This document shows, piece by piece, positions 1 to 55,947 of a DNA stretch of 55,947 nt. Both the position numbers and the translations under genes were made by a program. How positions within the stretch are numbered: position 1 is the first letter of the stretch; every line of letters starts with the position of its first letter. Source of the stretch: Candidatus Bathyarchaeia archaeon (GTDB lineage Archaea; Thermoproteota; Bathyarchaeia; Bathyarchaeales; Bathycorpusculaceae); NCBI GenBank assembly GCA_037481775.1, contig JBBFKZ010000007.1, positions 1-55,947 on the forward strand, read 5' to 3'. The notes below the pieces were generated by a model, which saw only the letters and a program-made list of their open reading frames with translations, searched no databases and was not told the origin of the DNA.

Positions 1-306
1 GTGAGAAAAGCGCGAATCCGCTTAACAAGCACAGATTACAGCAAGCTGGAAGAGGTATGTGAGGAGCTGAAGAACATCGCGCAGAAGACAGGCGCTAAAA
101 TAAACGGGCCTGTTCCATTGCCCACTAAGCGGCTGCGCGTGCCCGTCTTGAAGGCGCCTTCAGGTGAGGGCACAGCCACATGGGATCACTGGGAAATGCG
201 TATCCACAAGCGTCTGATTGACATTGACTCGGAAGAGCGGGTTATGCGCCGTATTATGCGTATCAGAGTGCCTGAAGAAGTCCATGTGACAATAGAACTC
301 ATTTAG
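1..306 (+). CDS. rpsJ: 30S ribosomal protein uS10 (may be slightly 5'-truncated at the window edge)
   Basis: ARIRLTS...[22 protein letters not shown]...[12 protein letters not shown] is the archaeal S10 signature. Confidence 0.97.
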
Positions 307-311
307 GTTTT

Positions 312-1118
312 TTAATAGAAGTAGTAGACGTAATAGCCTATTATTGCCAGTGCCAAGCTAACGGCGAAAGCGATTGCCCAAACTGTTTTGTTCCAGTTGA
401 AAATTTTGTAGCCGTCAAGAAGGCCTATTGGAATTAGGTTAAAAACGGCAATGTATCCATTGAAAAAGGCGCCTATAGCAAATATCTGATAATATGGGGT
501 AGGCGCAAACGTTAATCCAATGAAAACAGCGGATAAAACAATGTTAGTGGCGGGTCCAGCGATTGAAATTTTTCCTATTTCCTTCATGTTTGTATGCCCC
601 GAAATCATTACGGCGCCAGGCGCGATTATTTTGAAAGGCAGAAAAATTGAAATAAACGTTAAGATGGCGCCCCAAAGGGTTAAACGAAACTCGGCCCATA
701 AACCGCGGCGTTGCGCGGTTAGTTTGTGCGCTATTTCATGTGTAAGAAAAGATGAAGTAATTATGGCGGCTATAGCAGAGAGAATGAAAGCCCAATTTGT
801 CGCACCTAAATAATCAAAACCGAAAGCCGTGCTGATGCCCATGACAAGCAAAGCACCTATTGCTATATGCTTCAGCTCTTTGGGGCTGAAGTATATGCGG
901 CCTTTGGCTTGGCGTGATGCGCCGTAAGTAACTCGGTACTCGTATGAAGCGGGTTCGTGAGATGCCGCATCGGCTTCTTCCCATCTTCGCACACGTGCAA
1001 GGTCCATTCGTGGGCAATCGTGGGCTTCGGGCAACCGATGCGTAGCGCAGAATTGGTCTCCGCAGTAAGGACACTGAAAAGGAAGAAACGTTTCTTCTCC
1101 GCATTTTCGGCACTTCAT
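312..1118 (-). CDS. AN1-type zinc finger fused to an M50 (site-2) intramembrane metalloprotease
   Basis: N-terminal CxxC..CxxC..FCxxHRLPExHxC; HEIAH zinc motif, AGP motif and NLIPIGLLDG; several TM helices. Confidence 0.88.
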   Translation of the reverse strand: MKCRKCGEETFLPFQCPYCGDQFCATHRLPEAHDCPRMDLARVRRWEEADAASHEPASYEYRVTYGASRQAKGRIYFSPKELKHIAIGALLVMGISTAFGFDYLGATNWAFILSAIAAIITSSFLTHEIAHKLTAQRRGLWAEFRLTLWGAILTFISIFLPFKIIAPGAVMISGHTNMKEIGKISIAGPATNIVLSAVFIGLTFAPTPYYQIFAIGAFFNGYIAVFNLIPIGLLDGYKIFNWNKTVWAIAFAVSLALAIIGYYVYYFY

Positions 1119-1287
1119 ATGTTACGCACGACTTTCATGGTAAAAAGCAAAGTAGGCGTTTATATGTTTCCCTATAGGTAGCAACGAAGCATTGCTGATG
1201 CAGGGTTGCCAAAGCCTTAAAGCATTCAAAACCAAAAATAAAGGGCGCAAGTAAACAATTTACATAGGGGAGGCGGACTGCTAAACT

Positions 1288-2493
1288 TTGAAGTCCTTCA
1301 GTTTTGTCCATGCTGCAGACTTGCACTTGGGCTATGCGCAGTATGGCTTAGAAGCGAGACGCGAAGACTTCGACAGAGCTTTCCAGGAGATAGTTGACGA
1401 AACCATCGAGTTAAAACCAGACTTCATGATTATTGCTGGCGACTTATTCCATCAGGCGCGCCCCTCGAATATCACGCTCGAGAACGCCATAAGAAACTTT
1501 AAGCGCTTAAGAGATGCGGGAATTCCGGTTTTAACAGTTGACGGCTCGCATGATGCAGCGCCCAACGCGATAACGGGCACGATTCTGTACCCGCTGGACA
1601 GCGCCGGCTTAATCTATCACTTGCCGAGACATGACGGCGCTTGCTGGCGTAAACCTGACTGCTGCTATATCTATGGCGTGCCCAATTTCCGCACGAGGCG
1701 AAAGACAGAGGAAGAGCTGCCAGCGTTTATGGAGCAGAATCCGCCTGCGCCTGATACAGCGGTTAGCAATATCTGCGTTTTTCACATGGCAGTGGATTTG
1801 CCAGGCGTGAAGCCGCCGTATATGGAGGCGGAAGCGCCGCCTGAGCTTTTACCCGACGGGTTTGACTACTACGCTGCAGGCCATATACATGAAACGGGCA
1901 CATGCAGGTTTAAAACTGGGCTTTTAGCATACAGCGGTTCCACGGAGACAGTGAGCTATGACGAAGCTGAGCATAAGAAGGGCTTCTTTCATGTTAAAGT
2001 TAACGCGAAAGGCGAATTCCAACCAGAGTTTATCGAGCTTCGTTCTCCGCGCAAGTTCAAGGTTATAGAGCAGGAATTTCAAAGCATGCCTTCTGCGAAA
2101 TTAACAGACATGGCAGTTCAGCTTGTCAAAAACGCGGATGAAGAAGGCGTCGTAATAATTCCCGTTTTAAAGGGCGTTTTGCCCGCCGAGGCAAGCCGCG
2201 CAGAAGTGGACGTAACCCGCATCCGCAGCGCTGCAGAGAAAGCCTTGCTGGTGCATCCGATTGTGATGCTCAAAGAAAGCGCTGTTCCCGACGAAATCGT
2301 GCGTTCAATATTCGAGAGCGAGTTTAAGGATTTGAAAACGAAGTCGTTTGAGTATTTTCTGCAGATTTTCAGTGACCGCTACAGCCGTGAAGAAGCAGAA
2401 AAAATTGCGCGTGCCGCTATAGCGCTGATAGAGCCCTTAACGAGGAAGCAGGACGAGCAGGTTAGGCAAGCTATTGAGGAGTTGCTGCGATGA
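1288..2493 (+). CDS. mre11: Mre11 DNA repair nuclease
   Basis: Phosphoesterase motifs ADLHLG, GDLFH, GSHD, GHIH, YSGS; overlaps the rad50 start. Confidence 0.93.
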   Translation: MKSFSFVHAADLHLGYAQYGLEARREDFDRAFQEIVDETIELKPDFMIIAGDLFHQARPSNITLENAIRNFKRLRDAGIPVLTVDGSHDAAPNAITGTILYPLDSAGLIYHLPRHDGACWRKPDCCYIYGVPNFRTRRKTEEELPAFMEQNPPAPDTAVSNICVFHMAVDLPGVKPPYMEAEAPPELLPDGFDYYAAGHIHETGTCRFKTGLLAYSGSTETVSYDEAEHKKGFFHVKVNAKGEFQPEFIELRSPRKFKVIEQEFQSMPSAKLTDMAVQLVKNADEEGVVIIPVLKGVLPAEASRAEVDVTRIRSAAEKALLVHPIVMLKESAVPDEIVRSIFESEFKDLKTKSFEYFLQIFSDRYSREEAEKIARAAIALIEPLTRKQDEQVRQAIEELLR

Positions 2494-4577
2494 AAATTGA
2501 AGTTGTTCAGTTAGAGAATATACGCTCGCACATAAAGTCCACAGTGCCTTTCACGCGGGGTTTCAACTGCCTCTTGGGTGGCGTGGGCACTGGAAAATCC
2601 AGTGTGCTTTATGCCATAGACTTCGCCTTGTTCGGTGAACCCCTCGGCAGAAGCTTTGAGTATCTGCTTCGCGAAGACGCTGATTCAGGCAAAATCACAG
2701 TGCAGTTCAGCCAAAATGGGCGAACCTACAGGATTGTCCGCGGGCTCAAAAGGCGTGGAAAAGGTATAAGCCAAGACCTCGAGGCACTTAAGCTGTTCGA
2801 TGATGAAAAGCTCTTGGCAAGCATGAAAACCGATGCCGTTGCTGAGCAGTTAAAGGCTATAACTGGGCTTGATAGGGAGCTTTACCGCGAAATAATGTGG
2901 GTTAGACAAGAGCATTTGAAGGAATTATTGGATGCGGCGCCCAGAGATAGGCAACGTCGATTGGATGAGCTTTTCGGTTTATCCGACTACGAGGTAGCTT
3001 GGAGTAACATGGCTGTTTACCAGCGTGATTATGAAACGGAGAAGAAAGTCTACGAGAAAGACGCCGACGTTGTGGGGTTGGAGAAGCTTAGCGCTGAATA
3101 CAACCGCATCACTGAGGAATTCATGCTTCTAGAAATGGAATTGCAAGACGCCGTAGGCAAGCTGGCTGGTGCCAAGAAAATTTTGGAGGTTGCGGATGAG
3201 AAGCTGAAGATGCTGGAAGAAAAAAAGACGCTGATAGAAGAGCTTAGAAGGAAAGAGGCAAAAACCCAAGCAAGCATCGCAAGCATACAGGAAGCTTTAG
3301 CTTCGCTTAGTCAGCGAGTTGAGGATAAAAAAACCATAATCGCCAACCTAAAGCAGCGCCAAAGCTCACTGGATTCGCAGATAGCCACACATAAATTGAC
3401 GCTTGAGCAGGCAGGCGTATTTGCGAGCCAGCCTGTTGAAGCGTTACGTCGGCAGCTGGCGGCTTTCGACGAGAAGCTTGCCAGTTTAAGAGCGGAGCAG
3501 GAAGCCACAATGCGGAATTTGCGGACTGACCAGAAGAGAACCGAGTCGCTGGCGCTGGAGAGCCGCTGTCCCCTGTGTTTGCAACCTCTGAATGACGAAT
3601 ACAAGAACGGCTTGACACAGAGAATCAAGCAAGAAAACATAGAAAGGCAAGGCATGATAGAAAAGCTGCAGATTGAAATCAAAAAATTGCAACGAACCAA
3701 GACTGCAGTGAACGAAGCGTTTTCGAACCTGCAGATGCTCACGACAAAAGCTGAGGACTTGAAGACAAGGCTAAGCGAAGAAGAAAAAACCCTCAAGGAC
3801 TTGACAAGTGAAATCGAGGCAAAACAGCAGCTTGAAATTGAATTGAATAGGGAGCTTGAGGCTTTACGATTTGAGATAGGCCGATTCGACTTATCGGATT
3901 TGGAAGAGGCCCGTCTACAGCGGGAACAAGCATTTAGGCAATATTACCGTTTGGAATCCGAGTTACGCACTAAAGAAAACCGCAAAAAAGACCTGCTGGC
4001 ACGCTTGGACGAGGTGAAGGAACGCATTGACCACGCGCAGGAAAAACTTGAGCGCATGCAGAGAATCGCTCGAACTCTTGAAGTTTTAAGCGCTATCCGC
4101 GACGCCTACAGAAGCATTCAGCCTAAACTGCGAAGTGAATTCGTGAAAGTGCTCCGCAACTTTGTGCAGCAAGTGCTTGACAGCCTAGTCGGCGGAGAAG
4201 CACCACTGCTAAACGTGATTGTGGATGAAACCTACACGCCTTACGTAAAAAGCGAAAGCGGCATCGAAAGGGATGTTGCCAACCTCTCAGGCGGAGAGCG
4301 GACGCTACTGGCTTTCGCCTACCGTCTTGGACTAGGCCAGCTTATCATGCAATCAAGAACGGGGCACAGCTTGAGCATGTTGGTGCTTGATGAGCCTACA
4401 GAGAGCCTCGGCAGCGAAGACGGCAGCATCGACCGTTTAGCCGAAGCCATCAGCCGCTTCAAGGCAATAGAACAGATAATTGCGGTGACGCACAGCGAGG
4501 CGTTTGCGGAAAAGGCGGAACACGTAATAATGCTTGAGAAGGAAGCGGGAATAAGCAAAATATCCCTAGAAAGATAG
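2490..4577 (+). CDS. rad50: Rad50 ATPase
   Basis: Walker A GTGKS, long coiled coil, CPLC zinc hook, LSGGE signature, Walker B LVLDEPT, VTH H-loop. Confidence 0.93.
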   Translation: MKIEVVQLENIRSHIKSTVPFTRGFNCLLGGVGTGKSSVLYAIDFALFGEPLGRSFEYLLREDADSGKITVQFSQNGRTYRIVRGLKRRGKGISQDLEALKLFDDEKLLASMKTDAVAEQLKAITGLDRELYREIMWVRQEHLKELLDAAPRDRQRRLDELFGLSDYEVAWSNMAVYQRDYETEKKVYEKDADVVGLEKLSAEYNRITEEFMLLEMELQDAVGKLAGAKKILEVADEKLKMLEEKKTLIEELRRKEAKTQASIASIQEALASLSQRVEDKKTIIANLKQRQSSLDSQIATHKLTLEQAGVFASQPVEALRRQLAAFDEKLASLRAEQEATMRNLRTDQKRTESLALESRCPLCLQPLNDEYKNGLTQRIKQENIERQGMIEKLQIEIKKLQRTKTAVNEAFSNLQMLTTKAEDLKTRLSEEEKTLKDLTSEIEAKQQLEIELNRELEALRFEIGRFDLSDLEEARLQREQAFRQYYRLESELRTKENRKKDLLARLDEVKERIDHAQEKLERMQRIARTLEVLSAIRDAYRSIQPKLRSEFVKVLRNFVQQVLDSLVGGEAPLLNVIVDETYTPYVKSESGIERDVANLSGGERTLLAFAYRLGLGQLIMQSRTGHSLSMLVLDEPTESLGSEDGSIDRLAEAISRFKAIEQIIAVTHSEAFAEKAEHVIMLEKEAGISKISLER

Positions 4578-4875
4578 CCCTTTACTCTGTATTCCAATTT
4601 CCCCACCTAATTTTTTCAACAAAAAGTGCTCAACACGAAACTTCTGGAACCACAGGCTTGGATATGCCGCTGGCGGCTTGGGCTGGCCCAAACCACCTGG
4701 CACTTGCTAAAAAATATTAATCCACCAAATAGGACAACTAGGAAGAACCCCACTCAAGAACGTATTCTCTTTTTCACAATCAAGCACCTATTTAACATCG
4801 GTTGTTTCTACAATACAAGGTTCCAGGTTTTTATACTGAAAAGCCTTTTCTTAGCCATAACTTCGTGAATACAAT

Positions 4876-4921
4876 ATATTTGGCGCATATTAGCAATTCA
4901 ATGCAGAAACCTATAGAGGGG
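4876..4921 (-). repeat. 46-bp dispersed intergenic repeat, copy A
   Basis: Reverse complement reads CCCCTCTATAGGTTTCTGCATTGAATTGCTAATATGCGCCAAATAT; 45/46 identical to 20776-20821. Confidence 0.9.
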
Positions 4922-5058
4922 CTATCACGGCGACAGCAGAAAGCATTTAAACCGCCAAAAGCGCATGAGATGGGAAACCTAAACAAGGTTTGGAGTGATG
5001 TTAAGCGCTAAACAATTATTAATTCTGTCACTCATACTCTTCTGTTGCGTGCGTTAAC

Positions 5059-5757
5059 GTGATAAAAAAGATCTTGACTGGCTGCAAATGCTTAGATCAC
5101 CGCTTGAGCGGCGGCGTATCTTCTGAGAGTGTTACTTTGATTTATGGAGAGCCCGAAACTGGGAAAACAACTCTGGCCATGCAATGCGCTGTAAATGGTG
5201 CTCTGCAAGGTTACAAGACGTTATTCATAGACTGCGATAACACGTTCTCCGCTGAAAGGCTTTCGCAGATCTCTGCAGGGAAATTCGAGGAAATCGCCGC
5301 CCTCATAATTCTGATGAAACCGAACGATTTCAGAGAGCAAACAGCCGTAATAGATCACCTACCTGATTATACTACCAAAAACTTTGGTTTGGTAATAATT
5401 GACACAGTCACCTCTTTGTATCGAGCTCAAATCGCTGAAGCAACTGGAAAAGTATTCGATCTCAATCGGGAATTGAACAGGCAGATGGCTGTTTTAGCGC
5501 AGACTGCAAAGACCCAAAAAATACCCATCATAGTAACCAGCCAGGTGAGAAGTGTCTTCAACGAATCCTACATCAGCGTGGCTCCTGTGGCTACCAGAGT
5601 TTTAAAATTCTGGGCTGACACAATAATCGCCATGAAGTCTACAGAAAACCCGCAGATCATTAGAGCCGTGCTCGAAAAAGCATACGGAAAAGCTCAAGAA
5701 GCAACATGCCATTTAAGAATAACTGGAACAGGAATACATGATTACCCGCTTCACTAG
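5059..5757 (+). CDS. radB: RadB-like RecA-family ATPase
   Basis: LTGCKCLDHRLSGG, Walker A GEPETGKT, Walker B LVIIDT; no N-terminal HhH domain. Confidence 0.85.
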   Translation: MIKKILTGCKCLDHRLSGGVSSESVTLIYGEPETGKTTLAMQCAVNGALQGYKTLFIDCDNTFSAERLSQISAGKFEEIAALIILMKPNDFREQTAVIDHLPDYTTKNFGLVIIDTVTSLYRAQIAEATGKVFDLNRELNRQMAVLAQTAKTQKIPIIVTSQVRSVFNESYISVAPVATRVLKFWADTIIAMKSTENPQIIRAVLEKAYGKAQEATCHLRITGTGIHDYPLH

Positions 5758-5771
5758 TGATGGTTGATTGA

Positions 5772-6266
5772 ATGGATATAGCAACAGTGATAATTGAAGC
5801 ATTAATTTTCATTTTCCCCGCCTACTGCGCAAACGCCGTGCCAGTTATAGCCGGGGGAGGACAACCAATGGATTTTGGAAAAAACTTTTTTGATGGAAAA
5901 CCAATTTTCGGGAAAAACAAGACTTACCGAGGTTTCTTTTTCGGTTTAGCCATCGGCATAACGGTGGGACTGGCAGAATGGGTACTTTTCGATTATCCTT
6001 TACTACTTAGCGTATTTTCCCCCTTGGGCGCTCTCTGCGGAGATCTAGGAGGCGCCTTTCTAAAAAGACGAATAGGAATTGCCCCAGGAGATTTACTGCC
6101 CATCGTTGACCAAGTGGACTTTGTGGTTGGCGCAATCGTCTTTTCGTTACCGTTTACCTCGATATCATGGGAGCTCGCAGCGGCGACTCTGATAATTACT
6201 CCGCCTATTCATCTGCTTACAAATCTTGTAGCCTATAAGTTGAAAATGAAAAAGAATCCATGGTAG
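5772..6266 (+). CDS. carS: CDP-archaeol synthase
   Basis: PAYCANAVPV, D.GK.FFDG..IFG.NKT.RG, GDL...FLKRR, DQVDF, HLLTN, terminal PW. Confidence 0.92.
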   Translation: MDIATVIIEALIFIFPAYCANAVPVIAGGGQPMDFGKNFFDGKPIFGKNKTYRGFFFGLAIGITVGLAEWVLFDYPLLLSVFSPLGALCGDLGGAFLKRRIGIAPGDLLPIVDQVDFVVGAIVFSLPFTSISWELAAATLIITPPIHLLTNLVAYKLKMKKNPW

Positions 6267-6273
6267 AAACTGC

Positions 6274-6723
6274 TTAAACTTTGATGTCGATTGCAAACTC
6301 GAGGAATATGTAGGCTAAAAGGAGTAATGTTACGCCTATAATTAGCATCATATATGCTTGTCTTGGCTTGTAAGCATATTTTGTGCTTTGGTAGATGGAT
6401 AGAAGCCCAACAAAACCCATCGCGTAAAGAGCGCTTGAAATAATAGTTTCCGACACGAATTGCTCCCCAAGCGCACTGCTACCCTGTAGTATGCGACTCC
6501 AAATAAAGTAGAAATTGTTACTTATGTATGCGTAGTAAGGCGGTTGTGTTGTAAGCGAGAATATTCCTCCGCCTAAAAGAAAAATTGCGTAAGCCATCAC
6601 TATTATGGAAATAATTACTGATGATGGCTGTGCTGTTGAGATTTTACGGAACCATCTGCTCAGTGAGAATGACATTGATGAAGCGGTTTTCTTAACTTTG
6701 TTAGACATCCTTTCTTTCCTCAT
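6274..6723 (-). CDS. OST3/OST6-family (OSTC/DC2-like) oligosaccharyltransferase accessory subunit
   Basis: Three TM segments; FLLGGGIFSLTTQPP and GEQFVSETIISSALYAMGFVGLL align by eye with eukaryotic OSTC motifs (GGIIYD..EPP; GQYIMEG..SS.LF.MGG.G). Confidence 0.72.
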   Translation of the reverse strand: MRKERMSNKVKKTASSMSFSLSRWFRKISTAQPSSVIISIIVMAYAIFLLGGGIFSLTTQPPYYAYISNNFYFIWSRILQGSSALGEQFVSETIISSALYAMGFVGLLSIYQSTKYAYKPRQAYMMLIIGVTLLLLAYIFLEFAIDIKV

Positions 6724-6958
6724 TGTTAAGTAGGTATCTTGCTATTTCCTTAGCCCATTCACCTGTTAAAGAGTTTTGCGCAATCTCACTTAAATATTCT
6801 TTCCAAGCAACATTCAGTGCCTTTCTCCAAACAGCATATTTCTTGATTATATTCTCATAAGCTTTTGAATGTAACAAGCAGAAATCTTTTCCTTGAGCCT
6901 CTCTTTCGCATATTTTGCACTTCAATTTTTCTCCCCCGTTCTCTCTTTCATTGGGCAT
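6701..6958 (-). CDS. Small hypothetical protein with CxxC...CxxH metal motif
   Basis: CKIC...FCLLH; overlaps both topA and the OSTC-like gene (operon-like). Confidence 0.75.
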   Translation of the reverse strand: MPNERENGGEKLKCKICEREAQGKDFCLLHSKAYENIIKKYAVWRKALNVAWKEYLSEIAQNSLTGEWAKEIARYLLNNEERKDV

Positions 6959-9009
6959 TTGGGATTAAGGCATAAATTCCACGGGCGTTTCCCCTTCAGC
7001 CACACGTGAACAGCTGGCCAACCACAATAGCTACAGACCTTACCAGCAGGTTTCACTAAACCTTTCTGCGGAAGTGGAAAAGCAGTTTTGCAAACGCCAG
7101 CCGAATAGTTCGTGCAGCCAACAAAGCGTTTGCCTGTTTTTTTCGAGTGAAAAACTACAAGTTTGCCGCTTTTGCAGATTGGGCATGCTCCGAGGATTCT
7201 GTCTTCCAGAACCGCTTTCTGTATGGCTTGACTCAAGCGTGCGCCTATTGCCTGCTCGTTTTCTTTAAGCTGCTTAATCACTGGTTCCAATAGCTTAACA
7301 GTGAGCTGTAACATGTTTTCTTTTGTCTCTTGTCCCTGTTGAATGTTATTCATTCTTTCCTCAAGGGCTCTCGTTAGCTCCACTGAAATAACGGTTGGAC
7401 AGTACTTTTTCAGAACATCAATAACTTCAAAACCCACATCAGTTACCACAATTTTTTCTCCACGAATATACTTTCTATCGTATAATGTTTGGATTATGCC
7501 CGCGCGGGTTGCTTTAGTTCCTATTTCTTCCGCCTCCATTTTTCGCAGAAGACTAGCTGGGTTGTATCTTGACGGCGGATTGGTGAACCTGGCTTCCAAA
7601 ATCACTTTTCTAACAGTTACTTTTTGCCCCTCTTGTATGCGCGGCAAGGGTTTGCTTTCTGACTGAACATAGGGTTCATAGAAGTGGCGCCAGCCTTCCG
7701 CCAGAATCTGCTTTCCGTTAAGATGAAACAAATTGCCATCAATGGTCAGGGTGGCTGTTACACTCTGCCACATTGCTGGCTCACCAAAAGCCGCCATAAA
7801 CCTTCTGGCAACAATGTCCCAAATGTTTCTTTCAGCACGATTTAGCTCGCGGTCAGGCAAATTTCCAGTAGGGTAGATGGCTGGGTGCGCCGGATCTTCT
7901 TTCATACCTTCGACCGGCTTCAAAACTGGTTTTGCAAGAAGCTCACTCGCTAGTTTCTTGTACTCCTCATTTCTGCCTATCCCTCGCAGTATTGCCTGAT
8001 AGCCAATCACCGGCGGCAGTTTTTGGCTGCTGGTTCTAGGATACGAAATTAAAGCATCCAAGTATAAACGTTGAGCAACTGCTGAAGTGCGCATCGGTGA
8101 GTACCTAAAAACGCGGTAAGTTTCACTCTGCAAGGAACCTAAATCAAAAGGCAAAGGCGGTGTTTGCTTGAACTCTTTTGTCGCTACTTTCTCTATTACA
8201 CCTGCCTTACCTTTGCAGGCGTCTATCACTGCTTCTGCTTCCGCCTTAGTTTCAACAACTTTCTTTGCGTAATCTGCTTCAAAAACTACGCCGTTAACTT
8301 CAACTTCTGCCTTTATGCGCCAGTAAGGCGTAGGCACAAAACACCTTATGCTTTTTTCCCGCGCAACCAGAAAGCGAAGCACAGGTCCCTGTACCCTTCC
8401 ACTGCTGAGTGTGGCGTATTTTCCGCTGTAGTTCTTTGCTGCCGTCGTTAAAGCGCGAGATAAGTTTATGCCATATAGCCAATCCACTTCATGTCTCGTC
8501 AGTCCTGCTTCTATGAGAGCGAAATCTAGGTGAGGCAGCCTTGCGGCGAATACTCTTTCCAGCTCCTCTTTTGTTAGCGTGGAATACTTCATGCGTTGCG
8601 CAGTTTTCTCCTTACTGCCACAAGCATACTTCAGTATGGTGTAGCCGATTATGCTTCCTTCAATATCGTAGTCGCATGCATCAACGAACTCGTCAGCGTG
8701 CTCAGCCAAGTTAGCGATAACCTTGATCCATGCACGTATCCGAGACGCACCTCGCTCAGCGATATATCGTGGAACCCACTGGTAATCAAAAACAGGATAA
8801 CCCTTTTTCTGGCTTGCAACCGTGTACAAGTGCCCTAATGCTGGAACAACAACTATATTTCCTTCCCTTTTCGCCAAATAGTAGGGAACACCATTTTCCA
8901 CAACTTTTTCAGCTTTCCCTTTCGCGTCTAATGCTGTGGCTATCCGGCTAGCTGCATCGGGCTTTTCAGTTATAATTAACGTATATTTCTCCAACAGTCT
9001 GTGAACCAC
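6922..9009 (-). CDS. topA: DNA topoisomerase I (type IA) with C-terminal zinc ribbons
   Basis: TEKP, D.D.EG Toprim motif, SGRVQ, active-site ISYPRT, GTKATR, C-terminal Cys clusters. Confidence 0.96.
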   Translation of the reverse strand: MVHRLLEKYTLIITEKPDAASRIATALDAKGKAEKVVENGVPYYLAKREGNIVVVPALGHLYTVASQKKGYPVFDYQWVPRYIAERGASRIRAWIKVIANLAEHADEFVDACDYDIEGSIIGYTILKYACGSKEKTAQRMKYSTLTKEELERVFAARLPHLDFALIEAGLTRHEVDWLYGINLSRALTTAAKNYSGKYATLSSGRVQGPVLRFLVAREKSIRCFVPTPYWRIKAEVEVNGVVFEADYAKKVVETKAEAEAVIDACKGKAGVIEKVATKEFKQTPPLPFDLGSLQSETYRVFRYSPMRTSAVAQRLYLDALISYPRTSSQKLPPVIGYQAILRGIGRNEEYKKLASELLAKPVLKPVEGMKEDPAHPAIYPTGNLPDRELNRAERNIWDIVARRFMAAFGEPAMWQSVTATLTIDGNLFHLNGKQILAEGWRHFYEPYVQSESKPLPRIQEGQKVTVRKVILEARFTNPPSRYNPASLLRKMEAEEIGTKATRAGIIQTLYDRKYIRGEKIVVTDVGFEVIDVLKKYCPTVISVELTRALEERMNNIQQGQETKENMLQLTVKLLEPVIKQLKENEQAIGARLSQAIQKAVLEDRILGACPICKSGKLVVFHSKKTGKRFVGCTNYSAGVCKTAFPLPQKGLVKPAGKVCSYCGWPAVHVWLKGKRPWNLCLNPKCPMKERTGEKN

Positions 9010-9206
9010 ACTTGCGCATTAAAATTACTTTCTTCTTCAAAAAGGTTTTACCAATAAGGCTTTTTTCGGGTTCGCCGAAAGCTGATAAAGCCTCAATGTA
9101 GATAACTACTAAAAAATGTTTATTAGTTGAATTCCAGCAAGTCTCTTTAGCATCGTCGGCTTTTTAAGCCGGTTATAAAAGTGAGCTTGCCAAGAGGAAC
9201 AAAGCA

Positions 9207-10184
9207 ATGTTTGAGGAACTAGGCCTAATAGGTAACTTCGCAATTCTTCTTGGGACATTGGCTATTCTGGCCAAAGCTAGTGAAACGACAATAACGCATG
9301 CTTTAAACGTGGCAAGCGTCACGAGGCTGGGAAAAACAACTATAGGCTTCATACTTGTAGCCTTCTCCACGTCTCTCCCTGAATTTTTTGTTGCTGTGTT
9401 TTCAACAGTAAACCCTGAAAACGTTGGAGTGTCAATTGGAAACGTTTTAGGCGCCAACATTTCTAACATCTGCCTCATACTCGGCGCGTGTTTCTTTCTT
9501 TTTGCACTGAAAAACCCACGGGGCTCCTTTTTTCTACCTAAAATGGCGAAAGAAGAAATAAGCAGCCTCCACTTTGGTCTGTTCATAGCGTCTGTTGTTC
9601 CATTGGTGCTGCTTTATCTGCAGCATGTCAGCCGTTTTATCGGCATCATCCTTTTAATAATATTCATGTTCTACATGTACAAGCTTTCCAAAAGCGGCAC
9701 TCCTGAAGCAGAATCACCCTCACGAGCAGAAAAACGCAAACTTAGAAATTACCTAACCCTCACATTTCTCGGTGCTATAGGAGTTGTTATCTGTGCTTTT
9801 TTCATAGTTGAATCAGCATCTAACATCGCAGAAAGCATTGGGCTTCCAGCAATCATCATAGGCGCCACACTCGTCTCTTTTGGCACAACTATGCCTGAAT
9901 TCGCAACCAGCATAAGCGCCGTAAGAAAAGGACACTTGGAGCTTGCATTAGGCAACATAGTTGGAAGCTGTTTTGTGAACATTACCCTGATTCTAGGCAT
10001 TACTTTGACAGCGACAGCCTTCGGAATAGACACCGGCGGGTTTTCCAATGTCGCACTCTTCTCGTTGATGGCAAATCTTCTCCTATGGTATTTCTTGTCT
10101 AGCGAAAAAATAGGCTGGCGAGAAGCCGCAATTTTACTTTTCATGTACGCGCTATTCCTCTCAATTAGTTTTGGTGCACTATAA
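9207..10184 (+). CDS. Na+/Ca2+ (CaCA, YrbG-like) antiporter
   Basis: Two alpha repeats STSLPE...GNVLGANI.N and GTTMPE...GNIVGS..N. Confidence 0.9.
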   Translation: MFEELGLIGNFAILLGTLAILAKASETTITHALNVASVTRLGKTTIGFILVAFSTSLPEFFVAVFSTVNPENVGVSIGNVLGANISNICLILGACFFLFALKNPRGSFFLPKMAKEEISSLHFGLFIASVVPLVLLYLQHVSRFIGIILLIIFMFYMYKLSKSGTPEAESPSRAEKRKLRNYLTLTFLGAIGVVICAFFIVESASNIAESIGLPAIIIGATLVSFGTTMPEFATSISAVRKGHLELALGNIVGSCFVNITLILGITLTATAFGIDTGGFSNVALFSLMANLLLWYFLSSEKIGWREAAILLFMYALFLSISFGAL

Positions 10185-10374
10185 ACCAGACAAAAAACTC
10201 GTGATGGCATCATCGGCTTGCAACATATTTTGAATAACAAAATGTCAGAGTACACCGGTAACCTACTTGCCTTTAATGCTTCTGGCTAAAAATGCTGTAG
10301 CACAAATTTAAAAGCTCACTATAGGTCAATAAAATAGGCAATAACGAAAACTCGCAAGCAAAGGTGGTTATACT

Positions 10375-11604
10375 TTGGATCCAACTGTGATAGCGTTTCT
10401 TGTTGCAGCAGTAATCATAATTCTTGGTTTCTTAGGCGAAGAATTCTTCAGCCGAACAAGCATCCCTGACGCGATATTCCTACTGCTGCTGGGCCTTATG
10501 TTGGGTCCAATCTTTCAACTGTTTGTTCAGGCAGAGTTACTTGCAATTACACCCTATTTCGCCGCGTTAGCCCTAATCATAATTCTCTTCGACGCTGGCT
10601 TAAACATGGACATACATGAAGCAGTTGCCAGTAGTTCACGTGCTACAGTGCTGGCTGTACTTGGCTGGGGCCTAAACGTGCTCGCAACAGCAGGCCTTTG
10701 CAAGCTACTGCTCGGTTGGCGCTTTCTGGACGGCTTACTTTTAGGGTGCATCGTCGGCGGAACCAGTTCAATAATAGTCGTTGCTTTAATAAGGAAACTG
10801 AAAGTTGGAGAAAAAATTGAAACTACTTTGAGTATAGAGTCTGTTTTAACTGATGTTTTTTGCACAGTGGGCGCTTTCACCGTAATTAAGATACTGCTGT
10901 CAGGCGAGGTAAGCATGGGCGCCGCCTTAGGCTCTGTAGGCACAGCATTCGGTTTAGGTGGTCTTGTGGGTTTAGGTTTCGGCATTGCTTGGCTAATCCT
11001 TCTTGAGAAGCTGAAGGGCAAACCCAACGCTTACATGCTAACCTTGGCCATGTTACTTTTAACCTACGTTGTTACTTCAAACTTGGGTGGAAACGGAGCA
11101 GTCTCCGCTCTATTTTTCGGCTTAGTTATTGGAAACTCGCGCCCCATAGGAAGATTGTTCAAATTTAGAAGCACTGTTTCAATAGACGACAACGTACGCA
11201 ACTTTCACTGCCAAATCAGCTTTCTAGTTCGCGATTTCTTTTTTGTTTTCACAGGACTTCTCTTTAATGTGTCATCGCTAACGTCAATTTTCTTCGGCAT
11301 ACTCTTAACTTTAATCTTCCTTGGAACACGATTAGTTGCAGTAAAAATATCTGCCTTCAAATCTGAGTTACGCAACCATGAACTTTTGATGACTGTAATG
11401 TTCCCTCGAGGTTTGGCTGCCGCCGTGCTCGCCTCATTGCCCCTTACAATGCTTGGATCGAAATACCAAATTTTCTCGGAAATCGCCTTCATAGTAATCT
11501 TTGCAACAATCATCGTCTGCACCATCGGTGTCGTCATGCTTAAAAAGCGCGAAAACACTCGCTCCGCGACAAAATACCACATCCAAAGTACCCAAAACTA
11601 CTGA
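10375..11604 (+). CDS. Cation:proton antiporter (CPA1/NhaP-like)
   Basis: About 12 TM helices; ILFDAGL, ESVLTD, PRGLAAAVLA motifs. Confidence 0.88.
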   Translation: MDPTVIAFLVAAVIIILGFLGEEFFSRTSIPDAIFLLLLGLMLGPIFQLFVQAELLAITPYFAALALIIILFDAGLNMDIHEAVASSSRATVLAVLGWGLNVLATAGLCKLLLGWRFLDGLLLGCIVGGTSSIIVVALIRKLKVGEKIETTLSIESVLTDVFCTVGAFTVIKILLSGEVSMGAALGSVGTAFGLGGLVGLGFGIAWLILLEKLKGKPNAYMLTLAMLLLTYVVTSNLGGNGAVSALFFGLVIGNSRPIGRLFKFRSTVSIDDNVRNFHCQISFLVRDFFFVFTGLLFNVSSLTSIFFGILLTLIFLGTRLVAVKISAFKSELRNHELLMTVMFPRGLAAAVLASLPLTMLGSKYQIFSEIAFIVIFATIIVCTIGVVMLKKRENTRSATKYHIQSTQNY

Positions 11605-11686
11605 AACCCAGTTCACAAATACCTCTTGAAGTTCGTAATCAATAAATATGCCGCGGATGCTAAATGTTGACAAGAAGTGACATGTA

Positions 11687-11851
11687 ATGCCCCAACTTGT
11701 AATCTGCCATGGCTGCAAACATGTGTTATACGAGGGCTCAGAACTTAAACCTCCAGACGAAATACTGCAAAGTTACGATGGAAAATGCCCTAAATGTGGT
11801 CGGAAACTATCCTTACTGCCTATTGACGTTGACGTAAAATCCGTAAAATAA
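11687..11851 (+). CDS. 54-aa zinc-ribbon protein (not in ORF track)
   Basis: Hand translation MPQLVICHGCKHVLYEGSELKPPDEILQSYDGKCPKCGRKLSLLPIDVDVKSVK; two CxxC pairs. Confidence 0.75.
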   Translation: MPQLVICHGCKHVLYEGSELKPPDEILQSYDGKCPKCGRKLSLLPIDVDVKSVK

Positions 11852-12187
11852 GCTCTAACGAAAAAGCGGAATACTCTTCAAAAATGCAATGTAAGAAAAC
11901 TTGAAACCTCAAGAGAAGCCTACGTTACCATAAGCAAATATTTAATGCTGGAAAGCTTCATTTTTTAATCAATTCACCTACATAAATCTCCAATATCTTA
12001 TCTATAGCCGCAAAAAATTTCTGCCTATATAATCAAGCCTTGGGCGATCATACATGGCTTGAACGCAAATATACCTCAGCTTTAGCTTAATTCTAGGAAA
12101 GCAATAAATAAACGGGCTATTGTGACATAACGATTATTAACCGCAAAACAAATAAATGGTTTCATTCACGTATGAAGCGATTACAAG

Positions 12188-14446
12188 TTGGAGGAAGAAG
12201 ACACGGCTAAGGAACGGTTCTTCAATAACCTTAAAGTTCTTGGGCAACTTCGCATCCAAACAAGCCACGCTTCGATAGTATGTTATTCCGCTTTGTTTCT
12301 GATACTCTTTATCGCTTTTACAATTCGTATTTTACCCATGCGTTGGGAAATACCCTTAGGCACTTTACGCCTTAACGAATTTGATCCATATTATCAATAC
12401 AGCTTAACAAACTATATGGTGCAGAATGGCCTTCTCTCGCCTTATTGGCCCACACCATGGATAAACACACAACAATGGTACCCTGCCGGGCTGGATATGT
12501 CTACTTCATATCCATCTCTACCGATGACAGCCGCTGCACTTTACAGCATCATCTCATTTTTAGGCGTTAACGTAGATCTAATGTCATTTTGCTCTTTCTT
12601 ACCCGCCATCTTCGGAATGGTCGCCTGCCTGATAATCTACTTCATAGGAAAAGACATAGGCGGAAAAACAGTTGGCCTATTCGCCTCACTTTTTCTAGCA
12701 TTAGCACCTTCCTTCCTAGCAAGAACCGCGCTTGGATTCTTTGACACAGAATCTGTAGGCATCCTTGGTCTCTTATCATTTATTTTCCTATTTTTGAGAG
12801 CAATTGACGAAAATAGATCCACGCGTTCAGCTTTGCTGTACTCTTTCGGCGCCGCTGGCGCATTAGCCTACTTCCTCTTGGGATGGGGTGCAGCCTACTA
12901 TATGCTAGGTTTAACCGCCCTTTTCGTTTTAACGCTAATTCTGCTAAAAAGGTACACTCCCCGTCTGCTGCTTTCCTACAGCATAACTTTTGGTTTAGCA
13001 TTCTTCATAGCTACAAAGTTTCCATATCTATCATTGCATTACCTAACTACTGGCCCAGTGTTACTGGTCGCCGGCGTGTTCCTTTTGCTTTGCCTTTCAG
13101 AAGTTTTGCGTCATAACATATCCGCCAGGACAAAAACCTTGCTTGCTGCCGTAACGCTCGTCGTGCTGGTTGGCGTATTCATTGCACTAGCTCAACTTGG
13201 TTACTTGGAGAATATAGCAGGCAAGTTCCTTTCGGTGGTAAACCCCTTTCTCCGCTCAGCAGTTCCCTTGTTAGAGTCAGTAGCCGAGCATAGAATCACA
13301 GCGTGGGGCAGCATTTACTATGACTTGGGGTTAGGGATACTCTTTTTCTTAGCAGGCTTATACTTCACGCTGAGAAACCCCACTAACAGAAACATCTTTT
13401 TGCTGCTTTTTGGCGCTACCTCACTTTATTTCGCTGCCTCTATGGTACGTTTGCTTGCCATCTTCGCGCCTGCCTTCAGCCTTCTAGCAGCGACGGGAAT
13501 TTTGGGTATACTGAAGCCGTTTTACGCTTTATTGCGGGAGGCACCAGAACTTGCAGTGAAAGCGAAACGTAGAATAGCTCGCGTAAGCAGGGAATACAGC
13601 GGAGCTGCAGTTTTTCTTATTTTCCTGCTTCTACTTACGAATCTCGCGTTTTCGCCTCAAAATGGCGGTATACCTCGCGTCTACGGTCAGGCGTACTCGC
13701 CTCTCACGATTACCGCAGCAAGCCTTCCAGTAGTGCCGAATGAGCCGGCGACTGAATGGTTAGACATGCTGAGCTATACGAGGAATAATCTTCAATCAAC
13801 CACAGTGGTGTGCTCTTGGTGGGACTACGGATATTGGCTGAGCATACTTGGCAACGTTACAACCTTAGCCGATAACGCCACGGTTAATAGTACGCAGATA
13901 GAAAACATCGGTTTCATCTTTATGGCGCCTGAAGAAAAAGCGCTTGCCATGCTGGAGCGGTATAACGCCAAATACATACTAGTCTTCGTTACCCTCGGCA
14001 TAGCGCAATCTTCCAGCGGCAGCTCCTATGTGGTTCGCTTCGTGGGATATGGCGACGAAGGGAAATGGATGTGGATGGCGCGGATTTCAGGTCAAGCCCG
14101 TGACAGATTCATAGCGGAAGGTTTGCTTGATGAAGACTCTGCATGGACGGACGAAAAAACATTCGTCAATACAACTAGCGGCCAATGGCTTGACGCCGGA
14201 AAGAACACGACCATTTACAAGTTAATGAGCTGGGCAAAACAGCGTTGGGCTGATGTATCCGGCGTACAAAGCGGCATTACCGCGGACGAGGCAGGTGTAC
14301 AGCCTACCTATTTCAAGGAGGCATACTTCGCCGGCGAGAACCTAAGCGCAATTGACGCTTCTGCAAAATATGGCGGCCTCATTCCAATTGTGGCTTTGTA
14401 CGAGATTGACTGGCAAAAATACTACAACGCTACAAGCCAACCCTAA
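12188..14446 (+). CDS. aglB: Oligosaccharyltransferase AglB/STT3
   Basis: EFDPYY, GFFDTE, SVAEH, WWDYG, DNAT motifs; multi-TM N-terminus plus soluble C-terminal domain. Confidence 0.96.
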   Translation: MEEEDTAKERFFNNLKVLGQLRIQTSHASIVCYSALFLILFIAFTIRILPMRWEIPLGTLRLNEFDPYYQYSLTNYMVQNGLLSPYWPTPWINTQQWYPAGLDMSTSYPSLPMTAAALYSIISFLGVNVDLMSFCSFLPAIFGMVACLIIYFIGKDIGGKTVGLFASLFLALAPSFLARTALGFFDTESVGILGLLSFIFLFLRAIDENRSTRSALLYSFGAAGALAYFLLGWGAAYYMLGLTALFVLTLILLKRYTPRLLLSYSITFGLAFFIATKFPYLSLHYLTTGPVLLVAGVFLLLCLSEVLRHNISARTKTLLAAVTLVVLVGVFIALAQLGYLENIAGKFLSVVNPFLRSAVPLLESVAEHRITAWGSIYYDLGLGILFFLAGLYFTLRNPTNRNIFLLLFGATSLYFAASMVRLLAIFAPAFSLLAATGILGILKPFYALLREAPELAVKAKRRIARVSREYSGAAVFLIFLLLLTNLAFSPQNGGIPRVYGQAYSPLTITAASLPVVPNEPATEWLDMLSYTRNNLQSTTVVCSWWDYGYWLSILGNVTTLADNATVNSTQIENIGFIFMAPEEKALAMLERYNAKYILVFVTLGIAQSSSGSSYVVRFVGYGDEGKWMWMARISGQARDRFIAEGLLDEDSAWTDEKTFVNTTSGQWLDAGKNTTIYKLMSWAKQRWADVSGVQSGITADEAGVQPTYFKEAYFAGENLSAIDASAKYGGLIPIVALYEIDWQKYYNATSQP

Positions 14447-14458
14447 GGAAGCGAAACT

Positions 14459-15328
14459 GTGTTCCCCAGAGTTCCCGACCAGCACAAGATAGATAAACCC
14501 TTGGTTCCAAACGGCTTAGGCGTAATTTACGTTCTATTCACAACAGTCTACCTCTTCCTAGGCTACTTTCTGGGCATCGCCGAATCGGGGAATGGGGTTT
14601 CTGTGCCGTTAACTTTGGCTGTTTGCATTCTATTTGGCGGCTTCATGGGGCTGCTGGACGACTGGATGGATCTGAAATGGCGGTACAAGGCGTTTATGCC
14701 TCTAATCGCCGCGTTGCCTTTGGTGTACTTGGCGCGCGAGTACGCTTTACGCACCGCCATTTCGTTGCCCATAATAGGCATAATAGACTTTGGAGAGGCA
14801 TACTATTTTCTAGTAATTCCATTACTAGTTATGGTGGTTACTAACACCGTGAACATGCTTGGCGGCTTGAACGGTTTAGAAACTATCTGCCCTGCGATAG
14901 TCCTAATCGGGTTAATGGCGCTGTCTCCGCTTTCACACCTTCTTCTTATGCTTGGGCCGCTGATTCTCTGGCTTGCTCTTGCGGCTTTTAACTTCAAGGG
15001 CAAGATTTTCGTAGGCAACAGCGGCTCATTCGCCATTGGCATGACAATAGCCTCGTATGCAGTAATCGCCGATCTGAAATCAAGTTTGCTGATCTCGATT
15101 ATACCCTACGTTTTCAACTCGTCTTTGATATTGTTGAGTGTTTTCCTTTTTGGAAAAAAGGCAGCGGTCACACTTGACGGTAACAAGCTTGTTTCCACAC
15201 ACAGGCGCAGTTTAATTACGCTTATTACTTATCAGCGGCCGATGACTGAACGCCAAGTAGTAATCGCGGTGTCTCTTCTGATCGCAGCTTTTGTAGCTAT
15301 CGCTGTTCTCACCGAGTTGTTGTGGTGA
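14459..15328 (+). CDS. Polyprenol-phosphate GlcNAc-1-phosphate transferase (AglH/GPT/MraY family)
   Basis: DxHK..KP.VP.G, GLLDD, NTVNMLGGLNGLE, IFVGNSG; directly after aglB. Confidence 0.85.
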   Translation: MFPRVPDQHKIDKPLVPNGLGVIYVLFTTVYLFLGYFLGIAESGNGVSVPLTLAVCILFGGFMGLLDDWMDLKWRYKAFMPLIAALPLVYLAREYALRTAISLPIIGIIDFGEAYYFLVIPLLVMVVTNTVNMLGGLNGLETICPAIVLIGLMALSPLSHLLLMLGPLILWLALAAFNFKGKIFVGNSGSFAIGMTIASYAVIADLKSSLLISIIPYVFNSSLILLSVFLFGKKAAVTLDGNKLVSTHRRSLITLITYQRPMTERQVVIAVSLLIAAFVAIAVLTELLW

Positions 15329-15401
15329 TTGTCGCTTAGTTTTGGCAATCCTCATCAGATGTTGCATGGGCTAATGCGAATTTTGCCTTTTATAATTCAG
15401 C

Positions 15402-15412
15402 AAGTTTTAATA
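15402..15412 (+). promoter_or_regulatory. Putative BRE/TATA promoter of queT
   Basis: AAGTTTTAATA about 28-38 nt upstream of the GC-rich structured leader. Confidence 0.5.
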
Positions 15413-15440
15413 GGCAATGTTTGGTTGTGCATAAACTAAT

Positions 15441-15496
15441 GGGCGGGTAGGTGGGCCTCCACCCGTTCCGCCATATAAACCCCGGCGTAGGAGGTG
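15441..15496 (+). ncRNA. Candidate cis-regulatory RNA (riboswitch-like) in the queT 5' UTR
   Basis: GC-rich leader; anti-SD CCTCC (15456-60) complementary to SD GGAGG (15490-94); two mutually exclusive folds. Confidence 0.5.
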
Positions 15497-15500
15497 TAAA

Positions 15501-16049
15501 ATGGTGAAGATTGATAGTCGAGATTTGACAGGCACCGCGGTCTTTGCGGCATTGTACGTGGTAATCAATATTGTGCAAACTGTTACGGTGGGTAACCCTA
15601 CAATTTATGGGCCTATACAACTGCGCTTAGCGGACTTCATGATTGCGCTGGCAGCATTATTCGGCTGGCCGCTAATTGGCGGAGTCACGATAGGTTGCTT
15701 CTTAACTAACGCTTACTACTTCCTCGGCGCACCGGACGTGCTTCTCGGGCCTATAGCTAACTTTGTCGCCGCTTGGCTCGTAATGTTCTTGAGAAAGCGT
15801 CGATTGCTGGCATGTGTTGTCGGCGCTTTGCCCATCGGCTTAATCGTTGGCGGTTATCTCTGGATTTTCTTTCCTCCACCAGAAGTCTTGGGCAGTTTAC
15901 CTGCGTGGGCAGGCATGATAATTAGCATCACCGTCAGTAGCTTAATTGCAGTAGCGGTCATAGGATACTTGATGCTGACGATGTTAAGTCGACCTAACAT
16001 TATCAAACCGTTGAAAGCGCGTGGGCTAAAAGTTGTCTCGGAAAGGTGA
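15501..16049 (+). CDS. queT: QueT-family (COG4708) 7-deazaguanine precursor transporter S component
   Basis: AALYVV...P.IYGPIQLRLAD...GVTIGCFLTN...DVLLG pattern; strong SD GGAGGTG. Confidence 0.85.
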   Translation: MVKIDSRDLTGTAVFAALYVVINIVQTVTVGNPTIYGPIQLRLADFMIALAALFGWPLIGGVTIGCFLTNAYYFLGAPDVLLGPIANFVAAWLVMFLRKRRLLACVVGALPIGLIVGGYLWIFFPPPEVLGSLPAWAGMIISITVSSLIAVAVIGYLMLTMLSRPNIIKPLKARGLKVVSER

Positions 16050-16220
16050 TACGTGGATTCTCTGTTCAAATTCCGCTTTTCTTTTTCGTTTACTTGCAGA
16101 AGGCTTCGTTGCTTATTGCCAAAGTAGGTCTTGCTATGATGCTGTTTTTAACTTGCACTTTGCAGTAATTAGTATAATTTATAACTGTCTGTTGCGCCTA
16201 CTCTCGTAGGAGGTTTATTA

Positions 16221-16724
16221 ATGGCTAAAACTGAAGAGAATTTGAAACATGCTTTTGCAGGTGAATCTCAGGCTAACAGGCGCTATTTAGCTTTCGCTAA
16301 AAAGGCTGAAGAAGAGGGATACATACAGGTTGCTAAACTCTTTAAGGCCGCTGCAGAAGCGGAAACAATTCACGCACTGAACCATCTGCGGATAACTGGG
16401 CAGGTTAAATCAACACCAGAGAACTTGGAGGCTGCGGTTTCAGGAGAAACCTTCGAATTCAAAGAAATGTACCCCGAGTATATCGCTACTGCAAAACAGG
16501 AAGGCAACAAGCAGGCAGCGTGGAGCTTTAACGTGGCTAATCAAGTAGAGCAAGTGCATGCCAAGCTGTTTGCAAATGCAATTGACGCACTGAAGAGTAA
16601 AAAGCCGCTTGATCAAGTGGACTATTATGTGTGCAGCGTATGCGGCAACACTGTTGAAGGTTCACCGCCAGATGTGTGTCCAATCTGTGGCGCGCCGAAA
16701 GAAAAATTCTTTAAACCCACATAA
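16221..16724 (+). CDS. rbr: Rubrerythrin
   Basis: AFAGESQANRRY, EAETIHA, E..EMYP, EQVH; C-terminal CSVCG...CPICG. Confidence 0.94.
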   Translation: MAKTEENLKHAFAGESQANRRYLAFAKKAEEEGYIQVAKLFKAAAEAETIHALNHLRITGQVKSTPENLEAAVSGETFEFKEMYPEYIATAKQEGNKQAAWSFNVANQVEQVHAKLFANAIDALKSKKPLDQVDYYVCSVCGNTVEGSPPDVCPICGAPKEKFFKPT

Positions 16725-16795
16725 CACCCTTTTTTGTTTCTAATTCTTCAAAACATTATTATGCGGCCGCGGCGAGATTATATCTGGTGTTTTCT

Positions 16796-17013
16796 TTGGG
16801 TTGCTGGAAATGGTTTAACAGTGTTTTAAAAGAGGCAGGAGTGCAGGTCACAGAGAAAAACAAGGATGCAATTGACCAAGTCATACATGATTATGTAAGT
16901 GAGCAGCTAGTTATGGCCGCTGCTCGGCGGATTGGCGAAAAGCCCGTAAAGAAATTAACGAAAAACCTGAAATGAAAAAAGAACTCATCAAAAAACTGAA
17001 GTCGCTCGTCTAA
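16796..17013 (+). pseudogene. Frameshifted small hypothetical gene (about 72 aa if repaired)
   Basis: TTG start after GGTG; MGCWKWFNSVLKEAGVQVTEKNKDAIDQVIHDYVSEQ continues in the -1 frame near 16906 as SYGRCSADWRKARKEINEKPEMKKELIKKLKSLV*. Confidence 0.55.
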
Positions 17014-17121
17014 AAAGTTGTTTTGCCCCTCTCTTTTTTTCTGCAATAAAGCATGTTTTCGGCGATAGTGCATCTTATATATGGGCGGGTCCCTTTATTT
17101 TCGCAAAAGAAGTGTTCGAAT

Positions 17122-17283
17122 ATGGATAAATGGGAATGCACCCTCTGCGGTTACATATACGATCCGGCGAAGGGGGATCCTGAACATGGAATACCTGCTG
17201 GAACAGCCTTTGAGCAGTTGCCTGTCAACTGGACTTGCCCAATTTGTGGAGCGCCAAAAAGCCAATTTGTAAAGAGACAGTAA
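17122..17283 (+). CDS. Rubredoxin
   Basis: [40 protein letters not shown]; true start ATG at 17122. Confidence 0.95.
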
Positions 17284-17373
17284 CCAAAAGATTAACTGCA
17301 CTCTAAGAGAACCGTTGTATCAATTTTTTGAAAACTTTATATCACTATTGAAACACAATAATTTTGGATATAG

Positions 17374-19464
17374 ATGTTTTTAAACAAAATCAAAAAGAGA
17401 GACGGAAGCCTCGCTGATTTTGAGCCGGAAAGAATCAAAAACGCTGTTCACAGAGCTTTTCTTGCGGTTGAACTTGAAAACGGCGAGAAAGCTGAAGGCA
17501 TAACTGAAGAAGTAGTTGCGTTGTTAAAGGAACGATTCAGAGATGTGATTCCTTCAGTTGAGGACGTGCAGGACATAGTTGTCGAAGTTTTAAAGAAAAA
17601 AGGCTATGGCAAGGTGGCGCAAGCCTATGATGATTACCGGAAGAAGAAAGAAGAGCTTCGTTCTCTCCGAGAAACTCTTGGAATAGAACCCAAACTGACT
17701 GTGAACGCTCTTGAAGTTCTAAAAGCAAGGTATTTGTTGCGCGACGAAAAAGAAAACATTATAGAAACTCCAGCGCAGCTTTTTGAACGGGTAGCTAAAG
17801 CCATAGCCAAAGTTGACAAGAAATACGGAGATGAGGCTGAAAAAAGCGAGAAAATCTTCTATGAGATGATGGCAAAGCTCGAATTTCTCCCTAATTCCCC
17901 AACATTGTTCAACGCGGGGACAACCATAGGACAGTTATCCGCGTGTTTCGTCCTTCCAGTTCCCGATTCACTTGATGGGATATTCACTGCCTTAAAAAAC
18001 ATGGCGCTTATTGAGCAGACAGGCGGCGGCGTAGGCTTCAACTTTTCACAGCTAAGACCTAAAGGCGACATTGTCCGATCAACGAAAGGCGTAGCCTCTG
18101 GCCCAGTAAGTTTTATGCGAATTTTTGATGTAGCAACAGAAGTGATAAAGGCTGGCGGAAAACGCAGAGGCGCCATGATGGGCATCCTGCGCGTGGATCA
18201 CCCGGATATTTTGGAATTCATCACCGCCAAGCAGAATCCCACTTTTCTGTCGAATTTTAACGTTTCAGTGGCTGTTACAGACGAGTTTATGCAGGCGGTT
18301 GCCGCTGACGAAGAATATTGGCTAGTTAACCCGCGGAATAAAGAGAAAGTCCGGGGGCTCAAAGCAAGAGAAGTCTGGAATTTGATAGCACGGTCGGCAT
18401 GGGCAAGCGGAGACCCCGGCGTAATCTTCATCGACGAGATAAACCGCCATAACCCGACACCGCAAGTCGGGCGAATTGAAGCTACAAACCCCTGTGGCGA
18501 ACAACCATTGCTGCCTTATGAGTCGTGCAATTTAGGCTCAATTAATCTTTCGCGTATGGTAACTGATGGCAAGGTAAATTGGGATAAGCTGCGGGAGACT
18601 GTGCGGAATGCTGTGCATTTTCTGGATAATGTGGTGGATGCAAATGTTTATCCGCTTAAGGAAATAGCCGAAATAACGAGGGCTAACCGTAAAATCGGTT
18701 TAGGCGTTATGGGCTTCGCTGACATGCTGATCCTGCTTGGCGTGCCTTATGATTCCGAGGAAGCGCTAAAGTTGGCTGAGCAAGTGATGCGGTTTATCCA
18801 GGAAGAGGCACACGAGAGATCTAGAGAGATTGGTGAGGCGCGGGGTTCTTTTCCAAATTTTGAGCGGAGCATTTGGAGGAACAAGTACAGCGCGTTTAGG
18901 AATGCAACCGTGACTACTGTGGCGCCTACTGGAACCATAAGTATCATCGCAGGCTGCTCTTCTGGAATAGAGCCGTTGTTTGCTGTTTCGTTTATTCGGA
19001 ATGTTTTAGGTGGCGCTAGGCTTTTTGAGACGAACGTGCTGTTTGAGGCTGTTGCCAAGGCAAGAGGCTTTTACAGCGCCCAACTCCTTGAAGACGTGGC
19101 TAAGACGGGCTCAGTTCAGAAAATTGCTGGCGTACCTGAGGATGTTAAGCGACTTTTTGTTACGGCTTTGGATATTGCGCCTGTATGGCATGTTAAGATG
19201 CAGGCGGCCTTCCAGAAGTTCACGGATAATGCTGTTTCTAAAACCGTTAACATGCCGTTCGAGGCAAAAGTTGAGGATGTACAGGAAATTTTCGATTTAG
19301 CCTGGCGGCTTAAATGCAAAGGCATAACGGTTTTCAGGTATGGCAGCAAGCCGGAACAAGTATTGTACATAGGCGAAGTCAAGACCAAGGAAGGCAAGTT
19401 TGTTTCTGCGCAGTCCGAGTACGCGGGAGGCTGCCCGACGCCTAACTGCCCCTTCCCCAGCTGA
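17374..19464 (+). CDS. nrdJ: Adenosylcobalamin-dependent (class II) ribonucleotide reductase with ATP cone
   Basis: IKKRDG ATP cone, PNSPTL, SACFV, NPCGEQPL, CNLGSINL, APTGTIS; no beta subunit; followed by cobO. Confidence 0.93.
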   Translation: MFLNKIKKRDGSLADFEPERIKNAVHRAFLAVELENGEKAEGITEEVVALLKERFRDVIPSVEDVQDIVVEVLKKKGYGKVAQAYDDYRKKKEELRSLRETLGIEPKLTVNALEVLKARYLLRDEKENIIETPAQLFERVAKAIAKVDKKYGDEAEKSEKIFYEMMAKLEFLPNSPTLFNAGTTIGQLSACFVLPVPDSLDGIFTALKNMALIEQTGGGVGFNFSQLRPKGDIVRSTKGVASGPVSFMRIFDVATEVIKAGGKRRGAMMGILRVDHPDILEFITAKQNPTFLSNFNVSVAVTDEFMQAVAADEEYWLVNPRNKEKVRGLKAREVWNLIARSAWASGDPGVIFIDEINRHNPTPQVGRIEATNPCGEQPLLPYESCNLGSINLSRMVTDGKVNWDKLRETVRNAVHFLDNVVDANVYPLKEIAEITRANRKIGLGVMGFADMLILLGVPYDSEEALKLAEQVMRFIQEEAHERSREIGEARGSFPNFERSIWRNKYSAFRNATVTTVAPTGTISIIAGCSSGIEPLFAVSFIRNVLGGARLFETNVLFEAVAKARGFYSAQLLEDVAKTGSVQKIAGVPEDVKRLFVTALDIAPVWHVKMQAAFQKFTDNAVSKTVNMPFEAKVEDVQEIFDLAWRLKCKGITVFRYGSKPEQVLYIGEVKTKEGKFVSAQSEYAGGCPTPNCPFPS

Positions 19465-19475
19465 GGTGAGCATTT

Positions 19476-20030
19476 ATGGGTTATATATACCTGTATTATG
19501 GCACTGGCGGTGGCAAAACCACTAACGCGCTTGGGTTGGCATTGCGGACTGTGGGCCACGGCAAAAACGTTGTGATAATCCAGTTCCTTAAATGGAAAAA
19601 AGACATCGGCGAGTACTTGATTAAGGATAAGCTTGCGCCACATTATGAGATTTATCAGTTCGGCAGACAGGCGTGGCTTGGCGAAGAAGAGAAAACAGCA
19701 GAATTCGCGGGTGAAACTTTCCATGTTGAACGTGTCAAAAGCCGCGATAAAGCGCTCGCTAAGGAAGCACTTGACTTTGCAGCGCGGATCCTTATGGAGA
19801 AGCGGCCGCATTTGCTTGTTTTGGATGAGATATGCTTGGCGGTGCAGTGGAAGCTTCTGGATGTGCATGATGTGCTGAAACTGCTTGATAACGTGCCTGA
19901 GGAGACAACTGTGGTTATGACTGGGCGGCTGGCGCCGAAGGAGCTCATAGACAGAGCTGACTTCGTTAACATTGTTGAATTGGTTAAAATGCCTGAGGCC
20001 TTTAAGTTAACTGAAGGCATTCAATACTAG
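19476..20030 (+). CDS. cobO: Cob(I)alamin adenosyltransferase (CobO/BtuR type)
   Basis: YYGTGGGKTT.ALGLALR.VGHG, IQFLK, LVLDEI, TGR.AP, AD. Confidence 0.9.
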   Translation: MGYIYLYYGTGGGKTTNALGLALRTVGHGKNVVIIQFLKWKKDIGEYLIKDKLAPHYEIYQFGRQAWLGEEEKTAEFAGETFHVERVKSRDKALAKEALDFAARILMEKRPHLLVLDEICLAVQWKLLDVHDVLKLLDNVPEETTVVMTGRLAPKELIDRADFVNIVELVKMPEAFKLTEGIQY

Positions 20031-20107
20031 GCGCAACCTTGCCGATGCTTAAGTAAAGTATATTAGCTATGCTACGCCTTTAAAATGATGATTTTTGGTG
20101 AGAGAGA

Positions 20108-20719
20108 ATGTCTGCTGTAAAAATGTTTAGTCTGCCGAAGCTACCTTATGACTATAATGCGCTTGCACCGTACATGTCTGAGGAGCAGTTGAAGCTGCAT
20201 CACGATAAGCATCATCAGGCATACGTAAACGGCGCCAACGCCATATTCGAGAAGCTGGACAAGGCGAGAAAAGAAAACCTAGACATCGACATGAAAGCAA
20301 CACTGAAGGAGCTGTCGTTCCACATAGGCGGCCACCTGCTGCACAGCACTTTCTGGGATAACTTGGCGCCTCCCGGCAAAGGCGGAGGAAAACCAGGCGG
20401 AGCAATAGCTGATGCAATACAGAAGGAATTTGGAAGTTTTGAGCGTTTCAAGAAAGAGTTTACTCAAGCCGCCACAAGCGTTGAAGGCTCAGGCTGGGCT
20501 GCGCTGGTCGTGCAGCAATGTGTTGACAGGCCGCTGATAATGCAGATAGAAAAGCATAATGTGAACGTTTATCCTGCATTTCGCTTGCTTATGGTTCTCG
20601 ACGTGTGGGAACACGCGTACTACGTTGACTACAAGAATGACCGCGCCAAATTCGTTGAAGGCTTCTGGAACCTCGTTAACTGGGACTACATTGACAAAAC
20701 ATACAAGCTTGTAAAGTAG
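20108..20719 (+). CDS. sod: Fe/Mn superoxide dismutase
   Basis: [32 protein letters not shown]. Confidence 0.97.
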
Positions 20720-20775
20720 ATAAACACCATTTCCACTCTTTTTCCCTCTCAAGCTCTTAGAGAAGCCATCTGATA

Positions 20776-20821
20776 CCCCTCTATAGGTTTCTGCAATGAA
20801 TTGCTAATATGCGCCAAATAT
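20776..20821 (+). repeat. 46-bp dispersed intergenic repeat, copy B
   Basis: CCCCTCTATAGGTTTCTGCAATGAATTGCTAATATGCGCCAAATAT. Confidence 0.9.
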
Positions 20822-20867
20822 GAGCATGTGGAATGATAAATTTCATATATAAGTCGCCGCATCTACA

Positions 20868-21947
20868 ATGCGGTGCATGTTGATGAGTGGATCATACTTT
20901 AATAGAAAGCTGGAACCGATAATGGTTAGAGAGAAAAGTATTTCGCAGCTTCTGGCGGAAATGAGCCGAACTGCTTATCAAGGAAGAAAACTGGGCGAAG
21001 CCGTGGGCATTTGGGAAAAAATGCTTCAAGAAAAGGATTTGACCATTGTTATGGGTTTTGCGGGGTCAATGAGCACGGCTGGTCAGTGGACGATTGTTAA
21101 TTGGCTTATGGAGAACCGTTTCATTGATGTGTTGGTTTCAACAGGAGCCAACGTTTCAGAAGACATCGTGGACGCCATGGGCTTCGGCTACTGGCAGGGC
21201 AGCCACTTAGTGAACGATGAGGAACTGTTGAAGGCTGACATTAACAGGTATTATGATGTTTTCGGAAAGGAAACAGACTATCGCAAAATGGAAGAGTTGC
21301 TCACGGATTTCATCATGACCTTAAAAACTGATTACGTGTATTCATCTGCAGAGTTCTTATATTTATTGGGCAAATATCTTAGTGAGAGAAAAATTCCAGC
21401 CATCGCTGCGGTTGCCTACGAAAACGGCGTCCCAATATTCAGCCCAGCCATGGTTGACAGCGCTTACGGCGAAGCCTTTCTGATGGCCAAGAACAGAGGT
21501 CACAACGTAATCCTCGACAGCGTAAAGGAATTCGACCAATTTGTCACCATAGGCACAAAAACGCAGGACATCGGCGTAGTTTACATCGGCGGAGGAGTGC
21601 CTAAAGACTTCACTCAGCTTATTGCAATATCGGTTTCGCCGAAAACAAACGACCAAGGCGTTAAAAGTAGGAAGGGCGGCCTGCGCAAGAGCCTGCAGGA
21701 ATACTATTACCCACACAAGTACGCCATACAAATAACCACAGACTCGCCGCAATGGGGCGGCTTAAGCGGCTGCACGCTGGAAGAGGCTATTAGCTGGGGA
21801 AAAATTAACAGTCAAAGCGGCACGCGCGCCGTATGCTACTGTGACGCCACCATTGCCTTGCCGCTGATAGCGCATGCACTCTGTGAACGGGTGAAAACCA
21901 AGCGTAAAGGGCCAGACATGTCGTGGCTCTTCAAAGACGTAGTCTAA
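20868..21947 (+). CDS. Deoxyhypusine synthase-family protein (divergent paralogue)
   Basis: STGAN, GGGVPKDF, DSPQWGGLSGCTLEEAISWGK, DATIALPL. Confidence 0.88.
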   Translation: MRCMLMSGSYFNRKLEPIMVREKSISQLLAEMSRTAYQGRKLGEAVGIWEKMLQEKDLTIVMGFAGSMSTAGQWTIVNWLMENRFIDVLVSTGANVSEDIVDAMGFGYWQGSHLVNDEELLKADINRYYDVFGKETDYRKMEELLTDFIMTLKTDYVYSSAEFLYLLGKYLSERKIPAIAAVAYENGVPIFSPAMVDSAYGEAFLMAKNRGHNVILDSVKEFDQFVTIGTKTQDIGVVYIGGGVPKDFTQLIAISVSPKTNDQGVKSRKGGLRKSLQEYYYPHKYAIQITTDSPQWGGLSGCTLEEAISWGKINSQSGTRAVCYCDATIALPLIAHALCERVKTKRKGPDMSWLFKDVV

Positions 21948-22882
21948 GCCCTGCTCAGCCGAGTTAACAGCGCGCTTGCCATTAGGGGCAGTATCAGCGA
22001 AGCGTCACCTTCAATCATTATGCGCTTTGCTTGCGCGCTTATTTTTCCCCATGAGACCGCTTCGCGCGGGCGGGCGCCGCTGAGGCTGCCGTCCCACTCG
22101 TCTGCGGTGCTCACGTAAACAACGTAGTCTAAGCCGTTTTTGAATTGGTTCCACCATATCGTATGGTGCTTTGAGATGCCTCCGCCGACGATTAGCGCTC
22201 CTGTTTTTTTAGCCGTAAAAATTAGGTCGCTTAATTCGCCTTCATCCTTCAGTAGGTTAAGCCTAAAATCGTGGTCTTGGCTGAAAAGCCATGTTTGATA
22301 GCCTACTGCGCCGTCCGTGATTCCGGGCACGTAGACTTGGATGCCGTTTTTCGCCGCCCAGTAAAGTATGGAAGTCTCGTTGCAGCAGCGTAAGCCTATT
22401 TCGCGGCACAGTTGACTGCCAGAAACCTCTCTCAAGCCCTCTTTCCAGAGGCTTTCCAGCAACGTCTGCATCTTCTGCTCTATTATTGTTCCGTAGCTGT
22501 CGTTTGGAACCAGCACGTTGCCTAAGCGGTTTATGCCCATCTCATGCAGCTTAGCATCGTTCATGACGAAGGAGCCCTTGTAATAGCTTCTCCAGCACCT
22601 CGCCAAGTCATGATCCAAGGTTCCGCATGTTGTGATGATAACGTCAACGAGTTTTCTTTTCGCGAGCTCTTTAAAGACGCCGCGCGCGCCCGTGGCCACA
22701 AGGTTGCCGGTGAAGGAAAGAAACTTGACACAGCCGGCTGTGCGAATCATGCGTTCCAGGATGTCTACTCCCACAGCAACTTTGCCGGCTGTAAAGCCCC
22801 ATGCCTCTTTCATCTGGTTAACAAGTTCATTCACCATTATGTCTCCGCTGAACTCATAGTCTTTAACAGTGTCCTTCAGCAT
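21944..22882 (-). CDS. dys: Deoxyhypusine synthase (canonical archaeal type)
   Basis: FLSFTGNL, NRLGNV, GGGISKHH, DGSLSGARPREAVSWGK. Confidence 0.9.
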   Translation of the reverse strand: MLKDTVKDYEFSGDIMVNELVNQMKEAWGFTAGKVAVGVDILERMIRTAGCVKFLSFTGNLVATGARGVFKELAKRKLVDVIITTCGTLDHDLARCWRSYYKGSFVMNDAKLHEMGINRLGNVLVPNDSYGTIIEQKMQTLLESLWKEGLREVSGSQLCREIGLRCCNETSILYWAAKNGIQVYVPGITDGAVGYQTWLFSQDHDFRLNLLKDEGELSDLIFTAKKTGALIVGGGISKHHTIWWNQFKNGLDYVVYVSTADEWDGSLSGARPREAVSWGKISAQAKRIMIEGDASLILPLMASALLTRLSRA

Positions 22883-22945
22883 AGCGCATGTTCTCCGCTG
22901 TTCTCTTTTTAGAGTGATAAAATAAATACGTGTCGAATAAAACTG

Positions 22946-23824
22946 TCATTCAGATAGGTAGGCGATGATTTTTTCGTATAAGTCTTTGTCTCTTTGGTCT
23001 TCGTAGCCCGCGTAAATGCTTGGGTTGTCGTTGACTTCCACCACAACGTAGTCGCCATCAACCTCTTTGATGTCCACGCCGTATAGGCCTTTCCCAACAA
23101 CGCGGCAGGCTTTCAGCGCTACTTCCTTCAGCTCTTCCGGCGCATTTTTCTTCTTAACCGCCACGGTTCTGCCCCAGATAACCGTAGGCTTACCTCGGAG
23201 CTTTGCGCCGTGCTTCCAGCGGCCCTTTGGAATCATGTATTTGCAAACGTACAGGACCTCATCGTTTAGAACGCCGACGCGCCAGTCGAAGGCTGTTGGC
23301 ACGAATTTCTGGACGGCGATCATGTCGGATTTTCTGAAGAACCTTTTGGCGATGTCGCGGAAGCTTGTTTCACATGAGGCTTTTTCCACATACCGTGAGA
23401 AGCTGGTGTATGGCGCTTTTATGACAACGGGCTTTCCTAAAGTGTCAAATACGTCCGAGATTTTTTTGTGATTAAGCTCGTACTTGCTTAGGAACAGTGT
23501 TGGAATATGCGGTACGTTGAATTTTTCAAATAACTCGTATTGATGGATTTTGTTGGCGCACACCTTTATCGATTCGGGGTCATCGATGACCTTCAGCCCC
23601 AGCGTCCAGGCGGTTTTCGAAACGATGTATGCAGTGTTGAGCGGGTCAGTGGTTGCTCTGATGAATACAGCGTTATACCGTGGTATTTCGGGTATGTCTT
23701 CCTTGAATAGAAACTTGAATTCTCGCCCCGAGTTTTCTGCGACCCGTTTAAAGTTTTGAAGAGCCGCTTCTTCGGCGGGGTCAGAGAAATTGTATTTCTC
23801 TACGAAACAAGCAATTTTAGTCAT
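22946..23824 (-). CDS. RimK-family ATP-grasp ligase
   Basis: VIDDP.SI..C.NK, PVVIKAP.TSFS, QKFVPT.FDWRVGVL, GLYGVDIK, EVNDNPSI. Confidence 0.9.
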   Translation of the reverse strand: MTKIACFVEKYNFSDPAEEAALQNFKRVAENSGREFKFLFKEDIPEIPRYNAVFIRATTDPLNTAYIVSKTAWTLGLKVIDDPESIKVCANKIHQYELFEKFNVPHIPTLFLSKYELNHKKISDVFDTLGKPVVIKAPYTSFSRYVEKASCETSFRDIAKRFFRKSDMIAVQKFVPTAFDWRVGVLNDEVLYVCKYMIPKGRWKHGAKLRGKPTVIWGRTVAVKKKNAPEELKEVALKACRVVGKGLYGVDIKEVDGDYVVVEVNDNPSIYAGYEDQRDKDLYEKIIAYLSE

Positions 23825-24560
23825 TCACGTGATCATCCTGCTTGGAGAGCAGCAAAACTTCTTGAGATATTTGTTGCACGTCGCTTGGAGAAAGCTCGTT
23901 TCTTTTTAAAGGTTGAAAACCGCAGAGATACACTTTCCCCTCAACCTTTTGGATATGCAGTTTACAAACTGGAATCCTAAAAACCTCATAGACCTTAGCC
24001 AAAATTTCCTGTACTTCCTCATCATCGGATTCACTGCATTTGCCAAAAACCGATTTAAACGAAACCATTTCTCCTTTAAGCGGTTGAGCACAAACGGCAA
24101 ACTTGTAATTCATGCTTAAACTTTTCACCGCCCGGTACAATGCACTTCTGTTATGCGCTATTTTATAGCCACTGTAAATAAACGGGTTAACAGCGAAAAC
24201 AGCCACTGGAAAACCATATTCACGCATTATTTTCTTCACTGAATCCGTGACAAGGAAGGGCGTCGTGGGAACCCCTGCCTTGGCCGCTCTAAGCAGCAGG
24301 AGCGGCGTGCGGTTGGCATCGATTATATCTTCACTTGAGGGAATTACTGCATCACCGATTACTTCCGCGTGTAGAGACACGTAGTATCCAATTTTCAAAT
24401 AGCGATAATCATTGTTAACGTTGACAATGAAGTCTTTAACTGTTGATTTAAGAAACTGGGAAGGACGCATTACGCGAATATCAGCAGTTAGGTCAAGGTC
24501 TGAGACGACCAACACCCATAGGACACCAGACAATTGAAAGCTCGTTATCAATTTAGCCAT
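23817..24560 (-). CDS. RimK-like ATP-grasp N-terminal (RLAN) domain protein; true start may be downstream
   Basis: IVNVNNDYRYLKIGYYVSLHAEVIG..VIPS resembles the RLAN motif; overlaps the rimK-family gene. Confidence 0.72.
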   Translation of the reverse strand: MAKLITSFQLSGVLWVLVVSDLDLTADIRVMRPSQFLKSTVKDFIVNVNNDYRYLKIGYYVSLHAEVIGDAVIPSSEDIIDANRTPLLLLRAAKAGVPTTPFLVTDSVKKIMREYGFPVAVFAVNPFIYSGYKIAHNRSALYRAVKSLSMNYKFAVCAQPLKGEMVSFKSVFGKCSESDDEEVQEILAKVYEVFRIPVCKLHIQKVEGKVYLCGFQPLKRNELSPSDVQQISQEVLLLSKQDDHVND

Positions 24561-24654
24561 ATTTAAAATTAACTATCTGCTTATCCTGAACCCTTCAAAG
24601 AGCATACGGATGTAACATGTATGGAAAAGCGCATGGCCACCAGCCGCCGAACAG

Positions 24655-24700
24655 CCCCTCTATAGGTTTCTGCAATTAATTTCTAATAGCCGCCAAATAT
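24655..24700 (+). repeat. 46-bp dispersed intergenic repeat, copy C
   Basis: CCCCTCTATAGGTTTCTGCAATTAATTTCTAATAGCCGCCAAATAT; 42/46 identical to copy B. Confidence 0.88.
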
Positions 24701-24786
24701 GAAGACGCCTTTGCCTAGAATTATAGGCACTCTTCGTTTGTTAAAAAGTTGCGTTGCGGGAGTTATGATGGTGAGTTGTCTGTAGG

Positions 24787-25356
24787 CTAAGTTGCGGGGG
24801 CGGCTGGTTGGGCTTCGTTTCTTGTAGGCGCTACTGTTGTCTGCCCAGCTGTGCTGGCAGGCTGCGGGCTCGGCGCCTGTACTGTTTGTGCTGGTGTTTG
24901 CGTTAAATTTACGGTTTGTTCAGTCTCAGATTTAGTTACGGTGGGTAAAATCTGGATTTTTTCCGCCATGGGATGTAACAGGTCTGGTGGCGGGTAAGGT
25001 GTGTTTAGAATAGAAGCAAGGATGTAGATTGAGTTGAAAACATGCTGGTAAACTGTGAAGAGAATTTGTGGGATCTTTGTTTTCGGGTTTGCTTCCAACT
25101 TCTTTTTTATGTCGGTAGGCGTGCCTTCCAAAGTTACAATTCCAGCGGTTGAGTATTTTACAACGTTTGGTTTGGTGGTTATAGACAAGCTGAAGTTCAG
25201 ATCAACTTGGTTACTGCTACGCTTTTGCTCTTCAAGCTTGACGTTTATGTCAAAAAATAGGTCTGCAGACGGTAAATATTCGCTGGTTCTTTCAGCTTGA
25301 AGGCTGTTTATGCGAATAGAAACGATGACGCCTGTAACAGAATATTTTGGACAGAT
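24787..25356 (-). CDS. Hypothetical protein with P/Q/A/T-rich tail; start uncertain
   Basis: ORF-track call 24787-25188; the frame stays open to 25377 with protein-like sequence but no ATG/GTG/TTG. Confidence 0.6.
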   Translation of the reverse strand: MCPKYSVTGVIVSIRINSLQAERTSEYLPSADLFFDINVKLEEQKRSSNQVDLNFSLSITTKPNVVKYSTAGIVTLEGTPTDIKKKLEANPKTKIPQILFTVYQHVFNSIYILASILNTPYPPPDLLHPMAEKIQILPTVTKSETEQTVNLTQTPAQTVQAPSPQPASTAGQTTVAPTRNEAQPAAPAT

Positions 25357-25439
25357 TACGGATTCCCCTAACTTACTTCAACTATTTCATATTTAACTTT
25401 TGTAGCTTCTAAGATCACCAGCCCTCACAATGCGGTCGG

Positions 25440-26006
25440 CTACTTATTGGTGAAATCGAAGAAGGCAACGGGAACCGATAGCTCGGCGGTGAATTTGAAG
25501 ACTTCATTAGCAAGTGTCCCGCTCTTTGCGCGTAGCACCATCTTCTTAGGAATGTCGTCTTCAATGTAAACCATGTAATTGACGTTTTTTCCTAACCCAA
25601 GTCGCTCTAACTGCTGAATTGCCGCTCGGAACTTTTCGATACTCTGGATCTTTTCACCAATTTTCTCGATTGCCTCGAACAGCATCTCCGCTTGCCCTTG
25701 TTCAGTAGAAGACAGCAAAATTTCGCCTGATTGAATCCAAACTGATGCTTCATTCTTGCTTTTTCCGCCTTTTTTGCCTGAAGCCTTTTTTTCAGCGGTT
25801 TTCTTTGGAGGACCACGTAGGTTTTTTTGCAACGCAGCTAACTTTTGATACCATTCATCATTCTTGTGATTTTCTTCGCAGCTCCGCAGAAGCGCTCCAA
25901 GCCATTGACTGTAGTCTTCATATAGCAGTTTATACTGGTCCAGCTGCTCGCTTATGTATTCGTTCATTTCTTTTAGGGCGGTAAATGTGCGAATTTCAGT
26001 TCCCAC
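25440..26006 (-). CDS. Hypothetical protein (helical, Lys-rich linker)
   Basis: 188-aa ORF with GGTGA SD; co-oriented with neighbours. Confidence 0.8.
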   Translation of the reverse strand: MGTEIRTFTALKEMNEYISEQLDQYKLLYEDYSQWLGALLRSCEENHKNDEWYQKLAALQKNLRGPPKKTAEKKASGKKGGKSKNEASVWIQSGEILLSSTEQGQAEMLFEAIEKIGEKIQSIEKFRAAIQQLERLGLGKNVNYMVYIEDDIPKKMVLRAKSGTLANEVFKFTAELSVPVAFFDFTNK

Positions 26007-26060
26007 CGTATTTCACCCGCATAGGCTATTTTTTGGCTTTATTGGTCCGTGGCTAGCAGA

Positions 26061-26627
26061 TCATTTTTGGGCTGCTGAATACAGCGTCGCCATTGTATCG
26101 GAAACTCTCTGAATTTCCTTGGTCACTGTTGATAGGAATTGAACTCTGTTCTCAATTTTGGTTTTCTGCTCGCTGGTAAGTATTTTGAATTTTGGCATTA
26201 CGTTCCGGACTACCAGAATCATGAGGTCGCGATTTTGTTCGTCGGCAAGGTTTCGTAGCTCCATGCGTTCGTCTTCATGTATAAGAGCGATGTGGCCTGT
26301 GGGGTCGACGTAGGCTTTTTTGATGTTGCCGATTTCTGCAGGCAAAATCTCGATTGAAACTGGTATTGAGGATGCCAAGGGCTGCATTAGCTTGAGGAAG
26401 GATTTGAAGAATTCGGCGACTAAGAGTTTTTCTTCTGAAGACATTTCGCTTATTTGGCCGATGTCTTCTGCTAGGCTTCTTATTGTTTCGGCGAATTCTT
26501 GTAGTGACATTTGCGCTGCTGGTTTTCCGCCTGTTTTAGGTGAGTATGTTTGTTGTTCAGTGATTTGGCTCAAGGTTGATCGATATTGCTTATGTTGTTC
26601 GTTGAAAAAAGTGCTTGTATGTTTCAA
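26061..26627 (-). CDS. Hypothetical coiled-coil protein; start may be later
   Basis: 188-aa ORF divergent from the MoxR gene. Confidence 0.75.
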   Translation of the reverse strand: MKHTSTFFNEQHKQYRSTLSQITEQQTYSPKTGGKPAAQMSLQEFAETIRSLAEDIGQISEMSSEEKLLVAEFFKSFLKLMQPLASSIPVSIEILPAEIGNIKKAYVDPTGHIALIHEDERMELRNLADEQNRDLMILVVRNVMPKFKILTSEQKTKIENRVQFLSTVTKEIQRVSDTMATLYSAAQK

Positions 26628-26765
26628 GAGTTACGCACATGGAAATTTAGATTTGTGGTTTGTGTGTGGTGGTTTGTAAACAAGAGGACGTATAACAAGT
26701 CGTAATACATAATATTTATATTAGTTTTTCCAAACAATAAATAACGTCTCCGGAGGACACTTCCC

Positions 26766-27791
26766 ATGAGTTATGGACATCAAGGCCTAAGAGAAGAGCG
26801 CACAATCAGCAGAATAGAAGAAGTCTCATCTCTTAGGCAAGACCTATTCAGAGTAACGGTGTCCATAAACAAGGAGCGGCCCATGTCAAAATCACCCTTA
26901 TACAACAAATACGACATCCAAAAATACGATCTTCACCCAAACTACAGTTTTGCCCACCTCGAAGACATGATACCCAAAAACACGCCGGAGTACATCGACA
27001 ATGGACAGCACTATGTAGAACGAATAGTGCGCGCGCTATATTACTTCAAACAATGCGCCTTAATAGGACCCTCAGGAACAGGCAAAACTCATGTGGTTTA
27101 CTTAGTAGCTGAACTCTGCGGTTTACCCCTCTGGGAGGTAAACTGCGGATTACAAACATCATCCTATGACCTTATAGGCCGCTTCATCGGCCTCGGAAAA
27201 GAAAACTGGGTTGACGGCTTGCTGACACAGTGGCTTAGACTAGGCGGAATAATGTACCTTGATGAAGCCAACATGATGAAGCAAGACGTTGCTACAAGAC
27301 TAAACCCAGTTTTAGATACCCGAGGCCACCTCGTACTTAACGAAAAAGATAACGAAGTAATAGAACGGCACAAATATGGCTACCTCATCATCAGCATGAA
27401 CCCGTACTCAGCTGAGTTCGCAGGAACCAAACCGTTAAACGCGGCGATGCGAAGGCGCATGGCAGTCTGGATAAACTTTGACTATCCCAGCGTAGGTGAG
27501 AGAATCTCTCCGAGCGAAGTTGAAATGCTGCAAAAGCGGACAAAAATAGATTACGATACAGCCTACAAGGTTATACAAGTAGGCGCTGAACTTAGACGAC
27601 AATACAAAGTTGGAGACTTGCCTTACGGGCCATCCCTTGGCGACTTGATAAATTGGGCTACATTAATATATGACGGAAATACACCGCTCCAAGCAGCAGA
27701 AGAAACAATCATTGCGTTAACCAGCGACAACACAGACATACAAGATGACGTTAGACGCGTGATAGAAACCATATTCGGCAACTCACGGTAA
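26766..27791 (+). CDS. MoxR-family AAA+ ATPase (CbbQ/NirQ/NorQ-like)
   Basis: GPSGTGKT, WVDG.L, MYLDEAN, RLNPVLD, SMNP, RRR..WINFDYP. Confidence 0.9.
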   Translation: MSYGHQGLREERTISRIEEVSSLRQDLFRVTVSINKERPMSKSPLYNKYDIQKYDLHPNYSFAHLEDMIPKNTPEYIDNGQHYVERIVRALYYFKQCALIGPSGTGKTHVVYLVAELCGLPLWEVNCGLQTSSYDLIGRFIGLGKENWVDGLLTQWLRLGGIMYLDEANMMKQDVATRLNPVLDTRGHLVLNEKDNEVIERHKYGYLIISMNPYSAEFAGTKPLNAAMRRRMAVWINFDYPSVGERISPSEVEMLQKRTKIDYDTAYKVIQVGAELRRQYKVGDLPYGPSLGDLINWATLIYDGNTPLQAAEETIIALTSDNTDIQDDVRRVIETIFGNSR

Positions 27792-27811
27792 CCAAGTAAA
27801 GGGCATCCCCC

Positions 27812-29533
27812 ATGGGATTCATCGATTATGCTTGGAATATCTCCCTTCAAAGGGATTCTTTGAAGCTAAAAATGATCATGGATCCTACTCTTAATCAGCC
27901 CACTCTTGAGCCAGATGCCTTTGGCTTCACCATAAAATTGCCCACTATACATTCCCAAGATCCCGAAAAGATTTCCTATTTATGCTATAATTTCCAATTC
28001 AACAGAGATGGAAAAGTAAAAATTGGGAGATTATTCCGCGCTGCCGTTCTGCACCTAACAACACATACAATGCTGCCTTTGCCGAAAGAAAAAGCTGCCC
28101 CAAAATTTTCATCAAACTCAATACTCCAAGTTTTCGCTAAAACTTTGGCTGTGGACACATGTGTAAACGCTTATATTCAAGCAGTGCACAGCAACAAACT
28201 TGCTGACCTTGCCTATGCAAACGCCATGTTCTTTATGAAACTTAAGCCATGTGAACGAATTATAACGCCCTCGACGAAGGCGATGGCTGCATTACTTTCA
28301 AAAGCCAACATAGGAATCATAAAAGGCAAACTTGATGTAGAACTGGAAAAAACCGTAAATGAATTAAACGATAAATTGCTCACCCTGAAAAAAGCAGCAG
28401 CCGCATCATTTACTGGAAATGCAGTTAACATCGAAGGATTATTTGACGAGACTGTAAACAACATAATCGCGGAGATGGAACCTTTTGGTCCTTTTCTGGA
28501 AGCACCTTCTTTGCCGCATACAGAAGACATAGGTTCCTGCAGCATCCTGAATCAAATGGGTATACAGCAGGACCAAGAATTTTACAACATTTTCTGTAAA
28601 GCCATCCAAACATTAGGCGGCTCAATCCCATGTGGGGTAGATTTTGATGCTATTTGGGGTAAAGAGCAAGAAGTAGAGGCACTGCAAGCTTTTGACGCGG
28701 AACAGCATCAGAAAGCGAAAAAAGAGAAAATTCTCTCAAGAATTAAACAGTATACTTCGTGGACCAGATTCAAAAAAGTCTGCTTCCCAGAAGAAGATTA
28801 CACGCAGTACTTGCGTGCCAGAACGCTCATTCAAGGAAGCAGCAAGAGACTGCTGGATAGTCTGCGCGTAGCGCAAAACACTCTGGACGATGATTATGGC
28901 AAGGATATTGGCCAACTTGATTTGCCCTCCGTAATTCAAGCGATAGCAAGCAAGAAACCAGCAACTGACGTTTTCTTTAAAGAAGAATACCTCAAACAAA
29001 GTTTTGCGTGGGCAATAATCTTCGATACAAGCGCAAGCATGCAAGTGAAGGGTGAATCCGCAAGGGCGCTGCTCATTTGCGTTGCAGAAGCGGCAAAAGA
29101 GCTGTTAATGGATCCAGGTTCATGGTCTCTTTATGGTTTCAACGACAAATTTTACATACTAAAAGACAGCAGCGAAGCCTATAATCGCCAAGTACGCGCC
29201 AGAATCGGTGGACTAAAATTTGAAGGATTATCTTACCTGCCGGATGCAGTTCGTGTTGCGGGTCAAGTTTTGACTAAACGTTTCGAAGAGCAACGTGTGC
29301 TAGTAGTAATTTCCGATGGCTACCCGTATGGCTATGCTAATATGCATCCTGCATTGGCATCTACAGTTAACAGGTTGCAGAAACAAGGAGTAATAGTAAT
29401 CGGCATAGGAGTTGAGACAGAAAAAATGAGCACGTTATTTAAACTGAACGTTGCAATCAACACTCAAAAAGACTTGATTAAACGCTTCGCCAAAATATAC
29501 ACCGACGCCTCCGCAGCGTTACTTGAAACTTAG
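27812..29533 (+). CDS. vWA-domain partner of MoxR (NorD/CbbO-like)
   Basis: C-terminal MIDAS DTSAS...VISDG; GQLDL motif; follows the MoxR gene. Confidence 0.85.
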   Translation: MGFIDYAWNISLQRDSLKLKMIMDPTLNQPTLEPDAFGFTIKLPTIHSQDPEKISYLCYNFQFNRDGKVKIGRLFRAAVLHLTTHTMLPLPKEKAAPKFSSNSILQVFAKTLAVDTCVNAYIQAVHSNKLADLAYANAMFFMKLKPCERIITPSTKAMAALLSKANIGIIKGKLDVELEKTVNELNDKLLTLKKAAAASFTGNAVNIEGLFDETVNNIIAEMEPFGPFLEAPSLPHTEDIGSCSILNQMGIQQDQEFYNIFCKAIQTLGGSIPCGVDFDAIWGKEQEVEALQAFDAEQHQKAKKEKILSRIKQYTSWTRFKKVCFPEEDYTQYLRARTLIQGSSKRLLDSLRVAQNTLDDDYGKDIGQLDLPSVIQAIASKKPATDVFFKEEYLKQSFAWAIIFDTSASMQVKGESARALLICVAEAAKELLMDPGSWSLYGFNDKFYILKDSSEAYNRQVRARIGGLKFEGLSYLPDAVRVAGQVLTKRFEEQRVLVVISDGYPYGYANMHPALASTVNRLQKQGVIVIGIGVETEKMSTLFKLNVAINTQKDLIKRFAKIYTDASAALLET

Positions 29534-29702
29534 CGCTACAAAAGGTCATGGTTGTTTTGCCTTCCGGATCAATTTAGGCATAGCGAAGCGACTGAAAATA
29601 TTGATTTACAATTCAGATTTGTGGATCATAATTATAAAATATATAGCCAGTCAGATTAGTCGCTAAAAATTCAGAAACAGAATCAGAAGGTGAACTTGCC
29701 GC

Positions 29703-30617
29703 ATGGAGCTTGCATTGGAAACACACAGCGACATAATGAAAATCTACAGCGAAAAAAGCCAACCATGGAAATACGTAAAGAAAGATAAGAACTACATCAA
29801 GCAGTTATCAGCCATCGAGGAAACTCTTTCGCGCTTCGGTCTCCTAAAAAACGAAATCAGAGTGTACTTGTATCTTGCTAGAGCAGGTGAAAAGAAAGCA
29901 AGCGAGATAGCTGAAGCAATTTCATTGCATAGAACTGAAACTTACAGGATACTTCGGGATCTTGAGAAAAAGGGAATAGTATTCTCAGTTTTTGCGAAAC
30001 CCCTAAAATTCACCGCTGTGCCGCTAGATAAAGCAATAGATATGCTTGTGGAAGCCCAGAAAATGAAGATAAAACTTCTGGAAAAAGAGAAACAAAACCT
30101 TGTGGAACTCTGGTTGTCAATTCCGCAGCCCAAAATGGAGAAAACCACGAAGGAACTTTTCCAAATGTTACAGGGTGAGCAGCAAGTTGTGCTGAAGGCG
30201 GAAGAGTTACTTGAGAAAACAAAGAGGGAATTGCAGCTATTTGTGCCAGCTGATTATCTGGCCCAGCTCTATTATGGTGATTTCACAGACAAGCTGAAAA
30301 ATAAACTTGGGAAACTCGACATAATTCTGCTAGTTGAGAATTCGCCTAAAAGCAGATTCTTCATTGAGCAAATGCAATGGCCAAAACACAAGTATAAATT
30401 AGTGAATGCTCAGAAATTGCCGTGCTTTATGATCTCCGACAAAAATGAGCTGCTAATTGCTTTTCAAGACGAGGATGAGGCAGGCCAAAATGAAGACAAA
30501 CGCAGAGACAGAACAGCGGCAATTTGGACGAACTACAAGGCATTCATTTGGACCCTACAAATGCTTTTCATCAAGCTGATGGAAACACAGGTACACGAGA
30601 ACCTTGTTCAAAACTGA
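29703..30617 (+). CDS. TrmB-family transcriptional regulator
   Basis: FGL..NE.RVYLYL...ASEIA......RTETYRIL..LEKKG.V HTH followed by a sensor domain. Confidence 0.88.
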   Translation: MELALETHSDIMKIYSEKSQPWKYVKKDKNYIKQLSAIEETLSRFGLLKNEIRVYLYLARAGEKKASEIAEAISLHRTETYRILRDLEKKGIVFSVFAKPLKFTAVPLDKAIDMLVEAQKMKIKLLEKEKQNLVELWLSIPQPKMEKTTKELFQMLQGEQQVVLKAEELLEKTKRELQLFVPADYLAQLYYGDFTDKLKNKLGKLDIILLVENSPKSRFFIEQMQWPKHKYKLVNAQKLPCFMISDKNELLIAFQDEDEAGQNEDKRRDRTAAIWTNYKAFIWTLQMLFIKLMETQVHENLVQN

Positions 30618-31912
30618 TTTTTAAGCATATTTTTCGGCTTTTTCCTCTTTAAACGCAGCAAGACAGCGATTACCAGCAGAACTGCGGCTAAGCATGCTGT
30701 AGCATAAACTGGCCAGGATACCTCGCCAGTTGAAACACTTATTTTTACTATGTAGAAATCGTAAGCACCGCGACCAATTGAGTTTGTCCACCCAGCCATA
30801 ACAAAAATGTTTTCTGCGACTTCTATAAGGCCATAAGCTTCTTCATAGCCATCTCTGCCGGTTGCAGCCTGCCATAGAACTTTGCCTTCGTCATCAATTT
30901 TGAACAGCCAAAAATCTCTGTAGCCCCTTCCGAAGGAAAACGTGAAACCGCCAACTAAGGCGCCATTAATTGTCGAATAGGTAATGCATGTAGGCATGTC
31001 AAAACCTTTCCCGCCTATAGTGCGCTCCCAAATCAATTTTCCCTCAAAGTCCACTTTTATTACCCAAGCGTCGCTATCGCCTTCGCCTTTTGAACGTGTA
31101 TCACCCACAATCAAGAAGCCTTCAGTGACGTTCAACATTGCGTATGCCTTGTCGCTTTGGGCACCGCCGTACGTTTTATTCCATAACAAGTTGCCCTCTG
31201 AGTCTATTTTTAACAGCAAAAAGTCATAGTCGCCATTTCCAGCTGAATTCGTGTAGCCCGCTATGAAGTATTGGTTGTCATCTTGCAGGGCCACGGCTCT
31301 GCCTGCTTCATCCATTCCCAAATCGTAAGTTTTACTCCAAGTCAGATGGCCGTTGTCGCTTATTTTTATAACCCAGACATCAGATCCTCCGCCAAGAGAG
31401 GTTGTTAAACCTGCAAGCACGAAGCCATCGCGAGTTTTCACTGCAGAAAACAGCTTATCCACTTCACTGTTGTCCATATGCACTTGCCATATCGGCTTAC
31501 CGTCGGCGTCAACTTTAACTACATAGCCATCTGTATCGCCGGACATGAAAAACGTGTTGCCTATCAGCAAAAAACCGTCATTCAAAGTTAGCACATAGCG
31601 GAATTCACTGTTCTCTTGAGCAGAGAACGTTCGATTCCAAATCATGTTACCATCGTCATCAAGCCTTAGAACCCACGCCGCTGTCTTATTAGGCTGAAGC
31701 GACGCCGTTGAACCAACCACCAGAAAGCCCCAACTCAAGGCAACTGCATAAAAAGCGCGATCATCTCCCGCTCCGCCATATGTTTTCTCCCAGATCATCT
31801 CTGCACTGTAAGCGTCATCTGCTGCTGCGATCGGAATGCTCGAATCCGCAGTTACCCAAGAGGCGATTAACAGTAAACATGACAGCAGTGCAATTTGCTT
31901 TTTTGCCAGCAT
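30608..31912 (-). CDS. Secreted, C-terminally anchored repeat protein (probable beta-propeller)
   Basis: Signal peptide; about 7 W.KT(Y/I)GG...D repeats with D.W..K.D..G; C-terminal TM plus basic tail. Confidence 0.85.
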   Translation of the reverse strand: MLAKKQIALLSCLLLIASWVTADSSIPIAAADDAYSAEMIWEKTYGGAGDDRAFYAVALSWGFLVVGSTASLQPNKTAAWVLRLDDDGNMIWNRTFSAQENSEFRYVLTLNDGFLLIGNTFFMSGDTDGYVVKVDADGKPIWQVHMDNSEVDKLFSAVKTRDGFVLAGLTTSLGGGSDVWVIKISDNGHLTWSKTYDLGMDEAGRAVALQDDNQYFIAGYTNSAGNGDYDFLLLKIDSEGNLLWNKTYGGAQSDKAYAMLNVTEGFLIVGDTRSKGEGDSDAWVIKVDFEGKLIWERTIGGKGFDMPTCITYSTINGALVGGFTFSFGRGYRDFWLFKIDDEGKVLWQAATGRDGYEEAYGLIEVAENIFVMAGWTNSIGRGAYDFYIVKISVSTGEVSWPVYATACLAAVLLVIAVLLRLKRKKPKNMLKNQF

Positions 31913-32090
31913 CTCATCCGCCTCGCTATAGGGTTGTTATTTGCCTTTCTTGAAGCGCGAAGTCTTTTTAACCTTACCGTATTTTGTTGCCGCAGTTTCC
32001 TTCTCGCTTACAATACCATGTAACTGAAAAGTATTCCAAACACGCAGAGCAGGATAGCAAAGAAGAGTAGAAAATGGAGAAAAGAGCTAA

Positions 32091-32258
32091 TTAAACTATG
32101 TAAGAAACAATGCTGGGCATGCTAATTGTGTCCTCTCTTGCATGCTTCAGCAGCCAATTTGAAAGCTTGAGACACTTGTTTGGGCTACAGGAAAAGCTTT
32201 TTGTTTCCTGGTTCCAAGCCATGCATTTAGCGCATGGTATAACGTCATCGTTTTCCAT
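32091..32258 (-). CDS. 55-aa Cys-rich small protein (not in ORF track)
   Basis: Hand translation MENDDVIPCAKCMAWNQETKSFSCSPNKCLKLSNWLLKHAREDTISMPSIVSYIV; T-rich tract downstream. Confidence 0.55.
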   Translation of the reverse strand: MENDDVIPCAKCMAWNQETKSFSCSPNKCLKLSNWLLKHAREDTISMPSIVSYIV

Positions 32259-32369
32259 ATCTATCAATAATTATTGAATTCAGAATTAATTTATCACTTG
32301 TGAACACGCAATCATGATTAGAAATACACATTCTTCACAGTTGTTAGCAACGCTGATAATTGAGCACGG

Positions 32370-33146
32370 CTAAATTCTAGTGCATGTCACGTTTGCCCTA
32401 ATGAATATGCCACGTAAATCGCGACAATGCACTGAAACTATTAATGGATCATCTGGACTTGTTGTTTCAGCGGTAAACATAATGGAATATGTGCCATTGC
32501 CGTAACTGGTTATGCTGGGCGATTCTACCATTATCCATTCTTCCGTGGTAAGCGAGCCGTCTCTTTCAAAATAAACCGTGAAGTTCTGTGCTAAAGCAGG
32601 TGTGCCATCATTACGAACCGTGCAAGTTACAATTGCCGATTTCAAGTTACCCTGCCTGATCCAAGCGCCACTTATCTGAATTTCTGAGGTAACATTAACC
32701 GAATATTCCGTCTGATAACTTGCGGATAGACCTGAAGCGTTTATTCGGAAATCCACACAAGCGCTCGAGACTCCTTGCCCATTAGCGGCCCAGTTCAGCC
32801 AGAAGCCATTCTGATAAGGTGCTGTGTCTATGGGGGTAAATTCCACGCTGAACAAAACATCGTACAAGTGTTTTTCAACTACAGAAGCAAATTGATTTAG
32901 ATCTGCGGGTAGCACGGCCTCGGTGCCTCCGTTGGAAACATTGACTAAAGCGCTTGTGACAGTATGCATTAAGCCTAGCTGATACGCGGACAGAGCAGGA
33001 TTGGCATCTTCTATGTTGGAGGCTGCGCGATTTTCTTCGGTTTTAATAACATAAACAGCAGTGGAAAGGATCAAAAGGGTCACTATTAGCGAGATAATGA
33101 TAAGCACTTGCCCCGAGTTGTGATGGCGTAAGCTGCGTGGTCTCAT
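32370..33146 (-). CDS. Minor pilin / pilus accessory protein
   Basis: Class III-like signal RHHNSG|QVLIIISLIV; last gene of the pilus operon. Confidence 0.72.
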   Translation of the reverse strand: MRPRSLRHHNSGQVLIIISLIVTLLILSTAVYVIKTEENRAASNIEDANPALSAYQLGLMHTVTSALVNVSNGGTEAVLPADLNQFASVVEKHLYDVLFSVEFTPIDTAPYQNGFWLNWAANGQGVSSACVDFRINASGLSASYQTEYSVNVTSEIQISGAWIRQGNLKSAIVTCTVRNDGTPALAQNFTVYFERDGSLTTEEWIMVESPSITSYGNGTYSIMFTAETTSPDDPLIVSVHCRDLRGIFIRANVTCTRI

Positions 33147-33151
33147 TTATG

Positions 33152-33577
33152 CTATTCCACCATGGCTAATTGCAATCTAATGATGTACACTGCATAGTTG
33201 CATGTTGCCGTTGCACACACGTAATTCACTGCTGTAACTTCGTCGGCCACAGTGCTTCCACTGCAGATGGGGACATCATTGAGGCGCGTCATGTTTTCGT
33301 CAAAAACTGTCAGGTTAAACCACACGGTAGGCGCGAGCAAAGATTGAACCGCATTTTTCAAGCCTGCCCAGTTTTTGTTCTCCACTGCAGCGGCTAAATA
33401 TCCATTACTGTCCAAGCATATTAGAAGGTTATATGCCGTGGCTGTAAGATCATTTGCTGAATCGTTTATGCTGTTTTGTGTAACTTGAATCAGCGAAAGC
33501 GATGACAGTAAAAGAAACGCGGCGAAAACAGCTTCGATCGTGCGTGTTTGCGCTTTTCTGTTTTTTAGCAGCCTCAT
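33152..33577 (-). CDS. Minor pilin
   Basis: Class III signal KNRKA|QTRTIEAVFAAFLL. Confidence 0.75.
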   Translation of the reverse strand: MRLLKNRKAQTRTIEAVFAAFLLLSSLSLIQVTQNSINDSANDLTATAYNLLICLDSNGYLAAAVENKNWAGLKNAVQSLLAPTVWFNLTVFDENMTRLNDVPICSGSTVADEVTAVNYVCATATCNYAVYIIRLQLAMVE

Positions 33578-34617
33578 CCTTTTACATCCCCGAAGCTTAT
33601 AGTCACCTGATAGAAAGTTTCTTTGATGATCACAACATAGGAAAAAGTGTTCTGCTCCGCGTCCTCAAAGTTTGCTCCAAAATTAAAGGGAACGTTGGGA
33701 TAAGCGGTCCACTCGATAAACGGTGTGGTGCCGTTATATCCGCAGGCAACCAACACTATTGGGCTTTCGTCTACCCAGCGCGGTATTGCATAGGATGCTG
33801 CTGACAGTGCAGTTAGGTTAGTTTGGTAGTTATAAGAGAACGCGTAAGCCTTGTTTATAGTTACATTTGGGAAATTGTAAACTACACTCATTGTGTAATT
33901 AAGCGGACTCAGCGTCAAAAAAGTAAAGTTAGACTCTGGCTCCTGCGATAGATGTGCGAAAGAGTACGCTGCATATGAGGTTATTCTCTCGTCAAATGCT
34001 GCGCGGGCAAAGATTATTAGAAGTGCAGGCCCGCTGGCGCTGTTAGGAATTTGAACGTTGATATATCCCAAGCCTGTTCTCAACGTCGTGTTATATACGC
34101 TACTTGTGAAGTCGCCTGCCACAACATAACACTGCAAAGTCGCGTTTACTGGCCCGGTCGCGTGCTTCACAGTAGTGGTAAACGTGTACTCAGTTAGGCT
34201 TTCTGAAGACACAACCTTTGCGAGCTCAACGTCAATGGACAAGATTTGAGATACAGATATGCCAAATGCAATATTTTGCAGTCTTGCCGCATTAATTGCT
34301 TGAACGTAAGATAGGGCGTAACTGCTTTTATTGTTCAACCTACTAATTTTGTCGATATCCACTTCATAGAGTAAATTAGATCCGCTGCGAGATAAACCGA
34401 AGGTCAATGGAGCGGTACCGGTTGCGCCCCACTCTGCGGGTGAACCACTATTTGTTAGTATGTACTCAGCTATTGCATTTAGATAATCGTTTTTATTAAA
34501 GTCCGGCAATTTGTCGATTCTTGCCTGCATTGTTCCCGCCAGCGACGCTGTTGCCAGCAAAGCAACCGAAACTAGCAGGGTGCAGGCGAAGAATGCGTCT
34601 ATGGATTCTGTTGGCAA
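33574..34617 (-). CDS. Pilin-like / pilus accessory protein
   Basis: N-terminal D-containing hydrophobic helix, G.P..WG motif; inside the pilus operon. Confidence 0.68.
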   Translation of the reverse strand: MPTESIDAFFACTLLVSVALLATASLAGTMQARIDKLPDFNKNDYLNAIAEYILTNSGSPAEWGATGTAPLTFGLSRSGSNLLYEVDIDKISRLNNKSSYALSYVQAINAARLQNIAFGISVSQILSIDVELAKVVSSESLTEYTFTTTVKHATGPVNATLQCYVVAGDFTSSVYNTTLRTGLGYINVQIPNSASGPALLIIFARAAFDERITSYAAYSFAHLSQEPESNFTFLTLSPLNYTMSVVYNFPNVTINKAYAFSYNYQTNLTALSAASYAIPRWVDESPIVLVACGYNGTTPFIEWTAYPNVPFNFGANFEDAEQNTFSYVVIIKETFYQVTISFGDVKG

Positions 34618-34632
34618 GTAACTTCCTCCATG

Positions 34633-36147
34633 CTACGGCACTATTGCTGTCACTGTAAACATGTTTGAAAGGAACTGTTGGGACAGCACCAGCGACAGAT
34701 ATGCAACTGCTGCTAGCATCGCGGAATATTGGAAGCCGGCGCCGAGATTGCCTTCACTTATTTTTCCTATGAAGAATCCTGATATCCAGCATTGAAGGAT
34801 TATGCCAACTGAGAACATTCGTAATTGTTCCTGCATGGCCATATAGGCTACTGGCGCTAGACTCATGCTTACTACGCTGGACATCATGTAAGTGGTTAAA
34901 GCCACAATTGTTGTTGTCACCGCAATTAGTATGCTCCAGATAAAAGCAAGGATTATGTAGGGCTTCAGCAGCGCGCGCTTGTTAATCTGCAATTCCCGTT
35001 CTTTTTCGCTGTAATCCGAAAGTATCTCAAGCGATTGAGTTGAGCTACCGCCAATCTCGATTGTTTCAATCAGCATTGCAAAATTAACGGTGACAAACCA
35101 GCTTCTTATTTGTCGCTTCAGATTTTCATAGGTTTTTCTTAAAGGAGCACCCCATTCTATCTGGCTTCGCAGCAGATCCAAGTATTTAGAGAATGAGCCA
35201 TGATACTTGCGTTTTGTAGCATGTATTATGCTCTTCTCAGGAGAAAGACCGATTTTTCGCGCTTCAGTGATTTCTCTAACAAGGCTGGGAACGGCGTCTT
35301 CAGCATCGTAATTCGTTTTTGCTATCCGCCAGTACTGAATAGCGGGAACAGTTGAAGACGTTACCAAACCTATTGTTACTATTTCCGGTAACCCTGCTGG
35401 CTTCAGCATATCAGCTAAGGGCGGGTAGAGGATAAACACGGATAAGGTAATGCCCGTGGCCATTAGGACGATGGCTGCTTTTCTATATAGGTCTTGTAGG
35501 TTTTCAAAGGAGCTTTGCTGCATGTTATGAGCAATAAGTATGAAGAAAAGTGACATCACAGGCATAAGCACAAAAGCGACCAAGTAGGACATTAAAGGTG
35601 AAATAGTTATTGACGTTTTAGTTAGAAGCTCCAGCGTATTGGTCGAGGCGAAAACTACGAAAAGAATGTAGAGGCAGAGCACAACGATAAGCATCACTGT
35701 GTAGGCTTCAACTAAGGTGGCTATCCTCTCAACAGAACGAGACATTGAGTTATGCCTAAGCTCAAAAATGGCGCGTAGCTCACTTTTCATATAGTCAACT
35801 GTTTTTCCACCACTTCTTATCGATGCTGCAAAGCCGCTTATGAAATTACGATAAAGTTTCGAGTTTGTGCTTTCCGCTCTCTGCGCCATGGCTTGCAATA
35901 AGCCCTTTCCTAAAACCTCAACTTGCCGTATTATTTCTTCAGCTTCTTTCTTGAACATGGGGAAAAAGTTCATTTTTCGCACTTTTTTCCAGCTGTCATA
36001 AGGCGAAACACCGCTTGCCGCCAAAAGCGTGAATATCATAACTACGAAGGGCAGCTCGCGTTCGATTTTCTCTTTTTCTTCGCTTGCAATTTTTTTCAAG
36101 AACCCTCTAATTTTGCCAGAGAAGCCGCTTGAAGTCTGTGTGCTCAT
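34633..36147 (-). CDS. Type IV pilus platform membrane protein (TadC/FlaJ, T2SS-F)
   Basis: Two T2SS-F-like repeats (E.ELPF...ASG.SP; E..GG) with multiple TM segments. Confidence 0.9.
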   Translation of the reverse strand: MSTQTSSGFSGKIRGFLKKIASEEKEKIERELPFVVMIFTLLAASGVSPYDSWKKVRKMNFFPMFKKEAEEIIRQVEVLGKGLLQAMAQRAESTNSKLYRNFISGFAASIRSGGKTVDYMKSELRAIFELRHNSMSRSVERIATLVEAYTVMLIVVLCLYILFVVFASTNTLELLTKTSITISPLMSYLVAFVLMPVMSLFFILIAHNMQQSSFENLQDLYRKAAIVLMATGITLSVFILYPPLADMLKPAGLPEIVTIGLVTSSTVPAIQYWRIAKTNYDAEDAVPSLVREITEARKIGLSPEKSIIHATKRKYHGSFSKYLDLLRSQIEWGAPLRKTYENLKRQIRSWFVTVNFAMLIETIEIGGSSTQSLEILSDYSEKERELQINKRALLKPYIILAFIWSILIAVTTTIVALTTYMMSSVVSMSLAPVAYMAMQEQLRMFSVGIILQCWISGFFIGKISEGNLGAGFQYSAMLAAVAYLSLVLSQQFLSNMFTVTAIVP

Positions 36148-37721
36148 TATTCTCTACCCACGGTTTTGTCTAAATCTAACGTGCTGACAGAGCTGTTCAG
36201 TGCCTTGTGTACGCTTCTGAAATCTCGAAGCCCCTTTTCAACCAACATAAGCAGTATTTTCTTTCGTCGCTCCAGCTCTTGAGCAACAACGCTGAAGGGT
36301 ATATCCAAATTCCTCGCTATTTTGTTTAGCAGGTAACTTTTCTCAAGACTCTGCTGGAAAGTGTCAGTTGAAGGATTCCACGTGAACACATCATTTACTG
36401 CGCAGGTAGGATCGATTTCTGAAATTCTGATGAAGCGTCTACTGCTGGTCATTTTGCGGTTCAATGTCACGAAAGTCGGTATTCTCACCTGTTTAACAAC
36501 GATCACACAATTCATCAACGGTATTATTCCTCGCGGAATGTTCATTGGCGGCTGAGTCAAACGTGTAATTGCCGCTTCAACATCCTCTGCGTGCAAAGTG
36601 CAGACTCCGCCGTGACCTGTGGCCAGAGCTTGGAAAAGAACATAGGCTTCTTCGCCGCGGACCTCGCCTACAAGAATTAACGTGGGACGATGTCGTACCG
36701 CTGATTTGATAAGGTCGTAAAGCGACACTTCACCTTCACTTTCCCCGCCGAAGCCTGGGCGTGCAATCGTTGAAACCCAGTTCTCCTGAGGCAGATTTAT
36801 CTCAGCAACTTCTTCGACGGAAATGATTTTAAAGTCAGGCCGTGCGAGACATGCAATGGCGTTAAGCGCGGTTGTTTTGCCTGCGCCTGTTGCGCCAACT
36901 ATCATCATCGACATTTTATTTTCCATTAGCAGCCATAGATAAGCGCCTATTGTTTCATTGATGGTTTCATTCATTATTAAGTCTACAATGGTAATTGGAT
37001 CTTCTCTGAACTTTCTGATGGTGAAACTTGTTCCAGCTGGAGTTGTTTCTTTCCCATAGGCTACCGCAAGCCTGTGCTTTCCCGGCAAGGTTATATCCAC
37101 AATGGGGTGAGCGATGCTGACATGCTTGCCTTCCTTGTGAACCAATCGCGCCACAAAATCATCAAGTTCCTCTTCAGAACTGAAGATGACGTTCGTTCTC
37201 ATGCTTTCATATTTTCGATGCCATAGGTAGAGGGGTTTGTTTATGCCTAAGCAGCTGATGTCTTCAATGTAGTGATCACAGATTAGCGGGTCTATTTTGC
37301 CATAGCCAACGAGATCGCGCTCTATATAATAGAGAATTTTCTTTAAACCAATCGGATCGATTTCCTCGAAGGCTTTTGCGTGCTCATCCATTATGTCTGG
37401 TAGCTGTCGTTTGAAAGCCTCTGCAAGAGTTTCATCCGCGCGCGGTGCTTTCAACTCGTATTCTAGAATGTTCTTTAATCGTTTGTAAGTCGCACACTCT
37501 TCTATGGACATGGCGAGTTCATCGACAACGTAGAAGAAGCTTCCCTCCGCTTCCTCTTGGAAAATCCATGCGTATGCAAAAGGCGGCTTAAGAGGATAAC
37601 TTTCTATTTGCACATAACCTTCAGGTACACGTGCGCCCTGAATGCCTAGGTAGCCAAGCAATTCTTCGTCATGAATCTTCGGTTTTTCTTCCTCTTCCTT
37701 CTTTTTCTTTCCAAACACCAT
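36147..37721 (-). CDS. Type IV pilus assembly ATPase (TadA/FlaI/VirB11)
   Basis: GYGKIDPL..D..IEDIS, FTIRKF, GATGAGKTT, VGEVRG.EA, TGH...TLHA. Confidence 0.95.
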   Translation of the reverse strand: MVFGKKKKEEEEKPKIHDEELLGYLGIQGARVPEGYVQIESYPLKPPFAYAWIFQEEAEGSFFYVVDELAMSIEECATYKRLKNILEYELKAPRADETLAEAFKRQLPDIMDEHAKAFEEIDPIGLKKILYYIERDLVGYGKIDPLICDHYIEDISCLGINKPLYLWHRKYESMRTNVIFSSEEELDDFVARLVHKEGKHVSIAHPIVDITLPGKHRLAVAYGKETTPAGTSFTIRKFREDPITIVDLIMNETINETIGAYLWLLMENKMSMMIVGATGAGKTTALNAIACLARPDFKIISVEEVAEINLPQENWVSTIARPGFGGESEGEVSLYDLIKSAVRHRPTLILVGEVRGEEAYVLFQALATGHGGVCTLHAEDVEAAITRLTQPPMNIPRGIIPLMNCVIVVKQVRIPTFVTLNRKMTSSRRFIRISEIDPTCAVNDVFTWNPSTDTFQQSLEKSYLLNKIARNLDIPFSVVAQELERRKKILLMLVEKGLRDFRSVHKALNSSVSTLDLDKTVGRE

Positions 37722-37723
37722 TT

Positions 37724-38173
37724 TTATGATCCTCCAGTTAACATGAGATATGCGGCATCCGCGTCTATTCGGTATTCCAGCATGGCTGGCCCGGAACCGC
37801 TTACGTATGTGCCCGAGGCTGAAACTTCAACGGGAACACATACTTTATGTTGACCTTGCTGCTGGATGGTTGTGCCAAAGCCTGCTTCCACCCATGTTGC
37901 CGCAGAATCATTTGCGATTTTAATCCAGTAGCTTTTTTCTCCTATGAAAGGTGGAACATTCAGCGGGAGCAGCGCCGTTGCATTGTTTCTTTTTGCGCAT
38001 GTGATGAGCGCCATGCTTTCTGTCGAAACGTATTTTGCCAAGTTGAGTAGCTGCTGTTCTTCTGCCTCAGCGCGGATGTTCATCGCGAAGAGAGTGCATG
38101 CTCCAATAATTAAGGCGCCAACGATGATTGTTGCGAACAAAGTGTAGATGTAACTTGGAACTATAGATGGCAT
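37724..38173 (-). CDS. Pilin-like protein
   Basis: N-terminal hydrophobic helix then amphipathic helix and beta-rich body; in the pilus operon. Confidence 0.65.
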   Translation of the reverse strand: MPSIVPSYIYTLFATIIVGALIIGACTLFAMNIRAEAEEQQLLNLAKYVSTESMALITCAKRNNATALLPLNVPPFIGEKSYWIKIANDSAATWVEAGFGTTIQQQGQHKVCVPVEVSASGTYVSGSGPAMLEYRIDADAAYLMLTGGS

Positions 38174-38176
38174 GTC

Positions 38177-39004
38177 TTATCTCACCCACCTTTGGATTGT
38201 TATGTTGCAGATGACAAGTTCGATGTTTATGACCGCGCCGCTTGTAGAGCTTGTGATCGGGATGTTAACGCTGCTGCTTGATCCTCCGAGAATCGAGTTT
38301 ACCGTCAAAAATTCCGGAGCATACGAAAGCTCATAAGTTAAAGATGCCACATCGATTGTTGCACAGGAAATTCGAAGCGGCACTTTACCATAAAGGCTCA
38401 TTTGCTCAGATGTGTTCAGGTTAACTATGTATATCCGTATGTTATTGACGGGGTTGCCGTTTTCCACACCTGCGGCTACATAGGAAACTTTGGGTCGATA
38501 GCGAAGCTGGATTTCCGAGTTCTGATCACCTTTTGCAATGGCTAATTGGGTTATCGTGGCGCTTTTTTGGCTAACCACTGTTCTGCTGTCGCCTTTTAGG
38601 AAAAGGCCGGTGTCAGCGGTCTCGGAAAACGGCAGCTCATAGATTACTTGCCCAATGGTCTCGTTGAAAATTGTGTCTGCAATCTCCCCGCCATCAGTGA
38701 TGCTCAGCGTTAAAATGTTCGCGGCAGGTTGAACGTTTATTCTTCCCCCTGAATCGCTGATCTCAAATATCCGTGCTGAACCTGGGTGCCCAACTAATTG
38801 CAGTATGCTTTCGCTTAAAGCCAGCATGTCCTGCCTTGCAGTAGCCATCTTCAGCATGCCGCTGCGCGAGTTAACTTGTTCAATTGCAAAGTAATAAGTG
38901 ACAGAAATTATGCCTAGCATAGCTACGAATAACATTAAAAAAGTGACCGGGATGCTCAGCGCTCTTTTTGAGAGGAGAACCTCACGCTTAAAGCCCCTGT
39001 GCAT
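38177..39004 (-). CDS. Minor pilin
   Basis: Class III signal SKRA|LSIPVTFLMLFV. Confidence 0.78.
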   Translation of the reverse strand: MHRGFKREVLLSKRALSIPVTFLMLFVAMLGIISVTYYFAIEQVNSRSGMLKMATARQDMLALSESILQLVGHPGSARIFEISDSGGRINVQPAANILTLSITDGGEIADTIFNETIGQVIYELPFSETADTGLFLKGDSRTVVSQKSATITQLAIAKGDQNSEIQLRYRPKVSYVAAGVENGNPVNNIRIYIVNLNTSEQMSLYGKVPLRISCATIDVASLTYELSYAPEFLTVNSILGGSSSSVNIPITSSTSGAVINIELVICNITIQRWVR

Positions 39005-39197
39005 ATGTCACCTGCCTCTTCAATAGTTTTGGGCTAAAAATGGATTAAGCCATTTGTGTGTAAAAACAGATACACATAATACAGGATAAAACTCCAAAAA
39101 GCGGCATGCAGACACGGGATATTTTAAGTGTTTATTTATTTTCTAAAAAAGGAAGAAAAAGGAAGTTTTGTGGGGGGGGTAGGGTTTGCTTCTACTT

Positions 39198-39752
39198 TTA
39201 AGCTACTGCTTGAACGTTGGTCTCTTTATAGTACATGGCCTGTGAAGTGAAGATGGTTATCGCAACTGTTAAGCCTATGTCGTTGACTGTGATGCTGTCT
39301 GGCTTGTCAATGTAGATTAGCAGTGTTTTGCCAGATTGAAGCGTTAAATCATTGCTGGCTTTCGCGAAAATGTAGTCAGTACTGCCAAGTGTTATTTTAC
39401 CGCCGTCAGCTAAAGTTGTGTTGAACGGCAAGTCAGCAGATATGGAGTCTGATGTGATGTTGTAGTAAACGTTTGTCCATTCGCATTCTTGGCCTCGAAC
39501 GGTTATTTTGTCGATGACTACGTCTCGTCCGCCAGTGTTAATTATCATTATTGCCGCTTGCGACGTGCTACCGTCTGCGTCATACCATACGTGTTGTTTG
39601 GTTAGGTGTAGGCTTTCTTCTTGTACACGCGTGCTTGTGACGTTGATTGCGAAGTAGGTGACGACGCTTGCGAGAAGCACGGAGATGACGAGTATGATTA
39701 GTGTGGTGACGACTGTGCTCAGAGCCCAACGATTCTTCAATAGTTTGTGCAT
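39198..39752 (-). CDS. Probable major pilin
   Basis: KNRWA|LSTVVTTLIILVISVLLASVV; NTGGRD motif; GGTGA SD; own T-rich terminator. Confidence 0.82.
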   Translation of the reverse strand: MHKLLKNRWALSTVVTTLIILVISVLLASVVTYFAINVTSTRVQEESLHLTKQHVWYDADGSTSQAAIMIINTGGRDVVIDKITVRGQECEWTNVYYNITSDSISADLPFNTTLADGGKITLGSTDYIFAKASNDLTLQSGKTLLIYIDKPDSITVNDIGLTVAITIFTSQAMYYKETNVQAVA

Positions 39753-39916
39753 TGCTTTTTCTCACCTTTAATATAACGCATTGCTGTCTAATTATAAATA
39801 TATTCTGTCGCAAGATTCAATATTTAATTTAAGGCTTAAAACTAAAAAGACACCTTTCATCTTCCACATTCAAATCAAAAATACACTCCGAACAAAAACC
39901 GCAACCAACCATGAAA

Positions 39917-40013
39917 TGGTGCGGTCGCCGGGATTTGAACCCGGGATCGCAAGCTTGGAAGGCTTCCACAGATACATGACTATTGTGTCCTAACCAGACT
40001 AGACGACGACCGC
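39917..40013 (-). tRNA. tRNA-Gly(TCC) with encoded CCA and a 19-nt non-canonical intron at 29/30 (39964-39982)
   Basis: Spliced sequence GCGGTCG TC GTCT AGTCTGGTTA GGAC A CAAGC CTTCCAA GCTTG CGATC CCGGG TTCAAAT CCCGG CGACCGC ACCA folds as a cloverleaf; BHB AGG-ACAC-AA^T / GTGG-AA^G-CCT with one A.G mismatch in the central helix. Confidence 0.95.
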
Positions 40014-40037
40014 ATACATAATAACGATGTTTACAAC

Positions 40038-40856
40038 ATGGATAAATCTTTTATTGATTGGCAACAGTTTAGTGAATGGGTAAACGCTAGGTACAGTAAC
40101 ACTTATGCAAGAATCATCCTACAACATACAAAGAAATATTATCATTTAATAAACGATGTTAAATCTTTAGAGTTAATTAAGCCTAGTATAAAAAACAATG
40201 TGGTTAAAAGCTTAATTATCTTAAGTAAGTTCTTAGGAATACATGAACAGTTTAAGAACACATTAAAAAACTATGGTGTTAAATTACATAAACAAAATGC
40301 TTTACAGTCATTTCTTAGAATATTAAATAATAATCATGATGTCTTAGACTGGTATAATATTGCCATATCTAATCTAAGAGATAACGAGAAAACTTTACTA
40401 AAATTCTGTTTGTATTCTGGATTAAGAAGAACTGAAGCTTTGACATCATTCAATAAAATTATTGATTTACATAAACAGAATAGACTTAGTGAATACTATG
40501 ACTCTAACCTTAACTGTTTAATGCATTTCAAACATCCTAAAGAATTCATTAGATATACAAAGAACGTTTACATATCATTCATACCTGAAAGCTTAGTTGA
40601 TGAAATAAGTACTAGTGAACCTGTTAGTTATGCAGCTATTAGGAAAAGACTTAACAAAAACAACATTAAAATTAGAATAAACGAACTTAGAGATTATTAT
40701 GGTACATTCTTGTTACAACATGGAATCTTAGAACAGGAAATTAATCTGTTACAGGGGCGTATTCCACCATCAATATTTGTCAAGCATTACTGGAGTCCAA
40801 AATTAAGTGAATTAAGAGACAGAGTGTTCAAAGTATTAAATCAGTTAGAACAATAA
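40038..40856 (+). CDS. Tyrosine integrase, C-terminal catalytic fragment Int(C); frame open upstream to the att core
   Basis: SGLR (R), YTKNVY (K), ELRDYY (R), LLQGR, KHYW (catalytic Y). Confidence 0.92.
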   Translation: MDKSFIDWQQFSEWVNARYSNTYARIILQHTKKYYHLINDVKSLELIKPSIKNNVVKSLIILSKFLGIHEQFKNTLKNYGVKLHKQNALQSFLRILNNNHDVLDWYNIAISNLRDNEKTLLKFCLYSGLRRTEALTSFNKIIDLHKQNRLSEYYDSNLNCLMHFKHPKEFIRYTKNVYISFIPESLVDEISTSEPVSYAAIRKRLNKNNIKIRINELRDYYGTFLLQHGILEQEINLLQGRIPPSIFVKHYWSPKLSELRDRVFKVLNQLEQ

Positions 40857-40876
40857 TTCCCTTTTTTCTTCTTTTA

Positions 40877-40987
40877 CTAAAACATCCCTATATGGGCACA
40901 TATTTCTTCTAGTTCTTGAACTCTTTTCTTGAGGTTAGCTATTTCCCTTTTTAGCTCCATTATCTCCTTTTCTACGTCCATAACCAT
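40877..40987 (-). CDS. Possible 36-aa coiled-coil peptide
   Basis: MVMDVEKEIMELKREIANLKKRVQELEEICAHIGMF; heptad pattern only. Confidence 0.35.
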   Translation of the reverse strand: MVMDVEKEIMELKREIANLKKRVQELEEICAHIGMF

Positions 40988-41181
40988 CCCATTAATCAAT
41001 TGAGTACGTCCTAATTAAAAACATACCACCCCTCTATCCCCTAAAAGGGGAAGTTTTAAACATACATTGTCAATACTGGTATGCTTTATTATATGTAATT
41101 CTGGGATAAGTCAAATATCCCCGTCTAGAAAATATCCTTTTAAAAATTGAAACCCAAGTCGCACTCTAAAAAATTCCATAT

Positions 41182-41331
41182 CTAATTTTTATGCTTGTCG
41201 TATGCTTTAGCTTTGGTGGTGTAATCATCATAGGTGGCTGTTCGCTCATTTTCCTTCAGTTTGAGAACATCAAAAATGTTATCAAGCTTTGCTCTTGCTT
41301 CTTGCTCTAACTTCTCATCACCTTTATTCAT
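41182..41331 (-). CDS. Possible 49-aa protein
   Basis: MNKGDEKLEQEARAKLDNIFDVLKLKENERTATYDDYTTKAKAYDKHKN; ATG overlaps the stop of the repaired upstream gene. Confidence 0.45.
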   Translation of the reverse strand: MNKGDEKLEQEARAKLDNIFDVLKLKENERTATYDDYTTKAKAYDKHKN

Positions 41332-41801
41332 TTACTATCGTTATTTTTCCTTTTAGTTGTTGTGTTAGCCATAGTAAACAATATATTCCTAGTAATGTTA
41401 ATGCACATAGTGGGATATAAATCATTAATAATAAATCTATTAGCGAATAACTGTACCAGTACCAAGGATGTTGTAAAACCTCAATACCAAAGGTGTATAA
41501 CCAATAAGCATTTGGTATTGTTAATGATATGATACTTGCATTTTTTTATGTTTTCTTTTTTAAGTATAATACTTAATGCTAACGTAATTATGCTGATTAA
41601 AGGTATCCATAGATTTATTAATTGAAGTTTTAAGGTTTCTATTCTATTTATATGAAATTCTGTTTCGTCCCCGTAGCCCCAAATCCAGAATTGAAAAGGT
41701 AAATAGCCGTATAATAGTGGAAGTATTATTAGAAAACATGTTAATGGTAGTAATAGTAATGTAGCTAAGTTTTTGATTATGGTTCTAACTTTTATTTTCA
41801 T
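41324..41801 (-). pseudogene. About 4-TM membrane protein frameshifted at an A7 tract (41541-41547)
   Basis: Removing one A continues the ORF with NASIISLTIPNAYWLYTFG...LLLMIYIPLCALTLLGIYCLLWL to TAA at 41324 (158 aa). Confidence 0.6.
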
Positions 41802-41910
41802 TTTTTACCCACACCATTCTAACCATGTTAATATTACATGTAGGTTTTCTACTCATCATCATTTGAAGTTTTGGTCTTTATTACACATTGATTAAAGTTT
41901 GGTTGGTTAT

Positions 41911-42246
41911 TCATTCTTCTAATACTTTGACGGTATTTATTGCATCAACCCATCTATTAACAAGATTCTTTACACGGTTCATTATTTCAGAGTAGGAGTC
42001 AAAAGCTAACAGCACATCAAATTGTCCTGCTTCAGGACACTTAAGAGCGAAACTTTGTTCTCCATTTTTCAGTTTTATGCCTAATTTACCAATACCATCA
42101 TTGAAAGCCTCTACAATGTCTTTTACTAAGTATACTTTTTCGCCAATAATCAATTTAGTTTTGGTTAATTTTATAGGTTTTGTTTGTTTCTTGAAAAGTC
42201 CAAGTTTTTCTACAATTTCCCCCGATAATATTACTTTTTCTTCCAT
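41911..42246 (-). CDS. Hypothetical protein, possible PH-like fold
   Basis: Beta-strand pattern ending in the helix VNRWVDAI. Confidence 0.65.
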   Translation of the reverse strand: MEEKVILSGEIVEKLGLFKKQTKPIKLTKTKLIIGEKVYLVKDIVEAFNDGIGKLGIKLKNGEQSFALKCPEAGQFDVLLAFDSYSEIMNRVKNLVNRWVDAINTVKVLEE

Positions 42247-42441
42247 GCTTTTTACTCTTCTTTTTCAACTATGAATTGTATGGTAAATTCGGTAAAAAGT
42301 TTATAAAATTTTTTAAACTAGAATCTTAACGGAAAATCAATATGAAAAACCTTTAGGATAAAGAACCTTGCTAAGTTGAAAACGAGGTTAAACTTCACAA
42401 GTTCCCAAATATTGTCATTTGCTTTCCTTATAAAAAGCCTA

Positions 42442-43047
42442 TCAATCAATCCATCCTTTAACTTCAGGCAGTTTATGTTGCTGTTCCCATACGATCAGAA
42501 ATATCTTATTTTTGGCTAGTATCTTTTGGGCTTCTTCAATATTCCATTCTTTGCTTTTTCTTTCGTCTACAGCCTTTCTTAAATTTTCAAAATAACTTAT
42601 GACAAGAAACCTATGACATTGTAGTCTTGTAAGATTTTTTATGTACTGCCGAAATTTATTCCACCTAATATAGCTGTTCTTGTTGTAATTCGTTATTTCC
42701 CATGCACTCCATCGCTGTCCATCTTTATACACAAGTACATCTAGAGCCTTATTCTTCGGTCTAACTACTATCGTAATTCCCTTTCTATAAACATAAAATC
42801 TATCTCCTCTAGGCTTACCATCACTAAACGGTCCACTATAAGACAGCAAATTATCAAACGATTTACCAGAAAACAACCTCTTAAACTCACTATTCAACCC
42901 TGTAAGACTATATCTATTTAATAATACGTAAACGAACGTTTCTGGGTTATTTTTATATATAGTGACCAGTATGTCCGCAACTTCACGTTCTCTAAGATGC
43001 CCAATTTTAAAACATTCATCAGGCTTAACAACTGTTCCCATTGACAT
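42442..43047 (-). CDS. Hypothetical protein, possible PD-(D/E)xK-like nuclease
   Basis: G...E..V helix then LDVLV...WEITN. Confidence 0.6.
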   Translation of the reverse strand: MSMGTVVKPDECFKIGHLREREVADILVTIYKNNPETFVYVLLNRYSLTGLNSEFKRLFSGKSFDNLLSYSGPFSDGKPRGDRFYVYRKGITIVVRPKNKALDVLVYKDGQRWSAWEITNYNKNSYIRWNKFRQYIKNLTRLQCHRFLVISYFENLRKAVDERKSKEWNIEEAQKILAKNKIFLIVWEQQHKLPEVKGWID

Positions 43048-43228
43048 CCCTTTTATCTAGTACTAAAAATCGCATGTACCGTCGAATAAGAGAAAACTGT
43101 TAGTCTTACCGGATTGAAAGTATGCTCTGAAGTTTCTTGTTTCTTCATATATCATGCACTCATAAATAAAAGGGAATGTGTATTTAAAAATCTTATTTTC
43201 AAATTGACGATATGGACATTATAAAAAC

Positions 43229-43510
43229 ATTATACACAAAGTTTTTATATTTTATGGCGATAAAGTATTATACACAAAGAAAAGGGAGAAAGAAAAATGC
43301 AAGTAACATGTCCAAAGTGTAAAAAACAAGGAACATTAACATCTAGATTAACCATAAGCTACGGAATACATTACCATTACTTCTACATTCAACATGTGGA
43401 ATTCATTAAAGGAAAAAGAAAGACAACATGGCATTACTTAGGAAAATATGAAGATTTACCAGAAGACATTAAGCAACTTATACACAAAAATTTTAGTACT
43501 GATACACAAA
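43229..43510 (+). repeat. TATACACAAA-type direct repeats around the Int(N) promoter and inside Int(N)
   Basis: ATTATACACAAAG at 43229-41 and 43267-79; TTATACACAAA at 43478-88; TGATACACAAA at 43500-10. Confidence 0.75.
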
Positions 43511-43593
43511 ACAATAACTCTGAATTAACCTCTAATCAACAAACAAACAACAAAAACGGGTTAGGACACAAGCTTGGAAGGCTTGTGTCCTAA
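43297..43593 (+). CDS. Integrase N-terminal fragment Int(N), running into the right att site
   Basis: CPKC plus YHYFYIQHVE...WHYLG resembles the SSV1 Int N-terminal region; joins Int(C) in frame on circularisation. Confidence 0.8.
   Translation: MQVTCPKCKKQGTLTSRLTISYGIHYHYFYIQHVEFIKGKRKTTWHYLGKYEDLPEDIKQLIHKNFSTDTQNNNSELTSNQQTNNKNGLGHKLGRLVS
43561..43593. repeat. Right att site: 13-bp perfect inverted repeat around a 7-bp spacer
   Basis: TTAGGACACAAGC-TTGGAAG-GCTTGTGTCCTAA; the spacer is the anticodon loop. Confidence 0.92.
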
Positions 43594-43613
43594 ACCAACT
43601 AGACGACGACCGC
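43569..43613 (-). pseudogene. Intronless 5' fragment of tRNA-Gly(TCC) (acceptor 5' strand through anticodon arm), displaced host half
   Basis: GCGGTCGTCGTCTAGTTGGTTTAGGACACAAGCCTTCCAAGCTTG; no T arm or 3' acceptor strand. Confidence 0.9.
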
Positions 43614-43664
43614 TATACATCAGCGCCATAAAAACATTAAAAAAAGCTATTTTAAGCTTCTCCA

Positions 43665-44198
43665 TCAAAGCGCCCTCAAATTTTCCTCCGCAACTGCGTC
43701 TAACCGTAAACGCACATAAGCAGCAATAACCGCCTCCACTGCTATTACAACCATCAGAAACACTGCAAGCATCCACGCCAAATCCCGAAATGCACGTAGC
43801 GCTTGATAATCTACATAGCCATTGACTAAGGCTATCCAGCTCCAGTAACTATGCCCTTGCGCCGCAAGAAACTCTTCTAAGTCCGCCGAAATCCACCAGC
43901 AAAAAGCCGTCAGAATAACTGCGAATAAGCTGCCTATTAACGTCAGGTTCTTCCAGTCAGAAGACAACGCCGAAGAATAAGAAATGCCAGTTCCAGAATT
44001 AGCTGGTGAAAGACGGTAGTGCATGATTTTCTTGGCAGTTTTAGGCGAAACACCCCAAAGCGAACCCTGCTGGACTGAAACAGCTATTAGTGGCTCCTCG
44101 GCAATAATCTTACATCCTTTCCTAAGCAGAAGAGTCCTCAAACGTGAATATGCTTCTGCAATTTCCAAGTTAACAACATGCTCAACCATAAGCGACAC
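43665..44198 (-). CDS. Hypothetical membrane protein (2 C-terminal TM)
   Basis: 177-aa ORF with host-like composition. Confidence 0.7.
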   Translation of the reverse strand: MSLMVEHVVNLEIAEAYSRLRTLLLRKGCKIIAEEPLIAVSVQQGSLWGVSPKTAKKIMHYRLSPANSGTGISYSSALSSDWKNLTLIGSLFAVILTAFCWWISADLEEFLAAQGHSYWSWIALVNGYVDYQALRAFRDLAWMLAVFLMVVIAVEAVIAAYVRLRLDAVAEENLRAL

Positions 44199-44226
44199 TT
44201 ACCGCGCATCTCTGCTTGAAACAGCT

Positions 44227-44889
44227 TTATTGGGGTTTTTCATCAGGCTTGAAAAGCTGCTTCTCATGCGGCGACCGCGGCTTAAAACCTCGAATGGCAC
44301 GGCTTGCCGTCCGCTGACGTTCCAAATTCTTAATCCGCGCATAAAGCTTTGAAACTTTCGTTTTAGACGGCAGCTTACGTTTTGGCGCGTGAACAGGAAC
44401 AGGCGTGAAAGGCTTAGCCGAATCATCAGCACGCTTGGACTTCTTAACGGGCACCTCACGAACTTTCTTAAACACCACATAACCCTCATGCAAGTTCACT
44501 TCCTGCACTTCCCAGCCTGCATCCAGCCAAGCCCGCGCATGAGCACTGGACGACGAATTACTCCACCAAGCCTCATCCCTATAAGCGTTCATCGGAAGAT
44601 TATTGCCGATCAAGCCGTCTATTCTGGCAAAAGAAAGCTTCACAAGCTTGGTGAAGGCGCCGCGAAACTTCAAATGCGCCGTGAGCCCACTGTACTTCGA
44701 CCGCGAAGGCGGCGAAACTACGCGCCTCGCACAGTGCAAACAGAGCATCATTGTCGGGTCCCCGGTGGAGACGTCAGGTACCATGCAATCTCGGCAAAAA
44801 AGTCGCTTGCACCTCTGACATTTCCTCATGTAAGCAACACTAAGCACCCTGCCGCAGATTCCACATTCATCTTTAACCAACGCGACCAC
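44227..44889 (-). CDS. Zinc-finger protein with an SKY..L...L..SF..I..LIG..LP..A....WWSN domain and basic tail
   Basis: Four CxxC pairs; conserved-looking WWSN/AWLDAGW domain of unknown function; downstream of rtcB. Confidence 0.75.
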   Translation of the reverse strand: MVALVKDECGICGRVLSVAYMRKCQRCKRLFCRDCMVPDVSTGDPTMMLCLHCARRVVSPPSRSKYSGLTAHLKFRGAFTKLVKLSFARIDGLIGNNLPMNAYRDEAWWSNSSSSAHARAWLDAGWEVQEVNLHEGYVVFKKVREVPVKKSKRADDSAKPFTPVPVHAPKRKLPSKTKVSKLYARIKNLERQRTASRAIRGFKPRSPHEKQLFKPDEKPQ

Positions 44890-44940
44890 GCAGAAAGCCT
44901 TGAGGAAACCTGAAAATAATAGGTAAACTCGCTATTAATC

Positions 44941-46419
44941 TTAACCTTTGACAACTGCTATTGGCACGAGTCTTGCGACCTTTGTGGCAACTCCAACTTG
45001 GTGGCTGACCTCGGCAACGACGTCCACATTCTTGTACGCGGCATCAGCTTCCTCAGCTAAAACCGCGGGGCTTGCGGCCCTGACAACTATGCCGCTCTTC
45101 TCCAACGCGGTTCGTATGTCTCCACCCCAGTACTTTCGTTTGGCCGCAGAACGACTTAGCATCCTGCCCGCGCCATGAGCCGTTGAACCAAAAGTCAAAT
45201 CCATGGCTTTTTCTGTACCCACCAGAATCCACGAGCTGGTTCCCATGCTGCCGGGAATAAGCACAGGTTGCCCTTCGCTGCGGTAATCCGCTGGGACGTC
45301 AGTGTGGCCAGGCGGAAACGCACGTGTAGCACCTTTCCTGTGTACCCAAACCTTTTTCTGGCTGCCATCAACCTGATGCTGCTCCACTTTTGCAATGTTA
45401 TGCGCTACGTCGTAAACAAGTTTCAACCCGAACTTTTCCGGATCCGCATGGAAAACTTGCTGGAAACTCTGCCTTACCCAGTGCATAATCGCCTGCCTAT
45501 TCGCAAAAGCGTAGTTAACCGCGCAAGCCATTGCTTGGAAATAGTCTTCAGCTTCCTTGCTTTTGCCAGGCGCGCATGCCAATTCCCGGTCAGGCAAGGT
45601 TATCTTATACTTCTGCACCGCGCGTTCCATGACGCGTAAATAGTCCGAGCATACTTGATGCCCATAACCGCGCGAGCCACAGTGAATCATCACCGTAACC
45701 TGCCCCTCCTGTTCGATACCGAAAACCTTGGCTGTTTTTGGGTTGTAGATTTTATCAACTCTCTGAATTTCCAAGAAGTGGTTTCCAGAGCCTAAGGTGC
45801 CTATCTGCGTTAGTCCTCGACTTTTCGCGGTTGATGAAACCTTATCTGGATCTGCGTTTTTCATGCATCCACGTTCTTCACAGTGCTCTGCGTCCTCTGG
45901 CCAGCCTAAGCCCTTACTGATTACCCACGATACGCCTTCAACAACAAGCCTATCAAGGTCGCTTGGAGTTATTTTGAAATCTTTCCGGCGGCTCCCCAGC
46001 CCGCAGGGAACATTCTCGAATATGGCGCTTGCCAGCTGAGCAAGCTTTTGCCGCATCTCTTTCTCCGAAAGGTTCGTTGTTATCAAGCGAACACCGCAGT
46101 TGATGTCGTAGCCCACGCCGCCCGGACTGATTACGCCTTCCTCGTAATCCGTTGCGGCTACACCGCCTATGGGAAAACCGTAACCTTCATGACCGTCAGG
46201 CAAAGTTACAGCATACTTGTAGATGCCGGGCAAGTGTGCAACATTAGCACATTGCCAAAGTGTCCTGTCAGTCTGCATCTTCTCCAAAAGGCTTTCATTC
46301 GCAAAAATCATGCCGGGAACACGCATCCCCGACCTATACTTTGGAATGCGCCATATACACTCGCCTACTTTTTCTAGGGGAACTTTCTCTGGCGGCGGAC
46401 GACTCTCAACTTCACCCAT
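44941..46419 (-). CDS. rtcB: tRNA-splicing ligase RtcB
   Basis: PDGHEGYGFPIGGV, DINCGVR, GSGNHFLE, HCGSRG, HRKGAT, STAHGAGR, AYK. Confidence 0.97.
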   Translation of the reverse strand: MGEVESRPPPEKVPLEKVGECIWRIPKYRSGMRVPGMIFANESLLEKMQTDRTLWQCANVAHLPGIYKYAVTLPDGHEGYGFPIGGVAATDYEEGVISPGGVGYDINCGVRLITTNLSEKEMRQKLAQLASAIFENVPCGLGSRRKDFKITPSDLDRLVVEGVSWVISKGLGWPEDAEHCEERGCMKNADPDKVSSTAKSRGLTQIGTLGSGNHFLEIQRVDKIYNPKTAKVFGIEQEGQVTVMIHCGSRGYGHQVCSDYLRVMERAVQKYKITLPDRELACAPGKSKEAEDYFQAMACAVNYAFANRQAIMHWVRQSFQQVFHADPEKFGLKLVYDVAHNIAKVEQHQVDGSQKKVWVHRKGATRAFPPGHTDVPADYRSEGQPVLIPGSMGTSSWILVGTEKAMDLTFGSTAHGAGRMLSRSAAKRKYWGGDIRTALEKSGIVVRAASPAVLAEEADAAYKNVDVVAEVSHQVGVATKVARLVPIAVVKG

Positions 46420-46675
46420 AAATTTTTGCCTCCAAACAAAAAGTAAATGCTAGATATAAAACGGTTTTGACTCTGACGCCAAAAACAGGTGCATGATTAT
46501 AGTTAGCTGTGGCGCAATCTTCGGGATGCTTGTCAAATCCAATTGAAAAAAACGATTTGCATAAATTTGCACCGGTCTGTTTTATTAGTGCTCTAATCAA
46601 CATGGTTTTGTCACAAAGTTTTTTTAAATATGAGCGATAGTAGGTATTCCATAATTTGCTCAAGGTTGTCGTTGA

Positions 46676-47755
46676 TTGGAAAAGAATGGGTTGGACGCAA
46701 GCACAAGGAGTTTTGTTCCAGATAACCTCATTCGCACTTTAGCAATTATCTTGGTTATACTGCTTCATGCGGCGAATACAACATTAAAAGCATCTTCCGT
46801 GCCAGAGTCATACTGGTGGACCGCAGTTGTTTACAAAAGCTTAGCTCTACCGTGTGTTCCATTGTTTGTAATGTTGAGTGGAGCCTTGCTGCTTAAGCGT
46901 ACTAAACTCGATGAGCCTATACGGGTTTTTCTTAAGAAACGGGTAAGCCGTCTTGGCTTGCCCATTGTTTTTTGGAGCGCAGTTTATCTTGCATGGGCTT
47001 TTTTCGTCAGCCAAACACCCGTAACGTGGGAGAACGTCGAAAGAGGCATACTTTATAGCTTGTTTGGCGGCGCTTACTATCATTTTTGGTTTATCTACCT
47101 CATAGTGGGCATTTACTTGATTACTCCAATTTTGAGGGTAATAATAGCCCACGGAAATATGCGGGTCATTCGGTACCTATGCTTACTTTGGTTTGTCAGC
47201 GTCGCTGTCGTGCCGCTTATAGAATTGGCTACCGGCCACACTTTAAACCCCCTCGCCTTCGTAATCAGCGGCTGGGAAGGTTACTTTATTTTCGGCTCAT
47301 ACCTGAAGAGAGTGAAGGTGCAGTCTTCCATTTTATATGGCCTATTAATTCTCGGTTTCGTTTGGACAATATTCGGCACTTGGTTAATGAATTATCCATT
47401 GAGCGCTATGCAGCGAAACAACTTCTTTTTTGATTACCTAACAGCAAACGTGATCATAAGTTCAATTGCGTTATTCTTGATTCTCCTGAGGTTCCATCGA
47501 GACTGGCCAGGAAGCAATCACGCGATTGCTAGCCGCATTGTACAAGCAATAAGCAAGAATACTTTACCTATTTTTCTGTTTCATGTGATAATTTTGGAGT
47601 CATTTGAAAGAGGCTTTTTTGGTTTCACATTAAGCTTCACGACGTTGCATCCAATTATCGAAATTCCATTAATCACGGTGCTAACGCTTTTCATAACGCT
47701 CGGCTTAGTCCTGTTAATGCGGAAAGTGCCACTCCTGAATAAGATGATAGGCTGA
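46676..47755 (+). CDS. Acyltransferase family 3 (membrane O-acetyltransferase)
   Basis: R.LAI..VILLH, VPLFVMLSGALLL, YYHFWFIY, IFLFH; about 10 TM. Confidence 0.88.
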   Translation: MEKNGLDASTRSFVPDNLIRTLAIILVILLHAANTTLKASSVPESYWWTAVVYKSLALPCVPLFVMLSGALLLKRTKLDEPIRVFLKKRVSRLGLPIVFWSAVYLAWAFFVSQTPVTWENVERGILYSLFGGAYYHFWFIYLIVGIYLITPILRVIIAHGNMRVIRYLCLLWFVSVAVVPLIELATGHTLNPLAFVISGWEGYFIFGSYLKRVKVQSSILYGLLILGFVWTIFGTWLMNYPLSAMQRNNFFFDYLTANVIISSIALFLILLRFHRDWPGSNHAIASRIVQAISKNTLPIFLFHVIILESFERGFFGFTLSFTTLHPIIEIPLITVLTLFITLGLVLLMRKVPLLNKMIG

Positions 47756-47772
47756 GATGTGGCAGAGAACCA

Positions 47773-48447
47773 TTACGTTGAATTGGAAGTGATGGCGCGG
47801 TAAACAATGTTAGCGATTATTTGTGATCCCTCAGTGTTAGGGTGCACGCCGTCTGGAAAATATTCTGGATGATTGACGAATGGCGTGTAAACATCTATGG
47901 TTGGCAAGCCAAGCGTGCTTGCAACTTGTTCTATGCGGGGAAGTACGCCTTCCACGAAACTCGTGCCGTTCAAATAAAACGTGTTATTGAAGATGGGCGG
48001 AGGCTTTACCAGAAAAATTCGCGGTTTACTTTCAAGCGTTTGAATGCTATTCAGTATTCTCGTGTAGTCGGCTACGAAATTATTTATTTGTTGATAATAG
48101 TCTGCGCGGGCATCGTTTGTTCCAAGCATTATAATCACGGTCGTAGGTTCAAAACGCTTAGCTCGACTGAATGCAGGTTCAAAATAGTATGGTTTGTAGC
48201 TGCTGAAGCTTACCGTTGCTCCGCTAGCACCAAAATTACCTACAACAGAGGCATTTCCAAGTAACTCTTGCAGATAAGCTGGATAACCACTGTTTTCAGT
48301 AATGCTATCGCCGAGGCAGGCGACGCGGGCTAATTTAAGATTAACGCTCTTGTTCTCCTGATTTTCTAAAAAAATCGCCAATACTCCAACCGTCGTCAAC
48401 AAAAGAATAATGCTAACTATCAAAAGGCTCTGTCTTTTCTTGTTCAT
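47773..48447 (-). CDS. Membrane-anchored SGNH/GDSL hydrolase
   Basis: N-terminal TM; GDSIT, G.SG, GTND, DGVHP. Confidence 0.9.
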   Translation of the reverse strand: MNKKRQSLLIVSIILLLTTVGVLAIFLENQENKSVNLKLARVACLGDSITENSGYPAYLQELLGNASVVGNFGASGATVSFSSYKPYYFEPAFSRAKRFEPTTVIIMLGTNDARADYYQQINNFVADYTRILNSIQTLESKPRIFLVKPPPIFNNTFYLNGTSFVEGVLPRIEQVASTLGLPTIDVYTPFVNHPEYFPDGVHPNTEGSQIIANIVYRAITSNST

Positions 48448-48606
48448 TCAACATCCCTAACATTTTAACAAGTTTATTAATCTAATGCCAAATCCAAAGA
48501 AAGTAAGGCTTAATGTATCTCTGCTTTTTAGAGAATAAAATGGAAATTTTAATTATGTGCTTCGTCCTTCTTAGGAAGCAAAAAGCTTGAGGGAGAACAG
48601 AAGCAA

Positions 48607-49260
48607 ATGAATGCTATAATATTCGGCGCGCCGGGTTCTGGGAAGGGCACTTACGCGTCAAGGCTCAATGCGAAGCTCGGCGTGGAAGTCATCGCGATGG
48701 GCGACATTTTCCGAGAAATCATGAAAGAAGACACCGAATTGGGAAAGAAGGTTAAGAGTTACGTGGAAAAAGGATTACTTGTGCCTGATGAAATCGTTGT
48801 GGACGTGTTGAAGCACCGCTTGACCAACATTTCTAAGGAAAAAGGCTTCATCTTGGATGGTTACCCGCGGACGCTGGAGCAAGCGAAAATTCTAAGCGAC
48901 ATAGCCAAAATAGACGTTATCATCCTACTGATGGTTCCTGACTGGATAATAATCGAGCGGTTGTCCACGCGGCGCATATGCAAGAACTGCGGCGCAGTGT
49001 ACAACATCCGCTTCCTGAAGCCGAAAGTTGAGGGCGTCTGCGATAAGTGCGGTGGATCACTGTATCAGCGCTCAGATGACACGCCAGAGGTCATAAAGAA
49101 GCGCATTCAGATTTATGAGGAACAAACCAAGCCGATCTTGCAGTTCTTTGAAGAGCTTAAGGTGCCTTTTGTCGTGGCTCACTGCGACGCCTTAGATGTG
49201 CCGCCAGATAAGGTGGTAGAAGCCATCTTAAGCGACTTGAAAAAGCTGAAACTAGCCTAG
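48607..49260 (+). CDS. adk: Adenylate kinase (bacterial-type, zinc lid)
   Basis: GAPGSGKGT, GDIFR, LVPD, LDGYPR, CKNC..CDKC, QRSDD. Confidence 0.95.
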   Translation: MNAIIFGAPGSGKGTYASRLNAKLGVEVIAMGDIFREIMKEDTELGKKVKSYVEKGLLVPDEIVVDVLKHRLTNISKEKGFILDGYPRTLEQAKILSDIAKIDVIILLMVPDWIIIERLSTRRICKNCGAVYNIRFLKPKVEGVCDKCGGSLYQRSDDTPEVIKKRIQIYEEQTKPILQFFEELKVPFVVAHCDALDVPPDKVVEAILSDLKKLKLA

Positions 49261-49688
49261 ATGTCGAGAATAAACTCCAGCGTGACTTTCTCTATTTCCT
49301 TAATAACCATCATCCGATGATACGTGACGGCTTTAACAGCTACCTTCTGCGTGTGCTTCGCAGGGTTGAATTTTTCGCCCCACACGGTTGCTTTGATTTT
49401 GAAACCCACTGGAGTTTCTTGCAGGCTTGAGATTTTGAATTTTGAGTAAAGCATATTCTGGGTTTCAAACTTTACAAGCAACGTCTCAAGCCACGTATAC
49501 AGAAGCGCGTACTCGTCTTCAGCTTCAACTTCGACGGTTTCTTCAATTGCAGGCGCGACTTTCTCGGTGTCAGTCATAACCTCAAACATTGCAAGCGCTG
49601 CATTTTCGTATGCTTCCTCCATGGTTGCGCCGTATGCCGCAATATAGACATCAGCAGTGTGCTCAAGAAACTCAAATTTCTTATCCAT
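49257..49688 (-). CDS. Archease (RtcB activator)
   Basis: FEFLEHTAD, VKAVTYH, terminal DI. Confidence 0.95.
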   Translation of the reverse strand: MDKKFEFLEHTADVYIAAYGATMEEAYENAALAMFEVMTDTEKVAPAIEETVEVEAEDEYALLYTWLETLLVKFETQNMLYSKFKISSLQETPVGFKIKATVWGEKFNPAKHTQKVAVKAVTYHRMMVIKEIEKVTLEFILDI

Positions 49689-49770
49689 GGCTAAGCGCCT
49701 TCAATAAAAATAAGTGGAAAAGCTAAAAATGATTTCGCATTTGACTGCCAATGCCTGCTAATAGCTTAGG

Positions 49771-50814
49771 TTAGAATTGCTTTTGGAGTTTCTGAATTGC
49801 CGCTGCCACCAGTTTCGCTGCGTTCTCCGCGTCTTTCAAGCTGAGCATGCCCGTTGGGCTATGGATGTAGCGCGTTGCCACTGACACGGTGCCGCTTGGA
49901 ACGCCTTGCCTTGTGAGGGATATACGTGCGGCATCCGTTGTGCCTGGCAAGCCTGTTTCAAGCTGATAGGCAATTTTGTTTTCTTCCGCCACGTCAAGAA
50001 GAAGACGCAGAATTTTTGGGTGCGTGATTAATCCGGCGTCGGCGACTGTTAGCGCTGGGCCTTTGCCCATTTTCATGTTTGACTCGAATTCTTTTACGCC
50101 TGGCACGTCGCCAGCTACGGTGACATCCAAGGCGATGCCGACATCAGGGTCTATGCCGAAGGCGGAGGTTGTCGCGCCTCTTAAGCCAACTTCTTCCTGA
50201 ACAGTGCCCACGGCGTATATAGTACAGTCGGTTTTTTCCAGCATTTTCAGGACTTCAATCATTATGGCGCAGCCAACGCGGTCGTCAAAAGCCTTGCCAA
50301 TTACCACATCATCACTTATCTTCGCGTACTTCACGTCAAAAACCACTGGGTCACCTATTTTAACGCCTTTCGTTTCCGCGTCTTCACGGCTTGCCGCGCC
50401 GATGTCGATGAAAAGCTCGTCATAAGCGACGATTTTCTTGCGTTCTTCTTCTTTTTGTATGTGCGGCGGCTTCGAGCCTATTATACCATGCAAAAGTCCC
50501 TTCTTGGTGTGAACCAGCACTTTTTGAGCCAGCAGGATGCGGTCGTCGATTCCACCCATCTTTACAAACTGAAGAAACCCCTCTTTGGTGATTGTTTTCA
50601 CCATTAAGCCTATTTCATCTATGTGTGCTGCAAGCATTACCTTCGGCGAGGACTTCTTACCTTTTTTTACGCCAATAACATTCTCAAGTCTATCAACGGT
50701 GATTTCGTCCACATAAGGTTTCATCAGCTTAATTAGCAGGTTGCGGACTTCTTCTTCTCGACCTGTTACACCGTAAGCGTTGGAAAGTTTTTCTAAATTT
50801 TCAGATAACGACAT
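49771..50814 (-). CDS. M42 (TET) aminopeptidase
   Basis: AAHIDEIG, KAFDDR, QEEVGLRGA, GTTDA, RYIHSP. Confidence 0.94.
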   Translation of the reverse strand: MSLSENLEKLSNAYGVTGREEEVRNLLIKLMKPYVDEITVDRLENVIGVKKGKKSSPKVMLAAHIDEIGLMVKTITKEGFLQFVKMGGIDDRILLAQKVLVHTKKGLLHGIIGSKPPHIQKEEERKKIVAYDELFIDIGAASREDAETKGVKIGDPVVFDVKYAKISDDVVIGKAFDDRVGCAIMIEVLKMLEKTDCTIYAVGTVQEEVGLRGATTSAFGIDPDVGIALDVTVAGDVPGVKEFESNMKMGKGPALTVADAGLITHPKILRLLLDVAEENKIAYQLETGLPGTTDAARISLTRQGVPSGTVSVATRYIHSPTGMLSLKDAENAAKLVAAAIQKLQKQF

Positions 50815-50957
50815 ATCTTATCCACTTTAATTGTTATAGCAACAAGTCTGTAGTTCACATTATTAAATGATTATGGTAATATTTCAGTTTGATTAAAGCA
50901 TACGCAGAGATTAGGCCGTGGCAAGGGAGTTTTTTGAAAAAATGGCTCTTGCCGCTG

Positions 50958-51551
50958 TTAATGCAGATCCGCTGTCTCGCCATTTGGTTTCAGTGCTTTT
51001 GTTATCCGTGAGTAGAGCAAGTATGCGGGAATTATGTTGATTAAGCCTTGCGTTATGTTGAACAGCGCGATTGGCGCAAGCAGGCCAACAACGACGGCTT
51101 CAGGTATTCCATAGAAAAGTTGCAGTAGATAGTAGTTGGCCACTGTCATGACAACAACGCGTGCCGCTATTGCAAGCGCTGATTTCCAAATGATGTTTCG
51201 CTTTAACAAGGCGAAGCCTAGAAGGGTGGCTAGCTCGGCAAGCAGCTTGAAAACGCCTCCAGGCACATTTCCTCTTAAGAAAATTATTGAGCACCCGATT
51301 AGGCTTGTGTAGACGCCGGCTATTGGCCCATAAAAGAGGACGCTAACCATCATAGGTACTCCTGTGATGTCCCAGGAGATTTTAGGATAAATTGGAAATG
51401 GAATATCAAAAGGCGGCCCAGGCGTGATTTCCCATAAAGCAGCTAAAGCGCCGAGGAGGCTGGCGGCTGCAACAGCTTTTGTCTTAATTTTTCGGGAATT
51501 GTACGGAGGCATAAATTGGAATGGCTTGACGGAAATAAAATTCTTTTGCAA
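50958..51551 (-). CDS. ECF transporter S component; probable start ATG at 51512
   Basis: About 5-6 TM helices, PFP....WD..GVP, YGP..G, FN..QG. Confidence 0.75.
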   Translation of the reverse strand: MQKNFISVKPFQFMPPYNSRKIKTKAVAAASLLGALAALWEITPGPPFDIPFPIYPKISWDITGVPMMVSVLFYGPIAGVYTSLIGCSIIFLRGNVPGGVFKLLAELATLLGFALLKRNIIWKSALAIAARVVVMTVANYYLLQLFYGIPEAVVVGLLAPIALFNITQGLINIIPAYLLYSRITKALKPNGETADLH

Positions 51552-51699
51552 ATGACTATGCTGCTCCCTGCTCTTTGAGCCAACGGGAAGAGTGAAAGAG
51601 GGGTGGAAAACGAGGCGTTAGCGTCATTCGAAATCTCGCAGACTTGTGATAATTCTTAAATTGCTAAACCGCATTCAAACACAGCTATGGTGAAAAAGT

Positions 51700-52632
51700 T
51701 TGAGTGAACAACCAGCTTTCAGAAAAGTTTTCATTTTTCTAGACACCGACAAATACTGCAGCCCGTTCGACATGCTTGTTGCTTTGGACGCTTTCCCGGA
51801 CTCAATGATATTCAAGTATGAAAACGTCACTGACGAGGATGCGCCGAAAATAGTCTATGACCTGCTGTTTCCACGCGGCCCCGAAGGGGCAAAGCATACC
51901 AAGATATTCATTAACGGCAGCAACTTTGACATGGTCAACAAGGTCGTTGACGCGACACTAAAATGCATGAAATCCGCGCCATGGGGAAACTCGATAATCG
52001 TGGATCCACGAGGCGGCTACTCAACTGCCGCTGCTGCGGTGGCGAAAACACTTGGCTTGTCGCTTGAGAAGGGATTCGGCAACTTGGAAGGCAAAAACGT
52101 GACGGTGCTTGCTGGCACAGGCCCGGTTGGTCAGACAGCCGCTAGAATCTACGCTTCGGAAAAAGCCAACGTAACCATAACCAGCCGTTCAATGGCGAAG
52201 GGCCAGGCGGTGGCTGACAAAATCAACAAGGAAGTAGGTGCAGAGCGGGTTAAAGTTGTTGAGGTAGCGAGTCCTGAACAAACAGCGGCAGCAGTCAAAG
52301 ACGCGGAGATAATTCTTGCTGCAGGTGCAGGCGGAGTGCAGTTGCTTTCTAAGGCAGATTTAGACAAGGCTCCTAAATGCAAAATAGTCGCGGACATAAA
52401 CGCCATCAAGCCGCTTGGCGTAGAAGGCTTAGGCTCAAACGATGACGGCAAAGAGCTTAAACCCGGACTCTATGGTATAGGCGCGTTGGCTATTGGAAAA
52501 CTGAAAATCAAAATTGAAAAAGAAATGATAACGCGGGCAACACTGGAGCCGCAGGGCCTCTTCGACTACGCAGCAGCTTATGAAATAGGCAAAAGCTCGA
52601 TACTGAAGAAACTCGCTAAAGCCGCAAAATAA
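51700..52632 (+). CDS. NAD(P)-dependent methylene-H4MPT/H4F dehydrogenase (MtdA/MtdB-like)
   Basis: SPFD..VA.DA, FPRGP.G, DPRGGYSTAAA, GTGPVG, ADINA..P.G, GIGALAIG..K. Confidence 0.85.
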   Translation: MSEQPAFRKVFIFLDTDKYCSPFDMLVALDAFPDSMIFKYENVTDEDAPKIVYDLLFPRGPEGAKHTKIFINGSNFDMVNKVVDATLKCMKSAPWGNSIIVDPRGGYSTAAAAVAKTLGLSLEKGFGNLEGKNVTVLAGTGPVGQTAARIYASEKANVTITSRSMAKGQAVADKINKEVGAERVKVVEVASPEQTAAAVKDAEIILAAGAGGVQLLSKADLDKAPKCKIVADINAIKPLGVEGLGSNDDGKELKPGLYGIGALAIGKLKIKIEKEMITRATLEPQGLFDYAAAYEIGKSSILKKLAKAAK

Positions 52633-52654
52633 AGCGGCTTCAACTTTCCACTTT

Positions 52655-53716
52655 TTAAGCTGCAGCAACGTTTTTTCTCTTTTTCTCCGAGAGTTTACCC
52701 AGCAAATCTAATGCTTTATCTCCAGCACTAACGGTTTTGGCGCGCAAGAACCCAGCTTGCTCTGCGCCTGAAAATAGTGCTTCACCTTTCTGAGTGCGAA
52801 TTATTGCGAAGCTCCAGCCGTTTAAGCCTAAGCCGCCTATGGATATGTCTGCAAGCTCGCCGCTGAAGTCTCCGCAAGCACTGCAGCCTTTCTGCTGATA
52901 CCGCTTTATTTCTGCAAGCGGAAATTCGATAAGGCCCCGGCTGGTTGTCAGCAGCAGCTTTCCTTTAATGTTCATCTTCTGTATTTCGCTCAAATCCACA
53001 TTTTTCTCTCCATGAAGGTACTCGTCCATTAAACCTTCATAAGTAAAGCAGCCAGAACACATAAGCCCAACCAGCACCTCAATGCAGTCTATCTGCTTCC
53101 TCAGCCCAGATGCCTGCATCTTTCGGATGGCTTGAATTTGACAGGGCATCCCAACAAGGGCTATTCGCCCATTTTTCTGCTCGCGCACGTCGGATAAAAG
53201 CAGAAGATTCGGCGAGCAAGTGTACTTTGAGCCGGCGCACTCCAAAACTTCCTCGAAAGTTGATGCCAAAACGGGTTTGGGATGAAAGGGCTTTTCTCTG
53301 CTTGACGCTACGGCAACGGCACCACAAATGTGTCCAGCTTTAAGCGCGTAAGTCAGCAGCGCCGTGGCAACGCCGCCGTCTTGGCAGCGCTGCAGTATCC
53401 GCGCGTCAGTTGCTTGCGCCGTCGCAAGTTGGCGGTAGATGCCGAATGGCTCGTCGAGTTTTCGGTTTCTTCCAAAAACAAAATTTTCAAGCTGCGTCTG
53501 CGAAAAACCATAGCGAGGGCACGCTTGCGCACACAATCCGCATAATTGGCATTCTTTCACTAAGCGGGGTTTTCCTTGCGTAAGTTGCAGGCAAGCGTAT
53601 GGGCATATGGCGATGCATGCACCGCAGCTTACACATTTGCCCGTTTTAAGAACGTTGGTGGCGAGAGAAGCCTCAAAGCCTATTTTGCCTGTGCTCATGC
53701 AACTAGCATGCGCCAT
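52655..53716 (-). CDS. F420-binding FrhB/FdhB/FpoF-family protein with ferredoxin domain
   Basis: Two CxxCxxCxxxCP motifs, QDGG..TALL, GSKY, VGMPCQ, GLMC, C..C.DF..ELADIS.G. Confidence 0.88.
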   Translation of the reverse strand: MAHASCMSTGKIGFEASLATNVLKTGKCVSCGACIAICPYACLQLTQGKPRLVKECQLCGLCAQACPRYGFSQTQLENFVFGRNRKLDEPFGIYRQLATAQATDARILQRCQDGGVATALLTYALKAGHICGAVAVASSREKPFHPKPVLASTFEEVLECAGSKYTCSPNLLLLSDVREQKNGRIALVGMPCQIQAIRKMQASGLRKQIDCIEVLVGLMCSGCFTYEGLMDEYLHGEKNVDLSEIQKMNIKGKLLLTTSRGLIEFPLAEIKRYQQKGCSACGDFSGELADISIGGLGLNGWSFAIIRTQKGEALFSGAEQAGFLRAKTVSAGDKALDLLGKLSEKKRKNVAAA

Positions 53717-53746
53717 TGAGCATATATAAGCTTACAGCCGCATCGT

Positions 53747-54922
53747 TCATTTGCACCGGGAAAGCGCCGCTATTCTTTTTGCCGCCTCGATTATGCGCTC
53801 TTTCGGCTGTGTTAGAGAGAAACGCACATAGTTTTCTCCGTATTCTCCGAAGCCTATGCCTGGTGTAACCGCCACGCCGACGCTGAGCAGTTTGGTGGCG
53901 AACTCGATGGAGCTGGATTGGCAGTTTAGCCAAACGTAAAATGTGGCTTTAGGCTTATCGCATTTAAAGCCCATTGCACGTAGCTGATCAACCAGCAGAT
54001 CGCGTCTTTCCGCGTAGATCCTATTATTCTCCTTCAGAAAGTCAGGTTGCTCGCGGCCTCTGTAGCTTTCTAGAGCTTTGGCAGCCACCTTTTGTATGTA
54101 AACAGGCGGTCCCGAGTCGATTTGCGACTTAACTTGGGCAAGCCCGTTGATGAGCTGTTTGTTGCCCACCGCGAATGCGATGCGGTCGCCGGTCATGTTG
54201 AAGGTTTTGGAGCACGAGTGGAATTCAATTGCCACGTCCATGGCGCCGTCAATTTCCAAGATGCTGGGCGCATTGTAGCCGTCGAAAGTTATTTCTGAAT
54301 AAGCGTTGTCGTAGCAGAGGATTATGTTGTTTTCACGTGCAAACTCCACTGCTTGCCGCAGGAATCTCTTGTCCACTGCTGCGCCTGTAGGGTTATTCGG
54401 GTAGTTCAGAAACATCATTTTCACTTTTTCCGGGTGCACCGCGTCGAAATCAGGTTTGAAGCCGTTCTCCTCAAGCAGAGGCATCGGAACAGGGACTCCG
54501 TCGTTTAGTATGGTGCTGCCGTTGGCGTAAACTGGGTAACTCGGGTTAGGCACAAGCACATGATCCCCCGGGTTCACGAATGCCCGTGCGATGTTGGCTA
54601 ACCCCTCTTTCGAGCCTATAAGCGCTATGACTTCATCTTTGCCGACGTCAACGCGGAACCGTTTCTTGTACCACGCGGCAACTGCCTCTCGAAATTCGGG
54701 TTCGCCTTGACTTAAGGAGTAATTGTGATTCTTCGGGTTCGCCGCTTCCTCTTTAAGCGCAGAGATAATGAACGGTGGCGGCGGAAGGTCTGGGTCGCCA
54801 ATGCTTAGCGATATGAGGTCTACGCCCTGCGCCTTCTTTTCCTTGATGGTTTTCTCTATTTCAGCGAAAAGATACGGCGGAAGCCGCTTAACCCTATCCG
54901 CAACCTCAAACATGCTTCTCAC
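53747..54922 (-). CDS. dapL: LL-diaminopimelate aminotransferase
   Basis: LPPYLFAEI, GSKEG, NYPNNPTG, DNAY, SCSKTFNMTG.R; in operon with dapF and lysA. Confidence 0.85.
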   Translation of the reverse strand: MRSMFEVADRVKRLPPYLFAEIEKTIKEKKAQGVDLISLSIGDPDLPPPPFIISALKEEAANPKNHNYSLSQGEPEFREAVAAWYKKRFRVDVGKDEVIALIGSKEGLANIARAFVNPGDHVLVPNPSYPVYANGSTILNDGVPVPMPLLEENGFKPDFDAVHPEKVKMMFLNYPNNPTGAAVDKRFLRQAVEFARENNIILCYDNAYSEITFDGYNAPSILEIDGAMDVAIEFHSCSKTFNMTGDRIAFAVGNKQLINGLAQVKSQIDSGPPVYIQKVAAKALESYRGREQPDFLKENNRIYAERRDLLVDQLRAMGFKCDKPKATFYVWLNCQSSSIEFATKLLSVGVAVTPGIGFGEYGENYVRFSLTQPKERIIEAAKRIAALSRCK

Positions 54923-55758
54923 ACGCTCTCCTTAAAGAGGGTTCCCTCAAAAACCTTCTCCGCAGAACCACGCAAAAACAATTGGGTGCCGTTATATTCT
55001 ACTTCTAAATCACCGCCCAACAAATGAACCTGCACTTTACTTCCGACTTTTTTAAGCAAGTTGCCGGCGACAACCGTGGCGCAGGCACCTGTGCCACATG
55101 CAAAGGTTTCTCCGCAGCCGCGCTCCCACACCCTGACTTTCACTTCATTAGCGTTTAGAACCTGCGCGAATTCTACATTGATTCTCTGCTGGAAAACCTG
55201 ATGAGTCTCGATTTTCGGGCCGATTTGCTGCACTGGGAAAGCTTCCACGGCGTCAACGAATATGACGCAATGAGGATTTCCCACTGAAAGGCACGTTACC
55301 TTGTAAGTGTCTCCGTTAACCTGCAAATCCTCATCTATGCATGTGCCTTGCCCATGCATGGGAATCTTGCTGCGCTCCAACGTTGGCGCGCCCATGGCAA
55401 CCTTCACGGAAGTGACCGTGCCGTTTTCCACGGTCAGCCAAGTCTTTTTTAGGCCAGCCAAAGTTTCCACGGTCAACTCGCTTTTTTTGGCGACACCGCT
55501 TTCGTAGCAATACTTAACGAAGCAGCGTATGCCGTTGCCGCACATTTCCGCTTCACTGCCGTCCGCGTTGAAAATCCGCATCTTCACGTCAGCCACTTTT
55601 GAGACGCAGACCAATAGAAGCCCGTCTGCACCTACGGAGAAGCGCCTTTTGCAAAGTTTTTTGGCTAAAGCCGCGGCCTTCTCGCTGCTTATTCTTCCAT
55701 CGCGGTTGTCAATTACGATGTAATCGTTGCCTAATCCATGCATCTTCCAAAATTTCAT
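54919..55758 (-). CDS. dapF: Diaminopimelate epimerase
   Basis: [33 protein letters not shown]; ATG at 55758 overlaps the lysA stop. Confidence 0.96.
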
Positions 55759-55947
55759 TGCAACCACTCAGCCACCTGCTGTCCCGCAAGCAAGTCATCC
55801 AGCGCCTCGCGCTTCCTGATTAAGGCGTATCTGCCGCTTTTAACCAGCACCTCTGCTGCGCGAGGTCGGGCATTGTACTGTGAACTCATGGCGAAGCCGT
55901 ATGCTCCCGCGTTAAGAACCGCCAGCAAGTCTCCCTCCTGAATCTTC
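55755..55947 (-). CDS. lysA: Diaminopimelate decarboxylase, C-terminal part (runs off the window)
   Basis: Hand translation [32 protein letters not shown]...IRKRE..DDLL. Confidence 0.9.

Follow-up and report, generated by a model that had tools for sequence, protein, structure and literature searches.

The window, a stretch of 55,947 nucleotides from a Bathyarchaeia archaeon, carries a queT gene with a family-4 glycosyltransferase gene and an STT3/AglB gene as its upstream neighbours and a rubrerythrin gene downstream (Table 1). The initial annotation had proposed a structured leader in front of queT, and the PF06177 match of the encoded protein bears out this choice of downstream gene. The leader, 15440-15503, reads UGGGCGGGUAGGUGGGCCUCCACCCGUUCCGCCAUAUAAACCCCGGCGUAGGAGGUGUAAAAUG, and all the strings from which two alternative folds had been built are present in it, namely GGGCGGGU (15441-48), ACCCGUUC (15461-68), CCUCC (15456-60), GGAGG (15490-94), CGCC (15469-72) and GGCG (15484-87) for the first fold, and GGCGG (15442-46), CCGCC (15468-72), GGUGG (15450-54) and CCACC (15459-63) for the second. 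The rubrerythrin gene (ATG at 16221) has GUAGGAGGU 7 nt before its start (window 16205-16223). The window organism seems to be a general user of strong Shine–Dalgarno (SD) sequences, and with a strong SD at the rubrerythrin gene as well, masking of the SD is a plausible control point.

Table 1. Features of the queT leader and its gene, in window positions
Feature	Positions	Strand	Description
Putative archaeal promoter	15402..15412	+	BRE-like A-rich AAG, then TATA-like TTTTAATA (15405-15412)
Putative transcription start region	15436..15438	+	placed from the TATA position and the usual archaeal spacing; a few nt before P1
P1 5' strand GGCGG	15442..15446	+	predicted to pair with 15468-15472; covariation
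Upper S1 5' strand	15447..15454	+	G15447/U15448 in tandem G.U with U15466/G15465; A15449 mismatched with C15464; GGUGG 15450-15454
Hairpin loop and anti-SD GCCUCC	15455..15460	+	complementary to 15490-15495; C15459 and C15460 also in the top two hairpin pairs
Upper S1 3' strand	15459..15467	+	CCACC 15459-63, C15464, G15465, U15466, bulged U15467
P1 3' strand CCGCC	15468..15472	+	predicted to pair with 15442-46; covariation
Linker L3	15473..15489	+	AUAUAAA 15473-79; CCCC then GG 15480-85; CGUA 15486-89
SD GGAGG(U), S2 3' strand	15490..15495	+	6 nt before ATG 15501
queT coding sequence	15501..16049	+	ATG 15501; 182 aa; PF06177, E 3.2e-23

When the QueT protein alone was used as the query on 61 related genomes, 50 had a match, and an element of about 65 nt stood directly 5' of the best QueT match in 28 of the 30 loci returned. 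In these loci, selected by protein, the leaders were near-identical across QueT identities of 48-92%, even at 48-55%; judged from these alignments, conservation of the leader is far above that of the protein. The two remaining loci, L024 and L027, have the element at a greater distance upstream, which in L024 is ahead of the first gene of a queT-queC-queT operon; the sequence features of L027 are as in L024. One locus (L025, G022:C2:90916-91453) had a split queT, with two matches, one of them with a TAG, and a degraded leader (GUGAACCUCCAACC, CCGUUUCGCC); here the gene seems to be degenerating along with its switch.

A pattern scan of one genome per prokaryote species returned at least 120 stretches, and among the 120 matches listed 118 were true instances of the motif and two (L082, L111) were set aside as chance matches in high-GC DNA. 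Record titles among the matches listed were nearly all of Bathyarchaeia or Bathyarchaeota, with a few of Methanomethylicota or 'Nitrososphaerota'; one of these records, L045 (CP122380.1), is titled as a complete genome. Motif and QueT also occurred together on contigs labelled Promethearchaeati (LC30), Acidiferrales bacterium and Patescibacteria bacterium (L093, L105, L106), labels that could stem from mis-binning or lateral transfer. A covariance model found exactly one copy in the window's genome (15439-15503, 77 bits) and, in the sample of 151 genomes drawn from the class, detected the motif in 94 (73 of the 95 of high quality); in the sample drawn from the phylum it did so in 31 of 151, with mostly one copy per genome in both samples. 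Among Bathyarchaeia genomes, two copies each were present in G250, G257 and G283 and three in G306, with a QueT-like gene behind each copy fetched from these genomes (L196/L219, L217/L218, L201/L205, L213/L215/L216). Low-scoring model matches of 17-23 bits (L179, L180, L187-L191), which by eye from the translations lie in or beside ORFs resembling ribosomal proteins or ATPases, were rejected as false positives.

The genes behind the motif belong to one pathway. A QueT-like gene was detected by BLASTP behind 138 of the first 150 instances, including L135, where a queC-like gene follows queT. In the 12 exceptions the motif is followed by queC and queT (L073), by queE-like and queC-like genes (L048, L096), by a queE-like gene and a gene for a glutamine-amidotransferase-QueC fusion, GAT-queC (L092, an arrangement also seen in L238, L302 and L333), by divergent QueT (L066 and L101 by Pfam, L064 by its similarity to L101) or by a membrane protein without Pfam match and then queC (L061); the remainder are contig ends (L041, L071) and the two chance matches. 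The QueE-like and some of the QueC-like proteins score below the curated NCBIfam cut-offs, yet those families are their best matches. The GAT-QueC proteins combine GATase and QueC domains and follow a queE-like radical-SAM gene (L092:5243-6691, L238:9969-11372, L333:4553-6013); fusions of this kind have been connected with the formation of archaeosine in Crenarchaeota.

A second pattern scan, of metagenome contigs and with anchors that leave P1 free, gave at least 120 instances, and among the 120 listed the motif preceded QueT-like genes in 90, a queE-like gene and then GAT-QueC in three, and a contig end in two, while about 25 had the beginning of a 234-aa membrane protein in common; three of these were checked and had no Pfam match. 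Members of this membrane family, 234-277 aa long, lie directly behind the motif at L230:3860-4561 (-), L289:3422-4120 (-), L280:1501-2133 (+) and L061:5727-6557 (-); they had no match in Pfam or NCBIfam and no BLASTP similarity to QueT was detected. The L230 and L061 proteins are homologous to each other (32% identity, E 7e-31), and a protein atlas places the family near ECF S-component clusters (0.93), a placement that serves only as a lead; the family is a candidate new preQ0 importer. The association with 7-deazaguanine genes that had been proposed for the window's leader extends over queT, queC, queE-like genes and GAT-queC, and the predicted regulon is coherent, with queT in the large majority.

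Comparison of the leaders points to an irregular hairpin, S1, with P1 at its base. Among the 93 distinct metagenome rows from the matches listed, 99.6% of P1 cells were paired, against 45-78% in slid controls, and both sides changed in four of the five pairs (GC61/CG32; AU1; UA1 and UG1; GC83, GU4, UA3, AU1), counts to which related sequences contribute many of the covarying cells. The strand pairs among the metagenome matches listed were GGCGG/CCGCC (70), GGCGC/GCGCC (35), GGCGC/GCGCU (3), UGCGG/CCGCA (2), UGCGC/GCGCA (2), GGUGG/CCACC (1) and GACGG/CCGUC (1), with GGUGG/CCGCC, AGCGG/CCGCU and GGCGG/CCGCU as further singles and three mismatched or shifted; the GCGC/GCGC variant is concentrated in one soil lineage, so that cell counts overstate the independent events. 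The same variant also stands 5' of QueT-like genes in L215, L216 and L218.

Above P1, S1 consists of a bulged U, a G.U and a U.G, a conserved purine/C mismatch and then three to five pairs. In 95 distinct diverse leaders (alignment A5), a 13-pair model of S1 was 90.9% paired, against 43-61% when slid, with pair 14-34 occurring as UA65, GC7, CG3 and UG2, pair 9-40 as GU90 and GC4, and pair 12-36 as a mostly conserved A.C mismatch. The CCGUU of the upper 3' strand is near-invariant, and the sole variation seen in it is a U-to-C change opposite G9, giving a G-C pair, in L204, L209, L211, L212 and L214 (the first four are the A5 rows behind the GC count of four, and L214 lies outside A5), and a U-to-A change in L178, where the G.U of S1 becomes G.A. 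Both P1 and the irregular upper helix of the predicted S1 are supported by covariation.

The second helix, S2, is the pseudoknot between loop anti-SD and SD that the initial annotation had foreseen, and the comparison bears it out. Its columns were 97.4% paired, against 48-62% when slid, and none of 500 shuffles equalled this value; at least five contiguous base pairs were present in 196 of 199 distinct rows, pooled from alignments A1 and A5 with some loci counted twice, and 67 helix types were seen. The flanks covary (ACCUCC/GGAGGU, UCCUCC/GGAGGA, GUCUCCC/GGGAGGC, UUACCUCC/GGAGGUAA), and some cores are unlike an SD altogether (UUCCGAC/GUCGGAA, UGCUCCGU/ACGGAGCG, GCCCCCU/AGGGGGC, UGUCUC/GAGACA), indicating that the loop is more than a copied 16S rRNA tail. 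Loops matched their own tails with 6.24, against 5.68 +/- 0.06 for permuted tails, and loop-tail energy was -12.88 kcal/mol for own and -11.47 +/- 0.13 kcal/mol for permuted tails.

In the main type, to which the window belongs, two C's are common to the hairpin top and to S2. In subtype B (GUGGUU..., tail CCCCAAAA; L177, L178, L186, L209-L212, L214) the anti-SD lies entirely in the loop, so that competition between hairpin and pseudoknot is not universal; the tail of subtype C is CCCCG-GUUGGGAGG. Two families belonging to another class (L173-L176; leaders at L173:243-304, L175:1501-1569) retain the pseudoknot (UUCCG/CGGAA, CCACC/GGUGG), with its 3' strand some 90-130 nt ahead of the conserved core of QueT. 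Either these proteins have N-terminal extensions or the leaders have a different expression platform, and SD masking may not be the output there.

Over the whole fold, L1 is variable, L2 is short or absent, and L3 is long, with an A-rich part, CCCC and a short variable piece. The AAA and CCC of L3 are invariant in alignments A1 and A5, with an A-rich part of 6-14 nt, and subtypes B and C have AAAA or a single G in place of the GG after CCCC. For the invariant CCCC no partner in pairing came out of a mutual-information scan, which returned only subtype-linked correlations, such as that of column 13 with column 65. Several candidate contacts were discarded: pairing of CCCC(GG) with G7-G9 is ruled out by G8-to-C variants that keep CCCC, a GUU/AAC pairing by U34-to-C variants that fit G9-C34, and the CCCC-SD pairing seen in the minimum-free-energy (MFE) fold is not conserved; a K-turn or L7Ae site was dropped by eye, the opposite strand being without GA. 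The unpaired GUG, CCGUU, AAA and CCCC do not vary between families with only about 30% identity in QueT, and belong to a core that is so largely invariant as to lie beyond covariation testing and parts of which were forced by the patterns or models used to gather several of the alignments. Invariant unpaired nucleotides of this kind are typical of ligand pockets, and a pocket is predicted here.

A TATA-like box had been noted upstream of the leader, and it falls inside a signal that recurs at a fixed distance from the motif. When 157 distinct upstream sequences were anchored on the motif and numbered from the G of GCGG (15443), an A-rich peak spanned -41 to -37 and a T/A-rich peak -36 to -29. 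This promoter-like signal, with its constant spacing (-41 to -29), would put the motif at the transcript's 5' end, and 15402-12 would be the promoter in the window. Archaeal TATA-to-start spacing is usually about 26 nt, from which we infer a start of transcription just ahead of P1.

Folding energy speaks less clearly. The MFE of the window leader was -27.4 kcal/mol (z = -1.19), and folding was at least as good in 24 of 200 shuffles; on thermodynamics alone this leader is not above chance. The nearest-neighbour MFE fold differs from the conserved fold and is itself non-conserved. Evaluated energies were -17.9 kcal/mol for P1 plus P2 and -9.0 kcal/mol for the S2 duplex, and as an arbiter between folds these values and the MFE gave no decision. 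The support for the leader element is comparative, not thermodynamic.

The 7-deazaguanine pathway of the host is consistent with a need for uptake. The window's genome, 96.7% complete, has a single TGT+DUF5591 (ArcTGT) gene (G000 contig C5:70240-71700). The search for QueC gave only N-terminal PP-loop fragments of at most 27.5 bits and no true QueC, a QueE-like query gave only a weak radical-SAM match (32.8 bits), and neither PTPS/QueD nor QueF was found in this genome. With ArcTGT present and QueC, QueD and QueF not found, the archaeon would depend on imported preQ0. The simplest reading of this gene content, in which a gene not found is not equated with a gene absent, is that QueT brings in the preQ0 used for archaeosine and that the archaeon is unable to produce preQ1; the organism has the look of an obligate salvager of preQ0.

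Riboswitches are rare in Archaea. The archaeal TPP and fluoride riboswitches are known systems that share with the queT leader the principle of cis-regulation in an mRNA leader, and SAM-II, an H-type pseudoknot, shares the compact fold in which a ligand-stabilised helix includes the ribosome-binding site; the sequences, ligands and regulons of all three are unrelated to the motif. The generic traits of a riboswitch seen here are a structured leader supported by covariation and its occurrence before non-homologous genes of one pathway. A cmscan against Rfam 15 with permissive filters and E up to 10 gave no preQ1 match in window 15300-15600 or in the motif of 10 diverse loci, and no Rfam 15 family of any kind matched the motif, the sole match in 15300-15600 being a chance-level DapZ further upstream. 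Neither the element nor any archaeal preQ0 or preQ1 riboswitch was found described in a search of the main texts of openly accessible papers. A 2024 review of preQ1 riboswitches describes three classes, all bacterial, and the word 'archaea' is absent from it (PMC11625349).

Among these classes, the closest in gene context is preQ1-II (RF01054; the COG4708/queT motif of Bacillota), which likewise lies in the queT 5' UTR with the SD wholly paired to a hairpin loop, a translational design with which the archaeal leader shares the expected OFF switch for a 7-deazaguanine (PMC11625349). The initial annotation had likened the leader to this class. However, preQ1-II is an HLout pseudoknot with four pairing regions, one of them the P4 hairpin that separates P2 from the SD strand (PMC11625349), whereas the archaeal leader is a plain H-type pseudoknot with no covariance-model match, no conserved P4 and other conserved nucleotides; its hosts are Bathyarchaeia and other archaeal lineages instead of Bacillota only, and its likely ligand is preQ0 instead of preQ1. 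The closest in fold is preQ1-I (RF00522), especially type III with its full occlusion of the SD, which is also of H-type, has an A-rich linker after the P1 3' strand and the SD in its second helix, and also controls que genes and transporters (PMC11625349). The A-rich linker is found in all aligned archaeal leaders, where it follows P1 and ends in the invariant AAA. Nevertheless, the archaeal element has roughly twice the length, with a distance from P1 to the SD of 54 nt here and about 34 nt in preQ1-I, S1 comprises about 12 bp and includes a conserved internal loop, the invariant CCCC is extra, and a near-invariant GUU (in a few cases GCU or GAU) stands before the P1 3' strand in place of the UC or AC of preQ1-I, whose C reads the ligand (PMC11625349). 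With preQ1-III (RF02680) the leader has in common the ligand family and an anti-SD/SD helix as its platform, but preQ1-III is about 100 nt long with five pairing regions (P1-P5), its HLout aptamer standing apart from the SD helix (PMC11625349), whereas the archaeal element has about 65 nt, S1 and S2 only, and no covariance-model match. The leader falls outside all three preQ1 classes by their defining features and probably represents a new class of riboswitch; 'possibly a new class', as the initial annotation had put it, is the best reading.

The motif is a real, conserved structured leader; its conservation, the helices P1, S1 and S2 and the link to its genes are what the comparisons show. 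We consider it likely that the leader, at about 15437-15500, comprises the aptamer and expression platform of an undescribed class of 7-deazaguanine riboswitch, built as an H-type pseudoknot and most likely sensing preQ0. In the proposed mechanism, the S1 hairpin would carry the anti-SD (15455-60) in its loop and S2 would join it to the SD (15490-95), while L3, A-rich and then with the invariant CCCC, would run along the minor groove of S1 and form the ligand pocket together with the invariant nucleotides of the internal loop. At high intracellular preQ0 the ligand would lock S2, the SD would be buried and translation of the importer would fall, and in other genomes the same repression could act on queC, queE and GAT-queC operons. 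At low preQ0 the hairpin top would re-form (G15453-C15460, G15454-C15459) and sequester part of the anti-SD, leaving the SD free; P1 is probably common to both states and not exchanged between them. Ligand identity, the direction of the switch and the role of the linker are what we infer from these comparisons, with preQ0 as the ligand and a translational OFF switch as the most likely assignment, and the OFF direction is suggested by analogy with translational preQ1 switches (PMC11625349).

A structured leader that works without any ligand, as a constitutive attenuator, an mRNA-stability element or an RNA thermometer tuning queT, would suit the unremarkable folding energy, and pairing of SD and anti-SD requires no ligand. 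Simple attenuators or thermometers would not, however, keep about 25 unpaired nucleotides invariant throughout a phylum, nor recur before the non-homologous but linked queT, queC, queE-like and GAT-queC genes and the second membrane family, and we think this explanation improbable. Much the same low probability attaches to a protein-binding operator, where a regulator or a pathway enzyme such as ArcTGT would bind the hairpin and control que translation: the gene association and the conserved single-stranded nucleotides fit it equally well, but no regulator gene accompanies the motif in the loci inspected, the element is self-contained in very diverse genomes, and an H-type pseudoknot with an A-rich linker ending in the SD is the architecture of small-molecule riboswitches (PMC11625349).

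Somewhat less improbable, though still unlikely, is the same fold with another ligand, be it preQ1, guanine or another purine, 7-carboxy-7-deazaguanine or archaeosine base. Known preQ1 aptamers bind preQ1, preQ0 and guanine in that order of affinity (PMC11625349), and control of queE together with queC would suit the sensing of an intermediate; yet preQ1 should not be made in the window's archaeon, where QueF was not found, guanine would leave the exclusive link to que genes unexplained, and preQ0 is what the controlled queC makes and what the only TGT-family enzyme found takes as its substrate. The exact two-fold model of the initial annotation retains the least credit and is very improbable. 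It posited an OFF state with a stem of 15441-48 and 15461-68 (GGGCGGGU/ACCCGUUC), the pseudoknot and a small hairpin (15469-72/15484-87), and an ON state of GGCGG/CCGCC plus GGUGG/CCACC; its stem does occur in the computed MFE fold, and its ON fold is the hairpin supported by covariation, whose helices are the ones that covary or are kept. The OFF stem, by contrast, is 87% paired without covariation, 128 of 140 sequences cannot form its outer pair, and G-C to C-G swaps in P1 (L215, L216, L218 and 32 of 93 metagenome rows among the matches listed) break it and keep P1. The small hairpin CGCC/GGCG competes with P1, has no covariation, and one of its pairs fails in 71 of 136 sequences.

Returning to the preQ0 riboswitch as the preferred reading, we favour, more guardedly but still as the probable case, the broader proposition that the motif is a fourth structural class for 7-deazaguanines, the first in Archaea, selective for preQ0, present in most sampled Bathyarchaeia as well as in other classes of the phylum, and with a regulon that flags a hitherto unrecognised importer family without Pfam match. 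The element is short (about 70 nt), so that it could be tested in vitro straight away. If true, a widespread archaeal class would extend the RNA sensing of 7-deazaguanines to the archaeosine pathway, and a new fold for a well-studied ligand family would allow the recognition of one compound by different RNAs to be compared. The motif would also serve as a genomic marker for the genes of preQ0 salvage and synthesis in uncultured Bathyarchaeia, including the candidate transporter family, and would provide direct evidence of SD-dependent, RNA-regulated translation initiation in these archaea.

Follow-up and report, generated by a model that had tools for sequence, protein, structure and literature searches.

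Probable delivery of an intron-bearing tRNA-Gly(UCC) 5' half by an integrative element in a Bathyarchaeia archaeon

Results

The window analysed here, a stretch of 55,947 nt, comes from the metagenome assembly of a Bathyarchaeia archaeon (1.82 Mb, 96.7% complete). It contains an AT-rich insert of 3,619 bp (39966..43584; the length is counted relative to the empty site with one core copy and equals the core spacing), which interrupts a tRNA-Gly(UCC) gene in its anticodon loop and is delimited by the core spacing, the GC profile and the empty sites of five genomes of the same genus. Its GC content is about 0.30, with values of 0.27-0.35 between the two tRNA copies versus 0.44-0.56 in the flanks. 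Repeat comparison revealed an exact 16-bp att core common to both copies, covering the anticodon loop and stem, at 39950..39965 on the left (where its first 2 nt lie inside an intron) and at 43569..43584 on the right. The core motif occurs twice in the whole 1.82-Mb assembly, both times at an element border, which indicates that the repeat is not due to chance. A 31-nt block at the tRNA 5' end is also repeated in both copies, with 90% identity.

At the left border lies a hybrid tRNA-Gly(UCC) gene on the minus strand (40013-39917), which is scored at 44 bits by RF00005 (cut-off 29 bits). It is composed of an element-borne 5' exon (39983..40013; tRNA nt 1-29 with an element-type D-loop), an element-derived intron of 19 nt at Sprinzl position 29/30 (39964..39982; nt 32-50 of the pre-tRNA) and a 3' exon with encoded CCA (39917..39963), which is host-derived up to the core and identical to the same-genus genes at 46/46 or 45/46 positions. 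The element 5' exon retains every stem pairing with the host 3' half, and removal of the intron in silico yields a regular Gly(UCC) cloverleaf that equals the product of the intronless genes except for the D-loop. At the right border, the displaced 5' half of the host gene is left as an intronless copy of tRNA nt 1-45 (43613..43569, minus strand; nt 1-43 plus 2) whose D-loop differs from that of the element-borne copy. This arrangement of core, intron-bearing full tRNA and intronless 5' half had been described by an earlier sequence-only reading of the window, and all three features were found as described.

A TATA-like box, the putative promoter of the hybrid tRNA, is located 27-33 nt upstream of it (40040..40046, minus strand) and overlaps the integrase start codon; the hybrid tRNA may be expressed from the integrase promoter region through this box at -33 to -27. 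The host TATA-like box (43648..43655, minus strand) precedes the remnant by 35-42 nt and is also conserved in front of the intronless genes of the genus. TATA-like motifs upstream of the other tRNA genes of the genome peak in the -45 to -31 bins, which hold 13 of the 24 motif hits counted. On the element side of the right core copy, a perfect 13-nt inverted copy of the end of the 5' exon is found; it mirrors the element-type and not the host-type exon, which indicates that the two element arms belong together. Remnant and inverted D-arm/anticodon-stem copy form a terminator-like hairpin of 13 pairs (43551..43593, minus strand), whose 7-nt loop is the anticodon loop; a T run comes next. Around this loop, the sequence of the remnant junction forms a 16-bp palindrome that is close to perfect. 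Both ends of the element may provide functional signals, a promoter on the left and a terminator on the right.

Divergently from the hybrid tRNA, the insert encodes an intact tyrosine integrase of 272 aa (40038..40856, plus strand). It matches the PF16795 profile (39.4 bits, cut-off 27, E 7.2e-10) and the integrase family PHROG 5127 (1.7e-15); a sequence search against the PDB retrieved no integrase. With the structure model (pLDDT 87.2), Foldseek recovered the catalytic domain of the SSV1 integrase (3uxu, prob 1.00, TM(target) 0.71; 3vcf, TM 0.67) and the archaeal Xer recombinase 4a8e (E 4.7e-4). Profile and modelled structure thus identify the protein as an SSV-family tyrosine recombinase with a predicted tyrosine-recombinase fold. 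Residues 1-272 align over their full length with 32 homologues, and R130, K175, R218 and Y251, invariant in the 33 sequences, are the candidate catalytic Arg/Lys/Arg/Tyr set. The integrase ATG lies 72 bp from the end of the core (39965) and 56 bp from the intron. "Suicidal" integration of the SSV type, in which the integrase gene is split, can be ruled out, as the ORF at 40038-40856 is whole and the core lies outside the gene. The cargo comprises three minus-strand ORFs encoding a hydrophobic protein of 106 aa without family match (41481..41801), a protein of 111 aa without significant family match (41911..42246) and a protein of 201 aa whose only relatives are eight hypothetical proteins (42442..43047), as well as a plus-strand ORF of 98 aa with an N-terminal CxxC pair (43297..43593), which crosses the junction so that its final codons and stop are supplied by core and remnant.

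The borders of the intron are ambiguous by 2 nt on sequence alone; the register of the bulge-helix-bulge (BHB) motif places it at 29/30. In this copy a central helix of 3 bp plus an A.G mismatch separates the bulges AA|U and AA|G, and helices H1 and H2 have 3 and 2 bp, respectively. The motif is thus weaker than in relatives, with its central mismatch and an inner helix of just 2 bp. Among 46 distinct intron-bearing tRNA-Gly genes, at least three of four central pairs are formed in 45 and all four in 29; 43 genes have AA|G as their second bulge, and 44 have a complete outer helix (3/3). The true register averages 3.61 central pairs compared with 0.41-2.33 for shifted registers, a value reached in 0 of 1,000 permutations, and the central helix occurs in compensatory types (ACAC:GUGG, ACAU:AUGG, ACUC:GAGG). 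By these comparisons the predicted motif fits the archaeal BHB and is conserved with covariation. The BHB conformer has a folding energy of -31.6 kcal/mol, compared with -20.4 for the cloverleaf with looped-out intron and -35.8 for the unconstrained minimum free energy fold, which retains the outer AGG:CCU pairs and lacks the BHB central helix and bulges. The genome encodes two homologues of the splicing endonuclease EndA (two PF01974 matches) and, close to the element at 44941-46419, the ligase RtcB (family assignment demonstrated on the G256 orthologue); the intron is probably spliced by these enzymes in the cell.

All five genomes of the same genus (G001-G005) contain the empty site, an intronless tRNA-Gly gene between a homologue of the pilin gene and the right-flank genes, as the sequence-only reading had anticipated. 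Their 5' halves are identical to the remnant at 45/45 positions in four cases (L002, L004, L005, L006) and at 44/45 in one, the intron is absent from the tRNA-Gly(UCC) gene in all five, and upstream homology with these genes demonstrates that the native promoter region runs on from the remnant. The intronless empty sites and the native promoter region behind the remnant indicate that the host gene was intronless before integration and that 5' exon and intron arrived with the element. The conversion of an intronless host gene by integration, which had been proposed from the window alone, is thus borne out by relatives.

Similar elements were detected elsewhere. At two loci (L071, L072) the integrase is 88-89% identical (tblastn) and the host flank differs; the intron is the same except for one change, which completes the central helix to its full four pairs. 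At two further loci (L073, L074), the integrase is 63% identical, and a 29-nt intron at the same place adjoins the integrase gene, with an intronless remnant 6.4 kb away. This pairing, for which the earlier reading had suggested a survey, shows the same conversion from intronless to intron-bearing in a second element lineage. In G256, which contains the same module of integrase and intron-bearing tRNA, a remnant was searched for and not found, and delivery by an element is therefore not established for that genome. At 17 of 53 examined metagenome loci, the 5' half is duplicated and the complete tRNA lies at the opposite end of the element, and this genome harbors a second element with a duplicated tRNA 5' half (C2:101568-106140). 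Replacement of the 5' half is usual for this integrase family. The sequence-only reading had set the element against a norm of 3' duplication; its 5' half is indeed replaced, but this is not peculiar to it.

In a survey of 401 genomes of the order, 96 had the gene with the intron and 218 had it without, and G000 was the only genome with both. In most carriers of this old 29/30 intron family the intron is chromosomal and not associated with an element; among other genera, G009, G017 and G022, for example, contain it at the same position and locus. The event analysed here is therefore a lateral transfer and not an origin: the element would have carried an existing intron family into an intronless lineage. 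Intron gain driven by the element, as proposed earlier, thus holds for this locus, but the intron itself is not new; element-free relatives with the intron, which would speak against a gain, are lacking among the five genomes of the genus yet exist in other genera.

The element may currently be mobile. Its nearly identical cargo reaches a depth of 36-270 in two other runs in which the host-flank bins are at 0, the cargo is similarly in excess in a third run, where host-flank depth is low, and one contig links the right end of the element to a different flank. A free circular form or excision joint was not seen among the assembled contigs compared, and a search of viral contigs for the element gave no match.

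Discussion

The reading we favor, with a probability of roughly 85%, is that an element with an intact SSV-family integrase recombined into the tRNA-Gly(UCC) gene and swapped in an intron-bearing 5' half. The integrative element would comprise 3,619 bp with the integrase and four or so ORFs without assigned function, and the crossover would have taken place inside the 16-bp core in the anticodon-loop region. Its attachment site would have contained, on one side of the core, tRNA nt 1-29 and the 19-nt BHB intron with a promoter-like box upstream and, on the other side, the inverted D-arm/anticodon-stem copy followed by the T run. Integration would join the host 3' half to the element 5' exon and intron, creating the sole gene for tRNA-Gly(UCC) in this genome, whose transcript would now depend on splicing by the endonuclease and RtcB, while the intronless host 5' half would be stranded behind its own promoter and now end in the hairpin and T run.

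That the structure is an assembly artefact, with the element mis-joined to the chromosome at shared tRNA sequence, is hardly credible. Sequence similar to tRNA-Gly is very abundant in such samples (summed depth >12,000 in three runs), and many related contigs break at the tRNA; but both junctions are reciprocal exactly as site-specific recombination predicts, the two-ended structure recurs at L073 and L074, and a separate assembly, possibly from the same sample, contains a single contig of 23,278 nt that spans 39400-44071 with 0 differences. We attach similarly negligible weight to the converse history, in which the intron was native to the host and the element brought the intronless 5' piece, with a crossover in the shared sequence at the tRNA 5' end. 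There, too, an exact block of 16 nt is common to both copies, and genes at this locus in other genera bear the intron. However, it is the intronless piece that matches the native genes of four same-genus genomes without a difference and is contiguous with their conserved upstream region, whereas the 5' exon with the intron borders on AT-rich DNA of the element and on the start of the integrase gene; moreover, none of the five genomes of the genus has the intron, and the right-end arm of the element mirrors the D-loop of the intron-bearing copy. It is also very unlikely that the hybrid gene is dead because the insert is not removed, the cell having no working tRNA-Gly(UCC) or the assembly having missed a copy. 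The mismatch and the 2-bp inner helix of the motif would agree with this, and although a second tRNA-Gly(UCC) gene was not found in the assembly, its completeness of 96.7% leaves room for one. GGA codons require tRNA-Gly(UCC) for decoding, however, and the motif has the register conserved in the 46 distinct genes, the 5' exon preserves all stem pairings with the host 3' half, and a near-identical intron persists at L071 and L072.

A further explanation, which we regard as possible but tentative, concerns the benefit of the intron. As an adaptation of the element, the 19 nt between core and 5' arm would remove the target half-site from the rebuilt gene, block re-integration by kin or competitors and bias against reversal, while the remnant would become a symmetric site. 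In agreement with this, both arms of the inverted pair are missing from the hybrid gene after integration and the remnant junction is palindromic; three integrase lineages targeting tRNA-Gly (that of our element, the G256/L073 type and the Gly(CCC) type L135) share the intron position; and a protective intron has been suggested before for Caldiarchaeum (PMC3293823). On the other hand, tRNA-Gly(UCC) and tRNA-Gly(CCC) are also targeted by related elements of this family that lack an intron: in G278, integrase fragments are flanked by two intronless copies, and L144 and L150 have no intron either. Introns are present in 0 of 17 two-ended loci on other tRNAs. Since most carriers of the intron family have it on the chromosome with no element attached, simple capture from a host would explain the intron of the element. 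A site-blocking role, which the sequence-only reading had also considered, may exist, as may a benefit to the element, and the proposal itself dates from 2012.

The mechanism, together with the proposal that such an intron protects the site, has been published for Caldiarchaeum subterraneum, where recombination took place between an intron-bearing attP and an intron-free attB in tRNA-Thr(GGU) (Sugahara et al. 2012, PMC3293823), a case that the earlier reading had named correctly. There, the rebuilt tRNA gains an intron that the authors suggest may protect the integrated element. As described for that system, the target at our locus was intron-free beforehand, the crossover leaves the intron on the element side, a recombinase gene adjoins the rebuilt tRNA, and an intronless 5' fragment remains as a direct repeat at the other border. 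The two cases differ in intron position (24/25 versus 29/30), target (tRNA-Thr versus tRNA-Gly) and insert size (1.87 kb versus 3.6 kb). The 813-bp ORF of Caldiarchaeum was assigned as a recombinase by a classifier only and is encoded on the same strand as the tRNA, whereas here both profile and fold identify the integrase, whose gene is transcribed away from the tRNA; the evidence there came from fosmid variants of one population, here from empty sites in five sister species. Beyond what is described for Caldiarchaeum, we find a second element lineage with the same conversion and an intron traceable to a chromosomal family.

Integrases of the pTN3/TKV4 type in Thermococcales also use the 5' half of tRNA genes (PMC8371274). 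As these elements exchange the 5' part of the gene, expression of the rebuilt tRNA has to start from the element DNA adjoining the integrase. Similarly, our element supplies the 5' half and displaces that of the host. In contrast, pTN3/TKV4 integrases are "suicidal", with attP inside a gene that is split upon integration (PMC8371274), while the gene is whole here, and an intron, present in our element, is not mentioned for them in the account consulted. With SSV1-type integrases (PF16795; 3uxu, 3vcf) the protein shares the profile match, the catalytic-domain fold and a tRNA gene as target. SSV1 integration repeats the 3' 44 bp of tRNA-Arg and divides the integrase gene (PMC3293823), unlike our element, which duplicates the 5' 43-45 nt and leaves the integrase gene intact. 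For Thermoproteales, a model of intron transposition has been reported in which introns are copied between tRNA genes within a genome (Fujishima et al. 2010, as cited in a 2026 preprint). As in that model, gain of a non-canonical BHB intron is constrained by the splicing motif, but the intron described here keeps its position within a single tRNA family and is carried from genome to genome by an integrase element.

Integrase elements of this family might also seed and re-seed the 29/30 intron in Bathyarchaeia tRNA-Gly genes, an idea we consider rather unlikely at present. After integration, homologous recombination between the duplicated segments of tRNA nt 1-29, both of them 5' of the intron, would delete the element and keep the intron under the native promoter, resulting in an element-free intron-bearing gene; integrase-mediated excision, with a crossover 3' of the intron, would instead take the intron away. 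In three genomes of g17 (G354, G273, G352), the intron is homologous to the element-borne one, with no integrase found within 8 kb, and these may be candidate cases of element loss that left the intron behind.

Conclusions

The locus most likely represents a natural case of the route of tRNA-intron spread proposed in 2012. If the seeding of introns by such elements were true, it would provide a concrete two-step mechanism of scarless tRNA-intron gain in the Bathyarchaeia.

Structure of the interrupted tRNA-Gly locus

The left end of the 3,619-bp element (39966-43584) holds a tRNA-Gly(UCC) gene (40013..39917, minus strand) in which, as read from the sequence, the CCA is encoded and the third base of the anticodon stem is followed by a 19-nt insert. 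At the right end, sequence comparison identifies an intronless copy of tRNA nucleotides 1-45 (43613..43569, minus strand), the remnant of the host 5' half. Common to both copies are a 16-bp core without any mismatch (39950-39965 = 43569-43584) and a 31-nt 5' block with 90% identity. The sequence-only reading had named the full tRNA with its insert, the intronless half and the core, and these are indeed present, as is the difference between the two D-loops, which repeat and sequence comparison bear out. The Rfam tRNA model scores the full, hybrid gene at 44 bits (cut-off 29 bits), and ARAGORN detects it and labels it 'tRNA-???'; in an Rfam scan of the whole region the full gene is mis-scored as tmRNA (24.8 bits) and the remnant appears as tRNA (21.2 bits), both below threshold. 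GC content is 0.27-0.35 between the tRNA copies versus 0.44-0.56 outside, and in the whole 1.82-Mb assembly, which derives from a metagenome, the core motif occurs at two sites only, both at this locus.

The integrase ORF (40038-40856, plus strand) is assigned by Pfam, PHROG and fold matches. It matches the archaeal phage integrase family PF16795 with 39.4 bits (cut-off 27) and PHROG 5127 with an E value of 1.7e-15, and in a fold search its AlphaFold model, built from 33 sequences (pLDDT 87.2), resembles an archaeal Xer recombinase (4a8e, E 4.7e-4) and the catalytic domain of the SSV1 integrase (3uxu, TM 0.71; 3vcf, TM 0.67); a sequence search of the PDB with the profile of the 33 integrases matched no recombinase. 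Unlike in 'suicidal' SSV-type integration, the integrase gene is whole, its ATG lying 72 bp beyond the end of the core. Its homologues carry the source names Bathyarchaeia or Bathyarchaeota, which places the host. Pfam, PHROGs, a homologue search and a protein atlas gave no family or function for the four other ORFs of the element. A 98-aa CxxC ORF (43297-43593, plus strand) crosses the junction, with its final codons and stop in the core and the host remnant, so that its C-terminus would differ in the free element.

Empty sites and the direction of exchange

The sequence-only reading had proposed that the element replaced the 5' half of tRNA-Gly and turned an intronless host gene into an intron-bearing one. 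The empty locus was sought in relatives, and a 78-nt intronless tRNA-Gly was found at the site in all five other genomes of the genus. In three of them (G002, G003, G005) pilin-gene homologues border the tRNA directly on one side and homologues of the right-flank genes on the other; the remaining two (G001, G004) have the right-flank match next to the tRNA and pilin-gene homologues upstream of it in that contig. The remnant is identical to the 5' half of these genes at 45/45 positions in four genomes and at 44/45 in one, and from it runs on an upstream region with a TATA-like box that is conserved in the same-genus genomes. The identity with the empty sites, together with the geometry of site-specific recombination, thus marks the intron-bearing 5' exon as the arm of the element and the intronless piece as that of the host. 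This agrees with the element arm at the right border, which is a perfect 13-nt inverted copy (inverted repeat I13) of the end of the element-type 5' exon and not of the host type. A crossover in the 16 nt shared at the tRNA 5' end, in a host whose own gene bore the intron, was also considered; it is rejected by the empty sites, the identity of the remnant, the continuity of its upstream region and I13. Integration hence took place in the anticodon-loop core, exchanged the 5' half of the gene and brought in the intron.

Splicing motif and proposed working of the intron

In the standard bulge-helix-bulge (BHB) register each 3-nt bulge is cut between its second and third bases, a rule which, reasoned by hand, fits the canonical 37/38 intron case. 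Read in this register, the present copy has the bulges AA/U and AA/G (slash, cut); its outer helix is AGG:CCU, its inner helix measures 2 bp and its central helix combines three pairs with an A.G mismatch. The closest relative of this intron (loci L071/L072) differs by 1 nt, which converts the A.G mismatch to A-U. For comparison, the fetched loci yielded 46 distinct tRNA-Gly genes with an intron, of 12-31 nt and very different sequence. The central helix has at least three of its four pairs in 45 of the 46 genes and all four in 29, the second bulge is AA/G in 43 and the outer helix is complete in 44. Central pairs average 3.61 in register versus 0.41-2.33 with the register shifted, compensatory pairs are present among the genes, and when introns were dealt among genes the observed pairing was reached in 0 of 1,000 trials. 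The BHB-forced fold has -31.6 kcal/mol, the cloverleaf with the intron looped out -20.4 and the minimum free energy fold -35.8; this last, unconstrained fold of the hybrid gene contains neither the cloverleaf nor the BHB central helix and bulges. Judged from sequence, the insert is a genuine splicing-type intron. Splicing of the hybrid pre-tRNA can be strongly inferred from the two EndA homologues of the genome (in the regions C4:124837-125082 and C6:69356-69610), the nearby gene for the tRNA ligase RtcB (44941-46419, minus strand; 1.3 kb from the tRNA-Gly locus) and the fact that no tRNA-Gly(UCC) gene besides the hybrid gene was found in the assembly. Two EndA homologues are typical of the broad-specificity heterotetrameric enzyme. 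The linkage of RtcB and tRNA-Gly is kept in several genera and is probably synteny only.

The hybrid gene would be transcribed from a TATA-like box at -33..-27, overlapping the integrase ATG, and its pre-tRNA would be cut by EndA and sealed by RtcB. The host 5' half remnant would be transcribed from the old promoter, ending at a 13-pair hairpin and T run formed with the element arm, and excision mediated by the integrase would bring back the intronless gene. The intron may help the element, inasmuch as the hybrid gene lacks both palindrome arms and the remnant junction becomes a near-perfect palindrome (inverted repeat I7); against such a benefit, kin elements use tRNA-Gly without an intron.

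Distribution of the intron in the order

Exact patterns were used to survey 401 genomes of the order, many of them incomplete; the intron form was found in 96 and the intronless form in 218, and the remaining genomes matched neither. The intron form prevails in genera g13 (7/9, intronless 0/9) and g47 (9/10, intronless 0/10) and in family f7 (41/60, intronless 4/60), and the intronless form in genus g17 (79/89, intron 4/89); the other five genomes of the host's own genus all have the intronless form. Among the 401 genomes only that of the host contains both. No integrase was detected near 'native' intron-bearing genes in eight loci (from L051-L070; ±2.5 kb), nor at 40 further intron-bearing loci (±1.5 kb for 30 and about ±8 kb, contig permitting, for 10), and in two genomes (G009, G017) the intron-bearing gene adjoins the gene that also neighbours the intronless form in other genomes. 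The 29/30 intron is old and mostly chromosomal. Element-free relatives carrying the intron at this locus do exist in other genera, and in its own genus there are none (0/5). Of the intron gain that the sequence-only reading had ascribed to the element, the arrival at the host locus therefore stands, but not the novelty of the intron; the event is a lateral re-introduction.

A related element at loci L073/L074, with an integrase 63% identical by tblastn, has a 29-nt intron at 29/30 beside the integrase gene, and 6.4 kb from there lies an intronless remnant. This intron is homologous, with compensatory stem changes, to chromosomal introns of three element-free g17 genomes, and at a further locus (L135) the integrase adjoins an intron-bearing Gly(CCC) gene. 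The event thus recurs in a second element lineage, that of L073/L074. For a related element in genome G256, the core motif has five sites in the genome, only one of them a tRNA; a 28-nt 5'-half pattern with up to three mismatches matched only the gene itself, and no informative direct repeat was found, so that these searches located neither the other border nor a remnant in G256. The L073 and G256 elements have only about 1 kb in common, comprising the tRNA and the integrase gene.

One tRNA-Gly (L052; G022:C2, about 188371-188472) has C at the near-universal U33 (loop CCUCCAA), and the same anticodon loop adjoins integrase genes in two metagenome contigs (L146/L149).

Replacement of tRNA 5' halves in the integrase family

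Related integrases were found at 80 metagenome loci, 53 of which had enough flank to examine. At 17 of the 53 the integrase gene is directly preceded by a 5'-half remnant, and the full tRNA stands at the far end, with element repeats and a TATA-like box in front of it; these elements target Ser, Arg, Thr, Val and Gly(CCC) tRNAs, all of them without an intron. Two loci (L073, L074) are arranged as in the present element, one has a repeat that is not a tRNA, and 33 showed no second tRNA copy within the fetched DNA. The host genome itself contains a second such element outside the window, in tRNA-Val(GAC) (C2:101568-106140; L044; integrase 51% identical by tblastn). There the integrase gene directly follows the tRNA-Val 5'-half remnant, and 4.5 kb further on comes the full tRNA-Val, with the first 20 nt duplicated exactly and without an intron. 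Replacing the 5' half is, from the arrangement of these loci, a habit of this integrase family; integration on the 5' side is described as rare in archaea in the literature consulted.

Two to four spaced TTGACC-type repeats occur at element ends beside the rebuilt tRNA (100 nt before the far-end tRNA), followed, some 35 nt ahead of that tRNA, by a TTAATAAT-like box (L082, L093, L094, L100, L101, L122, L125, L136, L137, L140 and others). Repeats and box may represent integrase sites of the arm type and a tRNA promoter supplied by the element. In several g17-type tRNA-Gly genes the final 8-9 nt of the acceptor stem occur twice, a few bases apart, and are followed by a T-arm-like fragment (L043, G256:C45, 3630-3640; also L075, L112, L115, L144, L185), which looks like the scar of a different element targeting the tRNA 3' end. 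Three genomes have two intronless copies of the 5' part of tRNA-Gly(UCC) (G278:C24:151820-154732; G394:C1:45165-55940; G369); those of G278 enclose integrase fragments that contain stop codons and represent a decayed intron-free element with the same target.

Signs of mobility

Neither a free nor a viral form was found in viral contigs with the integrase protein and a 40-nt stretch over core and intron as queries, and no excision or circle joint among the contigs of four runs over 39400-44200, a search which, being of contigs only, says little. In two other sequencing runs (X3, X4), nearly identical cargo DNA (41.0-43.2 kb) is present at depth 36-270 and the host-flank bins (39561-39882, 43747-44200) are at 0; in run X2 the imbalance is the same, with a depth of 3-9 in the host-flank bins. 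A contig of one run passes from the remnant end (43614) into a different flank, and L071 and L072 contain the same module of integrase and intron-bearing tRNA in another host context with different cargo. We regard the depth imbalance, the foreign flank and the shared module as signs of mobility. In the same three runs the summed contig depth on the tRNA-Gly stretch (39883-40043) exceeds 12,000, and many loose ends begin exactly at the core borders (39945, 39965, 39969), so that in these communities this 3' half is joined to many different 5' halves and introns.

Relation to known cases

The sequence-only reading had pointed to a comparable tRNA-Thr/recombinase case in Caldiarchaeum subterraneum, which is that of Sugahara et al. 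2012 (PMC3293823). For tRNA-Thr(GGU) this paper describes an attP with an intron at 24/25, an attB without one and, 1.8 kb upstream, a 5' fragment separated by an insert that contains a putative recombinase, and suggests that the intron shields the integrated element. A 2021 review of archaeal tyrosine recombinases repeats this case as a proposed route of intron transfer. The logic, an intron-bearing element site recombining with an intron-free host gene, is the same, and the present locus therefore belongs to that known kind. It differs in lying in another phylum-level lineage, in stronger before-and-after evidence, in an identified integrase family and in evidence of recurrence. The 2012 locus is the only direct case that we found in the literature, and our search, with partial coverage, returned no account of Bathyarchaeia elements delivering tRNA introns. 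An October 2026 preprint on Asgard archaea, in which a test for mobile elements gave no enrichment, still calls the arrival of archaeal tRNA introns open, which gives the present case some current value.

The locus offers the state before the event, in five sister species, and the state after it, and adds an integrase that can be identified, visible constraint on the splicing motif and a second element lineage that did the same, with element-borne introns that can be related to a chromosomal intron family. That introns are carried between lineages by integrating elements, and that the intron disarms the rebuilt target site, could both be tested directly in an in vitro system of a single integrase and two short DNA sites. 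Beyond the single gene, the locus shows a whole Bathyarchaeia integrase family to be rebuilding tRNA genes from the 5' side.
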